Assembly: GCA_965224025.1 (NCBI GenBank)
Contig: OZ245033.1
Location: 3,840,001 to 3,904,000, forward strand
Length of the DNA: 64,000 nucleotides
Direction of reading: 5' to 3'
Source of the DNA: Candidatus Multivorans sp.
GTDB taxonomy: Bacteria; Acidobacteriota; Thermoanaerobaculia; Multivoradales; Multivoraceae
Shown: positions 1 through 64,000 of the stretch, piece after piece
Numbering within the stretch: the first letter of the stretch is position 1
How the letters are laid out: every line of letters begins with the position of its first letter
Notes under the pieces: generated by a model
The model's input: the letters and a program-made list of their open reading frames with translations, nothing else
The model's database searches: none
Told to the model about the DNA's origin: nothing
Translations under genes and position numbers: made by a program

Positions 1-164
1 ACGTTCGTCACCGTAACGCTGACGCCCGGCAGGGCGCCGCCCTCGTCATCCGTGACGAAGCCGCTCAATTGGCCCGTCGCCTGCGCCCATGCGCCGGATG
101 CACACAAGACCATCGCAAGCGCGGTGAGCGCATGCCCTAGAACACGACCAGCCAAGTTCCTCAT
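1..164 (-). CDS. N-terminal part of a secreted protein with carboxypeptidase-regulatory-like domain, probably a TonB-dependent receptor (runs off the window)
   Basis: Manual translation MRNLAGRVLGHALTALAMVLCASGAWAQATGQLSGFVTDDEGGALPGVSVTVTN: signal peptide plus G.VTD..G..LPGV.VT motif; AGGAGA RBS at 171-176. Confidence 0.7.
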   Translation of the reverse strand, partial: MRNLAGRVLGHALTALAMVLCASGAWAQATGQLSGFVTDDEGGALPGVSVTVTN

Positions 165-380
165 CCCAGATCTCCTAGTGAATGCACTCCCGGAACTGGA
201 AGTGCGGGGCAACCAAGTCAAGAAAGCCGGAACGGCCGACGCTGCACTTCGATCAACGTCGAGCGTGGTTCGGTCCGTGTCGTGGCGGCAGCATAGCAGC
301 GCACCGACGCTACTACAGTATCGCCAACTGACATCTGCTACCATCGTCGGCGTTCTGGCGGCGGTTCCCGTCGCCGGGGC

Positions 381-504
381 ACTCATCGAGACCGGCCGAG
401 GGATTGGGCCCGTTGAAGCCGGGGCAACCACCGGGGCTTCGCAACCCAGGGAAGGTGCCAACTCCTACGGGAGTCCGCTCGCGGGGCTTTACCGAGAGAT
501 GAGT
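381..504 (+). ncRNA. SAM-I (S-box) riboswitch
   Basis: P1 ACTCATC/GATGAGT, GAGGGA..GGCCC kink-turn region, GCAACC and GGTGCCAA motifs; lies upstream of a methionine-biosynthesis gene. Confidence 0.92.
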
Positions 505-631
505 CAACGAGCCGCGTATCCGCGGTCTCGGCGCCTCCTCCGGTTCACTCTCCCGTAGAAGTCTTCTCGAGAGAGCGTTGAAGCCGTCTCGCTTGCGGGA
601 CCACCAACCCCCTTCTCGACCGGAGACTCAC

Positions 632-1819
632 ATGACTTCGAACCACCACCCGGCAACCCGCGCCGTGCGGGCGGCGCTCGCTACCGACACGCAGCACGGC
701 GCGGTCGTTCCGCCGCTCCACCTGTCGGCCAACTTCACCTTTGAAGGCCTCGACCGCAAGCGGCCGTACGACTACACGCGCTCCGGCAACCCGACGCGCT
801 CCGCCCTCGCCGGCGCGCTCGCCGAGGCCGAGGGCGGCCACGGCGCGGTCGTCACCGCCTCGGGCATGGCCGCGGTGACCCTGGTGTCCCAACTGCTCGA
901 CCCCGGCGACCGGATCGTCGCCGCCCACGACTGCTACGGCGGGACGTTCCGGCTCTTCGACCGTTTGAGGCGGCGCGGCCTCCTCGAAGTCGAGTTCGTC
1001 GACCTGACGGACGCGGAAGCCATGGCGGCAGCCCTCGCTTCCCGCCCGAAGCTGGTCCTGGTCGAGACGCCGAGCAACCCCCTTCTTCGGATCACCGATC
1101 TGGAAGCCGTCTGCCGGCACGCAGGACGGGCCGGCGCGCTGGTCGTCGCCGACAACACGTTCATGTCGCCCGCGCTCCAGCGACCGATCGAGTGGGGCGC
1201 CGACGTGGTGATCCACTCGACGACCAAGTACCTCAACGGCCACAGCGACGTGGTCGGCGGCGCGGTAGTCGCGGCGACTCCGGAACTCCAGGAGTTCTTC
1301 GAGGACTGGGCGAACATGATGGGCGTAGCCGGAGCTCCCTTCGACAGCTACCTGACGCTGCGCGGACTGCGGACATTGCATAGTCGTCTACGTTGCCACG
1401 AGGAAAACGCACTGGCCGTGGTCGAGATGCTCGCCGAACATCCGGCCGTGGAACGGGTATTTCACCCGAGCCTGCCCGACCATCCCGGCCACGAAATCGC
1501 CAAGCGCCAGCAGGACGGGTTCGGCGCCATGGTCAGCTTCGAACTCGCCGGGGAGACCGAGGACGTGGCGGTCCTGGTCTCGAACCTCACCTGCCTCTCG
1601 CTCGCCGAGTCGCTCGGCGGCGTCGAGAGCCTGATCTCCCACCCGGCAACCATGTCCCACGCCTCCATGACGGTGGAAGCGCGGGCCGCCGCCGGCATCA
1701 GCGACCAGCTTCTAAGACTCTCGATCGGGATCGAGCGCGCGGACGATCTGGTGGACGACCTGCGCGGCGCCCTCGACCGCGTCCTGAACCGGCCGAGGTC
1801 GGCGACCGCCGCCGGCTAG
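632..1819 (+). CDS. metB: cystathionine gamma-synthase
   Basis: YTRSGNPTR, ETPSNP, HSTTKYLNGHSD PLP-lysine motif, AESLGGVESL; GGAG RBS before ATG 632; SAM riboswitch upstream. Confidence 0.9.
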   Translation: MTSNHHPATRAVRAALATDTQHGAVVPPLHLSANFTFEGLDRKRPYDYTRSGNPTRSALAGALAEAEGGHGAVVTASGMAAVTLVSQLLDPGDRIVAAHDCYGGTFRLFDRLRRRGLLEVEFVDLTDAEAMAAALASRPKLVLVETPSNPLLRITDLEAVCRHAGRAGALVVADNTFMSPALQRPIEWGADVVIHSTTKYLNGHSDVVGGAVVAATPELQEFFEDWANMMGVAGAPFDSYLTLRGLRTLHSRLRCHEENALAVVEMLAEHPAVERVFHPSLPDHPGHEIAKRQQDGFGAMVSFELAGETEDVAVLVSNLTCLSLAESLGGVESLISHPATMSHASMTVEARAAAGISDQLLRLSIGIERADDLVDDLRGALDRVLNRPRSATAAG

Positions 1820-1825
1820 GGCCGC

Positions 1826-2839
1826 TCAGTCGCCGCGCCGGCTGAGCGCCAGACGGACCATCCGATCGCAAAGCTCATCGAAGGAGATCCCGAACACCGC
1901 GGCCGATTGCGGCAACAGGCTGGTCTGAGTCATGCCAGGCAGCGTGTTCACCTCCAGGCAGTATGGCTCGCCGGCGGCATCGAGTCGGAAGTCGACGCGC
2001 GAGAAGTCGCGCAAACCAAGCGCCCGGTGGGCGGCCAGCCCAAGCGCGCGCAGACGCTCCGTGAGTTCGTCATCGATCTCAGCCGGGAAGACCTCCCGGG
2101 CCACTCCCGGCGTGTACTTGCTGTGGTAGTCGAAGATCTCGCCCGGCGGCACGATCTCCCCTACTCCAAGAGCCTCTCCGTCGAGCACACCGACGGTGTA
2201 CTCGCGGCCGGGCAGGAACCGTTCCAGCAACACCTCGTCATCGAACTGGAGCGCGCGGCCGACCGCAATATCGATTTCCGACAGGTCCCGCATCAGGGTG
2301 AGTCCCACCGTGGATCCGACCCGCGACGGTTTGACCACCATGGGCAGTCCCAGAGCCTCGACGTCGGCGCGTGCCGCAGGCCACACGGTGCCTTCGGGCG
2401 CCGGTATCCCTGCGACGCGAAAGAGACGCTTGCTGGCGGTCTTGTCCATCGCCCGTGAGCTGGCGACGGCGCCGCTGCCAGTGAAAGCGAGACCCGCGTT
2501 CTCGAGCAGTCCCTGGACTTCGCCACCCTCTCCCTGCCGGCCGTGGAGGACCAGGAATACCGCGTCGTGGTTCGCGAGGCCGCCGTGTACGACCAGAGCC
2601 GGCAGATCCTCCCGCGCCTCGAGGGCCCGCAGGTCGGCCAAGGAAGGTGGCCTGACGCCGACCGTCTGCGCCAGCAGTCGTCGCTCGCGTTCTCCATCGA
2701 GAAGCGCTGCCTCCGCCGTGTCGAATACCGTGACCCGGTAGTCCCGATCGCGCAGCGCCACGACCACTTGGCGCGCACCCGCGAGGGCGACGATTCGTTC
2801 CGGCGTCGAACCGCCGGTAAGCACTGCGATGCGGGCCAC
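1826..2839 (-). CDS. ddl: D-alanine--D-alanine ligase
   Basis: GGSTPER, LHG..GEGG, MDK, RVDFR, EVNTLPGMT motifs. Confidence 0.92.
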   Translation of the reverse strand: MARIAVLTGGSTPERIVALAGARQVVVALRDRDYRVTVFDTAEAALLDGERERRLLAQTVGVRPPSLADLRALEAREDLPALVVHGGLANHDAVFLVLHGRQGEGGEVQGLLENAGLAFTGSGAVASSRAMDKTASKRLFRVAGIPAPEGTVWPAARADVEALGLPMVVKPSRVGSTVGLTLMRDLSEIDIAVGRALQFDDEVLLERFLPGREYTVGVLDGEALGVGEIVPPGEIFDYHSKYTPGVAREVFPAEIDDELTERLRALGLAAHRALGLRDFSRVDFRLDAAGEPYCLEVNTLPGMTQTSLLPQSAAVFGISFDELCDRMVRLALSRRGD

Positions 2840-2960
2840 GTCAGTTCACCTGGCCGCGGATGGTACTGCCAATCGCCTGCCTCTTCGAGCCGCTAACCAG
2901 GGGCGCGCCGCGCGCATGTGCCAGGACAAACCCAGCGGCCCCGACTGTTACGCTGAATCC

Positions 2961-4619
2961 ATGCCGACCTGTAACTTGCGATCCGTACTCCCGGCCCTGA
3001 CCGTCGCCGCCGTGGCGATGTTCGCCGCCGCAGACGGTGCAGTCGCCGACGAGGCGGCCGACGAACCCCTCGCGCCGATGCTCGAAGGCCTGGGCGATCT
3101 CCACTACCCCATCACCACCTCGTCCAAGGCGGCGCAGCGCTTCTTCGACCAGGGGCTGCGTCTCGTCTATGCCTTCAACCACGCGGAAGCCGTGCGCGCC
3201 TTCGAGGAAGCGGCGCGCCTCGACCCGGAGGCGGCGATGCCGCATTGGGGCAAGGCCCTGGCCCTCGGTCGCAACCTGAACGACTCGATGCCGCACGAGC
3301 GCGAGCTCCAGGCGCTTCAGAGTCTGAGCCAGGCTCAGGAGCGGCGCGACAACGCCGGCGAGCGTGAGCAGGCCCTGATCGATGCGCTCGCGAGCCGGTA
3401 CTCCGCCGACGAGGACGCCGACCGCGCGGCCCTGGACGCGGCCTGGGTCGAGGCCATCGCCAAGGTGGCCGAGAGGTTCCCCGACGATCCGGAGCCCTCC
3501 ACCCTGCACGCGGCCGCGATCATGAACACGATGCCCTGGGACTACTGGCGCGGCGGCGAACCCCAGCCCGGGACCCTCGAGGCGAAGGAGCTGCTCGAGC
3601 GGGTGGTCGTCGAACATCCCCGCCACCCGGGGGCGCACCACTACTACATCCACCTGATGGAGGCCCGCGAGCCTCACCTGGCCGAGCCCAGCGCCGACGC
3701 GCTGGGCAAGCTCATGCCCTCGGCCGGACACCTCGTCCACATGCCCGCCCATATCTTCATCCGCGTCGGCCGCTACGACGACGCCGTGGACTCGAACCAG
3801 CGCGCCATCGAGGCCGACCTCGACTACATCGCCCAGTGCAGCGCCCAGGGCCTGTATCCCGTCGCCTACTACCCCCACAACATCCACTTCCTATGGGCAT
3901 CGGCCACCTTCGGCGGCCGCGCCGAACTGGCGATCGAGAGCGCCGACTCGCTGGCCGGGGAAGTCCCGGCGGAGATGGCCTCCAGCCTCGCCTTCCTCCA
4001 GAACTACCTAGCCACGCCGCTGTTCGCCCGCGTCCGCTTCGGCCGCTGGCAGGAGATCCTGGACACCCCGCAGCCGCCTGCCGGGCAGACATTCCAGACC
4101 GCGATGTGGCGCTATGCCCAGGGCCTTGCCGCGGCGGCCACTGGAGACTCCAGGGCGGCCAAGAGGCACATGAAGGCGCTCGGCAAGTTGCGGCGCAACC
4201 CCGAACTGGCCGACATCCGCATCTCCTTCGCCCAGGCGAGCGACCTGGTCCGCCTCACCGAGCACCTTGTAGCCGGCGAGATCCACGCCGCGAAGGGACG
4301 CACGGAGCGCGCGATCGAGGAAATGCGATCCGCCGTGGCGCTCCAGGACAGCCTGCGCTACGCCGAACCGCCAGCGTTCCACTACCCGGTGCGGCAGTCA
4401 CTCGGCGCCGTGCTGCTCCAAGCCGGCCACCCTCGGGAAGCCGAAGCTGCCTACCGGCAGGACCTCGAGCACAACCCGCACAACGGCTGGTCCCTGTTCG
4501 GCCTGGCAAGGGCCCTGGGCAACCAGGGCCGCAATGAAGAGGCGGAGGAAGCGGAACGGCGCTTCCGTGAGGCATGGCAGAGCGCCGACGTGGAACTCGA
4601 AGAGTCGGTGTTTCGCTAG
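2961..4619 (+). CDS. secreted TPR-repeat protein
   Basis: Signal peptide; AQRFFDQGL..YAFNH, HYYIH, HLVHMPAHI, NGWSLFGL; helical repeats; start placed after an extended -10 box. Confidence 0.75.
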   Translation: MPTCNLRSVLPALTVAAVAMFAAADGAVADEAADEPLAPMLEGLGDLHYPITTSSKAAQRFFDQGLRLVYAFNHAEAVRAFEEAARLDPEAAMPHWGKALALGRNLNDSMPHERELQALQSLSQAQERRDNAGEREQALIDALASRYSADEDADRAALDAAWVEAIAKVAERFPDDPEPSTLHAAAIMNTMPWDYWRGGEPQPGTLEAKELLERVVVEHPRHPGAHHYYIHLMEAREPHLAEPSADALGKLMPSAGHLVHMPAHIFIRVGRYDDAVDSNQRAIEADLDYIAQCSAQGLYPVAYYPHNIHFLWASATFGGRAELAIESADSLAGEVPAEMASSLAFLQNYLATPLFARVRFGRWQEILDTPQPPAGQTFQTAMWRYAQGLAAAATGDSRAAKRHMKALGKLRRNPELADIRISFAQASDLVRLTEHLVAGEIHAAKGRTERAIEEMRSAVALQDSLRYAEPPAFHYPVRQSLGAVLLQAGHPREAEAAYRQDLEHNPHNGWSLFGLARALGNQGRNEEAEEAERRFREAWQSADVELEESVFR

Positions 4620-5800
4620 CTCTCGGACAACTTCAACTCCGCCGCCAGCCGGTCGGCGCGAGCCATTCCCTCAAGCGTCGGTTGCAAGCGGCGCCCGCTG
4701 ATCCGCAGCCAGCCTGCCCTCGCCCAGGCTTCGATCTGCCGAGCGTTCCGAGACCCTAAATCGAACCCGAAACGCAGCTCCAACGCGGCGCAATCGATAC
4801 CGGAACGCTGGCGAAGTCCCATCATGACGGTCTCGAGCAGCAACTGACGGTCGGTCAGTTGTTCGACGTCGGCGATCGGCGACTCGGCACCTTCCACAAC
4901 ATAGCTCCAGCGTTTCCAGGGCGCAACGTTCCACCAACGGCGGCGCCCGGCGAACGAATGTGAGGACGGTCCAAGACCCAGGTAGGGAGTGTGGTTCCAG
5001 TACTTCCGGTTGTGGCGGCTCCGATGCCCCTCGCTGCGGGTGAAGTTCGAGACCTCGTACCCCTCGTAGCCGAGTTCCTCGAGAAGGCGGTGGGCGGCAA
5101 CGAAGTTGGCGGCCCGCTCGTCCTCACCAGTCTCACGCAGCCTGCCCGCCTCCCGGCGCCGGCCGAACGGCGTCCCGTCGTGGATCGTCAGCTCGTAGCA
5201 GGAGAAGTGATCCGGTCCAAGCGCCGCCGCCTCGTCGAGGGTCCGAAGCCACCAATCGGCGTCGAAGCCGGGCAGGGAGTAGATGAGGTCGACCGACACG
5301 GACCGGAAGCCCGCGGCACGGGCCCGTTCGACACTCGATCGAGCCTCTCCGGCGTCGTGGCGACGGCCAAGGAAACGCAACGCTCGATCGTCCAACGCCT
5401 GCACTCCCAAACTGATGCGGTCGAACCCAATCGCCCGCCACCCTGCGAGCAACTCCGGTGCGGCATCCTCCGGATTCACCTCGATCGTCCACTCGGCTTC
5501 CGCGTCGACGTCGAACACCGCCCGAAGCCTCCCGCACAGGCTCTCCAACTGACCCAGGCTCAGCGCGGACGGCGTACCCCCGCCAAAGTACACGGTGTCG
5601 AAGCGGCTTTCTACGAACGCGCCGGCGTCGTCTGGCGGCTTGAACCCGGCGCCACCAACAAAGCTGTCAATCTCGATGCCAAGCGCCGCAACGTACCGAC
5701 TCCGATCCTCCGCTCCGCCCCGCGCCACCGCGAAGTCGCAGTACGGACAAATCGCCGAGCAGAACGGGATGTGGACGTAAAGCCCCCCCGCGTTCGTCAC
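4616..5800 (-). CDS. hemW: radical SAM heme chaperone HemW
   Basis: LYVHIPFCSAICPYCDF CxxxCxxC, GGGTPS, YEVSNF, HNRKYW. Confidence 0.88.
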   Translation of the reverse strand: MTNAGGLYVHIPFCSAICPYCDFAVARGGAEDRSRYVAALGIEIDSFVGGAGFKPPDDAGAFVESRFDTVYFGGGTPSALSLGQLESLCGRLRAVFDVDAEAEWTIEVNPEDAAPELLAGWRAIGFDRISLGVQALDDRALRFLGRRHDAGEARSSVERARAAGFRSVSVDLIYSLPGFDADWWLRTLDEAAALGPDHFSCYELTIHDGTPFGRRREAGRLRETGEDERAANFVAAHRLLEELGYEGYEVSNFTRSEGHRSRHNRKYWNHTPYLGLGPSSHSFAGRRRWWNVAPWKRWSYVVEGAESPIADVEQLTDRQLLLETVMMGLRQRSGIDCAALELRFGFDLGSRNARQIEAWARAGWLRISGRRLQPTLEGMARADRLAAELKLSES

Positions 5801-5984
5801 ACCGATCCCAAACGAGCTGGCCCCGTACCGACCACCCCTGAACCCTACCGCCGCCCGTCCTCACGTTCCCCCGCACAGTGCTGCCAACGAATTTCCGTAC
5901 CCCATCAGCCCTGGACGATCCCCGGCAAGCCAAGATTGGCCGCCGATTCCGCGAGAATCCGGCCCGACCGCCCGGCGCCGTCCA

Positions 5985-6229
5985 GCCGGTCCGGGGGTCT
6001 GTGGGGAGGGTCCCAGCGGACTCGAAGCGAGCGACGCCCGACGACGCCACAAACAGCAACGCACTACCGGAGCGAGCGTAGTGGAGTGAGCGCCCTACCC
6101 CTCATCCTCCTCAGAAGCGCGAACCCGGGTGGCGCGATCCGCGCCACCCGTGAACCAGTCCGTGCGCCCGGCATCGGGCGCACGGATGACACGGCCGCTG
6201 GGCCCCTCCCCACAGACCCCGGGGCCGGC
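5985..6229. repeat. MITE/REPIN-like element with ~35-bp terminal inverted repeats and internal hairpins
   Basis: GCCGGTCCGGGGGTCTGTGGGGAGGGTCCCAGCGG (5985-6019) pairs with CCGCTGGGCCCCTCCCCACAGACCCCGGGGCCGGC (6195-6229), about 3 mismatches. Confidence 0.7.
6123..6190 (-). repeat. 68-nt double-hairpin unit, copy 1
   Basis: 62/68 identical to the reverse complement of 63393-63460; two 11-bp GC-rich stems. Confidence 0.85.
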
Positions 6230-6256
6230 GGGTGCCACCGACAGCACCGCCGTCGC

Positions 6257-8842
6257 CTAGCGCGGTTTCTCGCCGCCGACCCACCATGGGCTCGACCACG
6301 CGAGGTGGCCGTCGATCTGCTCGACGCGCAGGTAGTACCAGTCCTCCTGGTCGCCGAAGTCGGTGAAGCGGAAGGTCACGTCGTCGCGGAGCCCCTCAAG
6401 GAGGTCGACCCGCACGCTGTCCTGGTAGTCGCCCTCATGGAACACGTGCTCGTTGCCGCCGCGTGAGGCGGAGCCCGCCCCGGGATCCTCAGGCAGAGCC
6501 AGCGTGAAGCCGGCGGCGGCGAACTGCTGCGGAGTCCGCACCTGAGTCGGCGCCGTGCCGTACTCGAACCCGGCTTCGATCTCGAAGTTGAGCCGGACCT
6601 CCGACGGATCGCCCTCCAGCACCAGGGCGAAGGAGCGCCGCGACCCGCGGGTGGTCACGTCGAAGCGGGCGCCGTTGCCGTCGACGCCGAAGCGGTCGGC
6701 CGGCAGCGGCGTACCGATGAGCCTGCCGCTCACCAGTTCCGCCCCCTCGACGGTCACGTTCCCAGCCCACGGGCGCTGGCCGCGCGGGTTGTCCCGGATG
6801 TCCACCCAGGTCTCGGAAAAGAAGCTGATCAAGGCCTCGAACCGGCCGTCCGGCAGCGCCGAACCGCCGGCGCCGCGGGTGTCGAAGGTGGCCACGACTT
6901 CGCCGTTGCGGATCAGGTCGACCCGGCGAATCGGCGCCGTGCCGATCGCACGTCCATCGAGCACGCGGCGGTCCGTCTGGTCCAGTTCACTGCCCATGGG
7001 AGCGCCATTCAAGCGGGCATCGAGCACGATCCGCTGCGCTCCCGTGGTGGCGTATGCCAGGCGCGACTTGAGGGCGCCGAAAACGGCATCCGTGGTACGA
7101 GCCGGCGCCCACGCCGCCGCGAGACCGCCGAACTGGAAGATGTTCGACCGACGCCCGGACGCCGCGGCCTGGTGACCGGGCGAATAGCCCGGATGACCCC
7201 GGTGATCGTCCGACGCGGACACGAAGCCGACCCGGAAGCCCTGCTCGAGGTAGCGGCTGCCGAACCACTCGAAGGTGCCGTGGCCCGACATGATCTCGAT
7301 CAGGTTCTCCATCTGGAAGTCGTTCTGCCGCCAGTCGCCGTTCTGGTGGGCGTGCGGAATGATCAGAACGTCGTCCGTGTCGTACTCGGCGCGCAGGCCC
7401 CGGTAGAGTTCGGACAGGTTCGGCGCCACCTGGACGCCGACGCGCCGCATGTCGGCGCGGCGGAAGAACACGTTGTGGTGGCCGCCGCGCTGGCGCGGCG
7501 AGGTCCACTCGTATCCCGCAAAGACCAGCAACTCGCCTTCGCGGTGGTACTCCTGAACCGCGTCCGTCAACTCCTCCCAGAGCCCGTCAGTGAGCCAGAG
7601 GTCGTGCTCACTCAGGGTGACGAAGTCCAGCGTGGCGTCGTCACGGGCGAAGGCGAAGTACCCCTCCGGCGTGCCCTGGCCCTCGGCGAAGCCGGAGTGG
7701 CCGTGCGTCTCGCCCCAGTACAGGCGGTGCTCGGGGTCGGCCTTCACCCAGATCGGATTGGCGGCGCCCGTCACCTCCCCGTCCGGACTGCGGAAGGTGT
7801 AGCGCTGCACGCCCTCGCCCTCGGCCGTGACCTCCATCAGGTGGATCGCCCGGCCGGCCGGCAGCTCACCCACCTGCTCGCCGTCGCGGAACACCTGGAG
7901 GCCCGGAATGTCCCGGCTCGCCCGGTTGTAGCGCCGGTCCTCGCTGCGCACCGAGATGACGAAGGTCTCCCCGTCACCGACGACGGACGGGGCGAAGCCG
8001 TGAACCCGCTCCGCCGCTCCGCCCACGACCTCGAAGGTCGCCGGCGGCATTTCGTAGACCCTGCCGTCGCCCGGGTCGACGTGCATCGGCAGGGCGATCC
8101 GGTCGTTGCTGAACTCGCCGACTCCGAGACCCCGGCCGCCACCGCTCCTGTCGCCGTAGGTCAACGTGATCGTGTCGCCGGCCTCCAGATTCCCGCCGCG
8201 AACGCGGTACGTGGGGAACCCCGCCGGACTGCGGAAGCCACCGTACGGGCCCCAGATCGGGTGCGCGTCCTGCTCCAGGCTGATGCCTTCCCTGCTCACC
8301 AGGGCGGAGACGTAGTGATCCCCGGCTGGGTCCGCGGTCTGCAGCCGGCCGTAGCCGCCGGCGCCCTGCGTCGAGATCACGATTCCACCGCCTTCCTCCA
8401 TGCCGAGCGAGCCGACCATGTAGACAACCTCGAGACTGGCCCAACTGCGCGCCTCGAACACCTCGGACCCGGTGCGCGTCACGGTGCCGAGCGCCTCCTC
8501 GTCCTCGTCGAGCCAGGCGAGCTGCCGCACGTAGTCGTCCACCGCTTCGACCTGGAACGGCGCCAGTTCGCTGCCGGGCCGGGGAAACGGGCCGTAGAAC
8601 GCGATGAGGGGCAGGTTCTTGGGTACGAAGGCCCCCTGGAGCGAGACCGCGTTCGCCCACTCCCAGAGAACCGCTACCCGCTCGGCAATGTTCGAGGCGG
8701 TGGTCGGCGAGCGGTCGACCTCCGCGATCAGGGCATCGACGCGAGGCCTGAGATCCCCCTCCAGTTCCTGGCCGACGGACGCCGGCGTCACCACCAGGCC
8801 ACCCAAAGCGACAAGAACGAGTCCACCGATCAGTTTCCGCAC
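6257..8842 (-). CDS. secreted DUF3604 (PHP-like metallohydrolase) protein
   Basis: YWGETHGHS, LSEHD, GYEWT, GHHNV, SDDH.GHPG, AWSSPWW; GTG 8842 with GGGAG RBS and signal peptide. Confidence 0.75.
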   Translation of the reverse strand: MRKLIGGLVLVALGGLVVTPASVGQELEGDLRPRVDALIAEVDRSPTTASNIAERVAVLWEWANAVSLQGAFVPKNLPLIAFYGPFPRPGSELAPFQVEAVDDYVRQLAWLDEDEEALGTVTRTGSEVFEARSWASLEVVYMVGSLGMEEGGGIVISTQGAGGYGRLQTADPAGDHYVSALVSREGISLEQDAHPIWGPYGGFRSPAGFPTYRVRGGNLEAGDTITLTYGDRSGGGRGLGVGEFSNDRIALPMHVDPGDGRVYEMPPATFEVVGGAAERVHGFAPSVVGDGETFVISVRSEDRRYNRASRDIPGLQVFRDGEQVGELPAGRAIHLMEVTAEGEGVQRYTFRSPDGEVTGAANPIWVKADPEHRLYWGETHGHSGFAEGQGTPEGYFAFARDDATLDFVTLSEHDLWLTDGLWEELTDAVQEYHREGELLVFAGYEWTSPRQRGGHHNVFFRRADMRRVGVQVAPNLSELYRGLRAEYDTDDVLIIPHAHQNGDWRQNDFQMENLIEIMSGHGTFEWFGSRYLEQGFRVGFVSASDDHRGHPGYSPGHQAAASGRRSNIFQFGGLAAAWAPARTTDAVFGALKSRLAYATTGAQRIVLDARLNGAPMGSELDQTDRRVLDGRAIGTAPIRRVDLIRNGEVVATFDTRGAGGSALPDGRFEALISFFSETWVDIRDNPRGQRPWAGNVTVEGAELVSGRLIGTPLPADRFGVDGNGARFDVTTRGSRRSFALVLEGDPSEVRLNFEIEAGFEYGTAPTQVRTPQQFAAAGFTLALPEDPGAGSASRGGNEHVFHEGDYQDSVRVDLLEGLRDDVTFRFTDFGDQEDWYYLRVEQIDGHLAWSSPWWVGGEKPR

Positions 8843-8937
8843 AACGCTGCCTCCCTTCGCGATCCGGCGCGAGAAATCCAAACGACGATAGTAGAACGAA
8901 TAGTAGACTCTCGCGACACTACTCTCGAGGAGAACCG

Positions 8938-10863
8938 ATGAAGAAGCTCACGATGGTCGCGGCGATGGCGGCGTTCTCCGCCTTCCTGCTTGTCGCCTGC
9001 GCTCCCGGCGACGACGCTGCCGACGGCGACGCGGCGACGGCGGGCGTCGCGGAAGGCCCGAACCCGACCCGGAACGCCTACTTCGGCGACCTCCACGTCC
9101 ACACGCGCTACTCCTTCGACGCCTTCATCTTCGGCACCACGACGGACCCGAACGACGCCTACGAGTTCGCCAAGGGCGGGACGATCAAGCATCCCGCCGG
9201 CTTCGACATGAAGCTCGACCGGCCTCTCGACTTCCAGGGCGTGACCGACCACGGCATGTACCTCGGCATGCTCCCGGCGATGACCGAGGAGGGTTCGCCT
9301 GCCTATGACCACCCGATCGCCGCCGACATGCGCGTGGCCGAAGAGGCCGACGAGCGTCGCGGCATCTTCGTCGGCATGCGCCCCTACCTGGCCGCCCGGG
9401 CGGGAGAGGACGAGCATCTCAACATGGACGTCGTCCGGGGCGCCTGGTCCAAGATCATCGAGGCGGCCGAGGCGCACAACGATCCGGGGAACTTCACGAC
9501 CTTCATCGCCTACGAGTACACGTCGTCCGGCTATGAGCGGGACAACCTGCACCGCAACGTGGTCTTCCGCGGTTCCGAGCATCCGGACGCACCGTTCAGT
9601 CGGACCGACTCTCAGAACCCCGAGGACCTCTGGGCCGCGATGGACGGGTGGCGGGAGCAGGGGATCGAAGCGCTCGCGATTCCGCACAACTCGAACGGCT
9701 CCGGCGGCCGCATGTTCGAGATGGAGAAGTTCTACGGCGACCCGCTCGACGACGAGTACGTCGACCTCCGGATGCGCAACGAACCGATCGTGGAGATGAC
9801 TCAGGTCAAGGGCACCTCGGACACCCACCCGGCGCTGTCGCCCAACGACGAGTGGGCCGACTTCGAGATCATGCCGTACAAGATCGCGACCACGATCATC
9901 AGCGACCCGCCCGGTAGCTACGTCCGCGACGCGCTGATCCGGGGTCTCCGGCTCGCCGACGGCGGCCTCGCGAACCCGTACAAGTTCGGCCTCATCGGCG
10001 CCAGCGACAACCACGTCTCGGGCGGAGCCTTCAACGAGGACAACTACTGGTCCAAGGTCGGGATCCTCGATGCCACCGCCGAGCTTCGGGGTTCGGTGCC
10101 CGGCACCGGCGCCAACCAGACCACGGGCGATCCGGCCCAACAGTCCGATTCCTCGATCCGCACCGACGACGGCTCGGGCCGCACCTTCCGCGACACCTAC
10201 TACTACACCTGGGGCGCCTCCGGCCTGGCCGGCGTCTGGGCCGAGGAGAACACCCGCGAGTCGATCTTCGACGCCATGCGGCGCAAGGAGACCTTCGCCA
10301 CCTCCGGACCGCGCATGAAGATCCGGTTCTTCGCCGGCGACTTCGAAGACGGCGACCTGGACGACGCCGAGTTCCTGACCAAGGCCTACGCCGAGGGCGT
10401 GCCCATGGGCGGCGACCTGCTGGCCGCCGATGACGCCTCGGCGCCGACCTTCGCCGTCATGGCGATGCGCGATTCGATGGGAGCGCCGCTGCAGCGGCTG
10501 CAGGTGATCAAGGGATCGTCGAAGGACGGCGAAGGGTCCGAGGTCGTCTACGACGTGGCCTGCTCCGACGGCGCCGCCGTCGACCCGGCCACCAACCGCT
10601 GCCCCGACAACGGCGCAATGGTCGATCTCGCCACTTGCGAAATCAGCGCCGACTCCGGCGCCGACGAACTGAAGGCGGTCTGGACCGACCCGGACTTCGA
10701 CGCCTCGGAGCGCGCCTTCTACTACGTCCGGGCGCTCGAGAACCCCACCTGCCGCTGGTCGACCTGGGACGCCATGCGCGCCGGCGTCGAACCACGCCAG
10801 GACATCTCGCCGACCCTCCAGGAACGCGCCTGGTCATCGCCCATCTGGTACAACGCGGACTAG
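8938..10863 (+). CDS. DUF3604 lipoprotein
   Basis: Lipobox LVAC; YFGDLHVHT, VTDH, NLHRNV, IPHNSN, QERAWSSPIWY. Confidence 0.85.
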   Translation: MKKLTMVAAMAAFSAFLLVACAPGDDAADGDAATAGVAEGPNPTRNAYFGDLHVHTRYSFDAFIFGTTTDPNDAYEFAKGGTIKHPAGFDMKLDRPLDFQGVTDHGMYLGMLPAMTEEGSPAYDHPIAADMRVAEEADERRGIFVGMRPYLAARAGEDEHLNMDVVRGAWSKIIEAAEAHNDPGNFTTFIAYEYTSSGYERDNLHRNVVFRGSEHPDAPFSRTDSQNPEDLWAAMDGWREQGIEALAIPHNSNGSGGRMFEMEKFYGDPLDDEYVDLRMRNEPIVEMTQVKGTSDTHPALSPNDEWADFEIMPYKIATTIISDPPGSYVRDALIRGLRLADGGLANPYKFGLIGASDNHVSGGAFNEDNYWSKVGILDATAELRGSVPGTGANQTTGDPAQQSDSSIRTDDGSGRTFRDTYYYTWGASGLAGVWAEENTRESIFDAMRRKETFATSGPRMKIRFFAGDFEDGDLDDAEFLTKAYAEGVPMGGDLLAADDASAPTFAVMAMRDSMGAPLQRLQVIKGSSKDGEGSEVVYDVACSDGAAVDPATNRCPDNGAMVDLATCEISADSGADELKAVWTDPDFDASERAFYYVRALENPTCRWSTWDAMRAGVEPRQDISPTLQERAWSSPIWYNAD

Positions 10864-10881
10864 CAACTTGCGCGGCAGCTA

Positions 10882-10913
10882 CTGGGTGCTCCGGCGTCCC
10901 CGCCGGCATCCGG
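10882..10913. repeat. REP-like palindrome (CTGGG-N3-hairpin-ATCC family)
   Basis: CTGGGTGCTCCGGCGTCCCCGCCGGCATCCGG; same frame as the copies at 15045, 17233, 24587 and 63368. Confidence 0.7.
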
Positions 10914-10932
10914 CTTGAGGGCAACGGGAACC

Positions 10933-11565
10933 ATGGACTTCGACGTTGCAATTCATCTCGGCACCGTCGAGCGTTCCGTGTCGTCGCCGGAACACGACAG
11001 CCAACCCGCTCGCGCAGTCACCCTGTCTCGCAGCTTCCCCACGACGGTCGAGGATCTCTGGGACGCCGTCACCAACGAGAAGCGCCTCCCACTCTGGTTT
11101 CTCCCGGTCGCCGGCGAACTCCAACTCGGCGGCCGCTATCAACTCGAGGGCAACGCCGGCGGCCTGATCACGGCGTGCGAGCCACCCGCACGTCTCGCGA
11201 TCACATGGGAGTTCGGCGACGACACGAGTTGGGTGGAAGTACGAATCTCAGACGATGGGCCGCGCCGCGCGCGACTCACCCTCACGCACACCGCGGAACT
11301 CTCGCCACATTGGGACCACTACGGACCCGGCGCAACCGGCGTCGGCTGGGAGTTGGGCCTCATGGGCCTTGCGCTACACATCACGCAGCCAGCCGAATCC
11401 CAACTGGACGAAGCCGCCTTCGCCGCTTCTCCCGACGGCAACGCGTTCATCAAAGCCAGCAGCGACGGCTGGGGACAGGCCGCAGTTGCCTCTGGAACGG
11501 AGCCCGACGCCGCCCACGCCGCCGCACGGCGCACCACCGCCTTCTACACCGGCGAATCCGCCTAG
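10933..11565 (+). CDS. SRPBCC/AHSA1 family protein
   Basis: DLWDAVT..RLPLWFLPV.GEL..GGRYQLEGNAGG, GVGWEL. Confidence 0.85.
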   Translation: MDFDVAIHLGTVERSVSSPEHDSQPARAVTLSRSFPTTVEDLWDAVTNEKRLPLWFLPVAGELQLGGRYQLEGNAGGLITACEPPARLAITWEFGDDTSWVEVRISDDGPRRARLTLTHTAELSPHWDHYGPGATGVGWELGLMGLALHITQPAESQLDEAAFAASPDGNAFIKASSDGWGQAAVASGTEPDAAHAAARRTTAFYTGESA

Positions 11566-13352
11566 TTGTCGCTGCGCAACACGGACACGAACGCTTCCTG
11601 GGGGATGTCGACGGAGCCGACGCGTTTCATGCGCTTCTTGCCCTCGCGCTGCTTCTCGAGCAGTTTGCGCTTGCGGGTGATGTCGCCGCCGTAGCACTTG
11701 GCGGTGACGTCCTTGCGGAAGGCGCCGATCGTGGTGCGGGCGATGATCTGACCGCCGATCGCCCCCTGGATGGCGATCTTGAACTGCTGGCGCGGGATCG
11801 TGTCCTTGAGGCGCTCGCAGTAGCGCAACGCCCGCCGCCGCGCCTTTTCCCGGTGCACGAGCTGCGACAGGGCATCGACCCGTTCGCCGTTGACGAGGAT
11901 GTCGACCTTGACCAGGTCCGTCACCCGTGACTCGATGAGTTCGTAGTCGAACGAGCCGTAGCCCTGGGTTACCGTCTTCAGGCGGTCGTAGAAGTCGAAG
12001 AGCACTTCGGCAAGCGGCAGTTCGCAGGTCAGTTCGACGCGTCCCACGGCCAGGTAGTGGATGTTCGTCTTGCCGCCGCGACGCTCCAGGCAGAGTTCCA
12101 TGACCGCCCCGAGGTAGCGCTCCGGCAGCATGATCGAGGCCTTGATGTACGGCTCGGCGACGGTCGCGATCTCGGAAGGGTCGGGATACGCCGACGGATT
12201 GTCGATCCGTCGCTTCGCGCCGTCCGACATCTCCACCAGGTACTGCACGGACGGCGCCGACAGCACCAGAGACAGCCCGTACTCGCGCTCCAGGCGCTCC
12301 TGCACCACGTCCAGGTGCAGCAGGCCCAGAAAGCCGCAGCGGAAGCCGAAGCCGAGGGCCGAGGACGAGTCCTTGTCGTAGGTCAGCGCTGCGTCGTTCA
12401 GAGCCAGCTTCTCGAGCGCGTGAGTCAGGTCCTCGTAGTTGTTGCTCGACACCGGGTAGATCGATGAGAAGACCACCGGCTTCGCCTCGCGATACCCGGG
12501 GATCGGTTCGACCGCGCCGTTCGCCGCGGTCGTGATCGTGTCGCCGATGTCGATTTCCGAGATGTTCCGGATCCCGGCGATCACGTAGCCCACCGCCCCG
12601 GCCTCCAGTTCCTCGGTCCGGCGCCGTTTGAGCAGCAGGGTCCCCACCTCCTCGACGTCGTGCTCGCTGCCGGTGTGCATCAGGCGCACCTTCTGCTTCG
12701 GCCGCAGAAGGCCGTCGCGCACCCGCACCAGCAGCACGACGCCGCGGTACGGGTCGTACTGGGCGTCGAACACCAGCGCCTTGAGCGGGGCTTCCAGCGT
12801 GCCCGACGGCGCCGGCAACCGGGCCGTGATCGCGTCCAAGACGTCCTCGACACCCTGGCCGGTCTTGGCCGAGCACTGCACCGCCTCGAACGGATCGAGC
12901 CCCAGGTCACTCTCGATCTCTTCCAGCACCCGGTCGACATCGGCAGAAGGAAGATCGATCTTGTTGATCACGGGAATGATCGCGAGGTCGTACTCGAGCG
13001 CCAGATAGAGGTTGGCTACTGTCTGCGCCTCCACTCCCTGGGAGGCGTCGATCAGCAGCAGCGCTCCTTCGCAGGACATGAGCGACCGCCGCACCTCGTG
13101 CGAGAAGTCGACATGGCCCGGCGTGTCGATCAGGTTCAAACGGCAGAGCCGGCCCTCGCCGTCGTGATGGCGCAGGGTGACCGTGTTGCTCTTGATCGTG
13201 ATCCCCCGCTCCCGTTCGATGTCCATCGAGTCCAGGATCTGGTCCCGAAACTGGCGATCCTCCACCGCGCCGCAGTGCTGGATCAGCCGGTCGGCAAGCG
13301 TCGACTTGCCGTGGTCGACGTGAGCGATGATGCAGAAGTTACGGACCGACAT
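11562..13352 (-). CDS. lepA: translation elongation factor 4
   Basis: RNFCIIAHVDHGKSTLADR, DTPGHVDF, KCYGGDITRKRKLLEKQ; 596 aa from ATG 13352. Confidence 0.97.
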   Translation of the reverse strand: MSVRNFCIIAHVDHGKSTLADRLIQHCGAVEDRQFRDQILDSMDIERERGITIKSNTVTLRHHDGEGRLCRLNLIDTPGHVDFSHEVRRSLMSCEGALLLIDASQGVEAQTVANLYLALEYDLAIIPVINKIDLPSADVDRVLEEIESDLGLDPFEAVQCSAKTGQGVEDVLDAITARLPAPSGTLEAPLKALVFDAQYDPYRGVVLLVRVRDGLLRPKQKVRLMHTGSEHDVEEVGTLLLKRRRTEELEAGAVGYVIAGIRNISEIDIGDTITTAANGAVEPIPGYREAKPVVFSSIYPVSSNNYEDLTHALEKLALNDAALTYDKDSSSALGFGFRCGFLGLLHLDVVQERLEREYGLSLVLSAPSVQYLVEMSDGAKRRIDNPSAYPDPSEIATVAEPYIKASIMLPERYLGAVMELCLERRGGKTNIHYLAVGRVELTCELPLAEVLFDFYDRLKTVTQGYGSFDYELIESRVTDLVKVDILVNGERVDALSQLVHREKARRRALRYCERLKDTIPRQQFKIAIQGAIGGQIIARTTIGAFRKDVTAKCYGGDITRKRKLLEKQREGKKRMKRVGSVDIPQEAFVSVLRSDN

Positions 13353-13480
13353 GGGCGCCCCGCATCCTATTGCGCCCGGCCCCGGGCCGGCATCTGCCAC
13401 CGCGTGCGCCTGCATCCGCCGCTGGGACTCTCCACCCTTTAGCAAATGTGTTTTGGGGAGGCTGCTGCGGGTCAGGGAGG

Positions 13481-14733
13481 TCATGCGACCTGGGCATGGC
13501 ATCGCTTGTTGGGGTCGAAGAGAGTCGGCCTCGGAGCATGGCGCAGGCGACGCCGAGGAGTCGGTCGACGAGTTGTCTGATGGCGCGTCCGTGCGTCTTT
13601 CCCTGGGCTTTCATGGCGTCGTACTTGGCGCGGCTGATCGGGTCGTGCTGGATGGCGACTCGTCCCCAGTGATAGACGGCGTCGCTGAGGTGTTCGTTGG
13701 CGGCGAGTCGTCGCATGACGATGAGCTTCTTGCCGGACTTGACGGTCACCGGCGCCACTCCGCAGAGGCAACGCAGTGCCTCGTGGTCTCTGCGGCCCAG
13801 GCTTTGATCGGCCTCGGAGAGCAGGGTGGCGAGGCCGACCTTGCCGAGTCCGGGCAGCGACCTGAGGATGGCGGCGTCGCTCGGCTTAGGGGAGTCGTCG
13901 TCGTTTTCCCGTTGGGCCGGGGCCTCGAGTGCGCGGGTCATCCGCTCCAGCCGCTTGTCGGCGTCGGCGAGTTGGCGGCAGACGGTGTCGAGCACCGGCC
14001 GGAGGAGTCCTATGTGTTCGACGGCGGCCTTAACGGTGTCCGGGGAAACGGCGATCGGCTCGGCCCGCAGTTGATCGCGCAGTTGGGCGGAGGTCAGGCG
14101 CCGGATGCGGTGTTCCTTGAGCAGTTTGGCGAGCGTGGCTTCGCGCAGCCGTCGAGCCTTGCCGGGGGTCGGCGCCAGTCGCCACAAGGCCAGCGCGAAG
14201 GGCGCCGACACCTCGTTCTTGACCACGGCGAGAAACTGCGGGTAGTAGCGCCAGAGCTGGTCGCGGACCTGGTTCTCCAGGCGGTTCTTCTGGCCGACCA
14301 ACTGCTTGCGGCCGCGGGACACCTCGCGCAGCATCACGATGGCGGCATCGGATGGTTGCACGCGGTTCAGGCACTCGGGGTCGGTGCGAAGCGCGGCGGC
14401 GAGCGCCCGTGCATCGCGGCGGTCATCCTTGGCGCCGGCGACGGAGAAGCGGTCCCTGAAGCGGTCGAGCTGCTTGGGGTTGATCGAATGCACGGCGAAG
14501 CCCCGCTCCAGGAGAGTCTCGACCACCGGTCCGTGCGGCACCTCGATGGCGACGCCGATCTCGTCCGGAGACGTCGGTCGGGTATGTCCAAGGAGCCAGT
14601 CGGCCATGGCGGCAAGTCCCTTGCCGCTGTGGTCGAACGCCCGCTCCCCCCTCACCTTGCCGTCCCGATCCAGCACACACACGTGGTGGGTCTCGGACCC
14701 CCAGTCCACGCCGGCGAACCACGTCCTGGTCAT
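13481..14733 (-). CDS. IS110 DEDD recombinase with an apparent 1-nt deletion near the C-terminus (~13525)
   Basis: AGVDWG, AIEVP, KDDRRDA (DEDD), SLPGLG, APVTVKSG catalytic-Ser motif; the natural end TLFDPNKRCHAQVA* is in another frame; AAGGAGG RBS. Confidence 0.9.
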
Positions 14734-14768
14734 CTCGTCCTCCTTCTCCCTTGCGGTAGTGTTGCCTG

Positions 14769-14923
14769 GTCGGCATGCCGCGTTGCCTGCCCGTACCTGT
14801 ACTGGTGCTCTAAGGCACTGACTCTCCACTGGGCGTCCAACGCGGCGAAGCAGCCAGGGCACGGGTCCCAGCCAGGTGCTCGAAGCACAGTGCGCCGGTG
14901 GTTGCTCCTGGCTGCTTGCCGAC
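14769..14923 (-). ncRNA. IS110 bridge RNA core (target-binding and donor-binding loops)
   Basis: Outer stem GTCGGC/GCCGAC; two stem-loops, each with an internal GTGC..GCAC hairpin flanked by guides matching the target and donor sites; the true 5' end probably lies further upstream toward ~15028. Confidence 0.85.
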
Positions 14924-15044
14924 TTTCCTTCAGTGACTCCGGCAGGCCGGAGACGCAACCGACCGGCGGTCTCGGCTGCGGAAGCTGCCGGTCCATTCCA
15001 CCTCTCTCAACGACACGCCAGAATGCATCCCGGAAAGGTACAGG

Positions 15045-15081
15045 TACGCCGGCCTCCGGCCGGCATCCGCCGAAGGCGGAA
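15045..15081. repeat. right part of the REP-like palindrome split by IS110, plus a TCCGCCGAAGGCGGA hairpin
   Basis: TACGCCGGCCTCCGGCCGGCATCCGCCGAAGGCGGA. Confidence 0.7.
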
Positions 15082-15126
15082 TCCGGAACAACCACCTCGA
15101 CCTGGGAGTTGCTAACTTCCCACACC

Positions 15127-16038
15127 ATGTCCACCCCCGCCGCAGCCGCACAGACCACCATCCGCATCGTCGGCGCGCCGCTCGACCTCGGCCAGGCGCG
15201 CCGCGGCGTCGACCTGGGACCGACCGCGCTCCGCTACGCGGGTCTCAAGTCCGCCCTGAGGCGACTCGGCTACCGGGTCGAGGACCGGGGCAACATCGAG
15301 ACCGTCGAGCGGGACACACTGCCCGAGGAACCCGGCCTGGGTTTCCTGCAACCGGTCGTCGACGCCTGCGAGCACATCTACGAGGCCAGCCGGCAGGCGG
15401 TGGCCGAGGGCGCCGTGCCGCTGGTGCTCGGCGGCGACCACTCGATCGCCGTCGGCACCGTCGGCGGCGTCTCGCACGAGCACCGCACAGGCGTCCTCTG
15501 GATCGACGCCCACGGCGACTTCAACACCCCGGACACCTCTCCGACCGGCAACCTCCACGGCATGCCCCTCGCCGCCCTGTGCGGACACGGCGCATCGGAA
15601 CTGGTCGATGCCGGTCGCCCCGGCGCCAAGCTCCGGGCCGAGGACGTCGTCCTCTTCGGCGTCCGCGACCTCGATCCCGGCGAGCAGGCCCTGATCCAGC
15701 AGGCCGGCATCACCACCTACACGATGCGCCAGATCGACGAGCGAGGGCTGGCGCCGGTCGCCGCCGAGGCTCTCGAAGGCCTGGGCCACGTGGACCGGAT
15801 CCACGTCAGCCTGGACATGGACTCGATCGATCCCCATGAGGCCCCAGGCGTCGGCACGCAGGTGCCCGGCGGCCTGAGCTACCGCGAAGGCCACCTGCTG
15901 ATGGAACTGATCGCCGAGCACGGGAGCATCGGCTCCGTCGACGTGGTCGAAGTGAACCCGATCCTCGACACCCGCAACCAGACCGCGAAGCTCGCGCTCG
16001 GTCTGTTGAGCTCCCTCTTCGGCCGCAGCATCCTGTAA
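15127..16038 (+). CDS. rocF: arginase
   Basis: GGDHSIAVG, WIDAHGDFNTP, SPTGNLHGMP, HVSLDMDSIDP, EVNP. Confidence 0.92.
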   Translation: MSTPAAAAQTTIRIVGAPLDLGQARRGVDLGPTALRYAGLKSALRRLGYRVEDRGNIETVERDTLPEEPGLGFLQPVVDACEHIYEASRQAVAEGAVPLVLGGDHSIAVGTVGGVSHEHRTGVLWIDAHGDFNTPDTSPTGNLHGMPLAALCGHGASELVDAGRPGAKLRAEDVVLFGVRDLDPGEQALIQQAGITTYTMRQIDERGLAPVAAEALEGLGHVDRIHVSLDMDSIDPHEAPGVGTQVPGGLSYREGHLLMELIAEHGSIGSVDVVEVNPILDTRNQTAKLALGLLSSLFGRSIL

Positions 16039-16188
16039 CGGGTACTTCTTCTACGGTGGGTAGGAGCTGACGGCTTGGCCGCGGGTTCTGTGACTCCAAC
16101 CGGCTGCGCCGCACCATCGTCGCCAAACGCGCGAATTCTGGACGTCCGACGAGAACAGGCGCTACCTCAACGACATCGGCGACTTGCC

Positions 16189-16662
16189 TTAAAGAAGATC
16201 GTGGGGCTCTCGCAACCACTCGTTCTCGACTTCCAGGTCTCGAAAGAGCGAATGCAGGGACTCTCTGATCCTGAACAGATGGGCTATCCGATCCCGAACG
16301 TCGCGGCCGTGAAGCTCTTCGCGTCCCGTCAGCATCGCGGCCGCGTGGTCTGCGTCACCGGCACCGAAGCCGAGGAGACCAGCCAGATCTTCCCGACTCA
16401 GGCGCCAGAAGTCAGCCAGCTTCAAGGCGAACTGGATTGGACCGGCAGGCCGCGCAGGTAGTCCTGGAAGCGTGCCTTGACTCCGAGAGCTTCGCGTCTC
16501 GGGTGGCGATTCCACTGAGGATCGACTCCTGATCCGTGGATCGCGAAAGAGCCCCGCGTACTTTCCCGTCCGAGCCGAAGGCGGCCTAACGGCCCGGCCG
16601 CCGCGCACGAGAGCCCGCAAAGTCCGGCGCGCTGGTTTCGGTCGCTCCTTCTTCACGCTCAT
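16189..16662 (-). pseudogene. truncated Xre/MbcA/ParS-type (DUF2384-like) antitoxin
   Basis: FW.LSREDLAGLLG...DRIAHLFRI..SLHSLF...EWLREPH; the expected motif continues past the TAA (GKSPMSL); start uncertain. Confidence 0.6.
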
Positions 16663-16741
16663 GACCAAGCGCGATGGTATCCGACCCATCCGCTCGCAGC
16701 GAGGCAGAATACGGGCTTCACGTCACCACCAGGAGACCCCA

Positions 16742-17224
16742 ATGACCGACGACCAACGCCAGTACTGGCTGATGAAGAGCGAGCCGGGCGAGTACTCGAT
16801 CGACGACCTCGAACGGGACGGCACGACCTACTGGGACGGCGTGCGCAACTATCAGGCCCGCAACCTGATGCGCGACCGGATGCTGATCGGCGACGGAGTT
16901 CTCTACTACCACTCGAACGCGAAGCCGACGGCCGTGGTCGGCCTGGCTCGCGTGTGCAGCGAGTCCTACCCGGACCCGACCCAGTTCGATCCGGACGATG
17001 CTCACTACGACCCGAAGTCGGACCCCGAGAATCCCCGCTGGCACCTGGTCGACATCGAGTTCGAACGCAAGTTCGACGAGCCCGTGACCCTGGCGGAGCT
17101 ACGCCAGCGCCCCGATCTCGAAGGGATGGCCCTGCTCCGCCGGGGACAGCGGTTATCGGTGCAGCCGGTCACCGCCCGCGAGTGGCGGATCGTGTGCCAG
17201 ATAGGGGGAGTCGCCTTGGAGTAG
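16742..17224 (+). CDS. EVE domain protein
   Basis: YWLMKSEP, WDGVRNYQARN, YYHSN, RLSVQPV. Confidence 0.93.
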   Translation: MTDDQRQYWLMKSEPGEYSIDDLERDGTTYWDGVRNYQARNLMRDRMLIGDGVLYYHSNAKPTAVVGLARVCSESYPDPTQFDPDDAHYDPKSDPENPRWHLVDIEFERKFDEPVTLAELRQRPDLEGMALLRRGQRLSVQPVTAREWRIVCQIGGVALE

Positions 17225-17232
17225 CGCCAGCG

Positions 17233-17264
17233 CCGGATGCGGGCGAGACGCCCGCGTTCCCAGG
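17233..17264. repeat. REP-like palindrome (uninterrupted copy)
   Basis: CCGGATGCGGGCGAGACGCCCGCGTTCCCAGG between convergent genes. Confidence 0.75.
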
Positions 17265-17312
17265 GGGCGGCTCAGTGGCCGGACGGCGTCTAAGTGGACC
17301 GCATGCGGTCAC

Positions 17313-18524
17313 TCAGTTCACGCTAGCGACACGGACGCTGCCGGAGCCCGTGTCGAGGATCACGTTCGCATCGCCGTCGCCGGCAACGAAGCGCATCTCG
17401 CCTCGCGACTTGTGCAGCGTCTTCGTGATCGGCACATCGACATCGATGCCGCCGCTGCCAACGTCGATGTCGAACCGGGCCGACAGGTCGTCCGGAACCA
17501 GCATGACGATGCCGCCAGAGCCGGTGTCGATCTCGAATCTGCCATCGCCCATCCGCTCCAGAGCCAGGTGCACTCTGCCGCTGCCCGTATCGATCACCGC
17601 GGCGTCGGCGCCCACGGATTCGACCCGCACGCTGCCGCTCCCCGTGTCGATCGTGAGCCTCTTGGCTTCCACGCCGTCCACGGTCACTCCGCCGCTGCCG
17701 GTGTCTATATCGATCGCCTCGGCCGACACCTCGGTGATCGCCACCGAGCCGCTGCCGGTGTCGATAGAGAGCGCGTCGCCTTCGAAACGGTCGAGTCGGG
17801 CTTTGCCGCTGCCGGTGTCCATAAGCAACCGGCCGCGAACGTCCTGCACCGCCAGCCCGCCGCTGCCGACCCGGATCCGCACATCGCCATCAAGGCCGGC
17901 AGCTTCCGCCATCCCGGCTCTGGTCTTCAGTTCCAGATCAGCCGCGACGTCGGACACGTCGATGTCGCCCGCTCCCAACTCGACCTCGAGCGACCGGCCC
18001 TCCGGCACGCGAATCGTCACATCGGCCCAGGCTTCCAGGCCGCTGCCGGTCCTCACGACCCGGATGCGGCGGCCGGATACGGAGCGCAGGATCTCGCCCA
18101 GCAGACTGTGGGAGCCGCTCTGCCGGCGCGACCACAGGTTCGACGAACGACGGCTGAACTCGGGATAGACGTACCGCCTCTCCTCGTCGACCGGGAACTC
18201 GACGGCCAGCCGAGCCCGCGAGCCACGCGTGTCCTGGTCGAGTCTGATGTTCTCGCGGGTGCCGTCCTCGCCGCGGACCGACACCTCCACCTCGAACTCA
18301 TCGCCGGCCGCCTGCCTGACTTCCACCTTGCCAATCAGACTGGAAACCGAGAGAGAGTCGGCGTCGAAACGGTAACTCTCGTCGAACTCACCCAACGCCG
18401 GGACGGCCAGGAATACGATTGCGCAAAGCGCGCCCATGCCCGGGCGCCCTGACGGTCTTCGCTGCCCGCGGGCCGCGGCGCGACCCGGGGAGTCCGTTGC
18501 GGTTCTCGAAGATCGGTTGGTCAT
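17313..18524 (-). CDS. DUF4097 beta-strand repeat (adhesin-like) protein
   Basis: Repeated IDTGSG.V motifs about every 20 aa; AAGGAG RBS. Confidence 0.85.
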
Positions 18525-18690
18525 CGGTCTCTCCTTGTTTCCGGGACTGAGAGTGGAGGCGCCCGACGCGCCCTTCACCGCTACACAACGCAAACGAGCG
18601 GGCAGGGTTTCACCGAACGCCCTCCGGCCGCTGTGCCGACTGCTATCGTCCCTTTCGTCGATCCGCGGCCCAGGAGGACGGTCCCAGACC

Positions 18691-19260
18691 ATGGCCGGCT
18701 ACAACATGAACCAGGTCCGAACCGGGCTGAAGGTACTCGAGAGCGGTGAGCCGAACGTGATCATCGCCTGCGACTTCATCAAGCCCGGCAAGGGGCAGGC
18801 GTTCACTCGCGTCAAGATGCGCAACCTGCTGAGCGGACGAGTCAACGAGAAGACGCTCAAGCCCGGCGATCTACTCGCGGGCGCCGATGTCGTCGACACG
18901 TCGATGCAGTACCTCTACAGCGACGGCGAACACTGGTTCTTCATGGACTCCGACACCTACGACCAGGTCGAAGCCGACGCACAGGCTCTCGCGGGCGACG
19001 AGCAGTGGATCAAGGAAGAGGACGTGTGCGACGTGACGCTCTGGAACGGCCATCCGATCCAGGTCAAGCCGCCGAACTTCGTGGTCCGGGAAATCGTCGA
19101 GACGGACCCCGGCCTCAAGGGCGACACGTCGAGCGGCGGCAGCAAGCCCGCCAGGCTGGAAACCGGGGCCACAGTCAAGGTGCCCCTGTTCATACAGAAC
19201 GGCGAGTCGATCCGGGTGGACACCCGCACCGGGGAGTACGTTTCCCGCGCCAAGAGCTAG
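18691..19260 (+). CDS. efp: elongation factor P
   Basis: [34 protein letters not shown]. Confidence 0.96.
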
Positions 19261-19279
19261 CGACCAGGGAGGCCGCCAC

Positions 19280-20266
19280 GTGACCGGCAACGACGCCGAC
19301 TGGCGCCCCACCGCTACCCCTGAAGCCCTGCGCCGACGCGCGGCGATGCTGGCCGAACTGCGCGCCTTCTTCGCCGAGCGGGGCGTACTCGAGGTCGAGA
19401 CGCCGCTCCTGAGCGCCGAGACCACACTCGACCTGCATCTGGAGAGCCTGAGCTCCGAGATCGAAGCGCCGGGTTTCCCGAAGCGCCGGATGTACCTCCA
19501 GACTTCACCCGAACTGGCGATGAAGCGGCTGCTCGCCGCGGGTTCCGATTCGATCTACCAGGTCTGCAAGGCGTTTCGCGACGGCGAGCGCGGCCGATGG
19601 CACAACCCGGAGTTCACGATCCTTGAGTGGTACCGCGTCGGTTGGGACCACCACCGGCTGACGCGAGAGGTCGTGGCTCTGATCGAGACGCTTCTCGCCG
19701 GTTCGCGGCGCCTCGAAGCAGCGTTCTACGCGAGCTACGCCGACCTGACGAAACAACACGCCGGAGTCGATCCGCACGACACGCCGACCCGAGCCCTGCG
19801 CCAGGCCGTGGAACGGTCGCCCGCACACCGGAACACCGACGGTCTCGACCGCGACGACCTGCTCTCCCGTGTGTTCGTCGACCAGGTCGAGCCCCACTTC
19901 GCACCCAACCGGGTGACCGTGGTCTTCGACTACCCGGCCTCCCAGGCCGCGATGGCCCGGCTTGGCGCCAGCGATCCGAGGACGGCAAAGCGCTTCGAGG
20001 CCTACGTGGGGCGTATCGAGCTCGCCAACGGCTACGGCGAATTGAGCGACCCGGCCGAACAACGACAGCGCCTCGACCGCGACCTGACCAGGCGCCGGAA
20101 ACTCGGCCGGCCACTGCCGCCGATGCCATCCCGGTTCCTTGCCGCCCTCGAGGTCGGTCTGCCCTGTTGCGCCGGGGTCGCCCTGGGCTTCGACCGCCTG
20201 CTCGGACTCGACCTGGGCGCCCAGAGGATCGACGAGCTCATCGCCTTCCCGGTCGAGCGCGCCTGA
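19280..20266 (+). CDS. epmA: EF-P lysine aminoacylase
   Basis: LQTSPE..MKRLLAAG, HNPEFT.LEWY, ELANGY.EL, GVALGFDRL; no anticodon-binding domain; next to efp. Confidence 0.92.
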   Translation: MTGNDADWRPTATPEALRRRAAMLAELRAFFAERGVLEVETPLLSAETTLDLHLESLSSEIEAPGFPKRRMYLQTSPELAMKRLLAAGSDSIYQVCKAFRDGERGRWHNPEFTILEWYRVGWDHHRLTREVVALIETLLAGSRRLEAAFYASYADLTKQHAGVDPHDTPTRALRQAVERSPAHRNTDGLDRDDLLSRVFVDQVEPHFAPNRVTVVFDYPASQAAMARLGASDPRTAKRFEAYVGRIELANGYGELSDPAEQRQRLDRDLTRRRKLGRPLPPMPSRFLAALEVGLPCCAGVALGFDRLLGLDLGAQRIDELIAFPVERA

Positions 20267-20276
20267 GCGCCTTCCG

Positions 20277-20894
20277 CTACGGCGCCGGCCGGCCCACGGA
20301 CACCGCGATGGCGGCGGGTCCCGGCGGCAGGACTTCCAGGAGCTCGACCGCGGGCCGCTCGTCATAGAAGATCGTCGCGAGACGCCCATACACCCGCTTC
20401 GCCGCCCCCGCGCGCGGCGCCGCGAGACCGAAGTGCCGACGAATCTCCGAATCCGGCTCGATCGCCAGCAGGCTGTGCGTACTGATCCGCCGCAACCGCC
20501 GGTGACGGATCAGGATGTGCCCGAGCGGCGATCTCTCGCTCAGAATATCGAGCCGCGCTTCGTCGGTCGCGAACCGCAGGTTGAAGAGCATGATCCCGAA
20601 CTGGACCACGGCGGTACTGCCCCGCCCCGTCTCGCCACCGGCGCCCGCAATTCGGCGAAGGAGAATCCTCCGCGCGTAGTGGTGCTGGTGGACCACCCGG
20701 TCCAGAACGACGACCTCGACCGGGCCGCGGTGGTATTGCTCAAGGGTCACCGTCATATGGCTCTCGTGAACCAGCAGACTCCGTTGCGGTTGCGGAACGG
20801 CGCTTTCCGGCACGACGGTCGACGGCGGCGAATCCCTACGGAACAGGCCGTACAGGTCGCTGATCGTGTGCGGCAACCGATCCACCTGCCTCAT
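20277..20894 (-). CDS. hypothetical protein, chorismate-lyase/UTRA-like fold
   Basis: LLVH..HMTVTLE, R.ILL, PLGHILI, YGR....Y...PAVELLEV pattern. Confidence 0.55.
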   Translation of the reverse strand: MRQVDRLPHTISDLYGLFRRDSPPSTVVPESAVPQPQRSLLVHESHMTVTLEQYHRGPVEVVVLDRVVHQHHYARRILLRRIAGAGGETGRGSTAVVQFGIMLFNLRFATDEARLDILSERSPLGHILIRHRRLRRISTHSLLAIEPDSEIRRHFGLAAPRAGAAKRVYGRLATIFYDERPAVELLEVLPPGPAAIAVSVGRPAP

Positions 20895-22132
20895 CTCACT
20901 CCCGCTCCCCGCGGTCCCGCGTTTCGGTTGCGAGCCTGTCTCACGGTACGGCCTCTCCGCGCCCGGCTACGACCACTCCCGGCCCTCTTCCCCGACTCCA
21001 GCAGGCCGGCGCCTTCGACCTCGGGCGCCAGCACGAAGCGGCGCCAACCCTCGATCTCGCCCGGCCAGGCCCAGGCCCCGCGCTCCAGACTTCGCGCCGC
21101 CCATGTCTCCAGCGTCCGCCGGGGCACGAGGGCCTCGGCCGGGAGATCGAGGTCGGCGGCAACGCGCGCAACCAGCTCCCGCAGCCCCTCCACAAGATGG
21201 CTCGACGACCGCCCACCCGAGCGCTCCAACCGCTGCGGGAGTTCGCTCTCGGGCAAGGTTGCCGCGCCTCGCACCAAGTCCAGCAGGGTCGGACCGTACC
21301 GGCGCGCCTGTCCAGGACCGATGCCCTTCACCGAGGCCACATCCTGACCGTTCCGCAGCAACCGTCTCGCGATATCGAGGACGGCCTCGTCCTTGAGTAC
21401 GAAGCCGCGGGGAAGGTCGCGCCCGCGAGCTCGCTTCTCGCGCCACTCGCAGACCGCCCGCAGAGCAGCCAGTTGACGCCGCGACATCCCCGGACGCCGT
21501 AGCCGTTGATACGACCACTCCCGGCGCAACCGCGCCTTGGAGGCGCGCAGCAGGCGGCCGAACTCCTCCTCAGCCCAAGCCTCACGACCGAGGTCCACCA
21601 GCTTCGCCTGCAACAGCTCGTGAGCGGGCAGAAGATACGCGACATCGAGGCCCGCGTAGCGCACCTGCTCCTCGCTCAGAGGCCGCCGCAACCAATTGGA
21701 CCGTTGCGCTCCCTTGGCCAGTTCGACCTCGAACAGGCTCGAGACCAGATGAACGTAGCCCAGCGAACCCCCAAGGCCGCAGAGCGTGGCCGCGACCTGA
21801 CAGTCGAACAGGTGCTCGGGAGCGAAGCCGAAGGCATGCTGGAAGATCTCCAGGTCCTCACTCGGCGAGTGGAACACCTTGGTCACCGCGGGCGACCTGA
21901 CCACCGTCGCAAGTGGAGAGCTGTCCCCGACCGCCACCATGTCTACCAGGTAGCAGCCGGACGAGTCCGCGACCTGGATCAGACCGAGCCTGGGGAAGAA
22001 GGTCCGTTCGCGGATGAACTCCGTGTCCAGACCCACCGCCGGCTCACGCAGCCAGCGGTGAGCGAGTTCGGCCAGGCGATCGTCACGGTCCACGACCTCG
22101 GGCGTCGGCGGCGGGGGAAGTCTCATCAGCAC
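20891..22132 (-). CDS. rnd: ribonuclease D
   Basis: GLDTEFIRERTF, DCQVAA, W.RRPL...Q..YA..DV, C-terminal HRDC region. Confidence 0.9.
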   Translation of the reverse strand: MLMRLPPPPTPEVVDRDDRLAELAHRWLREPAVGLDTEFIRERTFFPRLGLIQVADSSGCYLVDMVAVGDSSPLATVVRSPAVTKVFHSPSEDLEIFQHAFGFAPEHLFDCQVAATLCGLGGSLGYVHLVSSLFEVELAKGAQRSNWLRRPLSEEQVRYAGLDVAYLLPAHELLQAKLVDLGREAWAEEEFGRLLRASKARLRREWSYQRLRRPGMSRRQLAALRAVCEWREKRARGRDLPRGFVLKDEAVLDIARRLLRNGQDVASVKGIGPGQARRYGPTLLDLVRGAATLPESELPQRLERSGGRSSSHLVEGLRELVARVAADLDLPAEALVPRRTLETWAARSLERGAWAWPGEIEGWRRFVLAPEVEGAGLLESGKRAGSGRSRARRGRTVRQARNRNAGPRGAGVR

Positions 22133-22268
22133 GCAAGCGACGGCAGGGCGACCGTCCGCCGGATGCTAGCGCCGCGACACGATCACCGCTCCCCCTCCCC
22201 CAAACGTCTTGGGCTCCAGCCCTCCTCCAACATAGAATCGATCAGCCCTCGGAGAACCGGATTCTGCC

Positions 22269-23204
22269 ATGACCTCCATGTCCGTACCCCTGATCGTCCT
22301 CGGGGGCAGCGACCGCCGCCCGGCATACATGCCTCCCGGCGGCCGCTCCAAGCATCCGCTCGCAGGCATCAAGGGCGTCGACGTGAAGATCGGCGGCAGG
22401 CCGCTTATCGAGGTCGTCATCGAGCGGATTCGCCAAGCCGGCGCATTCGACCCGATCTATGTCGCCGGGCCGGGACACGCCTACCGGTCGCTCACCGACG
22501 GGATCTCGATCGATACGGACGGCGGCTTCGGCCGAAACATCCAGGTCGGCGTCGAAACAGCCCGCCGACTGCACGGCGACGGGCCGCTGGCGATCGCCAC
22601 CTGCGACATCGTCCCGGACCCGGGCGAGATGCGGACGGTGGTCGAGGACTTCTGGGGCCACAGCCCGCTGGACTTCTTCTTCCCCATGATCGAGGCGCCG
22701 CGGAACCCCGAACGGCTCGGTGCGTCCGAGTGGAAGCCGCGATACCACGTCAAGCCCGAGGGAGCGTCCACGCCAGTACCCGTGCTGCCCGGTCATCTGG
22801 CCATGTTCGACTCCGCGGCGCTGCGCTGGAAGTTCATGTACCGGCTGATGGATCTCGCGTACCGCACTCGCAACCGCCCGATCCTCTACCGCAACACCTA
22901 CATGGCCCGACGCCTCCTGTGGATCATGCTCGTTCAGGACTTCATTCACCTGCTGAACCTCCGGCTGCCCACCTTCACCTCGGACACGCTGCTCTCCGGC
23001 ACGTGGGCCGCCCGGCGTCTCAAGGAAAAAGTCATCCAGCAGTCCGAACTCGAGCTCGCTGTTCGCCGCATGTTCATCAAGCGCCGCCACCGCCGGAAGT
23101 ACCCCGAACGCAAGGTCCGGATGCCCGTCCTCGACGCGATGTCCCTGGCCCGCGATATCGACACCCAGGAAGAAGCCGTCGCCTTCGGGGCCGTGACTGC
23201 GTGA
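22269..23204 (+). CDS. NTP-transferase (MobA/GT-A-like) family protein
   Basis: IVLGGS...K...IGGRPLI, IATCDI, DIDT motifs. Confidence 0.6.
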   Translation: MTSMSVPLIVLGGSDRRPAYMPPGGRSKHPLAGIKGVDVKIGGRPLIEVVIERIRQAGAFDPIYVAGPGHAYRSLTDGISIDTDGGFGRNIQVGVETARRLHGDGPLAIATCDIVPDPGEMRTVVEDFWGHSPLDFFFPMIEAPRNPERLGASEWKPRYHVKPEGASTPVPVLPGHLAMFDSAALRWKFMYRLMDLAYRTRNRPILYRNTYMARRLLWIMLVQDFIHLLNLRLPTFTSDTLLSGTWAARRLKEKVIQQSELELAVRRMFIKRRHRRKYPERKVRMPVLDAMSLARDIDTQEEAVAFGAVTA

Positions 23205-24535
23205 ACGCGGGCGCCCGCGTCATCCGTACGGCCCTCCTGGCGGCGGCGCTCGGCGCGCCGCTCTCGGCCGAGCCGCACCTGGTGCTGTTCTCGGTGGATA
23301 CCCTGCGGGCGGACGCGGTCGGCGCCTACGGAGCCGAGGGTGCGACGACGCCGACGATCGACGCTCTCGCCGCCGCGGGAATGCTGTTCGAGGACGCCCA
23401 GACCACGATCGGCAAGACGGGACCCGCTTTCGCCTCGATCTTCACGTCCCTCTATCCGCCGACGCACGGCGCCCGCCGCAACGCGCAGCGGATGCGGACC
23501 GATATCCCGGTCCTCGCAGAGATCCTGGGCGAAGCGGGCTACGAGGCCGGGGCCTTCATTTCGAACTGGACGCTGCGAGCCGACCTGGTCGGCCTGGACC
23601 GGGGTTTCGACCACTACGACGAGGAGTTCGACCAGAGCCGGAACGCGGTCGGCGTCATGGAACGGAACGCCGACGACATCGCCAGGGCAGCGGAGCGCTG
23701 GCTGCGCCGCCGCGCCGGCGACGAAGAACGAAACGAACGGCCGCTGTTCCTCTGGGTCCACTTCTCCGACCCCCACAATCCCTACCTGGAGCGCGCCGGC
23801 TTCACGCCTCCACGGCCGCCGAAGGAGAAGCGAACCGCAGGCTGGCAGAAGCGCTGGCGCTACCAGTCGGAAGTGAACTACGTCGACCACTGGCTCGGCG
23901 AACTGTCCGAGGCGATCGAGGAGCTGCTGCCCGGGCCCCGCTTCACCCTGTTCCTGAGCGATCACGGCGAGAGCATGGGCGAGCACAGCTACTGGGGACA
24001 CGGCAAGAACGTCCACTGGCCGAATGCCCGCATCCCGATGATCCTCGCCGGTCCCGGACTACCACCCGGCCTCGAGATCCAGGCGCCGGTCGGCGTCATC
24101 GATGTGCTGCCGACGATCCTGGAACTGCTCGATATCGAAGCACCGGACGGTGTCGAGGGACGGAGCCTGGTTCCAACCGGAAGGGAGACGAAAGCCGTTC
24201 AGCGGCCGCGGTACGTCATCGGCGACCGCCACACCGCACTGTTCGGCAAGTCGCGCCGCAGCGCGCCATACGAGAACCCCCTGCAGATCAGCATGGAGCT
24301 CGAAGGCGCGAAGGTGCTGCATGACTTCTCGAAACGCAAGACCGTGTACTTCGACCTGACCGTCGATCCGCGCGAGGAGAAGCCGCTTTCAGAGCCCCCG
24401 GTCGATCTGGTCCCGCCCCTCGGCCGCCGTCTGGTGAACTGGTACCGCGCCTTGCCGAAGTACGAGGCCAAGAGCTCGACCGTCCTCAGCGAGGACGACA
24501 TCAGCCAGCTCAAGAGCCTCGGCTACATCGACTAG
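23201..24535 (+). CDS. secreted sulfatase-like (alkaline phosphatase superfamily) hydrolase
   Basis: VDTLRAD, FLWVHFSDPH.PY, SDHGE, H..N, C-terminal LKSLGYI; GTG overlaps the upstream stop. Confidence 0.85.
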   Translation: MNAGARVIRTALLAAALGAPLSAEPHLVLFSVDTLRADAVGAYGAEGATTPTIDALAAAGMLFEDAQTTIGKTGPAFASIFTSLYPPTHGARRNAQRMRTDIPVLAEILGEAGYEAGAFISNWTLRADLVGLDRGFDHYDEEFDQSRNAVGVMERNADDIARAAERWLRRRAGDEERNERPLFLWVHFSDPHNPYLERAGFTPPRPPKEKRTAGWQKRWRYQSEVNYVDHWLGELSEAIEELLPGPRFTLFLSDHGESMGEHSYWGHGKNVHWPNARIPMILAGPGLPPGLEIQAPVGVIDVLPTILELLDIEAPDGVEGRSLVPTGRETKAVQRPRYVIGDRHTALFGKSRRSAPYENPLQISMELEGAKVLHDFSKRKTVYFDLTVDPREEKPLSEPPVDLVPPLGRRLVNWYRALPKYEAKSSTVLSEDDISQLKSLGYID

Positions 24536-24566
24536 CAGGCTGCGCTGCGCCTGCGCAGCGCTGACT

Positions 24567-24683
24567 TGCAGGGAACTGGCCGCCGACTGGGTGCGCGGGT
24601 CTTCTGACCCGCTGCCGCCGGAGGCGGCCAGAAACACGTGCCGGCCGCCCGGCCGGCTCCGCTCTGGCGGCCAGTTCCATGCA
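24567..24683. repeat. REP-containing cassette bracketed by a 13-bp inverted repeat
   Basis: GGAACTGGCCGCC (24572-84)/GGCGGCCAGTTCC (24666-78) enclosing REP CTGGGTGCGCGGGTCTTCTGACCCGC (24587-24612) and a GCCGCCGGAGGCGGC hairpin. Confidence 0.7.
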
Positions 24684-24706
24684 TGCTCGCGCCGCTGAAC
24701 GGAGCG

Positions 24707-25966
24707 CTAGTCGCCGGAGCTGACCAGGACGATGCAATCGGCCAGCAGGCCGGTCGCCGTCTCGATCTCGTCGAGAGAGGGCAGCGTCGGGGCGATGCGG
24801 ATGTTCCGGTCCTGCGGGTCGAGGCCGTAGGGGAAGGTGGCGCCGGCGGGCGTCAGCCTGACGCCCGCTTCACCCGCCATCTCGACCACCGCCCGCGCGC
24901 AACCGAGCGCCGTGTCCAGGCTCACGAAGTAGCCGCCCCGAGGCCGGCTCCAGGAAGCGATCCCGAGGCCGCCGAGGCGCTCGTCGAGCACCCGAAGCAC
25001 GGCCTCGAACTTGGGCCGGATCAGGTCCGCGTGCCCCTTCATGTGATCCCGCACCGCCGAGACGGCGCCGTTGAAGAAACGGACGTGCGCGAGCTGGTTC
25101 AGCTTGTTGGGGCCGATCGTCTGAACCGAGCGGAACGCCCGGATCCAGGCGCAGTTTCTCGGACTCGCGGCCACCGCGGCCAGACCCGAGCCACCAAACG
25201 TGACCTTGGAGAAAGACGAGACGAGCAGCGCCCGATCCTCGTTGGCGTGAGCCGCGCAGCGGTCGTAGAGGCTGGCCAGCCGATCCGGTTCACCGTCGAA
25301 GGCGTGCAGCGCGTAGGCGTCGTCCCAGATGACCCGGAAGTCCGGCGCCGCGGTGCGCATGGAGGCAATCGCCTCGACCACGTCGTCCGAGTACGTGACG
25401 CCGGTCGGGTTGCTGTAGCGCGGCACGCAGAACATCCCCTTGACGTTCGGGTCCGAACCCGCGAGGCGAGCGACTTCGTCCACATCGGGGCCGTCGTCGC
25501 CCATGGCAACCAGCAGCATCTCGATGCCATAGCGCTCGAGGACCGCGAAGTGGCGATCGTAGCCGGGACACGGACAGAGGAACTTGACCGGCGTCGATCG
25601 CTTGGGGCCACCCCACGGGTCACCGCCGGGTACACCCATCAGCATCGCCTGCACGACAAGATCGTGCATCCACTGCAGGCTGGCGTTGCCGCCGACGAAG
25701 ACGAGCGCCGGATCGACACCCAGGATCTCGCCGAAGAGCGCCCGCATCTCCGGCAGACCACGGGGGTCTCCGCCGTAGTTCCTGCAGTCCGTGCCGTCGG
25801 CGGCGGGACTGTCCTCCCGCGCAACCGACCCCAGCAGGCCGTGCGAGCGGGCAAGCTGCTCCGGCGACGGTTTGCCGCGGGTCATGTCGAGGCTGAGACC
25901 AGCCGCCCGGGCCGCCGCATAGCGGTCGCGCGCCGCTTCGACGACGGCAGGATCGGTGGCCGTCAC
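24707..25966 (-). CDS. PLP-dependent aminotransferase (actinobacterial AspAT-like class)
   Basis: LDMTRGKP, PGYDRHF, VP.YSNPTG, SFSKVTF, RIAPT. Confidence 0.88.
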   Translation of the reverse strand: MTATDPAVVEAARDRYAAARAAGLSLDMTRGKPSPEQLARSHGLLGSVAREDSPAADGTDCRNYGGDPRGLPEMRALFGEILGVDPALVFVGGNASLQWMHDLVVQAMLMGVPGGDPWGGPKRSTPVKFLCPCPGYDRHFAVLERYGIEMLLVAMGDDGPDVDEVARLAGSDPNVKGMFCVPRYSNPTGVTYSDDVVEAIASMRTAAPDFRVIWDDAYALHAFDGEPDRLASLYDRCAAHANEDRALLVSSFSKVTFGGSGLAAVAASPRNCAWIRAFRSVQTIGPNKLNQLAHVRFFNGAVSAVRDHMKGHADLIRPKFEAVLRVLDERLGGLGIASWSRPRGGYFVSLDTALGCARAVVEMAGEAGVRLTPAGATFPYGLDPQDRNIRIAPTLPSLDEIETATGLLADCIVLVSSGD

Positions 25967-25970
25967 GCCC

Positions 25971-27155
25971 CTACTCTCCGGCTGCCGCCGCGGCATCGTA
26001 GGTGATCCGGTAGATCACGCCGCGCATGTCGTCCGAGACGAGCAGCGATCCGTCGGCGCGCTCCATCACGTCGACCGGCCGGCCCCACGATTCTTCGTCC
26101 TGGAGCCAACCGGTGGCGAACTCCTCGTACCCCGTGGCCCGGCCGTCACTGTCGACACGGACCACCATGACCCGGAATCCGATCTTCTGGCTACGGTTCC
26201 AGGAACCGTGCTCGGCAATGAAGATCTGCCCGCGGTAGCGCTCGGGAAAGGCGCTGCCGAGGTAGAAGCGCATGCCCACGGCTGCCACGTGAGGGTCGAG
26301 GTCGAGAGCCGGCGGCACAAGTTCGCCGCACGGACGCTTGTCGCCGAACTCCGGATCGGCGATGTCCCGGCCGTGACAGTACGGGTAACCGAAGTGCTGG
26401 CCGTCCTCGGTCAGCACGTTCAGCTCGTCGGGCGGGACATCGTCTCCCATCATGTCCCGGCCGTTGTCCGTGAACCACAGTTCGCCGGTGTCGGGATGCC
26501 AGTCGAAGCCGACCGTGTTGCGGACGCCGCGCGCCACGACCTCGGCGTCCCCGTTGGGATCCAGGCGCAGGATGGTGGCGAAAGGATCACCCTCGTCGCA
26601 GATGTTGCACGGCGCGCCGACCGGGACGTAGAGCCGGCCGTCGGGCCCGAAGCGGATGAACTTCCAGCCGTGGTGCCGCCTGTCCGGGAGATCGGCGGTC
26701 ACGACGACAGGTTCGGGCGGCGCGTTCAGGCGGCCGTCGATGTCGTCCAGGCGCACGATGCGGTTGATTTCGGCCACGTAGAGGTCGCCGCCGTGGAACG
26801 CGACGCCGTTCGGTCGGTTCAGGCCCGAAGCCACCTCGTAGCGCCGGTCCGCCTTGCCGTCACCGTCCTCGTCGACGACCGCGTAGACGGCGTCGCTCTG
26901 ACGGAGCCCGCCGGTGCCGACGAAGACGGCCCCGGATGGGCTCTGCGCCAGGGACCGCGCGAGATCGATGCCGGAGGCGAACACGCCGATGGAGAACCCG
27001 GCCGGCAGCTCGATCTCGTCCAGACGAAGTGCCTCGTCGTCGGCCGCGGAGACGGTCCCGGCGAGGATGGCGAGGAGCACGAGGAACACGGACCAACGAA
27101 GAGCAGCGCCATGGGAGCAGGACCGGCTGCGCGGTTCCAAGACTGTGCGGAGCAT
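25971..27155 (-). CDS. secreted glucose/sorbosone dehydrogenase family protein
   Basis: HHGWKFIRFGPDG, GAPCNIC, GVRNTVGFDW, HGSWNR, GRPVDV. Confidence 0.88.
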   Translation of the reverse strand: MLRTVLEPRSRSCSHGAALRWSVFLVLLAILAGTVSAADDEALRLDEIELPAGFSIGVFASGIDLARSLAQSPSGAVFVGTGGLRQSDAVYAVVDEDGDGKADRRYEVASGLNRPNGVAFHGGDLYVAEINRIVRLDDIDGRLNAPPEPVVVTADLPDRRHHGWKFIRFGPDGRLYVPVGAPCNICDEGDPFATILRLDPNGDAEVVARGVRNTVGFDWHPDTGELWFTDNGRDMMGDDVPPDELNVLTEDGQHFGYPYCHGRDIADPEFGDKRPCGELVPPALDLDPHVAAVGMRFYLGSAFPERYRGQIFIAEHGSWNRSQKIGFRVMVVRVDSDGRATGYEEFATGWLQDEESWGRPVDVMERADGSLLVSDDMRGVIYRITYDAAAAAGE

Positions 27156-27226
27156 GCTGTAACTCCTGAGGTGTGTTGAGCTGTGACGCCCGGAACTGAA
27201 GAGTCGGGCAATTCGAAGCGCCGAGA

Positions 27227-28819
27227 CTATCGGCTGCAACTGTCGGGGAAGGCCCTGGCGTCCGTGATCGCCGCGGCGGGCTGTTCGGGGTCGTTCCGGT
27301 ACTCCTTGACGGCGCCCGTGGCCGTGTTCCTCACCCGGATCGCGTAACCCAGATCCGTCGTCGACGCTCCGTACACCCAGTAGTGACCGTTGACCGCGCA
27401 GCCGTTCAGCACCTTGATCAGGATCTCCCAGTTCTCGGAATCGAAGAATCGGAACAGGCCGGAGTCCTGCGTCGCCTCCGGCACAACCAGGGCCGAACCC
27501 GTCTCTCCGTCGCCACTCCACCACTCCACCCGAACCTCGTAGCGGTCGTCGTGCAGGCAGAGCGTCTCCGCGCTCGGCTTGCAGGGACCATCGGTTGGAG
27601 GCGGGTCGGGATCGGCGTCCGGCTCGGGATCAGGGTCGGGGCCTGGATCAGGGTCGGGGTCCGGATCGGGCTCGGGGTCCGGCTCCGGGTTGCTCCCGGA
27701 CCCATGGTCGATGCGATAGACCGCTCCGAGCCGGTCGTCCGAGACCAGCAACGAGCCGTCGGCACGCACCATCACGTCGACCGGCCTCCCCCAGGCCGAG
27801 CCGTTCTGAAGCCAGCCGGTGGCGAACTCCTCGTAAGCCGTGGGCCGCCCGGCGCTGTTCAGCCGAACCACCATGACCCGGTAGCCGATCTTCCGGCTGC
27901 GGTTCCACGAGCCATGTTCGGCGATGAAGATCTGGCCGCGGTAGCGCTCCGGAAATATCGTTCCGGTATAGAAGCGCATGCCCAGCGCCGCCACGTGCGG
28001 ACCGAGTTCCTGGGCCGGTTGTCGGAACTCGGAACAGGCACGGAGCGAGCCGAATTCCGGATCGGAAATGTCTCGACCGTGGCAAAAGGGGTATCCGAAG
28101 TGCTGACCGCGCGCGGTCAACACGTTGAGTTCGTCCGGCGGCCGGTTGTCGCCCAACCAATCGCGGCCGTTGTCCGTGAACCACAGCCGCCGCGTCTCGG
28201 GATGCCAGTCGAAGCCGACGGTGTTTCGAACGCCCCGCGCCACGATCTCGTACCCGCCACCGTCGGCGGCAAGCCGCAGAATCGAGGCATAGGGCTCCTC
28301 ACGCTCGCAGACGTTGCACGGAGCCCCAACCGGAACGTAGAGCCGACCGTCCGGACCGAAACGGATGAACTTCCAGCCGTGGCTGTCATCCCTCGGCAAG
28401 TCCGCGTTCACCACGACCGGCTGCGGCGGCGAGTCCAGCCGGTTCTCGATGCCGTCGTACCGGAGTATCCGGCTGATCTCGGCCACGTAGAGGCTTCCGT
28501 TGCGGAAGGCGACTCCGTTCGGCGAGTTCAGACCCGATGCGATCTGGTACTGCTCATCCGCGACGCCGTCGTTGTCGGAATCGACCAGGGCGTAAACCAC
28601 GCCCACCTGCCGTGTTCCGACGAACACGGTGCCGCCCGGGCTTTGTGCAAGCGAACGCGCGCCCGGCACGCCGTGGGCGAAAACGCTCATCGAGAAGCCG
28701 TCAGGCAACTCGATCCGGGACAACTGCGATTGCGCGACGACCGGCGCAGCCAAGGCGACGAACGCAGCCGCCGTGAGCCGCGAGACGGGTCGGAGAGCCG
28801 GGCGAAGAGCGACATCCAC
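27227..28819 (-). CDS. glucose/sorbosone dehydrogenase paralogue with Pro-Asp linker and extra C-terminal domain
   Basis: Same motifs as the downstream paralogue, then a (PD/PE)n linker and a ~115-aa Cys-bounded domain. Confidence 0.88.
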   Translation of the reverse strand: MDVALRPALRPVSRLTAAAFVALAAPVVAQSQLSRIELPDGFSMSVFAHGVPGARSLAQSPGGTVFVGTRQVGVVYALVDSDNDGVADEQYQIASGLNSPNGVAFRNGSLYVAEISRILRYDGIENRLDSPPQPVVVNADLPRDDSHGWKFIRFGPDGRLYVPVGAPCNVCEREEPYASILRLAADGGGYEIVARGVRNTVGFDWHPETRRLWFTDNGRDWLGDNRPPDELNVLTARGQHFGYPFCHGRDISDPEFGSLRACSEFRQPAQELGPHVAALGMRFYTGTIFPERYRGQIFIAEHGSWNRSRKIGYRVMVVRLNSAGRPTAYEEFATGWLQNGSAWGRPVDVMVRADGSLLVSDDRLGAVYRIDHGSGSNPEPDPEPDPDPDPDPGPDPDPEPDADPDPPPTDGPCKPSAETLCLHDDRYEVRVEWWSGDGETGSALVVPEATQDSGLFRFFDSENWEILIKVLNGCAVNGHYWVYGASTTDLGYAIRVRNTATGAVKEYRNDPEQPAAAITDARAFPDSCSR

Positions 28820-28830
28820 CGCCGGTCAAC

Positions 28831-29730
28831 CTACCAGAGCATGACCGTGACTCCGGCGACGATGGCCGCCACCGCCAGCACCTTGCGGCCCGTCAGCGCC
28901 TCGGCGAAGAAGACCCGGCCGAGCACCAGCGCCAGCACGGAGCCGATGCCCCGCTTGACCGTGTCGACGAAGCCCACCCAGGCGTGCTGGAGAGCCAGCA
29001 ACTGAAGTCCAAGGGCCGCGGCGCCGAGAACGACCCCGGCAAGAAGCAGAGTCCAGGTACGAGCCCCCGACCCTTCACGCTCGCTGCGGCCTATCGGCGG
29101 CGCCTGTCGCAGGCCGCGAAGCGCGAGCATCATCATGCAGAGGCCCACGCCGATGTGCGTAAAGAGACCATGGAAGGCGGCGTTCGAGGCTTCGACGGCG
29201 AGTTTGTCGAGCGGCAGCGCCGCCGCCCACAGGAAGGCGACCAGGACCATCCACGAGGCGCCGGCGCTCGCCCTCCAGGAACCTCGCTGATCCTCGTCGC
29301 GTCGGCGGCCGAGCTGGAGCGCCAGCGCCCCGAGCACGACCATCGCTATGCCGAGCCATGCCCGCGCATCCGGCAGCTCGCCCAGCAGTGGAATCGCCAG
29401 CAGGGACGTGAACACCGGCGTCAGCGACAGCAGGGGAACTACCGCGCTCAGCCCCGACAGCCGGACGGAACGCAGGAAGCCGTAGTTCGCACCGAGATTG
29501 CAGGCGACCGCCAACGCCGCCGGCCAGGCGTACGCGGCGTTCACTTCGGCCGGCGGTTGCAGCACTGTCCAACCGGCGTAGAGCGGCGAAGCCCCCAGCG
29601 CCAGAATCGTCACCAGCAAGGCATCGTTCAGCCGCCCGGTGAGCTTCTTGCGCAGCAGATCGAACAGTGAGAAACACAGCGCCGCGCCGACCGCCAGGAC
29701 GATGCCCAATAGCGAGACCATCCACGGCAT
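28831..29730 (-). CDS. DMT/EamA family transporter
   Basis: About 10 hydrophobic segments, two EamA-like halves (LLGE, FFAE); start uncertain. Confidence 0.8.
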
Positions 29731-29826
29731 TCCACCATGCACGGCAGCCAGTTATCCGTCGACCGCACTGCCCCGCTCGGCCGGCAGGCTCGGACGCCGT
29801 CCGTCAGGTGTACAATCCCGCGGCCC

Positions 29827-30678
29827 GTGACCGCCTCTGAATCACCTCCCGTCGATGCTTCGTCGGGATCCGCGGCCTCCGGCGGGCTGCTGGCCGGTCG
29901 TCGCGGTCTGATCGTCGGCGTCGCCAACAAGCGCTCGCTGGCCTGGGGCATAGCCCGGCGCGCCCACAGCGAGGGCGCGGAGCTGGCGTTCACCTTCCAG
30001 GGCGACGCCCTGGAGCGGAGGGTGCGACCGCTGGCCGCGAGCATCGGTTCCACTATCGTCGAGCCGCTCGACGTCACCGACGACGGTCAGATCGACGCGG
30101 TGTTCGCCACTCTCGCGGAACGGTGGGGCCGCCTGGACTTCCTCGTCCACTCGGTGGCCTTCGCCAACCGGGAGGACCTGCTCGGCCGCACGGTCGACAC
30201 TTCGCGCGCCGGTTTCGCGACCGCGCTCGACATCAGTTGCTACTCCCTGATCGCCCTCGCCCGCGCCGCCGAACCGCTGATGACCGACGGCGGCAGCATC
30301 ATCGCGATGACCTACTACGGCGCCACCAAGGCGACCCCCAACTACAACGTGATGGGCATCGCCAAGGCCGCACTGGAGGCTTCGATCCGCTACCTCGCGG
30401 TCGACCTGGGTCCGAAGAACATTCGCGTCCACGGCATTTCCGCCGGCCCGGTGAGGACACTGGCGGCCTCGGGAGTTTCCGGCATGCGCGGCATGCTGAA
30501 GGTCATGCCGGAACGAGCTCCCCTCGGCCGCAACATCACGGTCGACGACGTCGGCGCCACGGCCGCCTACCTGCTCTCCGATCTGAGTGCGGGAACCACC
30601 GGCGGCATCCACTTCGTCGACGCCGGCTTCAACATCACCGCGATGCGGCACCCGGACCGGGAAGCGAAGAGCGGATAG
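29827..30678 (+). CDS. fabI: enoyl-ACP reductase
   Basis: [36 protein letters not shown]. Confidence 0.93.
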
Positions 30679-30901
30679 CAGCACACGCGGGGCCGCAACT
30701 TTGGTCCAGCGCCCGAAACCCTGTCAATCCGCGTGCGTAAACCGGAGCAGGGCGGAGCGGCACGCTCCTCATTGCAGTGTGTGACGTCAACTGACTACCT
30801 CCCCAGTGGACAGCAGCACGCCGCTCCGCCCCTCTCGGTCCAGCATCGGAAGTCGGCCCGGAACTTGCAGTCTCGTCTCTCCGCCCTTCCGAGGAGAAGC
30901 G

Positions 30902-31555
30902 ATGACCACGACACGCCGTCACCTGTACAGGACACTACCCGTCGCCGCCGCACTTGCCGCTCTGGTCACCGCGGCCGGCTCGCCCGCCGCGGCGCAGCAA
31001 CCGCGCTTCGAGATCACGCCCTACTACGGCCATAGCTTCTTCGGCGGCTTCGAGATCGACGACTACGAGTTCGGGCGCCTCGACCTGGAACTCGACGACA
31101 CCACTGTGCAGGGACTGATCGTCGGCTTCCCGGTCCGCCGGAATCTCCACCTCGAGCTGTTCGTCAACGAGCAGCACACGAGCTTCGGGCTCGACGAAGG
31201 CCCCTTCCTCGGCGCCGCGGACCTGGGCCCGATGGACGTCTCCTACTACCACGCCGGCGTGACCTGGACCGCCCCCGTCGGCCAGGTGCGTCCCTTCGCC
31301 TCCTTCGGCGCCGGCATCACGAGACTGGCGCCGGAAAGCGACTTTCTGCCCGAGACCGAGAGTCGCTTCTCCGTCGGATTCGGCGGCGGAACCAAGATCT
31401 TCTTTACCGATCACTTCGGCCTGCGACTCGAGGCGAAACTGCTGGTCACCAGCACCGGCGACGAAGACCTGTGCTGCCACCACTGCTGCTACGAGGCGGA
31501 GCGTGACGACCTCGTCCAGGGCATCGTCAGCGCCGGATTCATCTTCGCGTTCTAG
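30902..31555 (+). CDS. small outer-membrane beta-barrel protein
   Basis: Signal peptide, amphipathic strands, C-terminal Phe (GFIFAF); AGGAG RBS. Confidence 0.8.
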   Translation: MTTTRRHLYRTLPVAAALAALVTAAGSPAAAQQPRFEITPYYGHSFFGGFEIDDYEFGRLDLELDDTTVQGLIVGFPVRRNLHLELFVNEQHTSFGLDEGPFLGAADLGPMDVSYYHAGVTWTAPVGQVRPFASFGAGITRLAPESDFLPETESRFSVGFGGGTKIFFTDHFGLRLEAKLLVTSTGDEDLCCHHCCYEAERDDLVQGIVSAGFIFAF

Positions 31556-32771
31556 CGGGGGTCGCCAGTTCCGACGACGCCCGCCGGGCGGCCGCCGCCA
31601 GTAGCGCGCCGCCGACGAAGATGGCCTCCTCGGCGGGCGCGAAGTACGGCGTGTGGGCGCCCACGACCGGGTTGTCGGGCAGCCGTGCGCCGACCCGGAT
31701 GAAGCAGCCGGGAATCCGTTCCAGGTAGAAGGCGAAGTCCTCTCCGCCCATGTTCGCGGCCGGCAAGGGCTTGACCGCTTCGGCGCCGATCACGGAGGCC
31801 GCGGCTTCGCGCGCCCAAGCCGTAGCACGCGCGTCGTTCAGCACTGCCGGCGTACCCTGCAGCATCCGCACCCGCGCCTCGAGCCGACAGGCTAAGGCAA
31901 CCGATTCGGCGACGTGCCTGACCTCGTCCGCGAGCAGTTCACGCACCTCCGGGTCGAGCGAGCGCAGCGTGCCCTTGAGCACCGCCCTGTCCGGAATCAC
32001 GTTGTGGGCTGAGCCTGCTTCCAGAACACCGACGGTGACCACCGCCGGCTGGTCGGGCGGCACCCGCCGGGTCACAACCGTCTGCAGGGCTGAAATCACC
32101 TGCGCCGCGCCGACGATCGGATCCAGACCCAGGTTGGGTCTGGCGCCGTGAGCGCCCTTTCCCAGAAGCTCGACCTCGAAGCGGTCCGCCGCGGCACCCA
32201 CCGCGCCCGCCTGGATCATTGCCTGGCCGATCTCGAAGGTCAGGTCAACGTGGGCGCCGAAGATCGCCGCCACGCCGTCGAGAACACCGGTCGCCAGCAC
32301 GGCCGCGGCACCCTCGCCGGTCTCCTCCGCCGGCTGGAGCACGAGCAGCACATCGCCGGCAGCTCGTTCGGCCTGGAGGAGGCGTGCCGCGGCGACCGTC
32401 CACGAAGCATGCACGTCGTGCCCGCAGGCGTGCATCACGCCGTCGTTTCGGGAGGCGAACGGCAGGCCGGTGTCCTCCAGGATCGGCAGGGCGTCGATGT
32501 CGCCGCGCACCGCGACCGTGGGCCCACCGGACTCGCGGCCGGGAATCCGGCCCACCACGCCCGTGCCGGCCACCCGGATGACGTCGCGAACGCCAAGTCG
32601 ATGCAGTGTCTCCTCGAGCCGCGCCGCCGTTCGCTCCTCCTGGAGCGAAAGCTCGGGATCGGCGTGGAGCGCGCGGCGCAGACCGACCAGCTCGTCAACC
32701 TCGCCGGCGCCGTAGAGGCCGGCGACCGCGGCCGGAAGCCGGAGCGATACGGCGGCTTCGGCACCGGTCAT
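31539..32771 (-). CDS. M20 family amidohydrolase
   Basis: LH..PELS, RGDIDALP, MHACGHD, QPAEE, GEDF. Confidence 0.9.
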   Translation of the reverse strand: MTGAEAAVSLRLPAAVAGLYGAGEVDELVGLRRALHADPELSLQEERTAARLEETLHRLGVRDVIRVAGTGVVGRIPGRESGGPTVAVRGDIDALPILEDTGLPFASRNDGVMHACGHDVHASWTVAAARLLQAERAAGDVLLVLQPAEETGEGAAAVLATGVLDGVAAIFGAHVDLTFEIGQAMIQAGAVGAAADRFEVELLGKGAHGARPNLGLDPIVGAAQVISALQTVVTRRVPPDQPAVVTVGVLEAGSAHNVIPDRAVLKGTLRSLDPEVRELLADEVRHVAESVALACRLEARVRMLQGTPAVLNDARATAWAREAAASVIGAEAVKPLPAANMGGEDFAFYLERIPGCFIRVGARLPDNPVVGAHTPYFAPAEEAIFVGGALLAAAARRASSELATPARTRR

Positions 32772-35436
32772 GGCGGCAGGGCCACCCCCGACAGCCAACC
32801 GGACCCGGCGCTCCAGGACGCGAACCCCATACCGCCGGGCCCGACGCTGCAACCGATCGGCGAGCCGTCCGGTGCCCGCAGCGGCCGCGGCAATGCAACG
32901 GAGCGTGGGTCGTCGAGAAAGCGATCGATCTGCCACGCCGCATGGGATCGGTGGTCTCGCTCGGCCGCGTCCGGACCGCCCGCCGCCACCGGATTGGCCT
33001 CCAGCCAATCGCGCAGCTCGACCACCACCGTTAGCGCCTCGGCGCGCACCTGTTGAGAGGCGGCGGAGACGACCGGCCCGGAAGCGAGCAGGTTGGTCGG
33101 CACGTCGGACGGCGCGCCTCCGGCTGGTGTTCCGGACGCCAGGGCCAGCAGCCGCCGCAACAGCGCCGTATCCACCGCGCGGCCGACCTCCCCCGCCAGC
33201 TCGGGCAGGGGATCGGCGCGCCAAGTCGCTCCGAGCAGCCGGTCGAGGATTCCGGTCAGGCCGGGCTGCTCCGCGTCCCGGGCGCGATGATCGACCAGCC
33301 GGGTGGCCCGCGCGTCGTCCAGGATCATGCCGAAGGTCAAGTCCGCGGCCATCTCGGCGGCGGCGACCGGGTCGAACGCCGGACCGGCGCGAGACGGAAG
33401 CTGCTCGCGCCCCCGGCCGCGGCCCGGCGAGGGCGGCGGGATCAGATCCAGGATCCGTTGCGGCAGGGTCAGTTCGACCGGATCGACCGTCTGCAGCAGC
33501 GCGTCGAGCGCGTCGAGTTGCATCGCGGGGGCAGCAGGGAGACCGGCGAGCGACCGTCGCCGCGCACGGCGTAGCTGTAGTCGACGCCGCCCACCGCCTT
33601 CGCAGCCGCCTCGAGCTGGTAGCGGTGCAGCAGGTAGAGCGGCGTCAGCGCATCCTCGAGCCCGGACAGCGGCTCGCCGACGCGGACACTCCGTTCGGAG
33701 AACCCGTCGAGGGCGGCCCGCCGCACCGCCAGCACGCGCCGCAACTCGTCGGCCGCCGAGCGGCCGTTGTCCCATAGGTGCGCGAGCGGATGGGCGCCGC
33801 CAACCGGCCGCGCGTCCTCGTCGCTGATGAAGTGGAGACCCGCGTCGATCGTCCCGCGCAGGATGCCGTCGAGTTCCGCCGCTTCGTCCACGCCGTCAGG
33901 GAAGTCGGCGTAGCCGTAGAGGACCGCCCGCTTGTCCCAGGCACCGACCCCGACGTCGTAGGCCGCGCTCAAGTCCACTGTGCCGTCGTCCCGCAGCGTG
34001 GCCAGGGGATGGGGATAGTCCATGACGGACTCACGGCCATCCGGACCGTCGACGCTGGAGGCGAAGTTGTGGACCAGCCCGATGGTGTGACCCACTTCGT
34101 GCGCCGAGAGCTGGCGTAGCCGGGCGAGCGCCATCTCCGTAAGCGCCTCGGTGGACGAGTCTCCATCCTCGTAGGGCGACAGCAGACCCTGGGCGATCAG
34201 GAAGTCCTGCCGCACGCGCAGGGATCCGAGCGTCACGATGCCCTTCAGGATCTCGCCCGTCCGCGGATCGGTCACCGAACCGCCGTAGGACCAGCCGCGC
34301 GTCGACCGGTGGACCCACTGGATCACGTTGTAGCGGATGTCGAGCGGGTCGGCCCCCTCCGGCAGCAGCTCCACCCGGAAGGCATCGATGTACCCCGCCG
34401 CCTCGAAGGCCTCGTTCCACCACCGCGCGCCGTCGAGCAGCGCGGACCGGATCGGTTCCGGCGCACCCCGGTCGAGGTAGTAGACGATCGGCTCGACCGC
34501 CTCGCTCCGCGCCGCGCCCGGGTTCCGCTTCTGCAACCGGTGGCGAACGATGTAGCTCGTCTCGAGCGGCGAGTCGATCGGAGTCGCGTAGTCCAGGTAG
34601 CTTGTCGTGATGTAGCCGGAGCGCGGGTCCGCCCGGCGCGGTTCGTATCCCGGCTCGGGAAGCGTAACGAAGGAGTGGCGCAGGCGGACAGTCACGACGT
34701 CGGGCGAGGGAGCGACCTGGCTCACCCACCGGCCCGGGCCGCGGTCGGTCGAACGCAGCACGAAGGTCTGCGTGCCCTCGAGCTCCGAGTTGCGCGGGAA
34801 GGCGGCGACGCCGGAACGATGAATCGCCGAACGCGAAGCATCCAACTGATAACTGCCCTGCCCGCGTTGCTGGAGCCGCGCCGCCACGCCGTGCGCATCC
34901 CGGAGCACGAAGGCGGTGGCGTCCACCAGGACCGTCCCGTCCGCGTCCTCCGCCGCGACCTCGAAGCCCCAGAGCACGGAACGGGCGAACGCGTCGGCCA
35001 CCGCGCGGCGCTCGTCCGCGTTGTCGCTGAGCGCGCGGTAGCGCGTGTTCTGCTGCACCAGCAGCACCTTCGGCCCGATGCGTTCGAAACGGGCCAGGCG
35101 GGTACGCCCGACCTGGCCGCGGTCGAGCCCGATGTCGTTCGATCCCAGACCCGCAGACAGCGACTCGATGTAGAGGAGATCCTTGTCGAAGGTGTCGATC
35201 CGCACAAAGAGCCTGCCGCCCCGGCGGTCCCAGAACACGTCGAGGAATCCGGGCAGGTACTCGTAGCCCTCGGTGGCCGCCGCCACGGACGGCGGGTCCT
35301 CCGGCTGCTTCTTCTGTTCCTCCTGCGCGGGCAGCGTCTGCGCGCAGAGCGCGAGCGCCAGACCTACGACCGCGGGCAGGGCTCCGTTGGCCGCTCCGAA
35401 GCGCGACCAGGCCGGCCGGCCGGCGATCTGAATCAC
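32768..35436 (-). pseudogene. secreted Zn metalloprotease (DUF5117/EcxA-like), frameshifted at ~33528
   Basis: HEVGHTIGL.HN, SVMDY Met-turn; the reading frame jumps within a C5 run (SLLP|AMQLDAL); may be a sequencing error. Confidence 0.8.
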
Positions 35437-37760
35437 GAAGCGGCCCGTACCGTCACCGGCTCGGTCTTCTCGATCAGTGCCGTGAGCGACTCGTGGTCCG
35501 GTTCGGCGAGTTCCCGCACCCGATCCCGGTTGACCGCCGCGACGATGATCTCGCCGACCTCGGTGTTCGCGCTCTCGAAGATGCCGAGGTCGATCATCCG
35601 GCGGGTCTGGTGCTGGTTGTCGTCGGTCGGACTGACGTAGTGCACCCAGGCAGCGCCGTAGCGGTGGATCAGGAAGACGTGGATCAACGCCATCAACCGG
35701 CGGCGTCTCAGGTCGAGGTCGAACGTGTTCTGGTCGCGCACCGAGAGAATCATCCGCTCGCGACGGTCCCGGATCGGCGCGAAGACGACGTTCGCGGCCT
35801 TCGATTCGTCGCGGGACCCTTGGGCCAGGACCCGGAGTTCCAGGAGGTCGGAGCCGGCAACGTGCGGCCGCAGCTCCACGCGCAGGGACTCCTCGATGCC
35901 GTACTTGTCCCGCCAGATCTCGAGCCACTCCTCGAGCAGCCGCGGCGGCACTTCCGTCTGCACCAGATGCTGGACGTTGGTCGATCCCTTGCCCATCGCC
36001 TTGGTCGTCGCCGTATGACCGGTCGAAGCGGACAGCGCGCCATCGAGCCGGGCGCCGCCCACCAGGGCCTGCGGCGTACGGTACGGCGACCCCACCAGGC
36101 GCAGCTTGCGCTGGAGCCGTGCCAGGGCCAGCATGCCGTCCTCACGCAGGGCCGTGGCGAAGTCCTCGGCCGCCAGACCGTCGATCTGATGGCCGCCGTA
36201 GGTGATGAAGTTGAACACGAAACCGAGCTTGCCGAGTTCCTCGGGAAAGGCCCTCATCTCGCCGTCCGTCATCCCGGTCGTATCCCAGTTGAAGGACGGC
36301 GACAGGTTGTAGGCCAGCAACTGATCCGGGTAGACCGCGTGGATCGCCTCCGCGAAACGGCGGGCGTCGGCGAGGTCGGCAGTCTTCGTCTCCATCCACA
36401 GCAGGTCCGCGTAAGGCGCCGAGTTGAGCGACCGGGAGGTCGCGTACTCGATGCCGCCCCTGATCTGGTAGTAGCCCTCGGGCGTCCGAGCGATCTCGGC
36501 GTTCCAGACCAGGTTGATGCCCATCTTGCGCGCGCGAGCGGCAGCCTCTTCGACCGACACGGAGTGGGCGAACCCCAACCACTCCTCGACCGAGAGTTCG
36601 AACACCGCGCCTTCCTCTTCACGGAAGGCGATCACATCCGCTACCGCCCGCGGGTAGGTCTTGAGTCCCGCCTCCAACTGCCAGGCGTCGAGGAAGCGAG
36701 CCATCGTCGCATCGAGAACCGCTTCGGTGTCCGACCCGCCGCTTGCCGCCATCTTCCGGTACGCCGACTCGAGCAGCCCGTAGACGCCAACGCCGTCGAG
36801 CCAGACGTCGGCGCGGTGGTAGGCGGCCTCGGACACCTGGTAGAGTTCGTGGCCCCGGACCTCTTCCGCGCCCAGGGCACGCAAACGCCGCAAGATCGCC
36901 AGCGTCGCGGTCTTGCAGCTCGGCAGGTCGAGGTTCGTGGCGCCGAGAAGGAAGGCCTGATCCCGCTCATCGCCGTTACCGTCCAGAAACGTCGCGGCCT
37001 CCGAGTCGGTGCGGGCGACGATGATCCCGGGCACCCCCATCACGTCCAACTGGAAGCGGGCCGAGTTGAGGCGCTTGTTCTGTTCGTCCTGAGGCACGAG
37101 AACCTTGCCTGCCTGGTGGCCGCACTTCTTGACCCCGGGCTTCTGGTCCTCGATGTGGTAGCCGGGCACCCCGACTTCGACGAAACGTCGGATCAGGTTG
37201 CGCACGTGCGCCTCGCCGCCGTGGCCGGTATCGGCGTCGGCGACGATGAACGGACGGAAGTCGGTCGGCGGATTCGCCTGCTGCTCGGCCTCGCTCATCC
37301 GCGAACGGATGAAGGTCTGGTTCCGATCGGCCGTGAGCAGCGCGCGCACGATGGGCGCGGCCTCGTCGGGCACCTGGCTCAACGGATAACTCGCCAGGTC
37401 CGGCCCCGGATCCTCGTTGATCGAGCCCTTGGCCGAGGTCGCCCAACCGCCGATGTAGATGCCCTCGATGCCGCGGCGCTTCATCGCCACGGCCTGGCCC
37501 GGTGAGTACGGACCGAAGCTGGTGATGGACCGCTTCTGCTCGAACAGCTCGCGCAGCCGGCAGTAGAACGCCCTGGCGGTTTCCCGCGCCACCGTGTAGT
37601 CCTGAGGGATCGTGCCGCGCTGCTCCGCGACCTCCCGCGCGGTATGAAGCCGCCTGATCCCCTCGAAACGCCTATCGGCGAAGAACTCCGCCGCCGACGC
37701 CGTCTCCCGCGCCACTACTTCGTTCACCCTGTCACGCCTACCCGTTTCATCCCGATCCAT
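35433..37760 (-). CDS. aceA: isocitrate lyase, long ICL2 type
   Basis: [17 protein letters not shown] catalytic loop, [10 protein letters not shown]; 775 aa with helical insert and extra C-terminal domain. Confidence 0.9.
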
Positions 37761-37954
37761 GCCGTGTCTCCATCCGGCTCGTTGCGATTCGCCTTAGCGG
37801 CTGCGAAAGAAGCTAACCGTAGCACCGGAAGAACGGCTTCGACCACGGCGCTACAGCAGCCCGAACGCCCGCCGGTCGCGCCACCGGTCGGCTCCGGTGG
37901 CCCGGGTCCCGATCCATGTCGCATGGTTCCCTGGGGCTGTTACCCTCCACCGCC

Positions 37955-39655
37955 ATGAGCGTGCCAGCGATCCGTCCCCGACACACCCCCAAGCGCGGCG
38001 GCGACGTTCTGCTCGATGCCCTGTCCGAGTACGGCGTCCCCTTCCTGTTCGGCAACCCGGGCACCACCGAGAGCCCCCTGATGGACCGCCTCGGCGACCA
38101 TCCGGACCTGAACTACGTGCTCGCCCTGCACGAGTCCGTGGCTCTCGGCGCGGCCCATTACTACGCGCAGTCGACCGGCATCACGGGGGTCGTCAACCTG
38201 CACGTGGCGCCGGGGCTCGGCAACGGTCTCGGCATGCTCTACAACGCCTGGGAGGCGAACAGCCCGATGGTGATCACGGCCGGCCAGCAGGACACGCGCT
38301 CCAGGCTGCGCGAACCTCTTCTCGGCCACGATCTGGTGGCGATGGCGGCGCCCCTGGTCAAGTGGAGCGTGCAGGTCGAGCACGCGGACGAGTTCGCGCC
38401 GGTGCTGCACCGCGCCTTCAAGACCGCGCACGATCCGCCGGCCGGCCCGGTGTTCGTCGCCCTGCCGATCAACGTCCTGGAGCAGGAGACGCTGGAAGAA
38501 GTCCGGCCCCTTGGCGACCTCTACCGTGCGCCACAGCCCGAGGCCGCCGCCGTCGAGGCTCTGGCGGCTGCCCTGCTGCGAGCTGAACGTCCCGCGATCG
38601 TGGTCGGCGACGGCGTGGCCCGCAGCAACGCCCAGGATGAGCTGGTTGGCCTCGCCGAGTTTCTCGGCGCCGGGGTCTATCCCGAGGGCCTGATGCAACG
38701 CGTGAACTTCCCCCAGAGCCATCCCTGCTTCCGGCCGCGGATGCCGCTCAACCACGCCGGTATCCGGCACGCGCTCGGCGGCGCGGACGCCGTCCTTCTC
38801 GTCGGCGGCTCCTTCTTCGAGGAAGTCTGGTTCGACCCCGATTCGCCCTTCCCGCCCGAGGCGACCGTGCTCCAGATCGAGGACGCCCCCAGCCGGCTCG
38901 CGTTCAACTTCGCGGTCGACGCAGGCGTGATCTCCGATCCCCGCGCCGGGCTGGCAGCTCTCCGCGAGGTTCTGGAGACCACGGCCGACGCGGGCCTTCG
39001 CACCGCCGCCTCCGAGCGGATGGACGCCCTGCGGGCCGGTACTGCCGGCGCTCATGCCGCACGCCAGAAGCGCCTTGCCGCCCACTTCAACGACGCCCCC
39101 ATGTCGCCGGCCCGGCTCATGTCCGAGGTCGCCAAGGCCGTCCCCGACGATGCCGTCGTGGTCAACGAGTCGATCACCGCAGGCGGCGACCTGCTCGGCT
39201 TCCTGCCCATCGACGACCCCGACCGCTACTGCGGCACCCGCGGCGGCGGCATCGGACAGGGGCTCGTCGGCGGCATCGGCGCCTCGCTCGCGCATCCCGA
39301 GCGGCCGGTCATCGTCTTCTCGGGCGACGGCTCGGCGATGTACTCGATCCAGGCGCTCTGGACCGCGGCCCACTACGACATGCCGATCGTGTTCCTGATT
39401 CTGCACAACCGCGAGTACAAGATCCTCAAGATCAACATGGACATCTACCGGGAACGCTTCGGCGTCCCGGCGGAGCGGCCGTACCCCCACATGAACCTGA
39501 CCGAGCCGGAGCTCGACTTCGTCGAAATGGCGGCCGGCATGGGGGTCCCGGGACGCCGGATCGAGGATCCGGCCGAGGTCGAGGACGCGGTGCGGGAAGC
39601 GTTCGCCACTGGCGGTCCGTACGTCCTCGACGTGGTCATCGGCGGGCGGATCTGA
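37955..39655 (+). CDS. thiamine-diphosphate-dependent enzyme (benzoylformate decarboxylase-like)
   Basis: FGNPGTTE, LHE, NLH..PG.GN, GDGS...N ThDP motif. Confidence 0.85.
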   Translation: MSVPAIRPRHTPKRGGDVLLDALSEYGVPFLFGNPGTTESPLMDRLGDHPDLNYVLALHESVALGAAHYYAQSTGITGVVNLHVAPGLGNGLGMLYNAWEANSPMVITAGQQDTRSRLREPLLGHDLVAMAAPLVKWSVQVEHADEFAPVLHRAFKTAHDPPAGPVFVALPINVLEQETLEEVRPLGDLYRAPQPEAAAVEALAAALLRAERPAIVVGDGVARSNAQDELVGLAEFLGAGVYPEGLMQRVNFPQSHPCFRPRMPLNHAGIRHALGGADAVLLVGGSFFEEVWFDPDSPFPPEATVLQIEDAPSRLAFNFAVDAGVISDPRAGLAALREVLETTADAGLRTAASERMDALRAGTAGAHAARQKRLAAHFNDAPMSPARLMSEVAKAVPDDAVVVNESITAGGDLLGFLPIDDPDRYCGTRGGGIGQGLVGGIGASLAHPERPVIVFSGDGSAMYSIQALWTAAHYDMPIVFLILHNREYKILKINMDIYRERFGVPAERPYPHMNLTEPELDFVEMAAGMGVPGRRIEDPAEVEDAVREAFATGGPYVLDVVIGGRI

Positions 39656-39761
39656 CCCGCGAACACCCGCGGTTCATGTTGTATGCTCTTTCGCCCAAGC
39701 TGAAGACAGCCTGGAGGCAGCACCTCCCCTAGCACCACTCCCCCAACGGAGGTTGGAGATC

Positions 39762-40451
39762 ATGGATGAGCTGAGAGAAGACACGTTCCTGCAGGACGAC
39801 CTGCTCGAGGATCTGCGGGAGGAGGACCTCGACTCCGAGGCCGAAAGCTCGGGCGAGGGCCTTTCGAACGTCAGCCGACGGACCTTCATCCAGGGTTCGG
39901 TCGCCACCGGCGCCGCCGTCACCCTGGCGGGAGGAAACCTGCTGCAGCCGGATGTGCTGCACGCCGCGACCGAGCCGGTCGGCAGCACGATCAGCCTCCG
40001 CGTGAACGGCGACACCCACGAACTTGAGGTGGAGCCGCAGGACACGCTGGCCATGGTGCTGCGCTTCAAGCTGAACCTGACCGGCACCAAGCTCGGCTGC
40101 GACCGGGCCGAGTGCGGCGCCTGCACGGTGCTGATCGACGACGTGCCCCACTACGGCTGCTCGATCCTGGTCCACCAAGTGCGCGGCCGCGAGGTCACGA
40201 CAGTCGAGGGTCTGGAGCAGGACGGCGTCCTCCACCCGGTCCAGCAGGCCGTCCTCGACGAGATGGGCTTCCAGTGCGCCTTCTGCGCTCCCGGCTTCAT
40301 CATGAGCATGGCGGGCCTGGTCAAGGCGAGCCCGAACGCCACCCGCGCGGACGCCCGGAAGTGGCTCGCCGGCCACATCTGCCGCTGCGGCGACTACAAC
40401 AAGATCCTGAACACCGCCGAACGCGCGCTCGAGAACGCGCGCATCGCCTGA
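39762..40451 (+). CDS. 2Fe-2S subunit of a xanthine/aldehyde oxidoreductase (PaoA-like) with Tat motif
   Basis: SRRTFIQG, GCDRAECGAC, QCAFC, CRC. Confidence 0.9.
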   Translation: MDELREDTFLQDDLLEDLREEDLDSEAESSGEGLSNVSRRTFIQGSVATGAAVTLAGGNLLQPDVLHAATEPVGSTISLRVNGDTHELEVEPQDTLAMVLRFKLNLTGTKLGCDRAECGACTVLIDDVPHYGCSILVHQVRGREVTTVEGLEQDGVLHPVQQAVLDEMGFQCAFCAPGFIMSMAGLVKASPNATRADARKWLAGHICRCGDYNKILNTAERALENARIA

Positions 40452-40465
40452 TCTGAGGAGCAAAG

Positions 40466-42919
40466 ATGGCCAAGACGACACTCGTAGGCACCGACTACGC
40501 TCCACCCGATCTGATCGAAAAGATCACCGGTCGCGCCAAGTACGCCGAGGACTGGCGTGAAGAGGGCATGCTGTTCGCCAAGCAGTTGCTCTCGCCGATG
40601 CCCCATGCCCGGGTGCGGAACATCGACGCCTCGGCGGCGCTCGAGATGGAAGGCGTCGAAGCGGTGCTCACCGCCGACGATCTCGCCGAGTTCATGGGCG
40701 AGCCGGATCCGCTGGGTGAGCGCGCCTTGACCAACCATCCCAAGTACGAGGGCGAACCGGTGCTCGCCGTCGCCGCGGTGAGCGAGAAGATCGCCGCCGA
40801 CGCGATCGAGAAGATTCAGGTCGACTTCGAGCCGCTGCCGTTCGCGCTCGACCCGCTGGACACGATCGCGCCGGGCGGGGCGAACTCCCTGACCGACGGC
40901 AACAGCATCGACCGCCAGCGCAGCGACACCGGCATGGAAACGGTGGTCGAGCGCGTCGAGTGGACGGCCGAGGATCTTGCCACGGCGCGGGGCACGAACG
41001 GTGAGAAGGGCAAGATGCCGGAGGGCGTGTTCCAGGACGAGTGGACGAACGGCGACCTGGAGAAGGGCTTCGCCGACGCCGACTACATCATCGAAGAGCC
41101 GCTCTTCTTCCAGTCGGTGACCCATCACCCCATGGAGCCGCGGAGCTGCATGGCGCACTGGGACGGCGACATCTGCCACCTCTACCCGTCGACCCAGAGC
41201 GTCGCCTTCACGGTGCTCGCGGCCCAGGGAACGATCGGCGTGCCGCCGCAGAACCTGATCGTCCACGCCGAGTACACCGGCGGCGGCTTCGGCAGCAAGA
41301 TCGTCGGTTCGAGCAACATGGCGGTGCCGGTCTACCTGGCCAAGAAGACCGGCAAGCCGGTGCTGCACCGGGTCACCCGCTACGAGGAGAACTACATCGG
41401 CCGCGCCCGCCCCGGCTTCCAGGGTTGGGCCAGGATCGGCTTCAAGAACAACGGTCGCATCTCCGCCTTCGACTGGGCGGTGATCCAGGACAACGGTCCC
41501 TACGGGCGTCAGAGCGACATGGGCACCTCGGGCAACATGGTGTCCCTCACCTACCAGCCCGAGAACATGCGTCACCGCGGCCTTTCGATCGCCACGAACA
41601 CGCCGCCGCGCGCGCCGCAACGGGCGCCGGGCGGAGTCCAGATGTCGGCCATGGTCGAGCCCCTGCTCGATCGCGCCGCGGACCACCTCGGCATCGACCG
41701 GCTGGAGATCCGGCGCATCAACATCGCGAAGAACGGCGCCAGGTTCGGCGCCCAGGAAGGCCGCAACGTGACTACCGCCTACGTCACGGAGGCCTGGGAC
41801 AAGTTGACCGAGATGATCGACTGGGAGGACGCCAAGGCGCGTAGTGGGGAAACCAGCGGGTCGAAGGTCACCGGCGTCGGCATCGCCAGTTCGACCTACA
41901 CCGCCGGCTCGAGCGGCTTCGACGGCCTGATGCTGATCACCCCGGAAGGCCGGCTCGAGATCCACACCGGGATCGGCAACCTCGGCACCCACTCCTTCTC
42001 CGACACCGCGCGTGTCGCCGCCGACCTGCTCGACGTGCCGTGGGAGAAGGTCGACATGGTCTGGGGTCAGACGGGCGAAGGCATACCCCACACCTGCGTG
42101 CAGGCGGGCAGCCAGACGACCCACGCGATCACGCGTGCGACCCACGCGGCAGCCACCGACATGAAGACGAAGCTGCAGGAGATCGCCGCCAGGACGCACG
42201 GAGGCTCCGCCTCTCGGTACGTCGTGGCCGGTGAGCGCGTCTACCAGCGCGGCAACCGGGCCGCGGGCATGAGCCTGGCCCAGGGCGCCGGCAAGGCGAT
42301 CGAGATGGGCGGCCGGTACGACGGCACGGAGCTCAACGAGGGGCTGAGCCCGATCACGATTGGCGGCGCGGCGATCCTCAAGGGCAAGGGTCTTCTCGCG
42401 GCGGCCAAGGACAACTACGGCCGCGCCGGCGATGTCTACTCATGGGTCGTCGCCTACGCGGAGATCGAGCTCGACAAGGAAACCGGCGTCATCGAGCTGA
42501 AGGACTACAAGGCGGTCACCGACTGCGGCACGGTGCTCAACCCCCGCAGCCTCGGCGGCCAGCTCCACGGCGGCGCCGTCCAGGGCTTCGGCTGCGCGGT
42601 CGGCCAGAAGTGGGTCTACGACCCGCAGTGGGGCATCCCCTTCGCGAACCGCTTCTACACCGCCCGGCCGGCAACCATCCTCGACGTGCCGCTTTCGATG
42701 GACTGGGACGCGGTGGGCGAGCCGGACCCGAACAACCCGGTGGGCGCCAAGGGCATCGGCGAGCCGCCCATGGGCGCCGGCTGCGCCTCACTGCTCTGCG
42801 CCATCCAGGATGCCCTCGGTCAGGACACGGTGGCCTATCTACCGCTCATGACCGACCACATCATCAACCAGCTCGAAGGCCGCGAACAGGACGCCGAGTT
42901 CCTGGCCGCGCACACCTGA
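40466..42919 (+). CDS. molybdopterin-binding subunit, xanthine dehydrogenase family
   Basis: TGRAKY, GGGFGSK, RAPG, GAKGIGEP. Confidence 0.92.
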   Translation: MAKTTLVGTDYAPPDLIEKITGRAKYAEDWREEGMLFAKQLLSPMPHARVRNIDASAALEMEGVEAVLTADDLAEFMGEPDPLGERALTNHPKYEGEPVLAVAAVSEKIAADAIEKIQVDFEPLPFALDPLDTIAPGGANSLTDGNSIDRQRSDTGMETVVERVEWTAEDLATARGTNGEKGKMPEGVFQDEWTNGDLEKGFADADYIIEEPLFFQSVTHHPMEPRSCMAHWDGDICHLYPSTQSVAFTVLAAQGTIGVPPQNLIVHAEYTGGGFGSKIVGSSNMAVPVYLAKKTGKPVLHRVTRYEENYIGRARPGFQGWARIGFKNNGRISAFDWAVIQDNGPYGRQSDMGTSGNMVSLTYQPENMRHRGLSIATNTPPRAPQRAPGGVQMSAMVEPLLDRAADHLGIDRLEIRRINIAKNGARFGAQEGRNVTTAYVTEAWDKLTEMIDWEDAKARSGETSGSKVTGVGIASSTYTAGSSGFDGLMLITPEGRLEIHTGIGNLGTHSFSDTARVAADLLDVPWEKVDMVWGQTGEGIPHTCVQAGSQTTHAITRATHAAATDMKTKLQEIAARTHGGSASRYVVAGERVYQRGNRAAGMSLAQGAGKAIEMGGRYDGTELNEGLSPITIGGAAILKGKGLLAAAKDNYGRAGDVYSWVVAYAEIELDKETGVIELKDYKAVTDCGTVLNPRSLGGQLHGGAVQGFGCAVGQKWVYDPQWGIPFANRFYTARPATILDVPLSMDWDAVGEPDPNNPVGAKGIGEPPMGAGCASLLCAIQDALGQDTVAYLPLMTDHIINQLEGREQDAEFLAAHT

Positions 42920-42983
42920 TCGGCTCGGATCGCCACAGACCGGATCAGCGCGATCTGATCAGCGAAAGGGAGGAAACCACAGC

Positions 42984-43988
42984 ATGGCCGTCATCCACGA
43001 CATGATCCCCGACTTCGAGCTCTACCAGCCCGAGAACCTGGCCGGTGCGCTCGAAGTCCTCGACCGTCACCGCGACAAGGCCTGGGTTCTCGCCGGCGGG
43101 ATGGACACCTTCGACTGGTTCAAGGACCGGGTGAAGCGTCCCGATGCGGTCGTCGACCTCGGCGGTATCCCGGAGCTGTCCGGGATCAGCGAGACCGACG
43201 GCGGCGTCGAGATCGGGGCGATGACCCCGCTCACCGAGGTCGTCCAGAACGAGTTGATCCGCGAGCGCTACGGCCTCCTCGCCGAGGCGGCCGAGACCGT
43301 CGCCACGCCGCAGATCCGCAACCAGGGCACGCTGGGCGGGAACCTCGTCCAGGACACGCGTTGCTGGTACTACCGGGCCGGCTGGCCGTGCTACCGGGCG
43401 GGCGGCAACATCTGCTACGCGGACACGCCGGAATCGATGAACCGCGAACACTGCATCTTCGACGCGTCGCGTTGCGTCGCGGTCACCCCTTCGGACACCG
43501 CCCCGGCGCTGATCGCCCTCGACGCGGAGATGGTCATCCGCGGCCGTCGCGGCGAGCGGACGGTCGCGGCCGAGGACTTCTTCGTCGGACCGGCCATCGA
43601 CATCACCCGGATGACGGTCCTGCAGCCGAACGAGATCCTCCAGACGGTCCGGATCCCCGACACCTGGGCCGGCGCCGATTTCTACTTCGAGAAGGTCCGC
43701 GACCGGAACGCCTGGGACTTCCCGCTGGTCAACGTCGCCTCGGCGATGCGGATCGAAGACGGCGTGGTCCAGGATTGCCGACTCTCGGTCGGCGCCGTGT
43801 CGCCGGTGCCGCTCCGCATGGACCGCTGCGAGGAACTGCTGCGCGGCCAGACGATCAGCGAGGATGTCGCCACCCGGATCGCCGAACTCGGCGTCATCGG
43901 CGCAGAGCGGCTCCGCCACAACGGCTACAAGGTGCCCCTGATGAGAAACCTGATCCGCCGCGCCATCCGCGGACAGGCGCCGGTCTAG
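42984..43988 (+). CDS. FAD-binding subunit (PaoB/YagS-like, with Cys-rich 4Fe-4S insert)
   Basis: AGG.D, QIRN.GTLGGN, RCWYYR..PCY....C...H...C....SD. Confidence 0.9.
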   Translation: MAVIHDMIPDFELYQPENLAGALEVLDRHRDKAWVLAGGMDTFDWFKDRVKRPDAVVDLGGIPELSGISETDGGVEIGAMTPLTEVVQNELIRERYGLLAEAAETVATPQIRNQGTLGGNLVQDTRCWYYRAGWPCYRAGGNICYADTPESMNREHCIFDASRCVAVTPSDTAPALIALDAEMVIRGRRGERTVAAEDFFVGPAIDITRMTVLQPNEILQTVRIPDTWAGADFYFEKVRDRNAWDFPLVNVASAMRIEDGVVQDCRLSVGAVSPVPLRMDRCEELLRGQTISEDVATRIAELGVIGAERLRHNGYKVPLMRNLIRRAIRGQAPV

Positions 43989-43995
43989 ACGCCGC

Positions 43996-44814
43996 ATGCC
44001 GTTCACGGAAAGCGCCACCAACCCTTGGGGACAGGATGTCCTCATCGGGATCGACTGGAGTCTGTTCTGGATCGCGCTCGTCGCCGGCGGCGTCTTCCTG
44101 ATCCTGCACCTGGCGCTGCGGCGCCGGTGGATCGGCGCCGAGAAGAAGGCGGCGGCGAACGCACCGGACGATCCCGGCCTGCCCCAGAAGATCAAGCGTC
44201 ACAGTCTCGCCTCCCGCCTGTTCCACGCTGTGATGGGGATCTCGATGATCCTGCTGCTGATCACGGGCTTCCTGCCCAAGGTCGGCCTGGAGTTCGCGTG
44301 GCTCGAGATCCACTGGATCACCGGTCTGATCCTAACCGCCTCGATCGTCTTCCACCTCATCCACGCCACCTTCTTCCAGAGCCTGCGCAACGTCTGGGTC
44401 GGCATCAAGGATCTGGGCGACATGATCCGCGAGATGCGGAACGCGGTCAGCGGCGGTGAGCCTCCCGCCAAGCCCGGCAAGTACCCGGCGGCGCAGAAGA
44501 TGTTCCACCACGCGGCGACCCTGTTCGGAATGGCCGCCATCGTCACCGGCATCCTGATGATGTGGCGCATCGAGCAGCCGCTTTGGGCGCAGGACGACTA
44601 CAAGTTCTTCGGCGACGCCGGCTGGGGCTGGGTCTACGTCCTCCACGGCGTCGGCGGCGTCGTCCTGGTCACCCTGACCGTGGCCCACGTCTACTTCGCA
44701 ATCCTGCCCGAGAAGCGCTGGCTGACGTGGTCGATGATCCTCGGCTGGATCGACCGCAAGGACTATCTGCGGCACCACGACCCGGCCAAGTGGCCGGTCA
44801 CCGGCGGCAAGTAG
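43996..44814 (+). CDS. FdnI-like di-heme cytochrome b subunit
   Basis: RH....RLFH, four to five TM helices with His ligands, GKY..AQK. Confidence 0.82.
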   Translation: MPFTESATNPWGQDVLIGIDWSLFWIALVAGGVFLILHLALRRRWIGAEKKAAANAPDDPGLPQKIKRHSLASRLFHAVMGISMILLLITGFLPKVGLEFAWLEIHWITGLILTASIVFHLIHATFFQSLRNVWVGIKDLGDMIREMRNAVSGGEPPAKPGKYPAAQKMFHHAATLFGMAAIVTGILMMWRIEQPLWAQDDYKFFGDAGWGWVYVLHGVGGVVLVTLTVAHVYFAILPEKRWLTWSMILGWIDRKDYLRHHDPAKWPVTGGK

Positions 44815-44925
44815 ACCAGCCACCAGTCCCGATCCCATTGCTTCGCCGCTCGTTAGTATCAGGCGGAAGAAGCCCGCAGGGCTTCTAAGCGAGGAGCAAT
44901 CCTCCACCCACTCCGACTGAGGTAT

Positions 44926-46959
44926 GTGGGGATGCTCAGAACACCCGATCCAGCAGCTTCGGCCGATCATCTCGAACCTGTGACGGAGGCAGCAGCACGC
45001 CGAGTGCGGACTCCGTTCTTCCCGCCCTACGACGAGGTGCGGCACCTCCTTCAAGTGTGGGCCGGGCGGCACCGCAAGCAGGTCACTGGGCTCGAGCGAT
45101 CGCTCATGGCACTGAGAGGCACGCCTCAGGATCCCGTCGACTGGCGCGACCCGGACGCGTGGATCCCGAAGCGCCTCACGGGCGAGGACCGCGAACTGGC
45201 CCACGCCATCTGGAAAGAAAGCGTGGGTCAGGTCAACCCGCGCCACACTTACGGCCATTGGCTGCTAAGTCAGACCTATCAACTCCTTGAGAGCGGCCCG
45301 GATGGGATCTTGGCCTTGACAGAGCGAGGGAGGGCTTTTCTCGACGAGGAAGGCGGTTCCGCGGAAGTGCTTCTGGACGAGCAGGAAGGCATTCTGCACA
45401 TTCTGACTCTCGTCGATGATCTCGGCCCCACGCGACGTGCCGGACTGCTCGAGGACTGGACCGACTACCTGAATCGCTACTCGCGATTCAATGCTCCGTC
45501 GACCTACAGCGACACCCTCCGAAGGCGTCTAACCAACCTGCTTCGGCGAGCGCTCGTACGTCGAGACCGAGCCGAATACTCCATCACCGCCGCCGGCGCC
45601 GACTACCTCTTGCAACAGGGAGGTACGAGAGACCGGAAACAAAGGCAGCGGGAGCCTGTTCCGGACCACGAACTACGCGACGGCGATCGCGATTCAGGTT
45701 CCGCGGAGGCACCGCTGCTGGAAGTACGAGAAGCCGGCCGGGGTGCTCTTGCTCGCTCCACATCGGAGCGTCTTGGAAGAGCGGCCATCCTGCCCGTATC
45801 CGGCCCGTCGCCGCAAAGCGGCCTGCGCCTTGGTCCGCCTCGAGCGGACGAGGATGGCGCAGAGGTCGAGGAGGAGGGGATTGCGGACGACGAGGAACGG
45901 CCGTTCGACCCCGCGAAGATCAAGGTCCGCACCATTCCCATCGTGGTGGATCAGGTCGCCGCGCGACTCAAGTACGGCGAGATCGATTTGGCGCCCGACT
46001 TCCAGCGTCTGCGGGGCATCTGGAAGGCCAGGAACAAGAGCCGGCTGATCGAGTCGCTGCTGCTCCGCATCCCGATTCCCGTCTTCTACGTCGCCGCAGA
46101 CAACGAGGACCATTGGGCGGTGGTCGACGGGGTTCAGCGCATCTCCACGATCACCGACTACATGGACGGCAAGTTCCCGCTCCGGCAGCTCGAGTACCGG
46201 ACCGAGCTGAACGGGAGGCACTTCGCCGACCTTCCGCGCAACATGCAGCGGCGGATCAGCGAGACCCAGCTCACGGTCAACGTGATCGAACCGGGTACGC
46301 CGCCCGAAGTCATGTTCAACATCTTCCGCCGCATCAACACCGGAGGCGAGCCCCTGACCGCTCAGGAGATTCGTCACGCGCTCCACCAGGGCCCGGCTCG
46401 CCCGTTCCTGAAGCGGCTAGCCGAGTCCCAGGCGTTTCTGGAGGCGACGAACGGGAGCATCAGCCCGAGAAGGATGGCCGACCGCGAGTGTGTTCTGCGC
46501 TTCCTGGCATTCCACATCAGGCCGTGGGAGGACTATCGCGCCGACTCCCTGAACGGTTTCCTCGGGGACACGATGCGCCGGATCAATGGGGCCGCCGCGG
46601 ACCAGCGAACGCGCTGGGAGCAGGACTTCGAGAAGGCGATGCGAGCGGCCCGCGCCATATTCCGCGACGACGCCTTCCGCAAACGATACGACCCGCACCA
46701 CAAGAAGTTCCCCGTCAGCAAGCCCCTCTTCGAAGCCTGGAGCGTCACCTTGGCCAGGTGCTCCAGCGACGAGGTCCGCCGTCTGGCCTCGTTGCGGCAC
46801 CCCGTCCGGGATCGGTTCATGGACCTCCTCAACGGGGACTCAGCGTTCGAGCAGGCGGTCTCGCTCTCGACGGACCAGCGACGACGGATCACGAAGCGAT
46901 TCGGCGCGGTCCAGAATGTGGTGCAGGAGGTCCTCCGATGCTCCAACGAATCCGACTGA
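44926..46959 (+). CDS. DUF262 (ParB-like) protein with long N-terminal extension; Menshen NsnA-like
   Basis: PDFQR...W, SRLIESLLL.IPIP, VVDGVQR, F.RINTGG motifs from about residue 330; start uncertain (GTG 44926 or ATG 44932). Confidence 0.85.
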   Translation: MGMLRTPDPAASADHLEPVTEAAARRVRTPFFPPYDEVRHLLQVWAGRHRKQVTGLERSLMALRGTPQDPVDWRDPDAWIPKRLTGEDRELAHAIWKESVGQVNPRHTYGHWLLSQTYQLLESGPDGILALTERGRAFLDEEGGSAEVLLDEQEGILHILTLVDDLGPTRRAGLLEDWTDYLNRYSRFNAPSTYSDTLRRRLTNLLRRALVRRDRAEYSITAAGADYLLQQGGTRDRKQRQREPVPDHELRDGDRDSGSAEAPLLEVREAGRGALARSTSERLGRAAILPVSGPSPQSGLRLGPPRADEDGAEVEEEGIADDEERPFDPAKIKVRTIPIVVDQVAARLKYGEIDLAPDFQRLRGIWKARNKSRLIESLLLRIPIPVFYVAADNEDHWAVVDGVQRISTITDYMDGKFPLRQLEYRTELNGRHFADLPRNMQRRISETQLTVNVIEPGTPPEVMFNIFRRINTGGEPLTAQEIRHALHQGPARPFLKRLAESQAFLEATNGSISPRRMADRECVLRFLAFHIRPWEDYRADSLNGFLGDTMRRINGAAADQRTRWEQDFEKAMRAARAIFRDDAFRKRYDPHHKKFPVSKPLFEAWSVTLARCSSDEVRRLASLRHPVRDRFMDLLNGDSAFEQAVSLSTDQRRRITKRFGAVQNVVQEVLRCSNESD

Positions 46960-48050
46960 CGAACTTCAAGTGCTTCGAGGAGCTTGACCTCCCCTGCGCT
47001 CCCCTCACGCTCCTTTGCGGCCTGAACGGCATGGGCAAGAGCAGCGTGATCCAGGGCCTCCTCGTACTGCGCCAGTCCTTTCGCACTGGCGAGCTGCACC
47101 AGGGTCACCTGGTCCTCGGAGGAACCCTGACCGACCTGGGCGCGGGGTCCGACGTTCTGTTCGAGGACGCGACCAGCGACGTGGTCGGTCTGGAACTGGA
47201 GGACGACCAAGCGGGCGCTTGGCGGGCCGAGTTCGCCAGCGCCGCTGCGAGCGACCAGTTGACCACACCCGAAGGCATGCGCATACCTGAGGTTGCGGAA
47301 GCCTGGACCGACACGCCACCCTTCGGCGGTGGGTTCGCCTACATCCAGGCGGAGCGGCTGGGACCGAGAAAGTCCTACCCGCTGTCCGAAGTCTCTGGCA
47401 GGCGAAGAGATCTCGGCCAACGAGGCGAGTTCGCCTGGAACTACCTCAACGAGCACAGCCGCGAACTTCTTCAAGAGGACGACCCGCGCAGAGGCGGCGA
47501 CAGCCGCCGCCTCTCGGAGGTAGCCGACGCATGGCTTCAAGAAGTCAGCCCCGGCGCACATCTGCTTCTGGACAGCGTCGCGCCAATGGACGCTGTCATG
47601 GCCGGCTTCAGCTTCGACCGCCCGGGCGACGTTGAAAGCGGGCCGCATCGCGCAACAAACGTTGGATTCGGATTGTCCTACGCCCTGCCGGTCATCGTCG
47701 CTCTCCTGCTACCGCCCGGCGCTCTGTGCCTCATCGAGAACCCGGAGGCTCACCTGCACCCTCGCGGCCAGACGAAACTCGCGGAGCTCGCCGTACGCGC
47801 CGCGTTGGCCGGGAATCAGGTCGTCATCGAGACGCACAGCGACCACTTCGTGGACGGCGTCCGCATCGCGGTGCACGACGGTCGGCTGCCGCCATCGGCG
47901 GTCGCCATTCACTACTTCGAGCGTCACGACGGGAGGGTCGCCGTGTCCTCGCCGGCACTTGATGAGGACGGTCGGCTTTCGCATTGGCCCAGCGGCTTCT
48001 TCGATCAGCACGAGGAGAATCTGGCTCGCCTCCTCCAGCCGAGGAGCTGA
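46938..48050 (+). CDS. ABC-type ATPase with DUF3696; Menshen NsnB-like
   Basis: NFKCF, Walker A GLNGMGKS, VGFGLSY signature, IENPEAHLHP..Q, ETHSDH, WP.GFFDQ; AGGAGG RBS. Confidence 0.88.
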   Translation: MLQRIRLTNFKCFEELDLPCAPLTLLCGLNGMGKSSVIQGLLVLRQSFRTGELHQGHLVLGGTLTDLGAGSDVLFEDATSDVVGLELEDDQAGAWRAEFASAAASDQLTTPEGMRIPEVAEAWTDTPPFGGGFAYIQAERLGPRKSYPLSEVSGRRRDLGQRGEFAWNYLNEHSRELLQEDDPRRGGDSRRLSEVADAWLQEVSPGAHLLLDSVAPMDAVMAGFSFDRPGDVESGPHRATNVGFGLSYALPVIVALLLPPGALCLIENPEAHLHPRGQTKLAELAVRAALAGNQVVIETHSDHFVDGVRIAVHDGRLPPSAVAIHYFERHDGRVAVSSPALDEDGRLSHWPSGFFDQHEENLARLLQPRS

Positions 48051-48051
48051 C

Positions 48052-49000
48052 GTGCGAGAGATGGTCCTGAACCACGCGAGCCTCAACGGCTCGCGACAGG
48101 AAGCAGTCCGATGGCTCGGGGACGTGGCGCAAGGCATGGCCGCACTCGTCGAAGCGGGCGTCGTCGAAGGGTCCCTACGGACCGTCGCCGCGGCGGCGGA
48201 GCTTCGCTCACCGCGAGGATGGTCGCTCTTCGAGGCGTACCGAGGCCTGGGTCAGGTCGGCATGCGGGACGAGGGCATCTTCCTCTTGCGGCTGACCTCC
48301 AAGGCACCCCTGCTGAGCGCCGTTTCCGAGACGATCAAGAGTCGGTTCCTCGCCTGTGAGGCCCGCGACTGCGAGAGCCGCAGGCTCTCGACCACGGAAG
48401 GAGAGCCTCTCGTCCTTTGCGCCGTCGGTGATGGCGTTGCCGTCAGTTTCCCCTCCGAACCGGTCTGGGACCGAGACTCGCTGACGGTCCGATTCCATGA
48501 GCTGCTTCCCAACGACGAGCTCTTCGAAGCAGCGGAAGACGTCGACAACCTCGCCCGATCCGGTCATGCGCAGCCGATCCTCTACAGACATCGCGCGGGG
48601 CTCGCGGACCGCTGTTCCAGCGGCCGCGAGCTCCGGGCCCATCGCCGGTCCCTCTATCCTCATCTTCGGTTCGGTCCCCGACGTGGAGGCCAACCTGGAG
48701 CGACTGGACTCCGGCCTGTTGTCCGTCGTGCTGAAGAGGCTCGGGCACCTGGACGAGGCCGCTGACCAATGGGAGACAGGGGCCGCGCCGGCTTGGCCGT
48801 GCAAGGTCACGCCGGAGAGCGAGAGCACGATGAACAACCCGAGGTACCGCCGTGCTCGGATCTTCCGTTCCGTTAGCGGTGCCCGCGAGATCTTCGCGTG
48901 GCATGCCCGTTTCGGCGACAGCGGACGCATCCACCTGCGCTTCGAGGCCCGGGAACATATCGTCGAGATCGGCTACATTGGCATGCACCTTCCAATCTGA
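48052..49000 (+). pseudogene. putative defence effector (NsnC position), frameshifted at 48676-48679
   Basis: Two overlapping ORFs join if one C is removed from GGTCCCCGAC (HLRFGP|DVEANL); C-terminal WHAR...RIH..IGYIG.HL. Confidence 0.65.
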
Positions 49001-49072
49001 ACGGCCGTTGTCATGGCCTCGTCTGGTTGGGCGTGAGAACTTTGGCGGAAACGCGAAACCGAGAGAACATCT

Positions 49073-49309
49073 TTGGGGATCCAGATCACGATTCGTGATG
49101 TCCCGGAGCAGGTCAGGGACGAACTCGCCGCCCGGGCCGCGCTGCAGCGCAAGTCGATGCAGGAGTTTCTGCGCGGTGAGTTGGAGAGGATCGCGTCGCG
49201 TCCCTCGCTCGAGGTCTGGCTCCAGACCGTCAGGGAACGCAAGGACGCCGCCGGGACCCGCGTAGATGCGGCCACGATCCTCCAGGCCCGCGCCGCGTGC
49301 CGAAAGTAG
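49073..49309 (+). CDS. FitA-like ribbon-helix-helix antitoxin
   Basis: ITIRDVPEQVRDELAARAA...SMQEFLR. Confidence 0.78.
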   Translation: MGIQITIRDVPEQVRDELAARAALQRKSMQEFLRGELERIASRPSLEVWLQTVRERKDAAGTRVDAATILQARAACRK

Positions 49310-49342
49310 CGCTAGTCCCTCGACGCGTCCGCGTTGCTAGCA
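49309..49342 (+). pseudogene. remnant of a VapC/PIN toxin N-terminus
   Basis: CTA GTC (C) CTC GAC GCG TCC GCG TTG CTA GCA = LVLDASALLA directly after the antitoxin. Confidence 0.5.
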
Positions 49343-49399
49343 TCAGGTTGTGGTCGTGGAGCCAGGAAGCGTACGGAACAGCCCATGACTTGCGTCACG

Positions 49400-49606
49400 G
49401 AAGCGGTCGTTGAAGCAGAACCCTTCGGCCCCAAGCGAAGTCGCCACCAGGAACTCGTCAGGCTCTACCACGCGATCACGGGGTCCGGCGTCTCAACCGA
49501 TGTCCTCGTCTTCTCGCAGGAGGATGTCGACTACTGGCGCGACTCGCTGAACCACGTCCTGGCGCGGGCGCCGCGTGAGGGGAAGGTGCTCTATGAGCGA
49601 CCCTAA
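49400..49606 (+). pseudogene. C-terminal fragment of a minimal nucleotidyltransferase (MNT antitoxin)
   Basis: VVE...DVLVFS..D...W......AR..REGKVLYE; the N-terminal GS/DxD motif is absent. Confidence 0.6.
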
Positions 49607-49713
49607 GTGCGCCCGGATGATGTTGCGCGCGGCCGAACGCGATGTCGAAGCACTCCGGGTCATGGGCGACCCCAACGCAACCTCGGACGAGGTCTTCGGG
49701 TTTCACGTCCAAC
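49593..49713 (+). pseudogene. N-terminal fragment of a HEPN-domain protein
   Basis: MSDPKCARMMLRAAERDVEAL...FGFHVQ, broken off at the 3' end of the opposite-strand gene. Confidence 0.6.
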
Positions 49714-52700
49714 CTAATCTTCGATCTCAACCTCCGCGGCCCGCCGCCGCTCCGTCCAGACGGTCCGGACCTGGTTCCCCCATCGCAGCGTGTACTCCCC
49801 CACCGGCAGATTGGAAATCGTCTCGCCCACGGCGAAGGCCGAGGCGCCGCCGAACCAGAGCCGCAGCTTTCCAAGGTCCCAGCCGCCAGGGCCGGTGACC
49901 TGCACCGCGGCGGTCGACGGCTCGCCTTCCAGGACGATCGAGGAGTTCGACTCAAACGGGTCGACCTCGACGCCCCGCTCCAGCGCGCGTTCCAGGTCCT
50001 GCCAACCGGCGAGAACCCAGCGTCCGTCCGCCTGACAGGCGACGCGGACGCGATCGGGAAGCGGCGGTGTCAGTTGCGTCCTCGCAACGCCGCCATCGAT
50101 CCGAGCCACCCGCTGCCCGGCCCTTTCCATCTCGATGAAGCAGAACCCACCGCCGCCGCCGCGAATGTGCACGGCGATTTCGTCGTTCGGCGGGTCGTCA
50201 CCAAGCTGGAGTTGCACCGTTTGACGGTCGCTGAAGTCCCGCAGCTCGACATCGACGAAGTCGGACCGCAGCAGGCGGAACCGTGCCCGCAACTGGTACA
50301 CGCCAGGCGCCAGGCCCAGAACCTGGAATCGACCGCCCTGATCGGAGACGACCCAGGACCGCTCGGGGAAGACATCGATCGTCGCTGACTGGACCGTCCG
50401 ACCATCGGGGTCGGTCACGACGCCTTCGATCGACACCCCGCCGTAGTCGAAGTTCAGTGTGACTTCATCGCCCGGTCCGTCCGGGACGGTCACCTCCCGG
50501 AACTCCTGCTGTCCGCCGCCGGGCTCCGACCAACTGACCTCCCAGCCGCCGGGAAGCACTGCGTCCCGGCGGTAGCGGCCTTCGCTGTCCAGACCGACCT
50601 CGAAGGAGTGCGGGCGCCGGGAGAGGGCGCTACTCACAACGGCAATCTGCCCCAGTCCCTCGGAGATGCTCCGATTCTCCGACCACCAGAGTTTGCCGCC
50701 CGCAGGCTGACCCGCCATGGTGACCCGGCCCTGCACGCGCATCGTACGGCGGTTACAGGTGACGACGACATCCCCCTTGCCGTCTTCCTCCGCTCTCTCG
50801 CAAACGGGCTCCCCCCGCTCGTAGACCACCAGGTTGAAGGGGTCGTCGGGCACCGCCTCGACGACTGCTTCACCTTCGATCAACATCCCCTCGATCCGAT
50901 CCCCCGGCAGTCCCTTCAGACCCGGATCGAGTTCCACCCGCCCCCGATCGACATCGGAGCGAACAGTGACCTGCCGACCGCGGGAGAGCTCGATGGTGCC
51001 TGGATCGACCCAATCGACCGCCTCGGCCTCGACCGTGAACTGGCGGGGCGCAAACCCGTCAGCCTCCACGCGCAGGTTCGAAGCGCCCAACTCCAGACCG
51101 TGGAGTTCGAAGTAGCCCTCCTGGTCCGTAGCGACCTCCGCGATATCGCCGATCATGGACGAGAAGACGGGGCCGTACTCCGACGGGCGCAGGTAAGACA
51201 CCGATGCCCCTGACACCGGCGCGTAGTCCTCAGTGACGACATAGCCCGAGACCCAGGCCGACGCCGGCGCCACGATGACCCCAAGGCGACGCACTTCCCG
51301 CGGCGCCCCCCGCACCTCCAAACGGCGGACACCGGTGTTGCCGGCCATGAACTCGAGTTCCCAGACGCCCGGGCGAAGATCGATCGAGAACGAACCGTCA
51401 GGCTCCAGGTTCTTGACTGTGAAGGTGTTGGACATCCGGACCGTCAGACGGCCACGTATGGCAGGCGTCTGCCCATCAGCCGCGACATAGACGCCTTCGA
51501 TGGTGAAAGCCGGCGACAGCGGGATGCCGAACGGCTCCTGCGGCGACCTGCCGACCCCCCGGGGCAGATCGACAACCTCATGTGTGTACCCCTCGGCGCC
51601 GACTCCGATGCGGCGTCCGCCTTGGGTCGATACGGCCACCACGCCGTCGTCGCCAGCGACCGTCATCTCTCCACCGAAGACGTTGACCCGCCCTCTGGCT
51701 ATCGCCGCACCGGTCTCTGCATCGAGCACCCGGATCCACACCCGCTCAAGACGGCCCAGGACGATCCGGCCAAGGTCCACCGAGTCGTCCAGCGTCAGGG
51801 AACGGACGAACTCCAAATCGCCGGCATCCGCGCGCAGAGACACCGCCCCGCGAGGGAACCCGGTCAGCTCGAAGCGTCCGTTCGGACCGGATCGGCTCTC
51901 GTGCCGCTGTCGCAAGCTAAAGCCATCCGGCACCCTGGAGGAACCAAGGACCTGCACCTCGACCGGCTCCCCCGTTTCGTCCACCAGTTGACCGCTGACA
52001 GACAACCCCGCTTCCAGTTCGATCGCCGGAGGCACGCGCTGAAGTTCAAGAAACGCGACAGCCATTCGGTTCGCGCTGGAGACCAGGACCGGCGACTGGT
52101 GTCCAGAGGGCAGGGTGAGGCCAACTCGGCCGTCGCTATCCGAAGACGCGAAGCCGAGCAGTTCCGGCGGGCGCATACCAGCGAGGCTTCCCGGTCGGAC
52201 CAGATGGAATCGGGCAGCCGCGAGCGGTTCGCCATCCGCCGTGATGAGGTGCGAGAAGACAGCCGAGGGCAGCAAAGTCAAGTCAACCGAGTCCTCGTCA
52301 GCCGGCACGTCGAGCCACGTGGACGCCTGTTCCTCCGCAACCGCCTGAACCCGCCAGGGATCGGTGCTACGCGGGAGAGTGAGCGATCCGGATGTCGTCG
52401 TCACCACCGGCAAGAGGGAACGCGGTACATCCCGCCACATTTCGGCCGGCGCGGCAGCGAAACGGAATGAACCGGGTCTTCCCTGAGTCTCAACCGGATC
52501 GCTCCCTGCCGCCGGTTGGACGATCCGCAAACTCAACCAGCTAGTCGACGCCACCGCCGCTTCACAAGTGCCGACCGGATCGTCACCGCGCTGGATACGC
52601 TGCGGGGGACAGGCAGCGCTCCAGGACCAGCAGTGCGTGAGCGGCAGCTCCGCCGCACCGGTCTCGAGACGCTGCCAGAGGCCGTCCGGCCCACCCGGCG

Positions 52701-52869
52701 TTGCTTCGGACGCAAACGCCCGCCGGTTCTCGTCCAGACAGACGAACCGCATGGCCTCGCCGCCTGCAACTGCTTCCTCCTGCCCGACAGCAGGAACCGC
52801 TGAAAGGCAGAGGACCGTGAACAACGCAACGGCGGCCCTTCCGAGCAGGCGAGGAGCGTCATCGGCCAT
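49714..52869 (-). CDS. large secreted protein with tandem carboxypeptidase-regulatory-like (Cna-B-like) domains
   Basis: Signal peptide, repeated G.V.D..G.PV / TD..G.F.L.GL..G units. Confidence 0.8.
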   Translation of the reverse strand: MADDAPRLLGRAAVALFTVLCLSAVPAVGQEEAVAGGEAMRFVCLDENRRAFASEATPGGPDGLWQRLETGAAELPLTHCWSWSAACPPQRIQRGDDPVGTCEAAVASTSWLSLRIVQPAAGSDPVETQGRPGSFRFAAAPAEMWRDVPRSLLPVVTTTSGSLTLPRSTDPWRVQAVAEEQASTWLDVPADEDSVDLTLLPSAVFSHLITADGEPLAAARFHLVRPGSLAGMRPPELLGFASSDSDGRVGLTLPSGHQSPVLVSSANRMAVAFLELQRVPPAIELEAGLSVSGQLVDETGEPVEVQVLGSSRVPDGFSLRQRHESRSGPNGRFELTGFPRGAVSLRADAGDLEFVRSLTLDDSVDLGRIVLGRLERVWIRVLDAETGAAIARGRVNVFGGEMTVAGDDGVVAVSTQGGRRIGVGAEGYTHEVVDLPRGVGRSPQEPFGIPLSPAFTIEGVYVAADGQTPAIRGRLTVRMSNTFTVKNLEPDGSFSIDLRPGVWELEFMAGNTGVRRLEVRGAPREVRRLGVIVAPASAWVSGYVVTEDYAPVSGASVSYLRPSEYGPVFSSMIGDIAEVATDQEGYFELHGLELGASNLRVEADGFAPRQFTVEAEAVDWVDPGTIELSRGRQVTVRSDVDRGRVELDPGLKGLPGDRIEGMLIEGEAVVEAVPDDPFNLVVYERGEPVCERAEEDGKGDVVVTCNRRTMRVQGRVTMAGQPAGGKLWWSENRSISEGLGQIAVVSSALSRRPHSFEVGLDSEGRYRRDAVLPGGWEVSWSEPGGGQQEFREVTVPDGPGDEVTLNFDYGGVSIEGVVTDPDGRTVQSATIDVFPERSWVVSDQGGRFQVLGLAPGVYQLRARFRLLRSDFVDVELRDFSDRQTVQLQLGDDPPNDEIAVHIRGGGGGFCFIEMERAGQRVARIDGGVARTQLTPPLPDRVRVACQADGRWVLAGWQDLERALERGVEVDPFESNSSIVLEGEPSTAAVQVTGPGGWDLGKLRLWFGGASAFAVGETISNLPVGEYTLRWGNQVRTVWTERRRAAEVEIED

Positions 52870-55800
52870 CGACCTCGACCTCGACCTCGACGGCACGCCG
52901 TCTCTCGGTCCACACGGTGCGCACCTGATTCCCCCAGCGCAGTGTGTACTCGCCGACCGGCAGGTTCGAGATCGTGTCGCCGCCGCCGAACCAGAGCCGC
53001 AGTCTTCCAAGATCCCAACCGCCCGGGCCGGTGACCTGCACCGCGGCGGTCGACGGGCCGCCGGTCAGGACGATCGAGGAGGTCGACTCGAAGGGGTCGA
53101 CCTCGACGCCCCGGTCGAGTGCCCGTTCCATGTCCTGCCAACCGGTGAGAACCCAGCGTCCGTCTGCCAGGCAGGCGACGCGCACGCGGTCGGTGAGCGG
53201 CGGAGTGAGTTTCGTGCTCGCGACGCCGCCATCGATCCGGATCACACGCTGTCCTGACGCTTCCATCTCGATGAAGCACAACCCGCTGCCGCCACCGCGT
53301 ATGTGAACGGTGATTTCGTCGTTGGACGGATCGTCGCTGAGTTGGAGCTGCACGGTCTGACGGTCGCTGAAGTCCCGCAGTTCGACGTCGACGAGCTCGG
53401 ATCGCTGGTGCCGGAACCGCGCCCGCAACTGGTAGGCGCCCGGCGCCAGCCCCAGGACCTGGAATCGGCCGTTCGGATCCGAGATGACCGCCGAACGCTG
53501 AGGAAAGACGTCGACCGTCGCGAAGTGGACCGGCTGGCCTTCCGGATCGCTCACAACGCCTTCGATCGACACGCCGCCGTAGTCGAAGTTCAGGGTGACT
53601 TCTCCGCCCGGAGCCTCCGGAACGGTGACTTCGCGGCGCTCCGGCTGGCCGCCACCGGGCGGCGACCAACGGACGTTCCAGTCGCCGGGAAGCACTGCCT
53701 CGAGGCGGTAGTTGCCGTCGAGGTCGACGGAGGCCTGCAGGTTCTGCCGTCGGCTGGGCCCTGTTTCCCGCGTCCTGGTGAGACCGCCGGAGATTGTCGT
53801 CGTGAAGCCTCCCCCGTAGCGGCTGTTCTCCTTCGCATCCCAGAACAGATCTCCGGCACCAGGCTGACCGGCCAGCGTCACGCGGCCGATGACCGTAACC
53901 GTGCTGCGATCGCAGGTGACGACATCGTCGCCGGTGGCCTCCTCCACCTCCTTCTCGCAGACCGCCACGCCATTCTCGGAGACACGGACGACGAAAGCGC
54001 CCTCCGGCACTGCATCGAGCAGCGCCAGGCCCTCCTCAAGATCGCCCGTGATCAGATCCCGCGGCCGGCTTCGGCCGCCGGGGTCAAGCAGGACCTGCCC
54101 GCGCTCGACATCCGAACGCACCGTGATGCGGCGGCCTCGCGAGAGTTCCACCAATCCCGCATCGACCCACTCGACCGCGCTCGCTTCGACTTCGAACTCG
54201 AGCGGCGCGAACCCTTCGGCTTCCACCCGGAGCGTCGATGTTCCCACCTCAAGACCGTGGAGTTCAAATTCGCCATCGACATCCGTGGTGACTGTGGCGA
54301 CCTGGCCCATTGCCCGGGTCATCAACCGGCCGTACTCGGACGGTCGCGCGTAGGACACCGAGGCTTCGAACACCGGCGCGTACTCGGGGTTCACCACGGT
54401 GCCGGAGACCCAGGCCGACGCCGGGGCCACGATGACTCCCAGGTCGCGGGCGTGCCCGGCCGAGCCCTGGACGCTGAGCACCGTCCGCCCGGCATTCGTA
54501 GCCGTCAGTTCCAGGGTGTAGGCGCCTGGCTCGAGCTCGATGTAGAAGGAACCATCCGCGGCGATCGTTCTGTGCCTGGTCGCGCTCCCGTTCCCCATGT
54601 CGCGAGCGGCAATCAGATGCCCGGCGGCGGCCGGAGTTGCGCCATCGGCCGCCATGAACACGCCCTCGACCGTGAAGGCCGGCTCCAGCCGGAGCACCAA
54701 GGGTTCTTCAGCCGTCGCGCCGGCGCCGCCCGCCACATCGACGGGGAGGGTCGGCAGGCCAGGTATCTGGAGTTTCGCAGTCGTGGTGCCGCCGCCGCCG
54801 ATTTTGAACCGCGCCATCCGGTACCCCTTCGCGGAGACCATGAGGCTGCGGCCGAACCGGGGCGACACCTGCGCAATTCCATCCCGGTCCGTCGTGGTCT
54901 GCTCCCCGGCTTCGGACGATGTGCCTGCGCCGGGTATCGACGTTCCACGGCTCGCATCGACGACCTGAATCCAGTAGGTCTCGGCCGCCGCCAGCACGAT
55001 CGACCCAAGATCCAGGGAACCCTCCAGATCGAACGCCTCGGAGTACTCCAATTCGCCGCCGTCGGTTGCAGAGACGCGGCGCCCTTCGTGAAGCCGGTGA
55101 GCGAGAACCGGCCGTCGGGATCGGAGAGCCCCAGGTGGCGCCGCATCACTGGAAGCTCGTGCTCCACCCACGACCGACCCAGCAGCCGCACTCCGGCTAC
55201 GGGCCGTCCTTCCAGGTCGACGGTCCGACCGGTGACGGCAAGGCCTGGACCGAGCTCGACCACCGGCGACGCCGCGGCGAGACGCTCGAACGCCGCCGCG
55301 GTCCGGGCAACGTGGAAGACGAGGACCGCGGCGCGCTCACGCTCGGAGACAGTCAAACTCACCTTGCCATCAGCGTCCGAGATCCCAAAGCCCAGAGCCT
55401 CGGGGTGTACGGAGGCCGTCCCCGAGCCCACCCGCAGCAGGTCCACTCGCGCGCCGGCAAGGGGCGCGCCATCGGCGGTCACCTGCAAGGTGAGATCCAC
55501 CGCCCGCTGCAAAGGGAGCTCCACCGTTCCCTCTTCAGGGGCCACGTCCCGCCAGGTCGAGGCTCGCCCTTTCCGCCAGCGCCTGGAGGCGCCATGTTTC
55601 GTCATTGCGGGGCAGGGAGAACGACGTGGATGCAACGGTCGTCGTCGGCAGCAGGTTTCGTGGCACCTGCCGCCACATGGGCGTCGGCGCCGCGGTCACG
55701 CCGAACTCGGCTGGGGCTGGGCTGGGCCTGCCGCCCCGTCCACCGGATCCGCGTCCCAGTTCGGCGCTTCGGGGTCCAGCATGCGGACGGTCAGCGGCCT

Positions 55801-56097
55801 GAACGAAGCACCGGCGGAGCGGCAGGCGGCCGCCGCGTTCTGTCCGGGCTCGAGAAGCAGCGGTGGACAGGAGTCGCTCCAGGCCCAGCACTCGGCCGGC
55901 GCACGTCCTGCCTGGACATCGTCCCGTCGTTCCCACGTCTCGTCGACAGGCACGGCGATCCCGTTGAGGACGGCGGTTTCACTCTCCTTGAGGCATACGA
56001 ACTGGAACGGGGCATCCGGCGCCGATTCGTCCTGTGCCAACGCCGCGGCTGCAACCGCCCCGACCACCAACCAGAGAACGGCTATGGAAGATCGCAC
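52859..56097 (-). pseudogene. tandem paralogue of the 49714-52869 protein with three frameshifts (~55725, ~55571, ~55069)
   Basis: Four ORF pieces align in sequence to the intact paralogue; highly similar C-terminal ~250 aa. Confidence 0.75.
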
Positions 56098-56101
56098 CGG
56101 C

Positions 56102-57490
56102 CTAGCCCTCCGCCCCGGCCGGTGGACGAACGCGCGCTTCGAACGCCTCCGCGGAGCGTACGTCCCCACCCCGGAGGGCACCGCCGCGGAGCAGGATCAC
56201 CGCACGGTCGCCGCGCAGATCGGCGCGCAAACGCGTGTCGGCGAATTCCGACTCGACCACGCAGGACTGCCTGGTCACGGAACGGAGATCGTCCATGCGG
56301 GCGTGGACCAGGTCCCAGCACACCCTTCCCGTGGGCGGAGGCACCGAGGCGACGATGGAGTCACTGACGGACCCGCCCCGTACGCCAACCGTCGAGATCA
56401 CGGTCCGCCCAGGCTGCTTGTCGGCTTCCTCCGGCTCCTGTCGACGCGGTCCGTTGAGGCCAGGCGGCTGCTGAGTCAGCCAGCCTGCGCCGACGCCAAG
56501 AAGCGGGATCGCATCCGGGGTGAGGTTCTGCCGGCCATCCGCCAGGCCCCCGGAATGGTCGTCCGCCGCATACCGAACGAAGAAGTACACGTTGCCTTCT
56601 CCGTCGGCCACGACTTCGTCGATGATGCGGCGCGGGCCCAACCAGTCGGCCCGAGCGTAGGCATCAAAGAGGGGCGACCGCCCCCACTCTTTGGCCTCGA
56701 TGTCGCAACCGCCCTCGGCGAAGAACGTCTCCGCGTCCAGGCTGTCGTGAAACACGCCCTCGCGGTCGTAGACGAAGACACCGGGTTCCGCTCCCGGAAT
56801 CACGAGCAGGCGATCCTCCGAAACGAAGCGGATCACCGAGAGTTCCGCGTCGCTGCACAACTCCAGGCCGTGTCCGCCGTCCCTGGTCGGCATCAGCCCG
56901 CGAGCCGCTGGCTCGCCGTCGCGGATCAACCAGGCGGCGTGGTCAGCCCAGCCATCCGTGTCCCTGCGGACGAGACCGACCGCCGCGGTCAGCGAACCTC
57001 GCCGGTCGAGGTCGCCAACGTGCTCCAGGTCCGCCAGTGAGTCGATCCCATCCTCGGTCGCCAGGTGGATGCCGGAGAACAGGTCAGTGAACGCCATTCC
57101 GTCGGGCGAGACGGCAAGCCGTCCGTAGTCCCGTTCGTAGCGATTGGAATCGACAACCGCCCGACCCCCGACGTTCAGGACCTCCGCCTCGGGCTCCTCG
57201 AGAGCGACCCTGAGTTGCCCCGCCTTGTCGCCGATGTCCCAGGAGTAGAGACCCCGTCCGATCACACCGAGAAGGAACTCACCGTCCTCCAGCCAGCGAA
57301 CATCGCTCGCCCGGGCGAGCTCATCCGGCAGATCGAGCCGCTCCAACCTCTCCAGGCGCGGCCCGCCCCCCGATTCCTGGGCCCCGAGCGTTCCGGAGAC
57401 CGCCGCCAGCGCCGCCACGACGCACGGTAAAACGATCGCCACGAGGTCGAAGCGACGGCTACCGCTTTCCCGAGACTGCTGGCGCAGCAT
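56102..57490 (-). CDS. secreted or membrane-anchored hypothetical protein, possibly a beta-propeller
   Basis: N-terminal hydrophobic segment, short beta-strand repeats; first gene of an apparent three-gene operon; GGAG RBS. Confidence 0.6.
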   Translation of the reverse strand: MLRQQSRESGSRRFDLVAIVLPCVVAALAAVSGTLGAQESGGGPRLERLERLDLPDELARASDVRWLEDGEFLLGVIGRGLYSWDIGDKAGQLRVALEEPEAEVLNVGGRAVVDSNRYERDYGRLAVSPDGMAFTDLFSGIHLATEDGIDSLADLEHVGDLDRRGSLTAAVGLVRRDTDGWADHAAWLIRDGEPAARGLMPTRDGGHGLELCSDAELSVIRFVSEDRLLVIPGAEPGVFVYDREGVFHDSLDAETFFAEGGCDIEAKEWGRSPLFDAYARADWLGPRRIIDEVVADGEGNVYFFVRYAADDHSGGLADGRQNLTPDAIPLLGVGAGWLTQQPPGLNGPRRQEPEEADKQPGRTVISTVGVRGGSVSDSIVASVPPPTGRVCWDLVHARMDDLRSVTRQSCVVESEFADTRLRADLRGDRAVILLRGGALRGGDVRSAEAFEARVRPPAGAEG

Positions 57491-57564
57491 GTGAGCCTTC
57501 TCCCCTTGGCCTGAGACCCTCAGGCGTCACACATGAACGTGGGTTTCAGGGAGGACAACGTCAG

Positions 57565-58443
57565 CTACGACGGCAGCCATTCCGAGATCGCGGAACCAAT
57601 TTCGTCCGGCGAGTCCTCCTGGATGAAGTGAGAGCCCTTGACCGTCACTTCGGTCTGGTTGGGCCAGGTCCGGCAGATCTCCCTCATCGCGCCAGTAAGG
57701 ATCGCGCCGGGCTTCGCGTTGACGAACAGCTTGGGCACGTCAGAGTCCTTGAGCCAGTCCGCGTAGGACTGCACGATCTCCACCACGTCCTCCGGCTCGC
57801 CGGCGATCGGAATCTGGCGCGGCCAGGTCAGCGTCGGCCGGCGCGATTCGCCCTCGTCCTCGAACGGCCCGCGGTAGACCGCCATCTCCTCCTCCGTCAT
57901 CTTCCGCAGCACCGAACCCGGCAGCACCCGCTCGACGAAGACGTTCTTCGCCAGCACCATCCCCTCGCCCGCCGGCGAACGGAACCCCTGGAACACGCCC
58001 CGCGCGGCCTCGGGCCACGCGTCCCAGGTCGGGACAGGACTCACGATCGCCTCCATGTAGGCGAGGCCGCGCACCGCATCCCGGTGCCGGTTCGCCCAGT
58101 CGAAGCCGAGCGCGGATCCCCAGTCGTGGATCACGAAGACGACGTTCGAATCCACCCCGATCGCCTCGAGCAGCCCGTCGAGGTAGCGCCGGTGCTCCAC
58201 GAAGCGGTATCGATCCGGCCCGCTGTCCGGCAACTTCGCCGAATCGCCCATCCCGATCAGATCCGGCGCCACCAGCCGACCCTGGCCATCCAGGTGCGGC
58301 ATCACGTTGCGCCACAGGTAGGACGAAGTCGGATTGCCGTGCAGAAAGACGATCGGATCGCCCTGACCCTGGTCGACATAGGCCATCTCGCGGCCATGAA
58401 CCTCGATCCGTTTCTTCTCGTAGCGCGCGTCCGCGGAGATCAC
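57565..58443 (-). CDS. haloalkane dehalogenase (LinB/DhaA type)
   Basis: [44 protein letters not shown]. Confidence 0.93.
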
Positions 58444-58610
58444 CTACCGGCTCCTCCCGAATTCCAGTCGCGGTGTGGTTGCCAAAGTCTGCGCAGACTA
58501 TTACGGGCGTATGTCCGACACGAAAGGCCCTGCGCACTGGCGCTCGTCACCAGGAAGGCCAATCAACGCCCTTAGCCGTCCCTCCGGTCCCGATGCCGGC
58601 GGCAAACTCG

Positions 58611-60200
58611 CTACGGCCCGGACGACTCGCCGTAGCGGAAGCCCGTGCGGGACCGGACCTTGTACCTGCCCTCGCGGACCTTGACCTTGATGTTGCGATA
58701 GCCCTCGGTTCCGGCCTCGTACTCCGAGCGGAAGCTCACGAGGTAGTAGCCCTGGTTCTCTTCGGCGACCTGACGCATCGGCGTCATGATGTTCGTGAAG
58801 TTCGCGTAGTAGTGGCCGCCCGTCTCGTTCGAGATCAGGCTCAGCGAGTCGTTGAGCGACGCCGAGGCGATCGATCTGCGGCGGCTGCCCATGGTGTCGA
58901 TCGTGTATACCGCAACGTTACCGGCGTTCAGCGCCTCACGCATCGGCGGGTAGTAGCGCGTGTCCGGCGTGTAGCTCCCGAACTGACCGATCTCCCCGAA
59001 ACCGAGGCTGAACATGATCAGGTTCTTGCGGCCCGCGATCCCCTCCGCAGCCTCGCCAAGCACCTCCAGGCCCTGTTGCAGCTTCCGGCTACGACGCGCC
59101 AGTTCCTTCCCGGTCGGCAGGTTGACCGCCAGCGAGGGCGAGTTCGGGTCGAACTCGGGTTCCGACCGCGTGACCCAGTGGTCGAGGTCCCTCTTGCCCC
59201 GCGAGGCGGCATCGACCGCCGCGAGGATCTCCTCCCGATCGCGGCTGAAGTCGAGGTAGAATTTGAGCCGCGCCTGGTAAGCAAACACGGCTACCTGGTC
59301 GTTCGGCTGCAACTCCTCCTCGATCCAACGCTTGAGCCAGCGTGCGTTGTCCATCTGCGGTCCGGACAGAGCCGGCGCCTGCATCCGCTGATCGTGGAAC
59401 ATGAGGATGAAGTAGCGATCGGTGCGCACCGTTCCACCCCCGCCTGCCGACGCCAACTCGCTCGGCCCGCCGTAGAAGGAGGCGCTCACGACTTCCTGCT
59501 CCTCGCCGTCGTGGAGGACTACGAAGTCCTCGGGTCTCAGATCGTCGATCACGTTGCCCTTCCGGTCCGTAACCAGGACATCGAGCAACACCTCCGCGAC
59601 CCGGATTCGCTCGTTGAGGCTTATGTCTGCCGGCGCCGCCGACGCGGCTCGAACTCGGGTCTTCTCCCGCGCCGGCGCCGGCACCTCGGCGCGCGGCGTC
59701 TCGCGCCGGGGGCTCGGTGCAGGAGCGGTCCGGGCCGGCTCAGGCGCAGGCCGGGAGGCCGGTTCCCTCACGGCTGATCTAGCCGGAGCACGCTTCGGTT
59801 CGGCCACCGGTTCCGCGACCACCTCCTTCGCCGCCGCGGGTTCAGGTGCTGGCGCGGCAGCAACTTCACGCACGGGCGCCGCCGCCACTGCGGGCGCCGC
59901 CGCCGGCGCCGGGACCGGCGTCGTGGGGACCACGACCGCTCGCACGGTCTTGCCCCGCTGGCGCCGCTGCTTCTGCAGCCGCTTCTCCTCCTTCGCGGCC
60001 CTGGCGGCTGCCTTCTTCTCCGCCTTGCGCTTCTTCTTCTCGTCGTCCGGGGCCGACGCCTCGCTCCCGGCCACCGGCTCGGCACCAATTCCCGCATCCG
60101 CGGCAACCGCCAATCCCAGACCGCTCGACAACAACAACGCACTCGCCACCAGCGCGACCGCAAGAGCCCACCGTCGTCCAACCGTCGCAATTCTGCTCAT
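58611..60200 (-). CDS. secreted VWA-domain protein (acidobacterial VWFA-related) with Lys/Ala/Pro-rich N-terminus
   Basis: VLVTDRKG..I.DL..EDF.V, GRKNLI.FS.G, VYTID, ETGG, Y.L, VRSR.G. Confidence 0.82.
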   Translation of the reverse strand: MSRIATVGRRWALAVALVASALLLSSGLGLAVAADAGIGAEPVAGSEASAPDDEKKKRKAEKKAAARAAKEEKRLQKQRRQRGKTVRAVVVPTTPVPAPAAAPAVAAAPVREVAAAPAPEPAAAKEVVAEPVAEPKRAPARSAVREPASRPAPEPARTAPAPSPRRETPRAEVPAPAREKTRVRAASAAPADISLNERIRVAEVLLDVLVTDRKGNVIDDLRPEDFVVLHDGEEQEVVSASFYGGPSELASAGGGGTVRTDRYFILMFHDQRMQAPALSGPQMDNARWLKRWIEEELQPNDQVAVFAYQARLKFYLDFSRDREEILAAVDAASRGKRDLDHWVTRSEPEFDPNSPSLAVNLPTGKELARRSRKLQQGLEVLGEAAEGIAGRKNLIMFSLGFGEIGQFGSYTPDTRYYPPMREALNAGNVAVYTIDTMGSRRRSIASASLNDSLSLISNETGGHYYANFTNIMTPMRQVAEENQGYYLVSFRSEYEAGTEGYRNIKVKVREGRYKVRSRTGFRYGESSGP

Positions 60201-60439
60201 CCCAGAGGACCTCCTTTATTCAAACTACCGGTCGCGCCCGAGGGCGACGGCACGGAGAAGCGACGTACGCCATCCTAGCAACCGCACGCCTCATCCGGTT
60301 CTTCCCCAACTCAGGCATCAACTCCAAACTTAGCGTCATGCAACACTCAAGCCATCGTGGCTTGTTGCCGAAACCCGTTCGGCGAAGGACCTCCTCGCTC
60401 CCGGGATCCGGGTCCGACTCGACGTAGCATCTCGCCGCC

Positions 60440-62311
60440 GTGACACTGCCCGCCCCGGACCGCCGCACCGCGGAGCTCTCCGCCGCCTTCGCCGAACTGC
60501 GAACGGCTCTGGGACGGGTGCTCGTCGGCCAGGACGACGCCGCGACCGGGTTGACCCTGGCACTGCTGGCGGAGCAGCACGCCTACCTGGAAGGTCCGCC
60601 CGGCTGCGGCAAGTCGGAACTTGCCGCGGCGCTCGCGGCGCTGTCCGGCGCGCGCACCCACACGCTCGTCTTCCATCGCGACATCCGTGAAACCGACCTG
60701 CTCGGCGATGTCTTGCTCAGCCGACACCGCCACCGCGGCCATGAGCGCCTCCGACGCGAGCTGATCCCGGGACCGTTGCTTCAAGCCGAGGTTGCGCTGC
60801 TCGAGGATCTACCCCGCTCCCCGGGGGAAGCCCTGGGTCCCCTGCTGCGGATCCTCGCTGAACGGCGCGCCCTGGGGCAGGTGCTACCGCTCGAGTCAGC
60901 GGTTGCCACCGGACCGCTGGAGCAAGTGGAAGCCCCCATCGACCCGCTGGAACCGGGTCAACTCGATCGCTTCGCGGTGCAGCTTCGGGTGACCGGCCTG
61001 CTGGTTGGCGGGCTCTTCGACGAGGCGGCTGTCCTGCTCCAAAGGACTTCCGACCGTCCCCAGGAGGTTGCGCGACCTTGCCCGGTGATGAGCACGGCTA
61101 CCCGCAAGGCCGGCCAACGGGCCGCCGCCGCCCTTCAGGTCGAGCCGCGAACGCGCGCCGCGTACCACCGCCTGCTGGAGCGGTTGCGTCAGCGCAGCGC
61201 CGACCAGTCGGCGTCGGGCGACCGTCTGATGTCCGACCGTTCGTTCAGTTCCGCCGCCCTGAGACTGGTCCGTGCCCATGCCTTCCTGCGCGGCGCGCCC
61301 GCCGTGGCGCCGCGTGACCTTCACGCCATCCGCTACATGGTCGCCCACCGGCTGCCGGATGAAGTCCAGGAAGACTTCGATCACATCCTTGACGAACTGC
61401 TCGGCGACCCGCCGAACGTGACAATGGCGGAGACCGGTGCCCAGATGCCGGGAGCGCAGTCCCAGGGCGACGACGACTCCGACGGTGCCGCCGCGGCCTC
61501 GGCGGCGTCCGACTCCTGGATCGACGACCAGGCTGACCTGCCGGCGCCGCCCACGCTGTTCGGGCAACCGCCTCCGCCCGCCCAGGTCGACACCCTGTTG
61601 CGCGCGCTGGTCGGCCGCATCGAACGCGGCCGGATCGACCCGGACACCGACCCCGGCGGCCAGCCGCGCGGCTACCGTCCGCTGCGCGATCTGAACGAGC
61701 TGATCGATGCCGACCTGATCGAAGCTCTGCTCTTCACCGAGGGCCGGCTGCCCGGGACGCCGCGCACCTTCGAACGCAAGCGCAGAAGCGCCGGCGGCGC
61801 GGTCGCCGTGCTGCGGGACATCTCGGCATCGATGGCCGGCCGGCTGACCGTGTGGTCGAGCCAGGTCGTGCTCGGCATCCTGCGCGTCGCGGCGCGGCGA
61901 CGGATGCGCGTCGGCTACGTCGAGTTCCATCACCGCGCCCTGCCCCACCAGGTCGGCGGCCGGCTGCTGCACCGCTCGTACTCCCAGCTCGCCGAGCAGG
62001 CCGGCCAGGCCAAGGCGGTCGGGCAGACGAACTACGAGGCGCCGCTGCGCACGGCTCTCGAGGGCCTGCGCGGCGGGTCGGGCCGCAACCGGCACATCGT
62101 CCTCCTGACCGACGGCCTGCCGATCATCGGTGACACGACCGTCCGCCGTGAGCGGCAGTTGGCGCGGCGGCTGGGCGTCGCCCTCCACACCGTGTTCCTG
62201 GGTAACGGCGACTGCCCTCCGGTGCTCGACGACATCTCCATCGAGACCGGCGGGCTGCGCTTCTGCGGCCGTCCTCTGCCGGGCGGCGGACTCAGGCTGG
62301 AGGAGCGATAG
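60440..62311 (+). CDS. MoxR/RavA-like AAA+ ATPase fused to a C-terminal vWA domain
   Basis: GPPGCGKS, LLED, LDRF; acidic Pro-rich linker; MIDAS DISAS...T...LTDG. Confidence 0.85.
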   Translation: MTLPAPDRRTAELSAAFAELRTALGRVLVGQDDAATGLTLALLAEQHAYLEGPPGCGKSELAAALAALSGARTHTLVFHRDIRETDLLGDVLLSRHRHRGHERLRRELIPGPLLQAEVALLEDLPRSPGEALGPLLRILAERRALGQVLPLESAVATGPLEQVEAPIDPLEPGQLDRFAVQLRVTGLLVGGLFDEAAVLLQRTSDRPQEVARPCPVMSTATRKAGQRAAAALQVEPRTRAAYHRLLERLRQRSADQSASGDRLMSDRSFSSAALRLVRAHAFLRGAPAVAPRDLHAIRYMVAHRLPDEVQEDFDHILDELLGDPPNVTMAETGAQMPGAQSQGDDDSDGAAAASAASDSWIDDQADLPAPPTLFGQPPPPAQVDTLLRALVGRIERGRIDPDTDPGGQPRGYRPLRDLNELIDADLIEALLFTEGRLPGTPRTFERKRRSAGGAVAVLRDISASMAGRLTVWSSQVVLGILRVAARRRMRVGYVEFHHRALPHQVGGRLLHRSYSQLAEQAGQAKAVGQTNYEAPLRTALEGLRGGSGRNRHIVLLTDGLPIIGDTTVRRERQLARRLGVALHTVFLGNGDCPPVLDDISIETGGLRFCGRPLPGGGLRLEER

Positions 62312-62395
62312 AGTCGCGCGTCCCATGAGCCACCTCCCGGCGGCGGACACCGCCTCGAGGAGCGATAGAGTCGCGCCTTCTGTGAGCGACCTGAC
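62282..62395 (+). repeat. imperfect ~57-bp tandem duplication spanning the gene junction
   Basis: GAGGAGCGATAGAGTCGCGC exact at 62300-62319 and 62357-62376, within GGCGGCGGAC...TGAGC.ACCT units. Confidence 0.8.
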
Positions 62396-63350
62396 CCCAC
62401 TCCGCGACCTGCTCGATCACCACGTCGTCGGCCACGACGAGGTCAAGACGGCCCTACTCCTGGCCTTGATCACCAGGGAGCACATCTACGTCGAGGGACC
62501 GCCCGGCACCGCCAAGACGCGGCTTGCCGAGGTCGCCGCCAAGGGCTCCGATCTCGACTTTTTCTTCTACCAGTTGCACCGCGACACCCGCCTCGCCGAA
62601 CTGGTCGGCGACATCGTCCTCGAACGCCGCCGGGTGAAGACGCCAGACGCCGAACCGGGAATGGCGGGCGAAGCCGAGCGGATCCACCAGCGGATCGAAC
62701 CCGGGGGCCTGCTGACCGCCGAGATCGCGGTGCTGGACGACATCTCCCGCGCCCCCGGCGAGGCGCTCAACGTGCTGCTCCGGATCCTGAACGAGCGACG
62801 CTTCGGCAGCGAGCCGATCCCGCTCATGGCCGCCATCGCGACCGGCAACCCGATGGACGACGAGTACTACAACGAACCGCTCGATCCCGCGAACCTCGAT
62901 CGTTTCGCTCTCCAGTTACGGGTCTCCGGCCTGATCCAGAGCGGCGCCGAGGATGCGCGGATCCTGATCGACCGCTTCGCGGCCGGCTCCGTGGTCGAAC
63001 AGCCCGACCCCGACGCGGTCACCGACCGCGCCACGCTGGACGCCCTGAATCGCCGCATGTACGAGGTCGAAGTCGGATCCGTGGTGCGCGCCGCCCTGCT
63101 CGACATCCTGCGCACCCTGGTGCTCGAGTTCGAGTGCAACGAGACGAACTCCCTGCTCACCGACCGCACCTTCCTGGTCAAGGCGATCAAGATCCTGCGA
63201 GGTGCAGCGCTCCTGGCCGGGCGGGACGCGGTCGACTTGACCGATCTCGCCGCGCTGTCCTGGATGACGACCTTCCGGGTGCCGCCGGAGGCTCACGAGG
63301 CCCTGCCCAGGATCATCGGCCGGGTCAACCGGCAGGTGCGGGCGGTATAG
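62325..63350 (+). CDS. MoxR/RavA-like AAA+ ATPase
   Basis: EH....GPPGTAKT, VLDDISRA, LN.LL.ILNERRF, LDRF; start ATG 62325 or GTG 62382. Confidence 0.87.
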   Translation: MSHLPAADTASRSDRVAPSVSDLTPLRDLLDHHVVGHDEVKTALLLALITREHIYVEGPPGTAKTRLAEVAAKGSDLDFFFYQLHRDTRLAELVGDIVLERRRVKTPDAEPGMAGEAERIHQRIEPGGLLTAEIAVLDDISRAPGEALNVLLRILNERRFGSEPIPLMAAIATGNPMDDEYYNEPLDPANLDRFALQLRVSGLIQSGAEDARILIDRFAAGSVVEQPDPDAVTDRATLDALNRRMYEVEVGSVVRAALLDILRTLVLEFECNETNSLLTDRTFLVKAIKILRGAALLAGRDAVDLTDLAALSWMTTFRVPPEAHEALPRIIGRVNRQVRAV

Positions 63351-63367
63351 CCGGCGGACAACCGCTC

Positions 63368-63467
63368 CCGGATGCGGGCGGGACGCCCGCGTGCCATCCG
63401 TTCGCCCGGTGACGGGCGCACGGAGTGGTTCGCGGGTGGCGCGGATCGCGCCACCCGGGTTCCCAGG
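63368..63467. repeat. REP-like palindrome interrupted by the 68-nt double-hairpin unit (copy 2, 63393-63460)
   Basis: CCGGATGCGGGCGGGACGCCCGCGT + 68 nt + TCCCAGG, compared with the uninterrupted copy at 17233. Confidence 0.8.
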
Positions 63468-63474
63468 CTAGGGC

Positions 63475-64000
63475 TTACTCCTGGCCGGTGCTCGACTGCC
63501 CCTGGAACTCCGACTCCAGCAGCCGCGCGCCGCGCAGCATGTTGCCCATCGCGTAGTTGCCCTCGTGGCAGGCGTACTCGTAGCTCTTGCCCGTCGTCTT
63601 CGGCCACGGCAGCTCACCGCTGTACGGCGCCTCGTACTCGGGGTTCTCAACCGTGAAGCTGTAGAGCAGGCTGTCCCCGTCATTGGGGCTGAAGCGCTCG
63701 ACGACGCGCACTCCCTCGCCGCGCAGGTCGGGCATGTCGCGGAAGTTGGTCGTCTCGACGACCAGCGTGTCGCCCTCCCACCAACCGATGGAGTCGCCGC
63801 TGAGGGAAGTGTAGTCCGCCGGCATGTGCTCACCGCCGATGCGGACGACCCGGGTCCAGTGCATCCACTCGATCATGATCAGGAAGTGGTCTTCGGTCTG
63901 CACGATCGTCTTCACGTTGTTGTAAGGCAACGGACGGATCGCGACCGAGGCCGTCGGCTGATACATGCACCGCACGCCGACGATGTTCGTCTCCGGACCG
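63475..64000 (-). CDS. C-terminal part of a conserved hypothetical protein (YEYACHEGN family)
   Basis: GDSIGWWEGDTLVVETTNF, ERF, YEYACHEGN; the ORF is open to the window edge. Confidence 0.75.
   Translation of the reverse strand, partial: GPETNIVGVRCMYQPTASVAIRPLPYNNVKTIVQTEDHFLIMIEWMHWTRVVRIGGEHMPADYTSLSGDSIGWWEGDTLVVETTNFRDMPDLRGEGVRVVERFSPNDGDSLLYSFTVENPEYEAPYSGELPWPKTTGKSYEYACHEGNYAMGNMLRGARLLESEFQGQSSTGQE

What the first reader, a model, noticed from the sequence alone, without database searches (positions are those of the whole stretch)
13421..15081. The bridge RNA appears programmed against the host's own REP-like repeat family
Seen: deleting 13427-15044 restores GCTGGGTACGCCGGCCTCCGGCCGGCATCC. 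It shares the CTGGG-N3-hairpin frame with intergenic palindromes at 10882, 17233, 24587 and 63368, whose stems differ but stay paired. The guide-predicted ideal target GCTGGGTGCGCCGG differs by 1 nt from the occupied site and by 2 nt from the empty copies at 10881 and 24586. Established: some IS110 members target REPs. Inference: RNA-guided homing into a multi-copy safe-harbour repeat, with tolerated mismatches and unoccupied candidate targets nearby.
Basis: partly seen in the sequence, partly recalled or inferred. Interest (0 to 1): 0.7.

Follow-up and report, generated by a model that had tools for sequence, protein, structure and literature searches.

The report
Bridge-RNA insertion sequence homing into REPs
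An RNA-guided IS110-type jumping gene sits in a short palindromic host repeat that its guide RNA matches, as do all its other copies in this genome, which is a clear new example of behaviour already known from E. coli and Pseudomonas.

Summary
Window 13427-15044 (minus strand) is an IS110-family element. Its left end encodes a two-loop bridge RNA.

All 15 copies in the genome, plus one left-end remnant, sit in C[T/C]GGG|T[A/G]CGCCGGC. There are 44 unoccupied exact CTGGGTRCGCCGG sites.

Related elements in other genomes change guide and flank together: 25 guide programmes from 81 loci.

The repeat is a true host REP family:
- It is found in 39 of 41 genomes of the genus.
- 24 of the 28 genomes without this transposase still hold 16 or more copies.
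- In relatives it flanks a RAYT-like gene. This genome has no such gene.

New details:
- The "mismatches" are wobble pairs, or fit a second guide allele (C or U) carried by 5 of 14 copies.
- The 55 sites of the 24586 type are never occupied.
- The window copy is damaged, with a 92-nt left-end deletion and a C-terminal frameshift.
- No exact empty allele was found.

REP homing by bridge RNA is already established for IS621 and ISPpu10, so this is a new member of a known kind, in Acidobacteriota.

The parts
13421..13426 (+). Head of the REP (GCTGGG). In element orientation this is the CC core plus the right target CAGC, paired by the RTG.
   Evidence: 15 of 15 RE-side junctions read C[T/C]GGG
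13427..15044 (-). IS110-family insertion sequence, 1618 bp here and 1710 bp in the typical copy. The GG/CC core dinucleotide is present at both junctions, so the ends could equally be placed at 13425-15042.
   Evidence: 14 full copies at 97-99% identity. DEDD_Tnp_IS110, Transposase_20 and NCBIfam 'IS110 family RNA-guided transposase' (172.9 bits, cut-off 140).
13339..14733 (-). Transposase reading frame of this copy. A 1-nt deletion near 13525/13526 shifts the last ~16 codons, so the frame runs out through the right end to TAA at 13339-13341. Ten of 14 copies instead encode 417 aa and stop inside the element.
   Evidence: table 4: contigs of other copies carry an extra G behind 13525.
13427..13436 (-). 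Right-end terminus (left donor, GGTGGAGAGT in element orientation), matched by the LDG
   Evidence: In L034-L037 both the end and the guide read GGGAAG instead of GGAGAG.
14770..14923 (-). Bridge RNA: a closing helix, a target-binding stem-loop and a donor-binding stem-loop
   Evidence: MFE -78.5 kcal/mol, z -2.94, 0 of 200 shuffles as stable; 21 sequences, 32 consensus pairs, 11 with compensatory changes.
14890..14898 (-). Left target guide CCGGCGCAC (C allele). Five of 14 copies carry CCGGCGUAC.
14867..14872 (-). Right target guide GCUGGG
   Evidence: ACCGGG guides go with CCCGGT flanks in 5 of 5 loci (L038-L042).
14820..14829 (-). Left donor guide GUGGAGAGUC
14796..14802 (-). Right donor guide GUACAGG, complementary to the left-end start CCTGTAC (15038-15044)
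14994..14995 (-). Junction of a 92-nt deletion in the left end, upstream of the bridge RNA. It removes two conserved hairpins with U tracts.
15045..15052 (+). Left target (TACGCCGG, which is CCGGCGTA in element orientation). It has one C.A mismatch to this copy's own guide and matches the U allele perfectly.
15048..15079 (+). REP hairpin GCCGGCC-TCC-GGCCGGC (15048-15064) and a second small hairpin CCGCC-GAA-GGCGG (15067-15079)
   Evidence: 30 of 44 unoccupied exact sites have the first hairpin
10882..10914 (+). Unoccupied REP, CTGGGTGCtCCGGCGTCCCCGCCGGC, intergenic
24587..24612 (+). Unoccupied REP of the GCGGGT-stem sub-family (CTGGGTGCGCgGGTCTTCTGACCCGC), intergenic
   Evidence: This mismatch class is occupied 0 times among 55 sites.
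17233..17266 (-). Unoccupied REP of the AAC/GCGGGC sub-family

Best explanation
Window 13427-15044 is a copy of an IS110-group insertion sequence that chooses its insertion site with a bridge RNA encoded in its own left end.

The RNA is about 155 nt and has two stem-loops, each with a large internal loop. The donor loop carries GUGGAGAGUC and GUACAGG. These match the joined ends of the excised element, ...GGTGGAGAGT-CC-TGTACC... The target loop carries CCGGCG[C/U]AC and GCUGGG. These match the two strands of CCGGCG[C/T]A-CC-CAG[C/T]. On the window's plus strand that is [G/A]CTGGG-T[G/A]CGCCGG, the head and first hairpin arm of a REP family found across the genus.

Recombination at the CC core inserts the element 3 nt before the REP hairpin, always in one orientation.

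Shown here by computation:
- the element family;
- the RNA fold with compensatory changes;
- guide-to-end and guide-to-flank complementarity;
- co-variation of guides with flanks across relatives;
- exclusive REP occupancy;
- independence of the REPs from the element.

Inferred from IS621 and ISPpu10:
- a circular intermediate;
- a junction promoter, read here as TTGCTA-17 nt-TACCTT across the joined ends;
- strand exchange at the core.

Also inferred: two guide alleles coexist and act in trans. The U allele pairs with both TAC and TGC sites. The C allele pairs only with TGC sites. On this reading the window copy (C allele in a TAC site) was placed by a U-allele RNA, or changed its guide after insertion.

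The window copy itself is probably impaired, because it has a left-end deletion and a frameshifted C terminus.
For: Family: Pfam DEDD_Tnp_IS110 (114.7 bits) and Transposase_20 (48.6 bits). NCBIfam IS110 family RNA-guided transposase, 172.9 bits against a cut-off of 140.

Occupancy: 15 of 15 RE junctions and 16 of 16 LE junctions lie in the REP.

Guides: LTG, RTG, LDG and RDG were read directly from the sequence. The pairing rules are taken from passages of PMC11208160.

Co-variation: 81 of 94 loci were parsed, giving 25 guide programmes. The mean LTG-flank common run is 7.56, against 3.52 for mismatched pairings (95th percentile 6). The mean RTG run is 5.91, against 2.90. Examples:
- L033: guide CCGCGCAC with flank ACCCGCGCA.
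- L039 and L042: UCCGCGCAC with GTCCGCGCA.
- L038-L042: ACCGGG with CCCGGT, 5 of 5.
- L046 and others: GAAAAGG with CCTTTTC.

Fold: 11 of 32 consensus pairs carry compensatory changes in 21 sequences.

Specificity: exact 13-mer sites are occupied 9 of 49 times. The one-mismatch class at position 11 is occupied 0 of 55 times (Fisher p 0.00075).

Host repeat: the 13-mer is present in 39 of 41 genus genomes. 24 of the 28 genomes without the transposase hold 16 or more copies.

Alleles:
- The U allele is in 5 of 14 copies.
- GCTGGGTACGCCGG is occupied in 4 of 5 instances, against 9 of 49 for TGC sites (p 0.0097).
- A genome with only C-allele copies has 0 of 17 insertions in TAC sites although 6 such sites are free. 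Genomes with U alleles have 6 of 19 (p 0.020).
- The guide site is the most homoplastic of 63 informative sites.

Wobble tolerance at the equivalent positions was measured for ISPpu10 (passages of 10.64898/2026.03.19.712850).
Against: Nothing here is experimental. No RNA data, circle junction or new insertion was seen.

The window copy's own guide mismatches its own site (C.A).

The allele argument rests on small numbers from related genomes, which are not independent. By TAC-site occupancy alone the difference is not significant (0 of 6 against 6 of 15, p 0.12).

The copies are mosaic, so the homoplasy count may reflect recombination rather than repeated mutation.

Among 65%-identity relatives, 4 of 6 loci have flanks that mismatch the LTG at distal positions. 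Distal pairing is therefore not strictly required.

A role of the REP hairpin could not be separated from sequence. About 12 of 16 occupied sites have a perfect hairpin, against 30 of 44 free sites.

The consensus promoter scan found no site in the integrated copy.
Confidence: 0.9

Rival explanations
1. The recombinase, or a host factor, recognises the REP stem-loop as a structure. On this view the RNA complementarity is secondary or coincidental.
For: The target includes a GC-rich hairpin on the left-target side. For ISPpu10 that geometry was reported to add specificity (abstract and passages of 10.64898/2026.03.19.712850). Most occupied sites have the hairpin.
Against: Guides and flanks change together in 25 programmes, including targets unrelated to this REP. 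REP sub-families with equally good hairpins but one guide mismatch (GCGGGC, GCGGGT and GCGGAC stems, about 200 copies) are never occupied. Some occupied sites lack a perfect hairpin: c34, c600 and the split copy.
Confidence: 0.05
2. The conserved flanks belong to the element. The 'REPs' are then its footprints or miniature derivatives and not an independent host repeat.
For: BLAST identity between copies runs 20-30 nt beyond the proposed ends.
Against: Flank identity decays after the REP, and the REP stems and loops differ between copies. There are 44 free exact sites in this genome. 24 of the 28 genus genomes with no transposase relative hold 16-325 copies, five of them single-contig assemblies. 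In relatives the repeats flank a RAYT-like gene in inverted orientation.
Confidence: 0.02
3. The window copy is an immobile relic, and its one-base disagreement with its own guide arose after insertion by mutation or gene conversion of the guide. On this view no mismatch was ever tolerated and no RNA acted in trans.
For: The copy has a 92-nt left-end deletion and a frameshifted C terminus. Its closest relatives c600 and c745 carry the U allele. The guide site flips between copies that differ at only 4 or 8 sites.
Against: c827 shows the same C-guide and TAC-site combination. c298 and c2856 show the converse. Guide and flank are therefore uncoupled in 4 of 14 copies, which is simplest if RNAs act in trans. 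Trans action was shown for IS621 and ISPpu10.
Confidence: 0.3

Closest known systems
IS621 of Escherichia coli (IS110 group; Durrant et al. 2024, PMC11208160; passages read)
   Same: - It has the same two protein domains.
- The bridge RNA lies in the left end, with a target loop and a donor loop.
- The LTG pairs the bottom strand on the left and the RTG pairs the top strand on the right.
- A 2-nt core is included in each pairing.
- The natural target is a REP.
   Different: - The core here is CC, not CT.
- The left target is 8 nt.
- The left end is about 400 nt and carries two extra conserved hairpins.
- The two stem-loops are enclosed by a closing helix.
- The host is an acidobacterium.
- No Rfam family matched.
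ISPpu10 and ISPpu9 of Pseudomonas putida (10.64898/2026.03.19.712850, abstract and passages; PMC12288879, passages)
   Same: - All copies sit at one position of a REP.
- A GC-rich hairpin lies on the left-target side.
- Wobble is tolerated: a C-to-U change at the LTG base second from the core, and a G.T pair in the RTG.
- The RNA acts in trans.
- REPs are also present in relatives that lack the element.
   Different: Here the C/U difference is a natural polymorphism among copies in one genome, and it matches a TGC/TAC polymorphism of the REP. This genome has no RAYT. The hairpin's effect was not testable.
REP/RAYT systems (Tobes and Pareja 2006, seen only as a reference; REP description from passages of PMC12288879)
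   Same: A short, imperfect palindrome that is mostly intergenic, occurs in tens to hundreds of copies and often in tandem or inverted pairs. In relatives, a single-copy Y1 transposase gene is flanked by inverted REPs.
   Different: This genome lacks the Y1 gene. The relatives' protein scores just under NCBIfam's cut-off for REP-associated tyrosine transposase (76.3 against 80).

Membership tests
IS110 family, IS110 group (bridge-RNA elements) | Recombinase with an N-terminal DEDD RuvC-like domain and a C-terminal Tnp domain | tested here: met
   PF01548 at 114.7 bits and PF02371 at 48.6 bits. NF033542 at 172.9 bits, over the cut-off of 140. Catalytic residues were not inspected one by one.
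IS110 family, IS110 group (bridge-RNA elements) | No terminal inverted repeats. A short core, present once in the target, is found at both junctions. | tested here: met
   The ends are CCTGTACC... and ...GGAGAGT. CC lies at both junctions in 15 of 15 copies.
IS110 family, IS110 group (bridge-RNA elements) | A non-coding RNA upstream of the recombinase gene with two internal loops | tested here: met
   Fold. Consensus structure with 11 of 32 pairs compensatory in 21 sequences. Expression was not tested.
IS110 family, IS110 group (bridge-RNA elements) | The donor loop is complementary to the joined element ends | tested here: met
   GUGGAGAGUC pairs with the right end and GUACAGG with the left end. 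The GGGAAG variant co-varies in L034-L037.
IS110 family, IS110 group (bridge-RNA elements) | The target loop is complementary to the flanks, and the two co-vary across relatives | tested here: met
   25 programmes from 81 of 94 loci. Mean runs of 7.56 and 5.91, against 3.52 and 2.90 for mismatched pairings.
IS110 family, IS110 group (bridge-RNA elements) | Excision as a circle, and RNA-dependent recombination | not testable with these tools
   Only contigs of public runs were available, and no circle junction was seen.
REP (repetitive extragenic palindromic) elements with RAYT | A short palindromic unit in many copies, more than chance gives | tested here: met
   40 exact 13-mers against a mean of 1.55 for permuted motifs. 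298 CTGGG-N3-hairpins against 62-145 for controls. 0-325 copies per genus genome, against 0-3 for the reversed pattern.
REP (repetitive extragenic palindromic) elements with RAYT | Extragenic location | tested here: inconclusive
The four window copies checked against the reading frames (10882, 13421, 17233, 24587) are intergenic. This was not measured across the genome. About 8 of the 44 exact sites have no repeat context and may lie in genes.
REP (repetitive extragenic palindromic) elements with RAYT | A cognate Y1 (RAYT) transposase gene flanked by inverted REPs | tested here: not met
   In this genome there is no PF01797 match. A relative's protein gave only a weak hit over a REP cluster (E 0.0012). 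In the genus, 25 of 40 genomes have a match, and it is flanked by inverted REPs of this family in 2 of 2 loci read.

The most novel reading that the evidence does not exclude
The copies of this element in one genome keep two bridge-RNA alleles that differ at a single guide base, C or U, second from the core. That base faces the one position where the host REP family is itself dimorphic (TGC or TAC). The guide base has switched more often than any other informative site among the copies. The perfectly matched TAC sub-family is nearly saturated, with 4 of 5 sites occupied.

This would be natural, ongoing retuning of a bridge RNA to widen its target set. It would be taking place in a genome whose REPs can no longer be renewed, because the RAYT gene is gone.
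Probability: 0.3. Interest if true: 0.55.

Novelty: new member of a known kind. Interest (0 to 1): 0.35.

Why it matters
This extends bridge-RNA homing into REPs from Proteobacteria to Acidobacteriota (relatives named Candidatus Multivorans, Thermoanaerobaculia and Vicinamibacterales).

It also supplies a natural set of about 25 guide programmes with matched targets. The set includes CC-core elements and a natural C/U guide polymorphism that parallels the wobble tolerance measured for ISPpu10. Such natural variation can guide the design rules of bridge recombinases.

It does not open a new question.

Tried and rejected
- Rfam scan of window 9000-20000 at E up to 1: no bridge-RNA family, only a chance AsrC match.
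- Consensus promoter scan of 13300-15200: 0 promoter-like sites.
- nhmmer profile of the repeat: too insensitive for a 50-nt unit, with 39 hits at E below 0.001. It was replaced by pattern counts.
- Public runs: no RNA holder listed.
- Contigs of four runs laid on 12900-15600. They break at the element's ends. One contig of X5, from a relative (25 other letters in 481), joins 13381 to 15121 with 32 other letters between. That is an allele without the element and without the REPs, not an exact empty site.
- Hairpin dependence of occupancy: no difference could be shown.
- Search of this genome with a relative's RAYT-like protein: one weak hit (E 0.0012) over a REP cluster, read as translated repeat.
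- Ends of the second IS110-type element: not resolved.
- A first, looser extraction of RNA coordinates was superseded (then 41).

Full report
**What is there.** Between lepA (minus strand, start at 13352) and an arginase gene (plus strand, start at 15127) lies a 1618-bp element at 13427-15044. On its minus strand is a gene with the DEDD_Tnp_IS110 and Transposase_20 domains. NCBIfam names it an IS110 family RNA-guided transposase, at 172.9 bits against a cut-off of 140. The window is G000:C1:3840001-3904000 of a 5.14-Mb genome with 67.6% G+C.

It is correct base for base. One nuance is that the hairpin at 15048-15064 is intact beside the element. Removing the element rejoins the GCTGGG head to the hairpin; no split palindrome is mended.
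- The copies at 10882 and 24587 (plus strand) and at 17233 (minus strand) share the CTGGG-N3-hairpin frame.
- The copy at 63368 has a degenerate head.

**Copies in the genome.** BLAST finds 14 full copies at 97-99% identity. There is also one copy split by a roughly 15-kb insertion, one left-end remnant and one internal fragment.
- On the window's plus strand, every right-end junction reads C[T/C]GGG (15 of 15).
- Every left-end junction reads T[A/G]CGCCGGC (16 of 16). Ten full copies have TGC and four have TAC.
- GG (CC in element orientation) stands at both junctions, so the core is CC.

**The bridge RNA.** In element orientation the left end holds a closing helix around two stem-loops with large internal loops.
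- The minimum free energy is -78.5 kcal/mol, z is -2.94, and 0 of 200 shuffles are as stable.
- In 21 diverse relatives the consensus has 32 pairs, 11 of them with compensatory changes.
- Applying those rules, the LTG is CCGGCGCAC (14890-14898), the RTG is GCUGGG (14867-14872), the LDG is GUGGAGAGUC (14820-14829) and the RDG is GUACAGG (14796-14802).
- The donor guides match the element's own ends.

**Co-variation in relatives.** The search for related loci returned 80 loci from records titled Candidatus Multivorans (70-91% identity), Thermoanaerobaculia (65%) and Vicinamibacterales and others (55-60%). Elements at 65-91% identity sit in the same REP position. Where the guide differs, the flank differs with it:
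- L033: CCGCGCAC with ACCCGCGCA.
- L039 and L042: UCCGCGCAC with GTCCGCGCA.
- L038-L042: RTG ACCGGG with CCCGGT, 5 of 5.
- L034-L037: LDG GUGGGAAGUC with the end GGTGGGAAGT.
- The distant group has quite different programmes, for example GAAAAGG with CCTTTTC and CAAAUGG with CCATTTG.

Over 81 of 94 loci, 25 programmes were found. Thirteen loci were dropped: in 5 the loop was not located and in 8 the left-end start was mislocated. The mean LTG-flank run is 7.56, against 3.52 for mismatched pairings. The mean RTG run is 5.91, against 2.90. Three right-end flanks in that table look mislocated (L034, L070, L086), and they lower the observed mean.

**The repeat family.**
- The 13-mer CTGGGTGCGCCGG occurs 40 times unoccupied, against a mean of 1.55 for permuted motifs. 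The TAC variant occurs 4 times.
- The wider family, CTGGG-N3-hairpin, has 298 members. N3 is AAC in 114 and TGC in 103. The stems are GCGGGC in 157, GCCGGC in 32, GCGGAC in 31 and GCGGGT in 10.
- Only the GCCGGC sub-family is occupied: exact sites 9 of 49, and the position-11 G class 0 of 55 (p 0.00075).
- The 13-mer is present in 39 of 41 genus genomes at 0-325 copies, against 0-3 for the reversed pattern.
- 28 of the 41 have no transposase relative at E 1e-50, and 24 of those hold 16 or more copies. Some of these assemblies are fragmented and could have lost repeats. Five of the 24 are single contigs.
- A Y1_Tnp match is absent from this genome but present in 25 of 40 relatives.
- In both loci that I read, the Y1 gene is flanked by inverted REPs of this family. 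One of the proteins scores 76.3 bits on NCBIfam's REP-associated tyrosine transposase model, whose cut-off is 80.
- Genomes with the Y1 gene hold more 13-mers, a median of 76 against 27.5. These genomes are related and so not independent.

**Mismatches.**
- The outer RTG base G faces T in the ACTGGG sites, a G.T wobble.
- The two CCGGG sites give a U.G wobble.
- The TAC sites mismatch the C allele (C.A) but match the U allele, which 5 of 14 copies carry: c600, c745, c536, c298 and c2856.
- Guide and flank are uncoupled in 4 copies: the window copy and c827 one way, c298 and c2856 the other. This fits RNA acting in trans, as shown for IS621 and ISPpu10.
- The 14-mer GCTGGGTACGCCGG is occupied in 4 of 5 instances, against 9 of 49 for TGC sites (p 0.0097).
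- A relative with only C-allele copies has 0 of 17 insertions in TAC sites although 6 such sites are free. Genomes with the U allele have 6 of 19 (p 0.020). By site occupancy the difference is not significant (p 0.12).
- The guide site needs 4 changes on the tree of copies, the most of 63 informative sites. The copies are mosaic, so recombination is an alternative to repeated mutation.
- Passages of the ISPpu10 preprint report that the LTG base second from the core tolerates only C-to-U, and that a G.T wobble in the RTG works. That is the same geometry as seen here.

**State of the window copy.**
- It lacks 92 nt of the left end, upstream of the RNA (junction at 14994/14995). The missing piece holds two hairpins that are conserved down to 65% protein identity.
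- A 1-nt deletion near 13525/13526 replaces the last ~16 codons, and the frame then runs through the right end to 13339.
- Ten of 14 copies encode 417 aa. Three share the frameshift. One has an early stop.
- Both guide loops are intact.

**Empty allele.** All 15 same-genus genomes searched have lepA next to arginase without the element. The intergenic region holds zero to two REPs. L009 is the nearest to the reconstructed site. One public-run contig from a relative joins the two genes with neither the element nor the REPs. An exact empty allele was not found.

**Comparison with known systems.** REP targeting by IS110-family elements through bridge RNAs is established for IS621 and ISPpu9/ISPpu10. 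This element works the same way and meets every family feature that could be tested. It is a new member in a different phylum, with a CC core and a longer left end. The natural C/U guide dimorphism, the loss of RAYT and the second IS110-type element next to the same composite repeat are the only points beyond the known picture. I searched the paper library for 'bridge RNA', 'IS110' and 'REP' and for 'bridge RNA', 'wobble' and 'IS110'. None of the listed titles or abstract starts mentions such a within-genome guide dimorphism.

Noticed in passing
G000:C1:4322373-4322573 (outside the window): An orphan fragment of about 200 nt that covers almost the whole bridge RNA (C-allele LTG, RTG context UAGCUGGG, RDG with one change). 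It has no transposase and no element ends, and it starts directly after a gene's stop codon.
   Followed up: partly
G000:C1:111512-113180 and 13 further copies (outside the window): A second IS110-family element of about 1.67 kb, in 14 copies, starting CTAGGAGTGTCC. Its right junction abuts another repeat module, GTTCCATGCAAG-NN-TGCGCGGCAGAAAC. In several copies that module directly precedes the CTGGG REP. One copy lies about 50 nt from the split copy of the element studied here. Its left flanks are not conserved, and its true ends and guides were not resolved.
   Followed up: partly
G000:C1:5044242-5045405 and C1:13083-13648 (outside the window): A fifteenth copy of the element is split by about 15 kb of other DNA. 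The ends of that DNA carry repeated GTGCGAGAAA-like motifs, which suggests a larger transposon inserted into it across the contig's start.
   Followed up: no
window 14994-14995; full copies such as G000:C1:743456-745196: The two-hairpin module of the left end (GGGAAACCGG..CCGGTTTTCC and GGCGGGAAACGG..CCGTTTTCCGC) has been lost by three deletions with different end points: in the window copy, in c600 and in the remnant at C1:5037673-5037803. It is conserved in relatives down to 65% identity and absent from the 55-60% group. Its function is unknown; it may be a terminator or insulator.
   Followed up: partly
window 13375-13420: A degenerate extra REP-like hairpin (GCCCGGCCCCGGGCCGGC) and a partial unit (ACCGCGTGCGCC) lie between lepA and the occupied REP. 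The locus therefore held a small REP cluster. Relatives carry zero to two units at the same place.
   Followed up: partly
L045-L049, L056, L058, L062, L091, L092 (Vicinamibacterales records): Distant relatives of the element, in several genomes, are preceded by the same stretch of about 70 nt (GTCGACGAGACGACC...GCTCAGGGGGTCC). Targeting of a host repeat seems common in this clade. Some loci show tandem copies separated by one target unit.
   Followed up: no
G000 and 40 genus genomes: The copy number of the 13-mer varies from 0 to 325 among species of one genus. It is higher where a Y1 transposase gene is present (median 76 against 27.5).
   Followed up: partly

What the first reader, a model, noticed from the sequence alone, without database searches (positions are those of the whole stretch)
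14769..14923. Fully readable IS110 bridge RNA whose guides match both the element ends and its insertion site
Seen: on the minus strand the non-coding end upstream of the recombinase reads GTCGGC-AAGCAGCCAGG..ACCGGCGCAC-t-GTGCT(tcg)AGCAC-ct-GGCTGGG..CCTGGCTGCTT-c-GCCGCGTTG..GCCC-a-GTGGAGAGTC-a-GTGC(cttaga)GCAC-ca-GTACAGG..GGGC..CAACGCGGC-at-GCCGAC. The second loop's guides match the circle junction GTGGAGAGT-CC-TGTAC exactly (10/10, and 7/7 on the opposite strand). The first loop's guides match the reconstructed empty target GCCGGCGTA-CC-CAGCG (8/10 and 6/7). Established: IS110 recombinases such as IS621 use a bispecific bridge RNA with target- and donor-binding loops. Inference: this is a programmable RNA-guided recombinase orthologue with a CC core (IS621 uses CT) and 7-nt right guides.
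Basis: partly seen in the sequence, partly recalled or inferred. Interest (0 to 1): 0.88.

Follow-up and report, generated by a model that had tools for sequence, protein, structure and literature searches.

The report
IS110 bridge RNA, CC-core acidobacterial family
This is a genuine guide ("bridge") RNA gene of an IS110-type jumping element, of the kind described in 2024, sitting in a slightly decayed copy of a 14-copy family that targets a repeated hairpin sequence in an acidobacterial genome.

Summary
On the minus strand, 14923-14769 folds into two stem-loops with internal loops (-81 kcal/mol, z -3.76). The second loop carries a 10-nt copy of the right-end/core junction and a 7-nt complement of core plus left end. 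The first loop matches the flanks 8/10 and 6/7.

The bridge-RNA reading is supported.
- The recombinase is an IS110 DEDD/Tnp protein, and NCBIfam already names the family "IS110 family RNA-guided transposase".
- The genome holds 14 copies, all flanked by GCCGGCG(C/T)A-CC ... CC-CAG(T/C).
- In 69 usable of 80 homologous loci from Acidobacteriota MAGs, the target-loop guides co-vary with the flanks (0 of 10,000 permutations reach the observed score). The donor loop stays conserved.
- The helices show compensatory changes.
- Handshake guides and a 5' stem-loop are present, as in IS621.

The window copy is not the best copy. It has a 91-nt deletion in its left end and a 1-nt deletion 17 codons before the stop. 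Ten sibling copies are intact, so no frame repair is needed.

This is a new member of a known kind. The mildly distinctive points are the CC core across the whole clade, a shorter core-reading loop in the recombinase, and a natural C/T guide polymorphism that mirrors a C/T target polymorphism. Expression was not testable.

The parts
15048..15064 (-). REP-like GC hairpin of the target (GCCGGCC-GGA-GGCCGGC). Its 3' arm overlaps the left target.
   Evidence: sequence. In one search, 41 of 60 target sites in the genome have a perfect hairpin of 6 bp or more at this position.
15045..15053 (-). Left target half GCCGGCGTA (host DNA).
   Evidence: All 14 copies have GCCGGCG(C/T)A here.
15043..15044 (-). 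Core CC at the left junction.
   Evidence: CC lies at both junctions of 14 of 14 copies.
14734..15042 (-). Left non-coding end. It starts with right-donor TGTAC (15042-15038) and a -10-like TACCTT (15040-15035). A 91-nt deletion relative to sibling copies lies at about 14995/14994.
14937..14952 (-). 5' stem-loop CTCCGGC-CT-GCCGGAG just upstream of the two-loop module.
   Evidence: A hairpin is predicted just upstream of the two-loop module in each of the 21 sequences folded; in the Vicinamibacterales rows its helix keeps pairing through paired changes.
14769..14923 (-). Bridge RNA two-loop module (target-binding arm, then donor-binding arm) closed by a 6-bp outer helix.
14889..14899 (-). Left target guide ACCGGCGCAC(U). 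The C at 14892 is the polymorphic C/T guide position.
14867..14873 (-). Right target guide GGCUGGG, the complement of CC-CAGCC.
14865..14866 (-). Target-loop handshake dinucleotide AC, the complement of donor positions 6-7 (GT).
   Evidence: AC with GT in 72 of 77 loci.
14820..14829 (-). Left donor guide GUGGAGAGUC, identical to the right-end terminus plus the first core base.
14796..14802 (-). Right donor guide GUACAGG, the complement of CC-TGTAC.
14794..14795 (-). Donor-loop handshake dinucleotide UA. The U pairs with target position 7 (A).
   Evidence: Watson-Crick pairing in 76 of 77 loci, with three pair types.
13481..14733 (-). IS110 recombinase gene (DEDD RuvC-like plus Tnp domains). 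A 1-nt deletion near 13526 shifts the frame 17 codons before the normal stop at 13483-13481, so the open frame runs out into host DNA.
13427..13480 (-). Right non-coding end, with a -35-like TTGCTA (13445-13440) and left donor GTGGAGAGT (13435-13427).
13425..13426 (-). Core CC at the right junction.
13420..13424 (-). Right target half CAGCG (host DNA).

Best explanation
The stretch 14923-14769 (minus strand) encodes the two-loop body of a bridge RNA. It belongs to an IS110-group insertion sequence that spans 15044-13425 (1620 bp).

Proposed mechanism, by analogy with IS621 (inferred, not shown here):
- The element excises as a circle. Excision joins the right end to the left end across the CC core.
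- The junction places a conserved -35-like TTGCTA in the right end 17 nt from a TACCTT hexamer in the left end. Transcription from there runs through the left end.
- The recombinase binds the RNA.
- The donor loop pairs with both strands of the junction. GUGGAGAGUC pairs with the bottom strand and GUACAGG with the top strand.
- The target loop pairs with both strands of a REP-like site, CCGGCG(C/T)A-CC-CAG(C/T).
- Strand exchange at CC is helped by handshake dinucleotides (AC in the target loop, UA in the donor loop).

What is shown: the complementarities, the structure, the multi-copy site-specific insertions and the covariation.

The window copy has an intact RNA module and intact ends, but a truncated left end and a frameshifted C-terminus. 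It most likely depends on recombinase, and possibly RNA, supplied by its ten intact sibling copies.
For: Recombinase:
- Pfam DEDD_Tnp_IS110 at 5.6e-33 and Transposase_20 at 1e-12.
- NCBIfam NF033542 'IS110 family RNA-guided transposase', 176.5 bits against a cut-off of 140.
- Distant match to the IS621 transposase structure 8wt6, E 2e-11, with the catalytic D, E, D, D and Ser columns aligned.

Structure:
- Fold z-score -3.76.
- On 24 homologues, 89.4% of cells are paired, against 31-43% when partners are slid. 14 of 42 pairs have changes on both sides. 0 of 500 shuffles reach the covariation score.
- RNAalifold independently recovers both arms and leaves the guide stretches unpaired, apart from a 2-bp helix it draws at the 5' edge of the right target guide.
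- A 5' stem-loop is present.

Guides in this copy: 10/10 and 7/7 to the junction, 8/10 and 6/7 to the flanks.

This genome:
- 14 of 14 copies sit in GCCGGCG(C/T)A-CC ... CC-CAG(T/C), one of them with CGGT.
- 43 empty sites of the same sequence exist.
- The only polymorphic guide base (C in 9 copies, T in 5) is at the only polymorphic left-target position.
- The site type that the T-variant guide fits perfectly is occupied in 4 of 5 cases. The commonest type is occupied in 9 of 47 (p 0.011).

Homologues (80 loci fetched, 69 usable, 18 guide classes):
- Non-core right-guide positions are Watson-Crick paired to the right flank in 72 of 90 cells, against a permuted mean of 38.5.
- Left-guide identity sums to 124, against a permuted mean of 66.
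- 0 of 10,000 permutations reach either value.
- 58 of 69 loci share 8 nt or more between left guide and flank. 40 of 69 have all five non-core right-guide bases paired.
- The donor loop and both element ends are conserved, while the target loop is hypervariable.

Handshake: the first donor-loop base pairs with target position 7 in 76 of 77 loci, through G-C, U-A and C-G.

Junction promoter: TTGnnn-17-TACCTT-like in 28 of 28 distinct end pairs and 14 of 14 own copies.
Against: - No transcript evidence. No RNA run was available, so expression is untested.
- The simple sigma-70 scan finds no promoter in the integrated left end. The junction hexamers are weak by the E. coli consensus (4/6 and 3/6), so the promoter reading rests on conservation alone.
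- The window copy has a 91-nt left-end deletion and a C-terminal frameshift, so its own autonomy is doubtful.
- Within the genome, the guide allele and the flank allele of the same copy agree in only 9 of 14 copies, with no significant association (p 0.58). A strictly cis-acting RNA would predict better agreement.
- 11 of 80 homologous loci could not be scored because my pattern search missed a guide or an end.
- A few scored loci mismatch, for example L095 and L042 on the right flank.
- The left guides pair only the first core base by Watson-Crick here. The second is U.G in the target loop and A-G in the donor loop.
Confidence: 0.92

Rival explanations
1. The RNA module in this particular copy is a relic. 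The family uses bridge RNAs, but the window copy is a dead element that neither makes useful RNA nor moves.
For: - A 91-nt deletion in the left end and a frameshift 17 codons before the stop.
- Its own target guide mismatches its own site at the polymorphic base.
- In the integrated state the proposed promoter halves are separated, and no promoter-like site is found in the integrated left end.
Against: - The 155-nt module differs from the 14-copy majority at only two positions, 14924 (just outside the module proper) and 14903 (a loop base). Both variants are shared with other copies.
- Both termini and cores are intact, so sibling recombinase could still mobilise it.
- The same frameshift is shared by 3 of 14 copies at different sites. 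This suggests that such copies still spread, or that copies exchange sequence.
Confidence: 0.3
2. The repeats between the left end and the termini are protein-recognised subterminal repeats, and the fold is only a 5' UTR structure that regulates recombinase translation. No RNA guiding is involved.
For: - IS1111-group relatives have subterminal inverted repeats (PMC11208160 passages).
- The module lies 36 nt upstream of the start codon.
Against: - The target loop matches host DNA outside the element and changes together with it across 18 guide classes. Element-internal protein sites cannot explain this.
- The guides sit in internal loops flanked by helices that co-vary.
- The handshake positions co-vary with the opposite partner.
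Confidence: 0.03
3. The matches are coincidences in GC-rich repetitive DNA.
For: The target is part of a GC-rich repeat family. Short GC-rich words recur in a genome of 67.6% G+C.
Against: - The 10-mer is expected 0.26 times in the window and is found exactly at the two predicted places.
- 0 of 10,000 permutations reach the observed guide-flank concordance.
Confidence: 0.01

Closest known systems
IS621 bridge RNA and recombinase (E. coli; Durrant et al. 2024, PMC11208160; Hiraizumi et al. 2024, PMC11208158; passages read)
   Same: - The RNA is encoded in the left end upstream of a DEDD/Tnp recombinase.
- It has a 5' stem-loop plus target-binding and donor-binding internal loops.
- Left guides have the sense of the top strand and right guides are its complement. 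Core positions are included in the guides.
- Handshake dinucleotides lie 3' of the right guides.
- The target loop is variable and the donor loop conserved.
- The targets are REP-like.
- -35 and -10 halves are split between RE and LE.
   Different: - The protein relation is very distant (E 2e-11, two short stretches), and this protein is 417 aa against a 328-aa solved chain.
- The core is CC, not CT.
- After the catalytic Glu there is an x-P-x-G-P loop, with a 3-residue gap where IS621 has A-T-G. In IS621, G63 of that stretch reads core T9.
- The left guides cover up to 8-9 nt plus the core. The second core position in them is wobble or mismatched.
- In the window's clade there are about 90-180 extra nt of left end between the putative -10 and the 5' stem-loop.
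ISPpu10 of Pseudomonas putida (bioRxiv 10.64898/2026.03.19.712850; abstract read)
   Same: It inserts into many copies of one conserved intergenic repeat. That target has a GC-rich 5' extension forming a stem-loop. Here a GCCGGC[CG]-loop-[CG]GCCGGC hairpin overlaps the left target.
   Different: Whether the hairpin here contributes to recognition was not tested. 19 of 60 sites lack a perfect hairpin by my criterion. The host phylum and the guide sequences are different.
IS622/ISCro4 (bioRxiv 10.1101/2025.05.14.653916, passages read; PDB 9t56)
   Same: It is a programmable bridge recombinase with 14-nt recognition and handshake guides. The C-terminal Tnp domain is detectably related (E 1.5e-9).
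   Different: It has a CT core, is a close relative of IS621, and has been tested experimentally. The present element is untested.

Membership tests
IS110-group bridge RNA system (IS621 type) | Recombinase with an N-terminal DEDD RuvC-like domain and a C-terminal Tnp domain carrying the catalytic Ser | tested here: met
   Pfam PF01548 and PF02371. NCBIfam NF033542 above its cut-off. The D, E, D, D and Ser columns align with IS621.
IS110-group bridge RNA system (IS621 type) | Non-coding RNA encoded in the long left end upstream of the recombinase gene | tested here: met
   The module lies at 14923-14769 and the ATG at 14733. The left end is 309 nt here and about 400 nt in full copies. The right end is 54 nt.
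IS110-group bridge RNA system (IS621 type) | [quoted passage not shown] | tested here: met
   (14 compensatory pairs; 89.4% paired against 31-43% when slid).
IS110-group bridge RNA system (IS621 type) | The donor loop pairs with both strands of the RE-core-LE junction | tested here: met
   10/10 and 7/7. Conserved in homologues.
IS110-group bridge RNA system (IS621 type) | The target loop pairs with both strands of the insertion site and co-varies with it across orthologues | tested here: met
   14 of 14 own copies. 18 guide classes in 69 loci, with 0 of 10,000 permutations reaching the observed score.
IS110-group bridge RNA system (IS621 type) | Handshake guides: the 2 nt 3' of each right guide are complementary to positions 6-7 of the other DNA and not of the cognate DNA | tested here: met
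   Target-loop AC against donor GT in 72 of 77 loci. The donor-loop first base is Watson-Crick with target position 7 in 76 of 77 loci. The lack of cognate pairing was checked by eye for the window copy only.
IS110-group bridge RNA system (IS621 type) | An identical core dinucleotide at both element junctions | tested here: met
   CC in 14 of 14 own copies. It was required by my search pattern in the homologues, so it is only partly independent there.
IS621 and its close relatives | CT core with a nearly invariant T at position 9 | tested here: not met
   The core is CC throughout. The element is therefore not a close IS621 relative, which agrees with the distant protein match.
IS110-group bridge RNA system (IS621 type) | A promoter rebuilt across the RE-LE junction of the circle | tested here: inconclusive
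   A conserved TTGnnn-17-TACCTT-like arrangement in 28 of 28 and 14 of 14. The hexamers are weak, and the junction itself could not be put through the promoter scan.
IS110-group bridge RNA system (IS621 type) | The RNA is transcribed, is bound by the recombinase and is required for recombination | not testable with these tools
   No RNA run was available (see Tried and rejected).
Rfam RNA family | A match to a curated covariance model | tested here: not met
   No relevant hit at E up to 1. No bridge-RNA model matched, and I did not check whether the library holds one.

The most novel reading that the evidence does not exclude
This acidobacterial clade is a natural CC-core bridge recombinase lineage, and its core preference is set by the enzyme rather than only by the guides.

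The RuvC loop after the catalytic Glu reads x-P-x-G-P in 113 of 121 family proteins. It is three residues shorter than IS621's E-A-T-G, whose Gly reads the core T.

The genome also shows retargeting caught in the act. A single C/T change in the left target guide splits the 14 copies into two guide alleles. These alleles track two alleles of the REP-like target. The perfectly matched site type is almost saturated, with 4 of 5 sites occupied.

If this is right, the family would extend programmable bridge recombination to sites with a C at core position 2.
Probability: 0.4. Interest if true: 0.45.

Novelty: new member of a known kind. Interest (0 to 1): 0.3.

Why it matters
The finding shows that a bridge RNA can be read in full from raw sequence, and that the reading survives a real covariation test.

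The element adds a well-resolved, multi-copy, CC-core family from Acidobacteriota to a class studied mostly in Proteobacteria. It comes with a ready-made natural series of 18 guide/target pairs.

For genome engineering, a recombinase that accepts a CC core would widen the set of addressable sites.

For the host genome, the element marks a REP-like repeat family as a landing pad. Here it sits in the divergent promoter region between an arginase-like gene and lepA.

None of this changes the known mechanism.

Tried and rejected
- Rfam search of 13000-15500 and of a full-length sibling left end gave only chance-level hits to unrelated families.
- Expression: no RNA holder was listed among the public runs.
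- The four best DNA holders are Logan contigs. Laid on 13200-15300 they are short fragments of the multi-copy family that break at the element end.
  - They show that most molecules in those runs carry extra letters at the window's deletion point (loose ends at 14991/14994) and one more base at 13525. This agrees with the sibling copies.
  - They say nothing about transcripts, circles or empty sites.
  - One odd joint (14558 to 15164, one contig, 21-nt side) was ignored as unreliable.
- The sigma-70 and terminator scan of 14700-15200 found nothing.
- The literature search 'IS110' plus 'CC core' returned 0 papers. This is a narrow phrase search of open-access texts.
- I tested whether guide allele and flank allele agree copy by copy. 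They do not agree significantly (9 of 14, p 0.58), so I dropped the idea of strict cis action.
- I considered that the 91-nt segment is a small mobile insert.
  - A related stretch of about 100-140 nt occurs at 5 other places. Its similarity runs past the 91 nt. No IS110 recombinase lies beside those places (my ORF look was uninformative).
  - The question is left open.
- Eleven of 80 homologous loci were dropped from the counts because my patterns missed a guide or an end: L041, L053, L055, L057, L066, L067, L071, L075, L077, L096, L097. L067 and L096 have disrupted RNA regions.
- The count is 110 with V/T-P-x-G-P and 113 with x-P-x-G-P.
- Structure prediction, complex prediction and the protein atlas were not used.

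Full report
**What is at the coordinates**

Read on the minus strand, the window holds an insertion sequence. It runs from CC-TGTAC (15044) to GTGGAGAGT-CC (13425) and is 1620 bp long. It lies in the divergent intergenic region between an arginase-like gene on the plus strand and lepA on the minus strand.

Its one gene starts at 14733. It matches Pfam DEDD_Tnp_IS110 (5.6e-33) and Transposase_20 (1e-12). It also matches NCBIfam NF033542, which NCBI names "IS110 family RNA-guided transposase", at 176.5 bits against a cut-off of 140. Its only solved relatives are the IS621 transposase (8wt6, E 2e-11) and the ISCro4 transposase (9t56, E 1.5e-9). The matches are distant, but the catalytic Asp, Glu, Asp, Asp and Ser columns align.

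**The observation**

- The 155 nt at 14923-14769 fold into an outer helix enclosing two arms, each with a large internal loop and a small distal hairpin. The energy is -81 kcal/mol against -64.3 +/- 4.5 for shuffles, z -3.76, and 0 of 200 shuffles fold as well.
- The 10-mer GTGGAGAGTC occurs only twice in 64 kb, at the right terminus and in the second loop. The chance expectation is 0.26.
- GTACAGG on the other side of that loop is the complement of the left terminus CC-TGTAC.
- The first loop carries ACCGGCGCAC, which matches the left flank 8/10, and GGCTGGG, which matches the right flank 6/7.
- No Rfam family matches the region.

**The element in its own genome**

The genome is 5.14 Mb with 67.6% G+C. 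It holds 14 complete copies plus fragments.
- Twelve of the 14 copies are 1710-1714 bp long. The window copy (1620 bp) and one other (1632 bp) are shorter.
- Ten copies encode an intact 417-aa recombinase.
- Three copies, including the window's, share a 1-nt deletion 17 codons before the stop, so the frame runs out into host DNA.
- One copy has an early 2-nt insertion.
- The window copy also lacks 91 nt of left end at about 14995.

Every copy is flanked by GCCGGCG(C/T)A-CC on the left. On the right it is flanked by CC-CAG(T/C), except one copy with CGGT.

The same 14-mer, uninterrupted, occurs 43 more times. In 41 of 60 sites it is preceded by a perfect GC hairpin of 6 bp or more, whose 3' arm is the start of the left target. 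The element therefore lands on the 3' shoulder of a REP-like repeat.

**A natural single-base retargeting**

Across the 14 copies the donor loop is invariant.
- The only variable guide base is C (9 copies) or T (5 copies) at window position 14892. This is exactly the base that faces the C/T polymorphism of the left target.
- The window copy has the C allele but sits in a T site. The other is the 5'-most guide base, A, opposite a G that is conserved in the sites.
- The right-guide mismatch lies at the far end of the 7-mer.
- Five sibling copies carry the T allele, which matches the window's site over 9 nt on the left and 6 of 7 on the right.
- Site type GTA-CC-CAGC is occupied in 4 of 5 instances. 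Site type GCA-CC-CAGT is occupied in 9 of 47 (Fisher p 0.011).
- Copy by copy, guide allele and flank allele agree in only 9 of 14 (p 0.58). I read this as RNA acting in trans, or tolerance of one mismatch, or exchange between copies. None of these is shown.

**Homologues and covariation**

A scan of species-representative genomes returned 80 loci encoding relatives at 56-93% identity. They come almost entirely from Acidobacteriota MAGs: Candidatus Multivorans, Thermoanaerobaculia and Vicinamibacterales. A few rows are labelled Gammaproteobacteria or Azospirillum. Candidatus Multivorans is a genus of Thermoanaerobaculia.

The region upstream of the gene aligns well. The scaffold and the donor loop are conserved, and the target loop is hypervariable.

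Structure counts on 24 non-redundant sequences:
- My hand-drawn structure is paired in 89.4% of cells, against 31-43% when partners are slid by 1-3 columns.
- 14 of 42 pairs have changes on both sides.
- 0 of 500 shuffles reach the covariation score.
- RNAalifold finds both arms on its own and leaves the guide stretches unpaired, apart from a 2-bp helix it draws at the 5' edge of the right target guide.

Guide-flank counts:
- I located guides, ends and flanks by pattern in 69 of the 80 loci. Eleven were dropped because a pattern failed.
- The loci fall into 18 guide classes. Right guides such as GAAAAGG, CAAATGG, GGGGAGG, GGGAGGG, GACAAGG and AACCGGG face right flanks CC-TTTTC, CC-ATTTG, CC-TCCCC, CC-CTCCC, CC-TTGTC and CC-CGGTT. 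The left guides likewise repeat the left flank.
- With one representative per class, 72 of 90 non-core right-guide cells are Watson-Crick paired, against a permuted mean of 38.5.
- The summed left-guide identity is 124, against a permuted mean of 66.
- 0 of 10,000 permutations reach either value.
- Per locus, 58 of 69 share 8 nt or more on the left, and 40 of 69 pair all five non-core bases on the right.

**Further IS621 features**

- Hiraizumi et al. define handshake guides as the two bases 3' of each right guide. They pair with positions 6-7 of the other DNA after strand exchange (PMC11208158, passages read).
- Here the target loop has AC after its right guide, complementary to donor GT. This holds in 72 of 77 loci.
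- The first base after the donor right guide is Watson-Crick with target position 7 in 76 of 77 loci, through three different pairs (G-C, U-A, C-G).
- In the window copy neither handshake pairs with its own cognate DNA (by eye).
- A 5' stem-loop precedes the two arms in every clade, and in the Vicinamibacterales sequences its helix keeps pairing through paired changes.
- The right end carries a TTGnnn hexamer exactly 17 nt from a TACCTT-like hexamer across the junction. This holds in 28 of 28 distinct end pairs and in 14 of 14 own copies. It mirrors the split promoter of IS621 (PMC11208160, passages read).
- The hexamers are weak, and the scan tool found nothing in the integrated left end. I rate the promoter as inferred.

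**Differences from IS621**

- The core is CC in all copies and loci examined, whereas IS621 relatives have CT with a nearly invariant T (PMC11208158).
- The second core base is met by U (wobble) in the left target guide and by A (mismatch) in the left donor guide of this copy. Relatives have CC, CU or UU there.
- After the catalytic Glu the family reads x-P-x-G-P in 113 of 121 proteins, 110 of them with V or T first. IS621 has E-A-T-G there, and phmmer places a 3-residue gap at that point. The IS621 Gly reads the core T, so a link to the CC core is plausible but is only an inference.
- The window's clade has about 90-180 extra nt of left end between the putative -10 and the 5' stem-loop.
- The 7-nt right guides are not new. 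Durrant et al. note longer right guides in some orthologues and use 7-nt versions (PMC11208160).

**What could not be shown**

Expression was not testable. No RNA run was listed, and the DNA holders are fragmentary contigs. Paper supplements were closed, so I cannot say whether this clade or a CC core is already catalogued. A phrase search for 'CC core' with 'IS110' found no paper, but that search is narrow.

**Verdict**

This is a bona fide IS110-group bridge RNA, sitting in a slightly decayed copy of an active-looking 14-copy family. It is a new member of a known kind. Routine annotation already labels the protein family as RNA-guided, and more than 85% of catalogued IS110s are predicted to have such RNAs (PMC11208160). 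Interest is modest. Its value lies in the clean natural covariation series, the CC core and the in-genome guide polymorphism.

Noticed in passing
window 14994-14995; sibling copies such as L005:1405-1510; G000 C1 near 2474161, 3672706, 4048787, 1302035 and 3408901: The 91 nt missing from the window copy hold two similar hairpins (GGAAAC...GTTTTCC). A stretch of about 100-140 nt covering them recurs at 85-88% identity at five other genomic places. No IS110 recombinase homologue lies beside those places. It may be a separate small repeat or RNA, or the end of another element.
   Followed up: partly
G000 genome-wide; window 15048-15064: There is a REP-like repeat family with 43 empty and 17 occupied left halves. 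Its GC hairpin GCCGGC[CG]-N3-4-[CG]GCCGGC overlaps the left target. 41 of 60 sites have a perfect hairpin of 6 bp or more. This resembles the target stem-loop described for ISPpu10.
   Followed up: partly
L076 and L083, right junction: The right end and CC core are followed directly by TGTAC. That means another left end, so these are tandem or nested elements, a chromosomal copy of the circle-type junction.
   Followed up: no
L054, L056, L059, L061, L072 (about 3.8 kb) and L079 (about 2.5 kb): Some Vicinamibacterales relatives have 0.7-2 kb of extra DNA between the recombinase gene and the right end. This could be cargo or a long right end.
   Followed up: no
window 13339-13480: Because of the frameshift, the recombinase reading frame stays open across the right end and into host DNA towards lepA, ending at 13339 (539-aa ORF). 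Whether read-through affects lepA expression is unknown.
   Followed up: no
recombinase residues about 64-69 (window about 14540-14525): The loop after the catalytic Glu is V-P-H-G-P, and x-P-x-G-P in 113 of 121 family proteins, instead of the A-T-G of IS621. It is three residues shorter in the phmmer alignment.
   Followed up: partly
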